In this document: one piece after another, positions 1 through 12,075 of the stretch | Layout: every line of letters starts with the position of its first letter | How positions within the stretch are numbered: the first letter of the stretch is position 1 | Assembly: GCA_028864975.1 (NCBI GenBank) | Contig: JAGWLG010000053.1 | Span: 1-12,075, forward strand | Source: Thermoplasmata archaeon | Lineage (GTDB): Archaea; Thermoplasmatota; Thermoplasmata; Lutacidiplasmatales; UBA184 | Reading direction: 5' to 3' | Length of the DNA stretch: 12,075 bases | The notes under the pieces: generated by a model | Databases searched by the model: none | The model's input: the letters and a program-made list of their open reading frames with translations, nothing else | Told to the model about the DNA's origin: nothing | Position numbers and translations under genes: made by a program

Positions 1-68
1 GGGTTACCGAACATCTCCTTCGCGCCCCAGGAGAAGAGCGCGTCGCAGAGGGCGCGCGCGACCTTCAC
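1..68 (-). CDS. 5' fragment of a probable ThDP (TPP)-dependent enzyme, benzoylformate decarboxylase/acetolactate synthase-like; continues beyond the left edge
   Basis: Not in the ORF track. GTG at 68-66 overlaps the dehydrogenase stop (GTGA), with GAGGT RBS at 79-75. Translates MKVARALCDALFSWGAKEMFGNP; the ..L...G....FGNP pattern matches the N-terminus of ThDP enzymes (MdlC-type VFGNPG). Only 22 full codons are visible. Confidence 0.6.
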   Translation of the reverse strand, partial: MKVARALCDALFSWGAKEMFGN

Positions 69-1009
69 GCCTTGACCTCGTACAGGGGGTCCTTGCCGGA
101 GGCGAAGCGCAGCACATTGCGGAGCGCCTCGGTCAGAAGCCGTTCTTGCGCCTCGAGGGTGACCCCTGCGCTGTGCGGCGTGAAGACCGTCGCCGGGTAC
201 TTGAACAGGTCATCCTGGAAGTTCGGAGGCTCCTCGGGATAAACGTCCAGAGCGGCGCGGATCCTCCCCTTTCCCAGCTCCTGCTTGAGCGCCACGAGGT
301 CGACGAGCTCGGACCGGGCGGTGTTGACCAGGATCGCGTCATCTTTCATGGATGCGAGCTCCTTCGCACCGAGAATGCCCTTGGTCTCGGAGGAGAGGGG
401 GAGATGGAGCGAAATGATGTCGCTCGAGGCGACGAGCTCGGGCAGCTCGACATAGGTCAGCCCGAGCGTGCGCTCCTCGTCCTCCTTCAGACGGAACTTG
501 TCGTAGTAGATCACCGAAACCTCGAAGGGGATCAGGCGCCGTGCGACCTCCTTACCGATCCTCCCCGATCCGACAATGCCGAAGACCTTCCCGGCGAGGT
601 CGTGGCCTCCGGTGAGCGGCGGCCAGAACCCTTCGCGCATCCCCTTGTCGATGTTCCCGAGGTCCCGTAGAAGGGCGAGGGTGACCATGATCACATGCTC
701 GGCGACGCTTTTCGCGTTCGCACCCTGGACGTTGGAGACGCGGATGCCACGTTTCTGGCAGAGTTCAAGCGGGACGTTGTTGTAGCCGGTCCCCGCCACC
801 TGGAGGAATCTGAGCTTGGGATAGCGCCCGAGCGCTTCTTCGGGGATTGGAGTGAAGGGCGTCAGCGCGAGGATCTCCACCTCCGACATGGGCCCAGGCC
901 CGTCGTCGACCAGCTCTCCTGCGACCTGGACTCCGGGGACGACCGCCTGCAACCGGCTCTTGACCATGTCGACGTCGATGAACGACGGAACGACCGCTCG
1001 GACCTTCAT
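65..1009 (-). CDS. D-isomer-specific 2-hydroxyacid dehydrogenase (NAD-dependent, GyaR/SerA-like family)
   Basis: AGTGYNNV, NAKSVAEH, Rossmann GIVGSGRIG with acidic YYD (NAD preference), catalytic Arg (VNTAR), Glu (DVYPEEP) and His (TPHSAG). Confidence 0.92.
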   Translation of the reverse strand: MKVRAVVPSFIDVDMVKSRLQAVVPGVQVAGELVDDGPGPMSEVEILALTPFTPIPEEALGRYPKLRFLQVAGTGYNNVPLELCQKRGIRVSNVQGANAKSVAEHVIMVTLALLRDLGNIDKGMREGFWPPLTGGHDLAGKVFGIVGSGRIGKEVARRLIPFEVSVIYYDKFRLKEDEERTLGLTYVELPELVASSDIISLHLPLSSETKGILGAKELASMKDDAILVNTARSELVDLVALKQELGKGRIRAALDVYPEEPPNFQDDLFKYPATVFTPHSAGVTLEAQERLLTEALRNVLRFASGKDPLYEVKA

Positions 1010-1042
1010 CGGTCCCGGCGAGGAGCAGGTCCCCTAAGAAGG

Positions 1043-1115
1043 TGGGCCCGGTCGGATTCGAACCGACGACCAACCGGTTATGAGCCGGACGCTCTCGCCA
1101 CTAAGCTACGGGCCC
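1043..1115 (-). tRNA. tRNA with CAT anticodon, most likely tRNA-Ile2(CAU) rather than Met
   Basis: Cloverleaf GGGCCCG TA GCTT AGTGGCGA GAGC G TCCGG CT-CAT-AA CCGGT TGGTC GTCGG TTCGAAT CCGAC CGGGCCC A. Anticodon at 1082-1080; full CCA not encoded (ACC then T). The G1G2G3C4 acceptor with A73 is Ile-like; the archaeal initiator has A1-U72. Confidence 0.9.
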
Positions 1116-1139
1116 TGGGGGGCCCAGAGCCTTCCCCCA

Positions 1140-1147
1140 TTTGAATA
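1140..1147 (-). promoter_or_regulatory. Putative TATA box of the CAU tRNA
   Basis: TATTCAAA on the minus strand, 25-32 nt upstream of tRNA position 1, in GC-rich context. Confidence 0.5.
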
Positions 1148-1169
1148 GGGGCGCCGTGGATACTTTGGT

Positions 1170-1613
1170 CTAGAAAGCACGGCTCACGGGAGTGGCGACC
1201 TTGACCGACATCGTCTCCTTTTCGGCGGAGCTCTTCTCCCCGATGGCCTCGCGTGCCAGGTCAGGGTGGTGCTCAAGCACGCCCTCCCACTCAGGGTAAG
1301 CTTCCAAGTGGGCCATCTTGGGTCGAGCGTCTCTTCGAGAGAAGAGCACGGCGTGGACCGCGAAGTGGGGGGTGCCTTCGAGACGGTACAATGCCCTGAC
1401 CACGTACATCGAGGGCTGAGAGCGGATCCTCCAGAACGTCCGAGTGCCCTCGGAACGGCTCTCCGCGAGCTTCTGACCCTGATAGACCAGCTCGTGGAAC
1501 GCGGTCCCGTCGGAAGCGAACGGACCCACCGCCAGCTTGAGCTCGCCGATGGTGGGGGAGCCCGGGGTCACTCGAGGGCCGCGGTGAAGGGGCGAGTGGA
1601 CTGCCGGCGACAT
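1170..1613 (-). CDS. Hypothetical protein, 147 aa (start moved to MSPAVH at 1613)
   Basis: The track ORF 1170..1793 overlaps the phoU 3' end and an AT-rich regulatory patch. ATG at 1613 gives a non-overlapping, globular-looking sequence (GELKLAVGPF...WRIRSQPSMYVVRALYRLEG...FAVHAVLF). No family recognised. Confidence 0.6.
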   Translation of the reverse strand: MSPAVHSPLHRGPRVTPGSPTIGELKLAVGPFASDGTAFHELVYQGQKLAESRSEGTRTFWRIRSQPSMYVVRALYRLEGTPHFAVHAVLFSRRDARPKMAHLEAYPEWEGVLEHHPDLAREAIGEKSSAEKETMSVKVATPVSRAF

Positions 1614-1662
1614 GCGTCTAACCGACCGACCGCGAGGGCGGCCTTCAAGGCTCTGAGTTGAC

Positions 1663-1682
1663 ACTATATAGTAGAATATAGT
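1663..1682. promoter_or_regulatory. 20-bp operator-like motif, copy A
   Basis: ACTATATAGTAGAATATAGT (ACTAT-N10-ATAGT). 14/20 positions are invariant across this copy and those at 7846-7865 and 8059-8078. 50 bp from the ATG at 1613. Confidence 0.65.
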
Positions 1683-1701
1683 GGAACTGCTGTAACCAAG
1701 T

Positions 1702-2415
1702 TTACGAGGTATCCTGCTCCCGCAGGGCCTTCGTCGGGAGGATACCACGTCCCGGCCCTTCCCCCGTGACCATGTACACGACCCGGTGCCCAATGTTCAC
1801 TGCGTGGTCCGCGATCCGCTCCAGGTGACGGTTGACGAGGACGAGGTGGGCCCCGACCTCCGGATCGAGCGTGCGGTCCTTCATCGCTTGCACGAGCTCC
1901 TTGAAGACCTTGTCGTGGAGGTCGTCCACGGAGTCGTCGAACTTCGAGATGTCTTTGACCGACTCGGCGTCGCGGGTCGTGAAGGCTCGGATCGCGGTGT
2001 CCAGCATGTGGATCGTGAGGTCACCCATCCGGATCAGGTCCGCCAGTTGAGGGTGATCCCCCATCTCCAGCTTTCGCAGCCCCTCTTCGGCCTCGGTGAT
2101 ATCGCGAGCGTACCGACCGACCCGGTCAAGGTCGGTGGTGATCCCCAAGCAGGTTGTGATGGTCCGCAGGTCCTTCGCGACCGGGGCGTGGAGGGCGATC
2201 AGGTCGACGCAGGTCTTCTCGACCGCCAGCTGGAGTCCGTAGATCTCCTTGTCCAGCGTCGCAACCTCCTCGGCCTCCGCGGCCTCCTTGCGATGAAGGT
2301 CATCCATCGCCTTTCGGATGGCAAGCTCCGCAAGGTCGGCGAGCGTCCGGACATCCTCGTTCAACCTGTCCAGTCCTTGTGCGAGTGCCTTTCGTTGGAC
2401 CCCCGTGCTCTTCAT
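1702..2415 (-). CDS. phoU: Phosphate signalling complex protein PhoU
   Basis: Two PhoU repeats ([25 protein letters not shown]; [28 protein letters not shown]). ATGA overlap with pstB; GGGGAGGT RBS at 2427-2420. Confidence 0.95.
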
Positions 2416-3368
2416 CCGAACCTCCCCGTGATGTAGTTCTCCGTCAACTTCTCCCGTGGCTGTTCGAAGATACGCTTGGTCGAGTCGAACTCGATCAGAC
2501 GACCCTGGTACATGAACGCCGTGAGATCCGCGACACGCGCAGCCTGCTGCATGTTGTGCGTAACGATGACGACGGTGTAGTCGTTCTTGAGCTCGAAGAT
2601 CAGGTCCTCGACCCGTTGGGTCCCGACCGGGTCCAGGCTGGACGTGGGTTCGTCCATCAGGAGCACCCGAGGGCTGACGGCCAGGGCCCTGGCGATGCAG
2701 AGACGCTGCTGTTGACCCCCCGACAGGGTCAGAGCCGGTAGGTCGAGCGACCCCTTCACCTCGTCCCAGAGACCGGTCCGGTGGAGGGCGGAGACCACCG
2801 TCTTTTCGATGACCTCCTCGGACTCGCCATCCAGGCGCAGGCCGAAAGCCACGTTCTCGTAGACCGAGGTGGGGAATACCGTCGGGCGCTGGAAGACCAT
2901 GCCGATCCTACGCCGTACCAGGACGGGGTTCACCTGAGCGTCATAGATGTCGCGCCCCTGGTAGAGGACCTTACCCTTGACCCGAAGGGCGTGCAGTTCC
3001 ACCATCCGGTTCATCGAGCGCAGAAGGGTCGTCTTCCCGCACCCCGAGGGCCCGATGATGGCGGTGACCTTGCCTTCAGGGATGTCCAGGCTCACGTCAC
3101 TGATGAGTGGCTTGGCCTTCGCGAGGACGGAAAGTCCCTGGACCGAGAGAATCCCCCCCGCGCTCCCTGGTCGCGCGACCGACGAGACCGGCGGGGCCGA
3201 CTCCGAGGTCCCGACCGGGAGCGTGGTGCCACAGAAGGAGCAGCGGAAGGGCCCGGAGGGGAAGCCGGGCGGTACAGACGTCCCACACTTTGGGCAGAGA
3301 AGGACCGAGACCTCCTTCGTTGGAGCGGCCGAGGCGACATGCACCGGCGCTCGCCGATCCGGGCTCAT
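2412..3368 (-). CDS. pstB: Phosphate ABC transporter ATPase PstB with an N-terminal C4 zinc-ribbon extension
   Basis: Walker [28 protein letters not shown], signature [15 protein letters not shown], Walker [23 protein letters not shown] and terminal YITGRFG. ATGA overlap with pstA. Confidence 0.97.
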
Positions 3369-4264
3369 TCGTAGATCCCCGCGAGGCGCTGCCGGTACCG
3401 ATCAGAGAGTACCTGGACCACGATGTTGATTACGAGCACGATGACGATGAGGAGGAAGGCGGCCTGGAACGCCAACGTCAAGAAGGTCCCGTACGACCTC
3501 GGGAAGTCGTAGAATGCCCAAATCCCTCCGGTCAGGAAGGCCGTAGGCTGCATGAGGTTCTGGACCGGTGTCGAACTCCAGCCCGCGGTGTAGACCAGCG
3601 GAGCTGCCTCTCCGAGCCCCAACGCCATGGCGAAGAAGATCCCCGTGAGGATCGTCGGAAAGGCGATCGGGAACGCGACGCGACGCAAGTACTGGATCCG
3701 ATTGGAACCCAACGCGAGGGAAGCTTCGCGTTGGCTCGGGGGGACGTTCGAGAGGGCGATGTCGGTGGTACGGAAGATGTACGGCAGCATGAAAATGCCG
3801 AGGATGATCCCTCCAGCGAGGGTCGTGAACCCCCAGTGGGTATAGAGGACGAGGGCGTAGTAGCCGAAGTATCCCAGGACGATCGCCGGAACGCCCGCGA
3901 GCACGTTGCCCGCCAACCGCGCGAGCCTTCGGACGGGGGGCGGGGCGAACTCCGCGGTGTAGAACCCGGCGGAGATGCCTAGTCCTGCTGCGATCGCCGT
4001 TCCGAGCGAGATCAACACCAGCGTCCCCACGATCATGGCGTAGAGGCCGCCGCTCTCCCCCACCTGATTCTCTGTCAGGACCGACCAGGACATGGTGGGG
4101 AGAGCATAGGACGAGACCCACCCGACGAGGTCGAAAAGGGGGAAGAGCACGGCGACAAAGGCGAGAAGCAGGACCCACCCAATGACCCGATCGAAGAGGA
4201 TCCTGCGCCGCAGACGTCCTGACGTTGGAACCAGGTCGCTCCCGAAGCTCGCTGGAGTCTTCAT
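3365..4264 (-). CDS. pstA: Phosphate ABC transporter permease PstA
   Basis: [32 protein letters not shown] (EAA loop), [13 protein letters not shown] overlap with pstC; GGAGGTG RBS at 4275-4269. Confidence 0.93.
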
Positions 4265-5283
4265 CCCCCACCTCCGAGAGTTGTCGCGGTCGCAAGCTCG
4301 ACCCGGGTGAAGCGCTGGGCGACCAGATTGACCACGACCGCTATACCGAGCAGAACGAGGGAGAATTCCACCAAGAGGATGAAGAGGTCCGGATAGAGCA
4401 GTGCACTGTCCAGCTGGGAGAAGATGAACGAGGCCACAGTCGTGCTCGACGCGTACAGGCTCGGAGGGAGTGCAATGGAGGTCCCACCGATGACCATCGC
4501 GACGGCGACGCTTTCCCCCAGCGCCCGACCAAAGCCTAGCAGGACGGCGCTCCAGAGGCCGTTGCGGGCGACACGCATGCGGACCCGGCGCACGACTTCC
4601 CAGCGGGTCGCCCCGAGAGCGAGCCCGGCCTCGACGAGCTCTCGGGGGACGCTGCGCAAGGACTCACGCATCAGGGCGGTCGTCAGCGGGATGATCATGA
4701 TCGTGAGGATGAATACCGCGAGGAGCGTCCCCCATGGACCAATCGCAGAGTCCGGTCCCCCGAAGCCCGGAAGCCATCCCAACACGTCCTTCAAGGAGGG
4801 CTCGAGGGCCATTCCGAAGTACGGCGCGAGGACCACGAAGCCCCAGATGCCGTAGATCACGCTCGGGATCCCGGCGAGGAGATTGGTCACCATGGACAGC
4901 AAGCGGCCGGGAAGGGGAGGAAGATAGACCACCGAGGAAATGGCGAGGGCGAGGCTCAGCAGGGTAGCCAGGACCAGCGAGAGGCCGGCCGTGAGGAACG
5001 TCCCCACCAGGAAGACCCCGATCCCCCAGCTCGATGCCTCAGGCTCTCCTGGCACGAAGCGGTACTGGAACCCCCAGAACGTCCAGCCGAAGTCCTTGAG
5101 CCCACTCGCGATGACCAGTACCGCGATTACGGCCCCAAGCACCACGAGGGGGATCATCGCGACGGGACTTCCCAGCCATGACGCTATGGCAGAGGAGGGC
5201 TCGCGATCTTGTTTCGAAGAAGATGGTGGGGGCGAGGAGTTCCCCGCCCCCTCGGGAAAGGGTTGATCGATCGGCGCGCTCAA
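4261..5283 (-). CDS. pstC: Phosphate ABC transporter permease PstC (TTG start)
   Basis: LLAGIPSVIYGIWG, IMIIP..LRSVPRELVEAGLALGATRWE, LGFGRALGESVAVAMVIG. GGAGGT at 5300-5295. Exact start uncertain. Confidence 0.93.
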   Translation of the reverse strand: MSAPIDQPFPEGAGNSSPPPSSSKQDREPSSAIASWLGSPVAMIPLVVLGAVIAVLVIASGLKDFGWTFWGFQYRFVPGEPEASSWGIGVFLVGTFLTAGLSLVLATLLSLALAISSVVYLPPLPGRLLSMVTNLLAGIPSVIYGIWGFVVLAPYFGMALEPSLKDVLGWLPGFGGPDSAIGPWGTLLAVFILTIMIIPLTTALMRESLRSVPRELVEAGLALGATRWEVVRRVRMRVARNGLWSAVLLGFGRALGESVAVAMVIGGTSIALPPSLYASSTTVASFIFSQLDSALLYPDLFILLVEFSLVLLGIAVVVNLVAQRFTRVELATATTLGGGG

Positions 5284-5310
5284 GCCTGGTACTGACCTCC
5301 GCTCATCCTA

Positions 5311-6555
5311 TCAGTTGCTGATCGGGACCGCCTCCAGAGCCTGCGTGTCGTACCCTATGACGGCCGCGGTCAGGGGCAGGAACGAGACCTTGGACGCGTA
5401 CGCCCCACCATAGGCCAACGCCCACTCGAGGAAGGTCACGACGTCCTTCATGTGGGACTGGCTCGCTGGCGAGGAAGATATTAGCAGATACTCGAGGTTC
5501 GTGTCCGGGTAGGGGGACGGATAGGCCGAACTGGCGAGGGTACCCCCTGCGCCGAGGACGAGGTTCGTCGCTCCGGGAACCCCTCCCAGGATGAGACTGA
5601 TGGCGACGCTGGGAGGCTGCAGGTTCTGCAGGCCGAGATTGGCGTCCTGGCTGACCGTGTAGGCAGAAGGCAGGATGTAGTTCTGCTGGCCGGCCCCGCC
5701 CGAGCCAACCACCCCGTTCACGTTCGCGTTCTGATCGCCGAGGGCGGCGTAGGCCAGACCGGCCGTCGCGTTGATCTGCGTGAGGTAGCTGATGCCGATG
5801 TACGCCACCCCATACTGTGTGTTCCCCAGGAGGGTGACCATCCCGGAGTTCCCCGTGGCGGACGGCCCCACCGGCCAGGTAATCGTCGTGCCGTAGTTCT
5901 GGCCCCACCCCTTCCAGGAGAGGAAGCACAGCGAGCTGAACATGAACGTGTCTCCGCTGCCATCCGCCCGATGAATCGGCACGATCGCGTTCGACGGGAG
6001 CGTGACGCCAGGGTTGGCGGCCTGGATGAGCGGGTCGTTCCAGTGGGTGATTGCGCCCTGGTAGATCATCGCCAGAACCGACCCATTGAGGTTCAGGTGG
6101 GACGAGATGCCCGGGAGATTGTAAACGACCAACTGGGACGAGATAGCGATCGGGAAGTTGACCAGATTGTGCGAGGTCGCTGTGCTCGGGATCAGGTAGG
6201 CGTCCGTGCCGCCCATGTCGACCGTCCCGGCCTCGGCAGAGCTGATGCCGGTCCCGCTTCCCGTGCTCGCGGGTGAGAGCGCGATGTTAGGGTATACGGC
6301 AGTAAACGCTGGCGATAGGACCTGCAGGTACGGATAGATCAGCGAAGATCCGGTCTCAGAGATTGTAGTTGTCTTGGCCCCACCCGTTGAGTTGGGCATG
6401 GCGTACTTGGTGATGGCATACCCCGCCCCTATGCCCACGATCAGGAGCAGGACCCCCAGCCCGAGGGCTGCGCCCTTGGACATCGTGGAGCTCTTTCTCC
6501 GGACCGTTCCCCCGGAGAGGTCATCGTTCGGTCGGGTGGCTTGGCTGCTGGTCAT
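5311..6555 (-). CDS. pstS: Phosphate-binding protein PstS with N-terminal membrane anchor
   Basis: Hydrophobic segment GAALGLGVLLLIVGIGAGYAIT, then ETGSSLIYP, STGSGTGI, IYQGAITHWNDP, HRADGSGDT. AAGGAGG RBS at 6571-6565. Confidence 0.95.
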   Translation of the reverse strand: MTSSQATRPNDDLSGGTVRRKSSTMSKGAALGLGVLLLIVGIGAGYAITKYAMPNSTGGAKTTTISETGSSLIYPYLQVLSPAFTAVYPNIALSPASTGSGTGISSAEAGTVDMGGTDAYLIPSTATSHNLVNFPIAISSQLVVYNLPGISSHLNLNGSVLAMIYQGAITHWNDPLIQAANPGVTLPSNAIVPIHRADGSGDTFMFSSLCFLSWKGWGQNYGTTITWPVGPSATGNSGMVTLLGNTQYGVAYIGISYLTQINATAGLAYAALGDQNANVNGVVGSGGAGQQNYILPSAYTVSQDANLGLQNLQPPSVAISLILGGVPGATNLVLGAGGTLASSAYPSPYPDTNLEYLLISSSPASQSHMKDVVTFLEWALAYGGAYASKVSFLPLTAAVIGYDTQALEAVPISN

Positions 6556-6580
6556 GCGTTCTTTCCTCCTTGGTTTGGGA

Positions 6581-7792
6581 TCATGGTATGCCCTGGGATC
6601 CTAGGTGGCCGCCTTTCTGGGCCCGTCCAGACGTGGCAAAGGGAGGCGATCGTTGGAGAGCAGAAGGTCGTGGGACATCCGTACCCCTTCCGCCCGGGAC
6701 GTGCACCCATTCGAGGGCAGCCCGATCGAGGCAGAGTTCGGCGATGTCCGCAACGTAGGCTGCCGAGCGATCGATGGAATCCAGGACCTGTGCGATCCAC
6801 GCCGCGGTGAGAGGTGGGATCTGCGACGGGGCCTTCCGCGAGAGAAGATTCTGGAGCAGGGCCATGTGGCTTGCGTGAAGCGATCCTGCGGTGTCCGCGA
6901 TCTCGTTCGAGGCTTGCGCGTCGGGCCGGCTGATCAAGGGGATGGCCCGTTCTAGAAGCTCCAACACCTGTCCATAGAACTCGACGACCGAGGGAAGGCG
7001 AGGGGGATGGGAGCCTGTTCGAGGAAGGCTGGCAGAGGCCCGTCCGATTCGGACCGCGTGGTCGCCAATCCGCTCGAGGGCACGAGACGTCGCGAGAAGA
7101 TGCAGAGCGGACGATGCACCATTCGGGAGGATGGTCTCCGCTGGCTCGCGCAGGAATTGGGCGGCGAGCGTTCGATGGAGGCGCCACTCCAGCCGGTCGA
7201 TCTCGTCGTCCTGACCCTCCCAGTACGAGTCGTCCTCCGTCGTAGGAGCTTGCGTAAGGCACTCTCTCGCACGCGACTGAAGCTCGAGCACCCCCCGAGC
7301 CATTCGTACGACGACGGCGACCGGGTCCGATGGGCCGTCTCCCGAGATGTCGCGGAGCGAGATGGCCGAGGATCCCTCCGAGACCACCTCCATTCGTCCG
7401 CTTCGTCGAGCGAACTCACGGACCGTTCTCGTGGCCTCCTTGGACAACCCGCTTGGGAAGGTCAGGACCAGGTCGGTGGTGCCTGTGAGATATGCTGCAA
7501 CCAGACATCGAAAGAGATGCTCGAGCGGCTCCGACCCACCCACGTGCAGGGCGGCCTCCCAGCCTTTCCCACTCGCTCGCACGTCCTCTAGGAGCAGTCG
7601 GCCAGGCCCGGCGTCGTGTACTCGGAGGCTGCCCCCCTGTTCGAGTCCGTTGCTACGGATCCACACGCGGGGAATCGAAACCACAACTTCGCCCTTTCCC
7701 GAGCGACGCAGATGCCTTACGACCTCCCGGCCCCCTCCTTCGATTCCCGCTCGGGGCTCTGAGGGCACCTCGACCATCATCTCGCTCCACAT
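6581..7792 (-). CDS. Archaeal phosphate-uptake regulator: N-terminal AbrB/SpoVT DNA-binding domain plus two PhoU-like domains (COG0704-type)
   Basis: RHLRRSGKGEVVVSIPRVWIRSNGLEQG (AbrB-like), CLVAAYLTG, QDDEIDRLEW, ALERIGDHAVRIG, IDRSAAYVADIAE. The start may be 7780 (GGAG at 7788-7785). Confidence 0.88.
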   Translation of the reverse strand: MWSEMMVEVPSEPRAGIEGGGREVVRHLRRSGKGEVVVSIPRVWIRSNGLEQGGSLRVHDAGPGRLLLEDVRASGKGWEAALHVGGSEPLEHLFRCLVAAYLTGTTDLVLTFPSGLSKEATRTVREFARRSGRMEVVSEGSSAISLRDISGDGPSDPVAVVVRMARGVLELQSRARECLTQAPTTEDDSYWEGQDDEIDRLEWRLHRTLAAQFLREPAETILPNGASSALHLLATSRALERIGDHAVRIGRASASLPRTGSHPPRLPSVVEFYGQVLELLERAIPLISRPDAQASNEIADTAGSLHASHMALLQNLLSRKAPSQIPPLTAAWIAQVLDSIDRSAAYVADIAELCLDRAALEWVHVPGGRGTDVPRPSALQRSPPFATSGRAQKGGHLGSQGIP

Positions 7793-7822
7793 GGCGCGGT
7801 CGAGTGGGCGAGCTTCCCATTG

Positions 7823-7831
7823 AAATATATA
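7823..7831 (-). promoter_or_regulatory. TATA box of the regulator-pst operon
   Basis: TATATATTT on the minus strand, 31-39 nt upstream of ATG 7792. Confidence 0.6.
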
Positions 7832-7845
7832 GAATAAGACAGTAG

Positions 7846-7865
7846 ACTATAGTCCACCACATAGA
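7846..7865. promoter_or_regulatory. 20-bp operator-like motif, copy B
   Basis: The minus strand reads TCTATGTGGTGGACTATAGT; 14 bp upstream of the TATA box. Confidence 0.7.
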
Positions 7866-8058
7866 TGCTTAGGTATGCGAGACCGACCGGGAACCAGCTC
7901 GAGAGGGTAGGACATCGATACGAAAGGACTCGACCCCCCTCGTCCTTTCAACCGAAGCCCACCACGGTGTCCCCGGGCCAATCGGGCATCCTCGGCCACA
8001 CACGGGAGATCGGGCCCTCACTTCTCGACGTCGGGGCGGGGAGTGAACCAAATGTATG

Positions 8059-8078
8059 ACTATGTAGTTCACTATAGT
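8059..8078. promoter_or_regulatory. 20-bp operator-like motif, copy C
   Basis: ACTATGTAGTTCACTATAGT; 15 bp upstream of a weak TATA-like TTATCTT (8094-8100) and 45 bp from ATG 8123. Confidence 0.7.
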
Positions 8079-8122
8079 ATCAGCAGATACCTGTTATCTT
8101 CCGCGGACCAACTCCACCGCCG

Positions 8123-10234
8123 ATGGCGGACGAACCGGCTCGTGAAGTGGTCTCCATCCCGACGATGCGGACCGCGGCGCGAGAGCAGCGGAAGATCCTC
8201 GCTGCCCTGGATTCGAGCAGGACCAAGTCCTTCCATCTCAAGACCATCGTCATCGCGGGAATGGGGTTCTACTCCGATGCGTACGACCTCTTCGTCATCT
8301 CGATGGTCCTCCCGATCCTGGCGTTCCTACCTGGAACCGGCGCGACCTCGAAGTTCGAAGTGTCGGCCCTGGCGGCCGCCGCGCTCTTCGGGGCCGTGGC
8401 CGGACAGGTGTTCTTCGGATTCCTCGCGGACAAGTTCGGCCGAAAGAGGATCTATTCCGTGACGCTCTCCGTCATGGTCGTTGGCGCGATTGGGAGCGCG
8501 CTTTCGGGCCCGTTCATGGGCATGAACCTCGTCATGGTTCTCGTGCTCTGGCGATTCCTACTCGGCTTCGGGGTAGGAGGGGATTATCCGCTGTCGGCCA
8601 CCATCATGAGCGAGTACAGCAACGTTCGCAATCGAGGACGCCTGGTGGCGAGCGTCTTTGCCATGCAAGGTTTCGGGCTCTTGACCGGGGCCTGCGTAGC
8701 GCTCGTAACCATCGTGGCCTTCCCAAACAACTTGGATCTGGTCTGGCGAAGTGTCCTGGCGTTCGGTGCGGTTCCCGCGCTCGCCACCATCTACTTCAGG
8801 ACCAAGATGCCGGAGACGCCCCGGTTCCAGCTCGCAGTTAGTCACGACACTAAGTCCGCAGCACGCACCGTCTCAGCGCTCACCGGGACGTCGGCTACCG
8901 CGCAGGTTTCTGGGACACGCTCTTCGACGAACATTCGGGTCCCACTTCGGACCTTCTTCGTCAACTATGGTCCGGTTCTCTTCGGAACAGCGGCGTGCTG
9001 GTTCCTCCTGGACATCGCATTCTACTTCTCGAACATCTTCAATCCGACGGTCCTGACCCACATCGGTTTCGTGACGAAGGGACTGCCAACCCACCAGGTC
9101 GTCCTCAACCTCGCCGAGGGGAACATCCTGATCGCGGTGTTCGCGACGGTCCCTGGATACTGGGCTGCGGTGGCCCTCATCGACCGGTGGGGCCGACGTG
9201 GATTGCAGATCCTGGGGTTCGGGGTGATGGCGATCTCCTTCACCTTCCTCGCCGTCTTCTACAACGAGCTTCTTGCGACATCGCTCCTGTTCTTCCTCGT
9301 GGTCTACGCTACCACGTTCTTCTTCGCGAACTTCGGGCCCAACACGACCACTTTCGTGATCCCTAGCGAGGTCTATCCGACACAGTTCCGAGGGACCGGG
9401 CACGGGATCTCCGCGGCGTCCGGGAAGATGGGCGCCGCGATCGCCACGTTCTTCCTCCCGCTCTTCGTGTTGAGCGATGGGCTCCCGGCAACCCTGATGG
9501 TCCTCGCCGGCGTCTCCTTCCTAGGCTTCCTGATCTCCTTGGCGGTGACTCCAGAGACCGCCGGCCGGGCGCTCGAGGACGTCTCGAGAGAGGACGAGCT
9601 CCACCTCATGGTGGAACGGTTCTCGGGCCACCTCGAGGGGCTCGTTGACGCGGTGAAGCTCGGGGCCATCGAGCTGAAGATGCTCCTGGACAACCCGCCC
9701 ACGGAACAGGCCGTGCGGATCACCCGAATTCGAGCCATCGAGCATAGCGCCGACGAGGCGGTCCACCAAGTCTACGTTGACCTCAACAACAAGGTGATGA
9801 AGAGCCAGGTCCGCTCGGACGTCGGCGCCCTGGCGTCGCACATCGACGACATCATGGACGGGATCGAGAGCGTCTCCGCCCGAATGCAGACCTACCATTT
9901 CACCGAGAGCAACGCCGAGCTCCGACGGTTCGCGGACATCGTGGTCCAGTGCGTTGACCAGGTGGGGGTTGGGATCCGGGCGCTCGACCGGCTCTTGCAG
10001 GGCGAGAACCAAGAGCTCCAGAGGGCCATCATCGAGGTCAACCGCTTGGAGAACGAGGCGGACGACCTGCTGCGGGTCCTGCTAGAACGCTTGTTCAACG
10101 ACTCGAAGGACCCTGTCGAGATCCTGAAGCTCAAAGACCTCTACGAGCGCCTTGAGGTCATCACTGACCGATGCGAGGACGTGACCGATGTGTTCCAGGA
10201 CCTGATGGTCCGTTACGTCCAGACCTCGACCTGA
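8123..10234 (+). CDS. MFS phosphate:H+ symporter (PHS family, PHO84/PHT1-like, aa ~1-490) fused to a C-terminal DUF47/PhoU-like domain (aa ~495-703)
   Basis: IVIAGMGFYSDAYDLF, GVGGDYPLSATIMSEY, FAMQGFG, MPETPRF, WFLLDIAFY, NFGPNTTTFVIPSEVYPTQFRGTGHGISAASGK, PETAGRALED. Then AIEHSADEAVH, HIDDIMDGIE, LENEADDL, LKDLYERLEVITDRCEDV. One continuous frame. Confidence 0.93.
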   Translation: MADEPAREVVSIPTMRTAAREQRKILAALDSSRTKSFHLKTIVIAGMGFYSDAYDLFVISMVLPILAFLPGTGATSKFEVSALAAAALFGAVAGQVFFGFLADKFGRKRIYSVTLSVMVVGAIGSALSGPFMGMNLVMVLVLWRFLLGFGVGGDYPLSATIMSEYSNVRNRGRLVASVFAMQGFGLLTGACVALVTIVAFPNNLDLVWRSVLAFGAVPALATIYFRTKMPETPRFQLAVSHDTKSAARTVSALTGTSATAQVSGTRSSTNIRVPLRTFFVNYGPVLFGTAACWFLLDIAFYFSNIFNPTVLTHIGFVTKGLPTHQVVLNLAEGNILIAVFATVPGYWAAVALIDRWGRRGLQILGFGVMAISFTFLAVFYNELLATSLLFFLVVYATTFFFANFGPNTTTFVIPSEVYPTQFRGTGHGISAASGKMGAAIATFFLPLFVLSDGLPATLMVLAGVSFLGFLISLAVTPETAGRALEDVSREDELHLMVERFSGHLEGLVDAVKLGAIELKMLLDNPPTEQAVRITRIRAIEHSADEAVHQVYVDLNNKVMKSQVRSDVGALASHIDDIMDGIESVSARMQTYHFTESNAELRRFADIVVQCVDQVGVGIRALDRLLQGENQELQRAIIEVNRLENEADDLLRVLLERLFNDSKDPVEILKLKDLYERLEVITDRCEDVTDVFQDLMVRYVQTST

Positions 10235-10317
10235 GCGAGGTCGGGGGATGCCCGCCGCCCCCAAGGTCGGGGAGCCGGGCTCGGTGGGCGGGGCAGGTCG
10301 CAGCGCCGCCGCGCGGA

Positions 10318-10345
10318 GTTTCGGGAGCGCGCGGAGCGCGCACCA
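10318..10345 (-). other. Non-canonical tRNA intron (T-loop, 59/60) in a canonical BHB motif
   Basis: Intron TGGTGCGCGCTCCGCGCGCTCCCGAAAC. T-stem CGCGG/CCGCG, bulge ACT, 4-bp helix TTCG/CGAA, bulge AAT, intron stem of 8 bp with one T.T mismatch. Confidence 0.88.
10324..10341. repeat. Perfect 9-bp tandem repeat inside the tRNA intron
   Basis: GGAGCGCGC GGAGCGCGC on the plus strand. Confidence 0.9.
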
Positions 10346-10429
10346 TTCGAACCGCGGACCTTTCGGTTAACAGCCGATCGCTCTACCGCTGAGCTACGGC
10401 GGCACCGGGTGGCCCGACCCCGGGGGCGG

Positions 10430-10441
10430 TATTTACCTTTC
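10430..10441 (-). promoter_or_regulatory. Putative BRE/TATA of tRNA-Asn, overlapping the stop codon of the upstream gene
   Basis: GAAAGG-TAAATA on the minus strand; TAAATA ends 27 nt before tRNA position 1, and its TAA is the stop at 10435-10433. Confidence 0.55.
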
Positions 10442-10849
10442 CCGTCGGGAGCCCGCCGCCACAGCCCTCGGCACGGGGGCGACCGCCATGGGGGCATTCT
10501 TCGCCCGGAACCCCGCGGCCCTGTCCTTCAGATGCTGGATGATGCTGTTCATCTGGTCGAGCGATCGGTCGAGGTCCCGCCAGAACTCCTTCGACTTCTC
10601 CGTCACCACGGCGCCTTCCGCCGAGGGCTCAATGACCCCCTGTCGCTCGAGCAGGTGGAGCGAGTACCGGACCTTGTGAATAGGGAGCTTGAGCGCTTCC
10701 GATAGGCGGATGATGCCCATGGGGTGATTGTCGGAGAGGCGCTCCAAGATGTCGACGTTACGGGCGAGGAGCTCGAGCTCCGCGAGGATCCTGTCGACAA
10801 GGATCGTGCCCTCAACTTCGTCTTGGACCGGCTCTTCAGGGTTTGGCAT
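10433..10849 (-). CDS. Predicted winged-HTH transcriptional regulator, euryarchaeal COG3388-like, 138 aa
   Basis: ELELLARNVDILERL..PMGIIRLSEAL.LPIHKVRYSLHLLERQGVIEPSAEGA matches, from memory, the family pattern (PIGIVKLS..P.HKVRYSLR.LE...IEPS..GA). Start moved to MPNPEE at 10849 (AAGGTG RBS at 10859-10854; ATTAAATA at 10889-10882). Confidence 0.8.
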   Translation of the reverse strand: MPNPEEPVQDEVEGTILVDRILAELELLARNVDILERLSDNHPMGIIRLSEALKLPIHKVRYSLHLLERQGVIEPSAEGAVVTEKSKEFWRDLDRSLDQMNSIIQHLKDRAAGFRAKNAPMAVAPVPRAVAAGSRRER

Positions 10850-11052
10850 GCTACACCTTGTCCGAACGAGGGTTTCGCCGGTATTTAATGGGTTGTTCAT
10901 CCGGTGCTGACCCAAAAGTGGTGCATGCCAGGGGTTCCCACCACCGGGTGGACGCGCTCAGCCTCCCACATTCGTCGGTGGGATCTCGAATCCCTCCTCC
11001 CCATCGGCAGAGAGAGCGGACGGGCTCGCGCCACACGGGAATCGGAGGTATG

Positions 11053-11126
11053 CGGGCCCGCCGGGATTCGAACCCGGGTCTGAGGCTCCGGAGGCCCCTG
11101 TGATATCCAAGCTATACTACGGGCCC
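11053..11126 (-). tRNA. tRNA-Arg(CCG)
   Basis: GGGCCCG TA GTAT AGCTTGGAT ATCAC A GGGGC CT-CCG-GA GCCTC AGAC CCGGG TTCGAAT CCCGG CGGGCCC G. A20 Arg determinant present; one A12.C23 mismatch; full CCA not encoded. Confidence 0.9.
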
Positions 11127-12075
11127 GTTTAATATGACCCAAAGAGACCAATGCTTGGCCCGGCATGACGCTTTTCGTATGGCCCCACGTCCGGTGGTGA
11201 GGCGGCGCCAGCAGGTCCTCCTTGAGCAGCGAGAAGTGGGTTCCTGGTACCGAGATCACGCCTCCGCAGCGACAGCACGCACACAGCTCGACCAACTTGA
11301 ACTCTTCTCACGCAGGGTGGGGAAGGAGCCTCTCGAGCTCCTCGGCCTGGCCAAGAAGGAACCCCGGGTCCTCCGCGAGCTCGTCCAGGGATACATCAAC
11401 GACCAGCAGGGAGTCGGGAGGAGCTCCCGGTACGCCCTGAACACGTGGTGGGGAGTCCGGTCCTTCCTCGCCTACCACGAACTCGCGCCAGCGTGGACCC
11501 CCAAGCTGAAGCCAGTCGCCGACGACGACACTACCGAAACGGTCCCCTCGGTCGAGCAACTGCGCGGAATCCTCAACGTCCTGTCCGACCGCGACCGGGC
11601 CGCCGCGCTCCTGATGGCGACCTCGGGGATTCGCGGTGGGGTCCTCGCGGTCCAGGAAGGTCCCTCGGACGGGCTCCGCCTGAAGCATCTTCCCGAGTTG
11701 CTGCTGAAGCCCGAGCCCCACTTCGCCAAGACCCCGTTCTTAGTGAGGGTCCCCTCCCATCTCGCGAAGGGCTCTACCGTGTCGAAGCCGCGTGGCTACC
11801 TCACGCTCGGCAATGCCGAGGCTGCCGAGGCCATCGTGACCTACCTCAAGACACGCCTCAACGCGGGGGAGCAGCTGACCGCAGACTCCCCCCTGATCAC
11901 CGGAGACGGGGCCGGGCCTCCGCAGAACCATCGAAGGTCCAAGGACGGCGAAAGAGTGATGGCCCGCAAGTCTCTCGCCCTGACCATCCGCCGGGCGATG
12001 GCCAAGGTTGCCCCCGACGGGACCCACTGGCACACCCACACGCTGCGAGCGTGGTTCTCGACGCAAATGGAGGCG
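11127..12075. mobile_element. Probable left end of a tRNA-Arg-associated integrated element
   Basis: Integrase begins 53 bp from a tRNA gene. No att duplicate is visible within the window, so the extent is unknown. Confidence 0.5.
11179..12075 (+). CDS. Tyrosine recombinase/integrase, 3'-truncated by the window edge
   Basis: Absent from the ORF track because there is no stop in the window. Translated by hand: MAPRPVVRRRQQVLLEQREVGSWYRDHASAATARTQLDQLELF...TWWGVRSFL...VPSVEQLRGILNVLSDRDRAAALLMATSGIR(11632)...LRLKHL...HLAK(11767)G...HWHTH(12037)TLR(12046)AWFSTQMEA. The catalytic R, K and HxxR are seen; the Tyr lies outside. Alternative in-frame ATG at 11134. Confidence 0.9.
   Translation, partial: MAPRPVVRRRQQVLLEQREVGSWYRDHASAATARTQLDQLELFSRRVGKEPLELLGLAKKEPRVLRELVQGYINDQQGVGRSSRYALNTWWGVRSFLAYHELAPAWTPKLKPVADDDTTETVPSVEQLRGILNVLSDRDRAAALLMATSGIRGGVLAVQEGPSDGLRLKHLPELLLKPEPHFAKTPFLVRVPSHLAKGSTVSKPRGYLTLGNAEAAEAIVTYLKTRLNAGEQLTADSPLITGDGAGPPQNHRRSKDGERVMARKSLALTIRRAMAKVAPDGTHWHTHTLRAWFSTQMEA

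Follow-up and report, generated by a model that had tools for sequence, protein, structure and literature searches.

What switches the phosphate-uptake genes of archaea on and off? To our knowledge, archaea are without PhoR and PhoB, and what is understood of the switching of their phosphate uptake is an outline, drawn from haloarchaea alone. The question is raised here by a 12,075-nt stretch of DNA (hereafter the window) from a Thermoplasmata MAG (G000; source mine drainage and soil; 3.6 Mb, 67% GC, assembly 89.6% complete), in which three similar 20-bp sites lie at a pst locus. We consider it probable that these boxes serve as operators for a small phosphate regulon confined to this locus, and that they are bound by the adjacent regulator, which most likely activates at low phosphate. 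Three congeners (G001, G002 and G003) were compared alongside G000, four in all; because G001 and G002 are near-identical, the genus supplies no more than about three lineages that count as independent. No sequence inspection included the unpublished genome G044, on which no claim depends.

Three sites at a phosphate-uptake locus

A sequence-only reading of the window had described three copies of a 20-bp motif with 14 of 20 positions invariant; on re-check, the sequences and coordinates proved exact and the invariance among A, B and C was borne out. The sites are the following.

1663-1682, plus strand: site A, ACTATATAGTAGAATATAGT, present at the corresponding position in G001, G002 and G003
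7846-7865, minus strand: site B, TCTATGTGGTGGACTATAGT, conserved in congeners
8059-8078, plus strand: site C, ACTATGTAGTTCACTATAGT, with 3 mismatches in G001 and G002, not kept in G003

They precede three transcription units, namely a genus-specific gene for a 147-aa protein, the regulator-pstSCAB-phoU operon and a divergent phosphate:H+ symporter gene.

1170..1613, minus strand: 147-aa protein without a family assignment, found in close relatives only
1702-2415, minus strand: phoU, same operon as the regulator
2412-3368, minus strand: pstB, same operon as the regulator
3365-4264, minus strand: pstA, same operon as the regulator
4261-5283, minus strand: pstC, same operon as the regulator
5311-6555, minus strand: pstS, within the 1702..6555 stretch, read as co-transcribed with the regulator
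6581..7792, minus strand: regulator, 403 aa, AbrB-like at the N-terminus, with an alpha/beta domain in the middle and a PhoU six-helix bundle at the C-terminus
8123..10234, plus strand: MFS phosphate:H+ symporter fused to PhoU_div/DUF47 (TIGR00887, 445 bits; PF01865)

The regulator gene and pstS are 25 nt apart, and a GGAGG ribosome-binding site precedes pstS. Site A lies 20 nt past the phoU stop codon and 49 nt from the ATG of the 147-aa gene (1613, minus strand), site B is 53 nt from the regulator ATG (7792, minus strand) and site C 44 nt from that of the symporter (8123). As written, site A is on the strand opposite its gene, and its orientation to the gene differs from that of B and C; because the site is nearly palindromic, A fits the other orientation with three mismatches. 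Between B and C, a GC-rich spacer of 193 bp matches no Rfam family and is poorly conserved in congeners, and a 64-aa ORF at 7865-8059 was considered and found unsupported.

The 147-aa gene, which keeps its synteny with site A throughout the congeners, is presumed to be the third regulon member. Its product has only four homologues; it fits no family in Pfam or NCBIfam and no fold in the PDB, and its Atlas scores stay below 0.9. The sole Pit gene of the genome (on contig C20) has no box upstream, and neither a second pstS nor PPK1 was found in the assembly.

The degenerate pattern did not occur in 200 shuffles of the window, and a search of the whole 3.6-Mb genome with up to three mismatches returned only A, B and C, extending to the genome the earlier statement that the window holds no other copy. 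The shuffles and this genome-wide search together rule out a chance repeat. The pattern CTAT-N10-ATAG likewise has three occurrences in the 3.6-Mb genome, which are sites A, B and C; control spacings (N7-N9 and N11-N13) gave one to four matches each across the whole genome, none of them at the three sites. An independent matrix, built solely from the G001-G003 sites and then run on G000, placed A (31.6 bits), C (28.4 bits) and B (21.2 bits) at ranks 1-3, the next match scoring 17.1; the weaker matches (C84/C36, C48, C92 and C46) have no adjoining phosphate genes as far as inspected.

Palindrome and promoter geometry

The locus is syntenic in the congeners, where all three site positions are conserved except that of site C in G003. 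The motif had been read as an outer palindrome combined with a 10-bp direct repeat. The arms of the site are invariant and its spacer varies freely. This pattern favours an operator with palindromic symmetry over both a direct repeat and a generic TATA, and with it the first half of that description over the second. From its letters, the site reads as an 18-bp palindrome, CTAT-N10-ATAG, and as a putative operator. In G001 the exact palindrome is found only at A and B; G002 has it at these two sites and in one GC-rich chance match besides.

Three TATA-like elements accompany the sites, all conserved in congeners, that of C partly.

7825..7835, minus strand: strong TATA of the operon promoter, TTCTATATATT, centre ~37 nt before the ATG, invariant in the four congeners and conserved family-wide
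8091..8099, plus strand: CTGTTATCT, the symporter promoter's weak TATA-like element, centre ~28 nt before the ATG, partly conserved in congeners
1643..1650, minus strand: conserved CCTTGAAG block, ~33 nt upstream of the 147-aa gene's ATG

For every copy a TATA-like box had been claimed, lying 14-15 bp downstream of it; such an element is strong at B (TCTATATAT), weak at C (TGTTATC) and doubtful at A (CTTGAAG). The gap between site and element is 12-15 nt at A, B and C, and is fixed for each promoter across congeners. The accompanying suggestion that the promoters are weak fails at B, with its strong TATA. The CCTTGAAG block, mostly invariant in the four congeners with one variable base (G-CTTGA-G), is a possible weak TATA substitute; a sigma-70 and terminator scan around site A gave nothing relevant. 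At B the TATA (CTATATAT) is itself similar to the box and could also be occupied.

Generic TATA boxes in G000 resemble TTTATATA, with their centres 24-31 nt ahead of the ATG in a mostly leaderless genome, a geometry with which the position of the symporter element agrees. The motif is confined to the pst locus, and this consensus, the genome-wide uniqueness of the motif and the matrix ranking rule out a generic TATA variant. The boxes could also be alternative core promoter elements, that is, additional TATA boxes giving longer leadered transcripts rather than a regulator site. They are AT-rich and TATA-like, and CTATATAG serves as TATA at -27 of an AbrB-PhoU paralogue gene on contig C115. Core elements would, however, be neither restricted to phosphate genes nor kept as a palindrome with a free spacer, the generic TATA is TTTATATA-like in this mostly leaderless genome, and at B an invariant TATA stands apart from the box, 20 bp downstream of it, which makes this explanation very improbable.

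The operator reading was followed into other genera of the family, where CTATAG-type boxes are likewise present at the regulator and symporter promoters; the motif, for which absence from relatives had been named as damaging, is thus found at the same promoters in congeners and in other genera. At site B, the proximal box CTATAG begins 20 bp ahead of the TATA box, and the proximal box with this spacing recurs in five genera for the regulator and in a sixth for the symporter. Among 29 box-TATA pairs from six genera, 13 have CTATA[GT] exactly 20 bp before TATA, and the CTATAG boxes of the family show 20-bp or 9-bp phasing. Tandem CTATAG boxes stand upstream of the orthologous symporter gene in other genera. 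Within 41 family genomes the pattern CTATAGNNNCTATA matched in 5, every match lying at the symporter promoter, and its reversed control gave six scattered matches; because the pattern was derived from promoters in which it was then found, only the lack of off-target matches is informative in this search.

The candidate binder and the direction of control

The neighbouring protein had been called an AbrB-PhoU fusion, and profiles, fold comparison, a paralogue and a dimer model point to a PhoU protein with a probable AbrB-like N-terminus. The PhoU part is a feature shared with the archaeal SpoVT/AbrB-PhoU fusions known as 'phosphate uptake regulator PhoU'. The C-terminal domain of the protein is a PhoU domain (PF01895, 51.5 bits; PDB PhoU profile, 4e-15; Foldseek match to PhoU 4q25, TM 0.81) with conserved metal-site motifs (D195/D196-x2-D199 and E240-x3-D244). 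At the N-terminus, PF04014 scores 18.4 bits, under the cut-off of 24.7, and a 31%-identical paralogue scores 26.2 bits, above it; residues 29-70 are modelled as beta strands. A homodimer model of residues 22-152 is symmetric and scores 0.53 against 0.00 for the best control, with runs agreeing in at least 70% of contacts, partner pLDDT of at least 67 and an interface at residues 23-73. Of the calibration proteins, 20 of 30 with a structure solved as a pair and 1 of 23 solved as a single chain reach the mark for this score, and the pass may reflect likeness to solved structures, because solved AbrB/MazE dimers exist. Locally, the statement that archaea lack PhoB holds in that no OmpR/PhoB-type domain (PF00486, Trans_reg_C) was detected in the 89.6%-complete assembly.

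We infer the binder, the signal and the direction of control: the boxes would be the docking site of this phosphate-sensing regulator. The protein (6581-7792, SpoVT/AbrB-like-PhoU) would bind the arms CTAT(A)...(T)ATAG either as one dimer with two-fold symmetry or as a pair of dimers. Each site lies directly upstream of BRE/TATA, its centre ~26-27 bp from the TATA centre, which would place it at about -53 from the transcription start. Three promoters would be controlled, those of its own operon (regulator-pstSCAB-phoU), of the divergent symporter and of the 147-aa gene. The PhoU domain, whose metal/phosphate-site motifs are intact, would sense phosphate status; at low phosphate the regulator, on its sites, would most likely aid TBP/TFB loading, which would matter most at the two promoters with a poor TATA.

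Another protein might bind the boxes, either one of the three further AbrB-PhoU paralogues carried by G000 or an unrelated regulator, the adjacent regulator being merely a target. Such paralogues exist and adjacency does not prove binding, but in five genera it is the promoter of the pst-linked orthologue itself that carries the boxes; moreover, two of the paralogue promoters are without a box, and the third has a single box at the TATA position (the box-like CTATATAG at -27 of the C115 gene). We regard a different binder as improbable.

In bacteria, PhoU regulates the Pho response negatively, so that a repressing or dual role is conceivable here. The same protein would then occupy the same boxes when phosphate is ample and, oligomerising toward the TATA, block TBP/TFB, starvation freeing the promoter. 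The box-like TATA of promoter B and of the C115 paralogue would suit such a role, as would the 20-bp phasing, which would permit cooperative binding on one helix face; promoter B, because its TATA is strong, is also not obviously in need of an activator. Against repression, no box-like sequence covers the TATA position at A and C, the sites lie upstream of BRE at all three promoters, and a need for activation would fit A and C, where the TATA is weak. In addition, haloarchaeal pho-boxes are reported to be necessary for induction (PMC6560208). Repression appears rather unlikely, and from the sequence we favour activation, because the sites are upstream of BRE/TATA and the TATA is weak at two promoters. 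Binding and transcription assays can be designed directly, because the site is unique in the genome, the candidate binder is adjacent and the TATA geometry is conserved.

Comparison with known systems

The archaeal activators Ptr2 (Methanocaldococcus jannaschii; Lrp) and GvpE (haloarchaea; bZIP-like) have sites directly upstream of BRE/TATA. The present sites share this placement, keep a constant spacing to the TATA and are paired with a weak one at A and C, as is found for archaeal upstream activating sites. They differ in the protein family, Lrp or bZIP-like there and AbrB-PhoU here, and activation is here a deduction.

The Pho box of Escherichia coli (PhoB-PhoR) consists of two 7-bp CTGTCAT direct repeats with an 11-bp period and replaces the -35 element. 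Like it, the boxes described here mark phosphate-uptake promoters, cover the regulator's own operon and stand upstream of the core promoter. The bacterial box is a direct repeat, whereas the present site is a palindrome of another sequence in which no CTGTCAT repeat is found; it is served by a response regulator there and by a candidate one-component AbrB-PhoU protein here, where the machinery is archaeal TBP/TFB and no PhoB-type regulator was found.

On a wider and tentative reading, which we hold to be possible rather than likely, CTATAG-type box pairs at a fixed 20-bp phase before TATA would be an ancestral, pan-archaeal Pho box, on which AbrB-PhoU proteins would act as one-component, phosphate-responsive activators recruiting TBP/TFB in place of PhoR/PhoB, with lineage-specific members such as the 147-aa protein. 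This cross-phylum reading of the CTATAG / TCTATATAGA box was tested within one Thermoplasmata family and at a few class-level loci. Beside phn operons, among plasmid-borne AbrB-PhoU paralogues, the Haloferax alexandrinus locus is without boxes and that of Natrinema has TCTATAGA at -47. If the same box holds across phyla, the phosphate regulons of uncultured archaea would be predictable from sequence alone.

The closest known system is that of Halobacterium salinarum, in which, according to PMC6560208 (citing Furtwangler 2010), pho-boxes in the pst1 and pst2 promoters are attributed to PhoU regulators and are needed for up-regulation on phosphate starvation. The sequence-only reading knew of no description of its motif; the class is known in concept from these boxes (PMC6560208), and in the literature searched we found no description of a CTATAG-type site for AbrB-PhoU. 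The underlying idea is therefore not new, and what the present locus adds is that archaeal phosphate control becomes testable and that the candidate regulon is extended to an MFS symporter-PhoU_div fusion and the 147-aa protein. Compared by description only, both are archaeal cis-elements at phosphate ABC-transporter operons in lineages without PhoB/PhoR (PMC6560208), and the placement in promoters of phosphate-uptake operons is found here and at the same genes in relatives. The present site differs in belonging to Thermoplasmata, in standing also before the MFS symporter gene and the 147-aa gene, and in being known from its sequence.

The three palindromic sites and their genomic rarity

The phosphate locus of this uncultured Thermoplasmata archaeon, whose source environments are mine-drainage and soil metagenomes, comprises the following features.

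1613-1170, minus strand: 147-aa gene, downstream of phoU
1663-1682, plus strand: site A, 20 nt past the stop codon of phoU and 49 nt ahead of the 147-aa gene
6555 down to 1702, minus strand: pstS, pstC, pstA, pstB and phoU, in that order
6581-7792, minus strand: regulator of 403 aa with a PhoU domain
7846-7865, minus strand: site B, at the probable promoter of the six-gene regulator operon
8059-8078, plus strand: site C, 44 nt ahead of the symporter gene
8123-10234, plus strand: MFS phosphate:H+ symporter with a PhoU_div/DUF47 domain (TIGR00887, 445 bits), divergent from the regulator

The 25-nt gap between the regulator gene and pstS contains no AT-rich element and a GGAGG ribosome-binding site precedes pstS, so that the promoter at site B probably drives all six genes. 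The PhoU_div/DUF47 fusion places a PhoU-like module at the C-terminus of a transporter; most genomes of the family retain it, and some genera have unfused paralogues of about 500 aa. The 147-aa protein, invariably encoded after phoU and behind site A, has a strongly conserved core (residues 25-119), only four homologues among 5.8 billion proteins and a beta-rich predicted model (pLDDT 74) with no PDB fold match. A short tRNA-like Rfam match at 10350-10403 on the minus strand (34.2 bits, E 4e-4; not called by ARAGORN), about 650 nt from tRNA-Arg (11052-11126), may be a tRNA fragment.

The three 20-mers are found precisely where the sequence-only reading had placed them, with 14 of 20 positions identical, and its statement that the window holds no further copy extends to the rest of the genome, in which the degenerate pattern is absent with up to three mismatches (assembly of 3.6 Mb, 67% GC, 89.6% complete; the window is one whole contig). 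None of 200 dinucleotide-preserving shuffles of the window contained this pattern. The symmetric skeleton CTAT-N10-ATAG has three genomic matches, namely A, B and C; control spacings N7-N9 and N11-N13 gave one to four matches each, none at these sites. The word ACTATAGT occurs three times in the genome, twice in the window. The boxes are very probably the operator of some regulator, specific to the phosphate locus.

That they might be a generic TATA variant was also considered. AT-only 8-mers upstream of high-GC3 ORFs (TTTATATA, ATTATATA and similar) peak 24-31 nt before the start codon, a peak that we read as the ordinary archaeal TATA of leaderless transcripts. The boxes differ in containing a G (TATAGT), in their more upstream position and in their rarity, and a generic promoter element was rejected as their identity on these grounds.

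Promoter geometry and conservation

At all three promoters the centre of the site lies 26-27 bp from that of the TATA-like element (element positions below count from the start codon).

Promoter A: site centre 1672.5, element centre 1646.5; only a conserved CTTGAAG at about -33
Promoter B: site centre 7855.5, TATA centre 7829; strong, invariant TATA, TCTATATAT
Promoter C: site centre 8068.5, element centre 8095.5; weak TGTTATC at -28

The weak promoters of the earlier description do not include B, and the TATA-like element at A is doubtful. Given this spacing and gap lengths that are constant in congeners, the sites would be placed directly ahead of BRE, at about -43 to -62 from the predicted transcription start. 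They share this position with the sites of archaeal activators such as Ptr2 and GvpE, which act in this region.

The locus is syntenic as a whole in three congeners, with 60-71% identity of the regulator. Site A is conserved in all three (TCTATATAGCC[C/A]ACTATAGA; TCTAAATAGGACTCTATAGA). G001 and G002 retain site B (TCTATGTTGTAGACTATAGT) and, with three mismatches, site C; G003 keeps mainly the proximal half of B (CTATAGTCTA), and C is not recognisable there. With G001 and G002 almost identical, about three independent lineages are available in the genus. Across the whole genome, the exact palindrome is confined to A and B in G001; in G002 it is found at A, B and one GC-rich chance match. A symmetrised weight matrix built from the relatives' sites only ranked A (31.6 bits), C (28.4) and B (21.2) first in the source genome, the next match scoring 17.1. 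In the congener alignments, 55-60% of motif positions are invariant vs about 30% in the surrounding sequence, and invariance concentrates in the arms (positions 2-6, 12-15 and 17-19 in one pattern, 1-7 and 15-18 in the other), leaving the centre free. Such a pattern is what a two-fold symmetric operator would leave, and not the 10-bp direct repeat that had also been proposed.

Beyond the genus, a composite element (xTAT, about 12 nt, CTATA[G/T]TCTA, N10, (C/G)TA(T/C)ATAT) precedes the pst-linked regulator orthologue in five genera and the symporter gene in a sixth (L050). Of 29 box-TATA pairs, 13 have a distance of exactly 20 bp from box start to TATA start, which forms a single sharp peak. 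[quoted passage not shown] Among 41 genomes of the family (about 80 Mb), 5 contain the word CTATAGNNNCTATA, always at the symporter promoter; it was taken from those promoters, so only the absence of off-target matches counts as evidence (its reversed control gave six scattered matches). The core word (CTATAG, TCTATATAGA) and both the 20-bp and 9-bp phasings are seen within this Thermoplasmata family.

The candidate regulator

The C-terminal half of the regulator is a PhoU bundle (PF01895, 51.5 bits; PDB profile match to 1t72, 4e-15; Foldseek TM-score of 0.81 between its model, mean pLDDT 74, and Pseudomonas aeruginosa PhoU 4q25); the acidic motifs of its metal site do not vary across 17 orthologues. 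Its N-terminus scores 18.4 bits against SpoVT/AbrB (PF04014), below the 24.7 cut-off; a paralogue encoded on contig C115, with 31% identity, exceeds that value (26.2 bits), and its PhoU match is also significant. Modelled as a homodimer, residues 22-152 gave a score of 0.53, the best control 0.00. Of the calibration proteins, 20 of the 30 solved as pairs reached the mark, as did 1 of the 23 solved as single chains; since solved AbrB/MazE dimers exist, the score would indicate likeness to them and not proof. Runs agreed in at least 70% of contacts, with partner pLDDT of at least 67, and the modelled interface is symmetric (strands 23-73). A DNA-binding module with this predicted two-fold symmetry suits a palindromic site. 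The 89.6% complete assembly yielded no domain of the OmpR/PhoB type. Residues 78-148 (window 7313-7559) are modelled as an alpha/beta domain of their own, which lies after the AbrB-like strands and before the PhoU bundle and gave weak IF3-C/Alba-like matches in Foldseek.

It is likely that this adjacent AbrB-PhoU protein binds the boxes, as the sequence-only reading had suggested; its dimer would then occupy the palindromic operator at its own operon promoter and so autoregulate. We lean towards activation. In its favour are the position upstream of BRE, the weak TATA elements of promoters A and C, and the reported dependence of up-regulation on haloarchaeal pho-boxes (PMC6560208). Repression or a dual role is somewhat less probable and is kept in play by three points: bacterial PhoU acts negatively, promoter B has a strong TATA, and there are box-like TATA sequences.

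Extent of the regulon and related systems

The upstream region of the sole Pit gene is GC-rich and without a box, and two further AbrB-PhoU paralogues in the genome also lack one; neither a second pstS nor PPK1 is present in the assembly. The C115 paralogue (L078; gene start 90489) carries a single palindrome, CTATATAG, at 90457-90466, exactly at the TATA position (-27); this 8-mer occurs three times in the genome, there, in site A and at a metal-ATPase/CGNR regulator promoter. Two contigs end in identical stretches of roughly 170 nt (C84:14534-14706 and C36:5225-5397), a repeat or assembly duplicate that carries a weak matrix match, AGAATATTGTTCACTACAGA. On haloarchaeal plasmids (L081, L082), AbrB-PhoU paralogues adjoin operons for phosphonate (phn) transport and C-P lyase, and a second 'PhoU family transcriptional regulator' accompanies them.

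The literature searched contained no account of a site of the CTATAG type for AbrB-PhoU proteins. Sites A, B and C, which are not of the bacterial PhoB box type, are well supported by their sequence as a candidate Thermoplasmata instance of the archaeal Pho box and lend themselves readily to experimental testing. The closest published system, likened by description and not by sequence, is that of the Halobacterium salinarum pst1 and pst2 promoters, whose pho-box is attributed to PhoU regulators (PMC6560208).

Follow-up and report, generated by a model that had tools for sequence, protein, structure and literature searches.

A carrier that runs on into a second domain

Why should a phosphate carrier of the plant and fungal type be continued, in a single reading frame, into a DUF47 domain, and what would such a domain do there? 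The question is raised by one gene in the window (the whole 12,075-nucleotide stretch of Thermoplasmata archaeon DNA analysed here, to which all positions refer), the parts of which are the following:

8123..10234, forward strand: fused gene P0001, 703 codons and one stop; predicted PHS-type MFS phosphate:H+ symporter, then C-terminal DUF47/PhoU_div
8270..9589, forward strand: MFS transporter domain, Pfam Sugar_tr at residues 50-489, 12 TM helices
9551..9622, forward strand: junction, PET..R.LEDVS.EDEL...V.RFS, residues 477-500
9608..9610, forward strand: in-frame ATG (M496), proposed internal start that would yield 208 aa
9620..10204, forward strand: DUF47/PhoU_div domain, residues 500-694, six helices

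The original prediction of one 703-codon frame, with an MFS part ending at about 9550-9598 and a DUF47 domain after it, is borne out by open reading frame and Pfam analysis: in P0001 a predicted proton-phosphate importer of the plant/fungal type and a PitR-like DUF47 domain form one protein. Residues 477-492 (nt 9551-9598), PETAGRALEDVSREDE, close the MFS part, and the first helix of DUF47 begins at about residue 491, the first stretch of the junction being the usual C-terminal PETxG..LE tail of sugar-porter and PHS carriers. The AlphaFold2 (AF2) model of the full two-domain chain reaches a pLDDT of 92.7 and a pTM of 0.87, with pLDDT falling to 67 at residues 491-500. In alignment, the junction is free of gaps in the clade of the window and in clusters P0143-P0146, and is 6 residues shorter in the fused group of P0154, P0162 and P0176.

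Spread and history of the fusion

Could two genes have been merged by a frameshift, by reading through a genuine stop codon or by a chimera in the assembly? This reading is refuted, and can be given practically no weight, since both parts lie in one open frame in 50 species-representative archaeal genomes, more than 140 protein clusters have the same continuous frame, all of the 120 best database matches contain both domains, and the junction is conserved; the fusion is thus real, as originally proposed. Support for an artefact was found nowhere, the sole frame break in a relative (an apparent split form in archaeon UBA168, L073) falling at a scaffold gap (NN) whose flanks are duplicated, for which reason this candidate was discarded. 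It was also the lone apparent case of an MFS gene followed by a separate DUF47 gene, and no adjacent two-gene precursor of this kind was found among the relatives. A bacterial fused candidate (L081) was likewise set aside, as an MFS match is lacking and the gene is a stand-alone DUF47 close to the end of its contig. The frames of two Marsarchaeota records (L067, L068) are apparently truncated.

By record title, carriers of the fused gene belong to Thermoplasmata, Micrarchaeota, Marsarchaeota, Nitrososphaerota and Thermoproteati, each of them a MAG or uncultured. The reservation, made at the outset, that the architecture might be common and described already holds in its first half: it is common in uncultured archaea, where it is automatically annotated as "MFS transporter", but no description of an MFS-DUF47 fusion was found in the literature searched (open-access papers and preprints).

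How the fusion came about can be approached from both of its halves. A single-clade origin of the fused MFS halves is rejected (delta lnL 241, p-AU about 1e-80), and the short DUF47 alignment is compatible with one clade of fused domains (p-AU 0.29). Complete stand-alone DUF47 proteins more than about 35% identical to the P0001 domain were not found in the database, the closer short matches being fragments of fused proteins. Because the fused MFS halves do not form one clade, the DUF47 domain would have been acquired or lost more than once, and the protein may be able to do without it; judged from these alignments, repeated gain, repeated loss and domain swapping all remain candidate histories.

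The transporter half

In addition to Sugar_tr (E 1.8e-50), Pfam matches MFS_1 in P0001. The best solved relatives of the transporter half are OsPHT1;11 (9kmq, 355 bits) and PiPT (259 bits), the next family after these PHS structures being GlcP, at just 71 bits, and Foldseek gives TM scores of 0.82-0.86 between P0001 and 9kmq or 7sp5. TIGR00887 is by far the top NCBIfam model, with a score (445.3 bits) that lies under the equivalog cut-off of 610.3, and P0001 is therefore classed as a homologue within the PHS family, without being called an equivalog of its eukaryotic members.

The claim of a PHO84/PHT1-type symporter with an intact PiPT phosphate site stands: every motif listed for it is present, and nine residues align. 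These correspond to the phosphate-site and proton-coupling residues D45, D149, Y150, Q177, W320, D324, Y328, N431 and K459 of PiPT, and are D52, D154, Y155, Q182, W293, D297, Y301, N407 and K435 in P0001, as mapped by alignment to chain 7sp5 (chain numbering equals published numbering plus 2). PDB titles name the PiPT variants Y150A, Y328F, D324E and K459Q, in support of these residue numbers. All nine are invariant in 11 fused sequences that are 38-77% identical. On this conservation, the transporter half of P0001 is a PHS-type MFS phosphate:H+ symporter homologue that is predicted to be transport-competent. A search for conservation restricted to the fused forms returned a single transporter residue, I305, so that the sequence of the transporter half does not point to any docking surface.

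The DUF47 half and its usual partners

PF01865 matches residues 500-694 with an E value of 1.5e-20 and 73.9 bits against a cut-off of 24.4, covering profile positions 13-211 of 214; it is the sole PF01865 match in the genome. The score for TIGR00153 (53 bits) is below the cut-off of 104.3, and PDB entry 3L39 is matched at E 3.2e-20. Six helices are modelled by AF2 with high pLDDT (491-523, 525-555, 561-590, 598-624, 630-660 and 664-698), and the conserved core consists of E540, H541, D544, H548, D575, D576, D579, E643, N644, D647, E678, D682 and D686. With 18 core residues common to P0001 and 15 PiT-linked stand-alone DUF47 proteins, the alignment indicates that the fused domain keeps the acidic/His core of the latter.

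DUF47 proteins had been described at the outset as normally stand-alone partners of PiT transporters; they are typically some 205-230 aa long, and YkaA of B. subtilis and the "Pit accessory protein" of rhizobia are of this kind. The partnership holds in 17 of 18 bacterial loci and in four archaeal genomes (G031, G033, G038 and G039, where a canonical PiT adjoins a stand-alone DUF47 and the fusion is lacking), but it is not exclusive, as a DUF47 gene closes an ABC importer operon in sister Thermoplasmata lineages. In the family to which the window belongs, the 13 fused genomes have no DUF47 other than the fused one, and a canonical PiT was not found in them. The sole PiT-like gene of the genome under study (contig C20) lies beside a methyltransferase gene, has no DUF47 neighbour, and is divergent (133-138 bits, versus 318-392 for canonical PiT). 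From these distributions, we propose that the accessory module of PiT was transferred to a PHS carrier in those lineages in which a canonical PiT was not found. For acidophiles that lack pitA, a substitution of PitA by Pho84-like carriers has been proposed (PMC5859850).

The phosphate locus

The fused gene is divergent from a gene for an AbrB-PhoU protein and a pstSCAB-phoU operon (span 1702..6555), and the remaining features of the locus are:

1664..1682, forward strand: 19-nt box copy 3, CTATATAGTAGAATATAGT, just past the phoU 3' end
1702-2415, reverse strand: phoU, in the same operon as pstSCAB
2412-3368, reverse strand: pstB, high-affinity ABC phosphate importer operon
3365-4264, reverse strand: pstA, same operon
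4261-5283, reverse strand: pstC, same operon
5311-6555, reverse strand: pstS, same operon
6581..7792, reverse strand: AbrB-PhoU gene P0142, AbrB/SpoVT-like N-terminus and PhoU domain; candidate transcriptional regulator of the locus
7846..7864, reverse strand: 19-nt box copy 2, CTATGTGGTGGACTATAGT, 54-72 nt upstream of AbrB-PhoU gene P0142, which is divergent
8060..8078, forward strand: 19-nt box copy 1, CTATGTAGTTCACTATAGT, 45-63 nt upstream of the ATG of the fused gene; candidate promoter/operator
10433..10915, reverse strand: small HTH-like ORF of 160 aa, downstream of the fused gene and syntenic in same-genus relatives

The three copies of the 19-nt box are its only occurrences in the whole 3.6-Mb genome, all of them at this locus, and the box is retained within the genus. 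An AbrB-PhoU gene is found in 17 fused-gene loci, in three arrangements and directly adjacent in all but one; outside Thermoplasmata, most fused loci lack it. The fused-gene locus in the window contains neither a kinase gene nor a response regulator gene. Elsewhere, the genome encodes two-component systems, with receiver domains matched 14 times and HATPase_c about 8 times, histidine kinases included, so that a PhoR-like output is conceivable.

A probable cis-regulated importer and its alternatives

What, then, is the fused domain likely to do? We infer that a built-in cytoplasmic phosphate sensor or gate, as first suggested for this protein, is the most economical reading, and the domain families, their conserved residues and the locus make it fairly probable that DUF47 is an accessory domain regulating an active phosphate importer in cis. 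Counted against this are the scores of both halves below the NCBIfam equivalog cut-offs, the want of a docking signal among the transporter residues, the scattered placement of the fused MFS halves and the two-component systems encoded elsewhere in the genome. The narrower claim, that the fused DUF47 gates its carrier directly, is a tentative one and falls somewhat short of probable. In the scheme that we infer, which covers transport itself, the sensing of phosphate by DUF47, gating and any signal passed to the regulator, the 12-TM half would import H2PO4- with protons through the PiPT-like site, and the six-helix bundle would hang about 15 residues below TM12, straight after the PETxG..LE tail. 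Its acidic/His motifs would read cytoplasmic phosphate status or transport flux, and under phosphate-replete conditions the domain would slow or lock the carrier. It may in addition signal to AbrB-PhoU, the regulator encoded next to it, whose target would be the 19-nt box before the fused gene and before the regulator-pst operon.

How tightly the two halves are coupled is a separate matter. The pTM of the whole model suggests a defined relative pose of the MFS and DUF47 halves, and the short conserved junction was counted in favour of tight coupling; the low pLDDT of the linker and the shorter junction of one fused group argue against a single rigid coupling geometry. Complex prediction with the MFS and DUF47 halves as two chains (each with its own alignment, run without controls) gave no answer (score 0.00) and is neutral on docking.

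Several other readings can be set against a cis-regulated importer. The fused protein might be a signalling-only "transceptor", in which DUF47 reports transport status to AbrB-PhoU or to a distant PhoR-like kinase and does not gate its own carrier. PitR and NptA's PhoU domain act on PhoPR output in S. aureus (PMC13170248), which gives a precedent, and at this locus the linkage of AbrB-PhoU to the fused gene, the box common to both divergent promoters and the histidine kinases and receiver domains encoded in the genome agree with such a role, as do other prokaryotic PHS carriers whose C-terminus bears, in the equivalent position, output domains of the MCP-signal or GAF-GGDEF(-EAL) type. However, signalling is compatible with gating and does not exclude it, the kinase and response regulator are missing from the locus itself, and most fused loci outside Thermoplasmata lack the AbrB-PhoU neighbour, so that signalling without gating seems possible but rather unlikely. 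An outward direction of transport, with the carrier mainly removing phosphate or metal-phosphate released from polyphosphate and DUF47 controlling efflux, is improbable: this role has been proposed for the Pho84-like genes of Metallosphaera and other acidophiles without pitA (PMC5859850), and acid- or mine-associated lineages or samples are indicated for several genomes with the fused gene (a "mine drainage metagenome" label, and the Micrarchaeota and Marsarchaeota titles), but the gene lies in a phosphate-acquisition locus, by pstSCAB and with a cis element in common, and metal-resistance genes are absent from the window.

Still less probable, and hardly to be expected at all, are two products from one gene, with a start at M496 freeing a 208-aa DUF47 for another transporter such as the orphan PiT-like gene on C20. 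As had been predicted, the ATG at 9608 is in frame and a DUF47 of normal size follows from it, and the genome's only PiT-like gene lacks a DUF47 neighbour. Internal initiation there nevertheless finds little favour in the comparison of relatives, where this methionine is limited to the window and a same-genus relative and is replaced by V, L or I in other fused proteins; complete stand-alone DUF47 proteins of close kinship are lacking, and the candidate partner on C20 is a divergent one. As conserved residues are encoded upstream of the ATG, an independent start signal cannot be made out there.

A broader picture may also be drawn. The switch from PiT to an unrelated MFS carrier and the ABC-linked DUF47 genes speak for a generic cue (phosphate or a common cytoplasmic signal) as what the module reads, and not for the shape of one transporter. 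DUF47 could be a transporter-agnostic phosphate sensor or brake (as PiT neighbour, as last gene of an ABC operon and as PHS fusion), and the fused DUF47, the free PhoU and AbrB-PhoU could form a complete PhoU-fold circuit acting on the 19-nt box without PhoR/PhoB, a speculative proposal that we regard as unlikely in its entirety. Were it true, the fusion would offer a natural 1:1 covalent complex in which to see how PhoU-fold proteins read transport. The mode of flux sensing and the transporter contacts of PhoU-fold accessory proteins (PhoU, PitR) are a standing question, their complexes being transient, and in the 2026 work on S. aureus the need of each accessory protein for its own importer was shown genetically only (PMC13170248). 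A covalent PitR-type fusion to a carrier with structurally solved relatives (PiPT, OsPHT1;11) would be stoichiometric, and tractable for the study of contact and gating.

Comparison with known systems

A close counterpart of the fused domain is S. aureus PitR, a single-PF01865 protein that needs its cognate transporter in order to regulate phosphate homeostasis (PMC13170248). PitR with PitA/PiT and P0001 have in common the PF01865 family, the six-helix fold, the acidic/His core and the pairing of one accessory regulator with one phosphate importer (PMC13170248). PitR is, however, a separate gene whose partner is a PiT/PHO4 carrier, whereas the DUF47 of P0001 is covalently fused to a 12-TM PHS-family MFS carrier, and PhoPR, the output partner of PitR, does not occur at the P0001 locus. 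Fusion as such has a parallel in S. aureus NptA, a Na+/phosphate cotransporter whose built-in PhoU domain alters Pho signalling when deleted (PMC13170248), and which, like P0001, combines a phosphate importer and a PhoU-fold module in one polypeptide. The likeness is in logic only, as NptA consists of a PF02690 carrier and a PF01895 PhoU domain, and P0001, made of MFS and PF01865, matches neither family. PhoU of the PstSCAB system, whose canonical copy lies in the window, is also a PhoU-fold accessory regulator of a phosphate importer, but it is free-standing, has two PF01895 repeats and an ABC importer as partner, unlike the fused DUF47. P0001 would thus represent a fourth pairing of accessory module and importer, beyond the three described in bacteria, and extend the scheme to archaea.

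On the transporter side, PiPT (Piriformospora indica), OsPHT1;11 and yeast Pho84 (TC 2.A.1.9) are 38-47% identical to the P0001 half and have the same fold, but eukaryotic PHS proteins stop soon after the PETxG..LE tail, without DUF47, where P0001 continues into it. Eukaryotes have SPX-domain transporters (Pho87, Pho90 and Pho91 in yeast, SPX-MFS/VPT in plants), in which a helical sensor restrains transport according to phosphate status. The SPX fold is unrelated to DUF47, reads inositol pyrophosphates and is usually N-terminal, and a Pfam scan of P0001 (E <= 0.01) gave no match to SPX (PF03105). The resemblance would be one of functional analogy, both being fused cytoplasmic helical domains on a phosphate carrier, and on that footing P0001 may be seen as a prokaryotic counterpart to the SPX-fused phosphate carriers of eukaryotes.

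The fused gene

The 703 codons run uninterrupted from 8123 to 10234 (+), on a contig that is one of 124 in a 3.6-Mb assembly (89.6% complete) and consists entirely of the 12,075-bp window. In the encoded protein (P0001), Pfam recognizes Sugar_tr at residues 50–489 (E 1.8e-50; MFS_1 is also matched) and PhoU_div/DUF47 (PF01865) at residues 500–694 (E 1.5e-20, 73.9 bits against a cut-off of 24.4). Among NCBIfam models, the phosphate:H+ symporter model TIGR00887 leads by a wide margin with 445 bits, under its equivalog cut-off of 610, and TIGR00153 gives 53 bits for the DUF47 half, under a cut-off of 104. In a collection of 5.8 billion proteins, all of the 120 best matches (650–766 aa) contain both Pfam families, and every longer protein retrieved with the DUF47 part alone has this same architecture. 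When 1.84 billion cluster representatives were searched exhaustively with HMMER, about nine clusters (50% identity) spanned the whole query, the remaining matches among the best 150 being unfused PHS carriers.

When one genome per prokaryotic species was scanned and the frames then checked, both parts were found in one open frame in 50 archaeal species genomes, all of them MAGs or uncultured isolates. According to their record titles, these include many Thermoplasmata/Thermoplasmatales, Micrarchaeota (n=3), Marsarchaeota (n=3), Nitrososphaerota/Thaumarchaeota (n=4), 'Thermoproteati' (n=1) and several unclassified archaea, and one cluster is labelled Thermoprotei; in cultured Sulfolobales, the same scan matched the transporter part alone. 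The only frame break among fused loci (locus L073) coincides with an NN scaffold gap and, with one frame in 50 species genomes, an assembly or sequencing artefact is excluded. The single MFS–DUF47 frame of the original prediction is thus confirmed by the ORF check, the Pfam matches and its recurrence across species. Public databases already carry the architecture under generic automatic names ('MFS transporter [Thermoplasmata archaeon]' or 'PHS family inorganic phosphate transporter'), but no description of an MFS–DUF47 fusion was found in the open-access papers and preprints searched. Both halves belong to known families.

The transporter half

The best solved structure is rice OsPHT1;11 (9kmq; 355 bits, a single alignment over residues 24–491), with fungal PiPT second (about 257 bits for 7sp5 and its variants); the glucose transporter GlcP, from the next-best family, reaches 71 bits. 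The AlphaFold2 model of P0001 (86-row alignment) has a mean pLDDT of 92.7 and a pTM of 0.87, and Foldseek places its transporter half nearest to the PHT1;11 and PiPT structures (TM 0.82–0.86, normalised to the target). Once the PiPT chain numbering is corrected (published numbering + 2 throughout), all nine site and coupling residues have identical counterparts (PiPT/P0001: D45/D52, D149/D154, Y150/Y155, Q177/Q182, W320/W293, D324/D297, Y328/Y301, N431/N407 and K459/K435), which are invariant across 11 aligned fused proteins of 38–77% identity. The phosphate-site motifs are therefore intact, as had been proposed, and the half resembles a functional H+/phosphate symporter more than a degenerate sensor.

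In two proteins of a distant fused group (P0162 and P0176, alignment A3), the site lysine is replaced (SGK to SR) and GHG becomes AQG, so that substrate or coupling may differ there. Several prokaryotic PHS-type carriers (P0167, P0187, P0195, P0199, P0205) end in MCP-signalling, GAF-GGDEF or GAF-PAS-GGDEF-EAL domains, one such cluster including a protein of the cultured Acidithrix sp. C25 (WP_201732677.1); carriers of this kind may act as phosphate 'transceptors' that feed into chemotaxis or c-di-GMP signalling.

The junction

After TM12, the protein reads PET..R.LEDVS.EDEL...V.RFS; the opening portion is the usual C-terminal PETxG..LE tail, which rice PHT1;11 also has. In the model, DUF47 helix 1 begins at about residue 491 and pLDDT falls to 67 at residues 491–500. 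The junction aligns without gaps and is highly conserved both in the window's clade and in protein clusters P0143–P0146, and it is 6 residues shorter in the distant group of P0154, P0162 and P0176. The first description of its position and of the in-frame ATG at 9608 (M496) is correct, but internal initiation at this ATG found no support. M496 is confined to the window and a same-genus relative, V, L or I standing there in other fused proteins, and the near-length relatives of the DUF47 part above 56% identity are fragments of fused proteins only, true stand-alone relatives reaching at most 35%; an internal start is thus not conserved.

The DUF47 half and its partners elsewhere

Residues 490–703 match a Bacteroides 'PhoU-like phosphate regulatory protein' (3L39, E 3e-20) and are modelled by AlphaFold2 with high confidence as six long helices. 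When 14 fused domains were aligned with 15 PiT-linked and 4 ABC-linked stand-alone proteins, the fused and PiT-linked types had in common an acidic/His core made up of E540, H541, D544, H548, D566, D575, D576 and D579, together with E643, N644, D647, K671, E675, E678, T681, D682 and D686, whereas ABC-linked DUF47 differs from the fused domains at several core positions. By this alignment, the fusion carries a DUF47 of the PitR type whose conserved core is intact.

DUF47 had been described as normally a stand-alone partner of PiT transporters. This holds for bacteria, where 18 of 18 loci in the species scan encode it alone and 17 have a PiT/PHO4 gene directly after it, and for those four of 40 relatives of the window's genome that have a canonical PiT (318–392 bits), all of which encode a stand-alone DUF47 adjoining it and lack the fusion. 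The 13 fused genomes of the window's family each have one PF01865 match, the fusion itself, and no canonical PiT. As the genomes are related and in part incomplete, this contrast is a pattern rather than a statistic. Weak PiT-like matches occur in this family only in the window's genome and one other (G011); the former's only such gene is divergent (133–138 bits versus more than 318) and adjoins methyltransferase and dual-specificity phosphatase genes, without DUF47:

contig C20, 6889–7752 (locus L002, 1450–2418): divergent PiT-like gene

A strict PiT-only rule fails, since four further lineages of the class encode a stand-alone DUF47 at the end of an ABC importer operon that also contains a double BPD_transp_1 permease and two ATPases:

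DUF47-ending ABC operons in sister Thermoplasmata
L105, 1496–6018
L109, 5479–10022
L107, 5672–10900
L018, 818–5624

In addition, DUF47, PiT and an unfused PHS carrier follow each other on one strand in two NCBI assemblies (L019/L020, 2130–5458), this PHS gene being sister to a fused one in the MFS tree. Paired with PiT, ABC and PHS carriers in a single archaeal class, DUF47 acts like an accessory module that can move between three types of transporter.

Evolution of the fusion

Fused and unfused proteins are interleaved on the transporter-half tree (89 rows, best representatives only; unrooted, drawn at midpoint), and forcing the fused halves into one clade costs 241 log-likelihood units (p-AU ~1e-80). 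A single clade of fused DUF47 domains is not rejected (p-AU 0.29, short alignment), so that the domain was either gained more than once, repeatedly lost, or exchanged. The window's clade groups away from the remaining archaeal and bacterial PHS carriers, as sister to a large clade with plant, glaucophyte and chytrid PHS proteins (44–47% identity).

The phosphate locus

Divergent from the fused gene lies P0142 (6581–7792, −; 403 aa), which combines an AbrB/SpoVT-like N-terminus with a PhoU domain and heads a pst operon that continues with pstS, pstC, pstA, pstB and phoU. It is homologous to an AbrB(MazE-type)-PhoU protein adjoining the fused gene in a different family of the class; 17 fused-gene loci have an AbrB-PhoU gene, directly adjoining in all but one, in three arrangements. 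The 330-bp intergenic region contains an inverted pair of a 19-nt box, CTATRTRGTNNAMTATAGT, each about 50 nt upstream of a divergent start codon, and a third copy lies just past phoU:

1664–1682: third copy
7846–7864 (−): intergenic copy
8060–8078: intergenic copy

With up to 2 mismatches, these are the only three occurrences in the 3.6-Mb genome, all in the phosphate locus; the reversed pattern has 0 occurrences genome-wide. Both intergenic copies are kept in same-genus relatives (L022, L024). The box is a candidate operator or promoter element of a small Pho regulon, and this shared, locus-specific element makes it very probable that the fused gene is co-regulated with the Pst system. The AbrB-PhoU protein would be the one to bind it.

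A second PhoU-type gene lies elsewhere (contig C115, 90924–91481). Two ORFs of no clear family flank the locus, and in one relative (G026) an IS605 OrfB/Cas12f-like (TnpB-type) gene is directly downstream of the fused gene:

1170–1661 (−): ORF after phoU, behind the third box copy
10433–10915 (−): small HTH-like ORF downstream of the fused gene, syntenic in the genus
L013, 6421–7605: TnpB-type gene

Possible function and known systems

What does the added domain do? We infer a regulatory function, and DUF47 is probably a cis-regulatory accessory domain of an active phosphate importer. The most economical mechanism would be a cis-acting brake or sensor on its own carrier, limiting proton-coupled phosphate entry when cytoplasmic phosphate is high; direct gating specifically is a more tentative proposal, its chances somewhat under even. 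DUF47 might also report to the AbrB-PhoU regulator. That it only reports to the transcription system, with no gating, is rather unlikely, although this possibility overlaps with the cis-regulatory reading and draws some support from the MCP-signal or GAF-GGDEF(-EAL) output domains that other prokaryotic PHS carriers have in place of DUF47; as two-component systems are encoded elsewhere in the genome, a kinase output may exist. Overall, the original prediction of a transporter with a built-in sensor or gate is supported, except for internal initiation and the PiT-only rule.

Pho84-like carriers have been proposed to take over the role of an absent PitA in acidophiles (PMC5859850), which would fit the DUF47 partner switch. 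In a 2026 study (PMC13170248), different bacterial phosphate importers were shown to have different accessory regulators (Pst has PhoU, PitA has PitR, and NptA has a built-in PhoU domain), each functional only with its cognate transporter; PitR is a single PF01865 domain, and the survey of this family was restricted to single-domain proteins. Compared with these three pairings, P0001 represents a fourth, in which a PitR-type domain is built into a PHS carrier, and NptA, likewise transporter and accessory module in one protein, provides a precedent for such a fusion.
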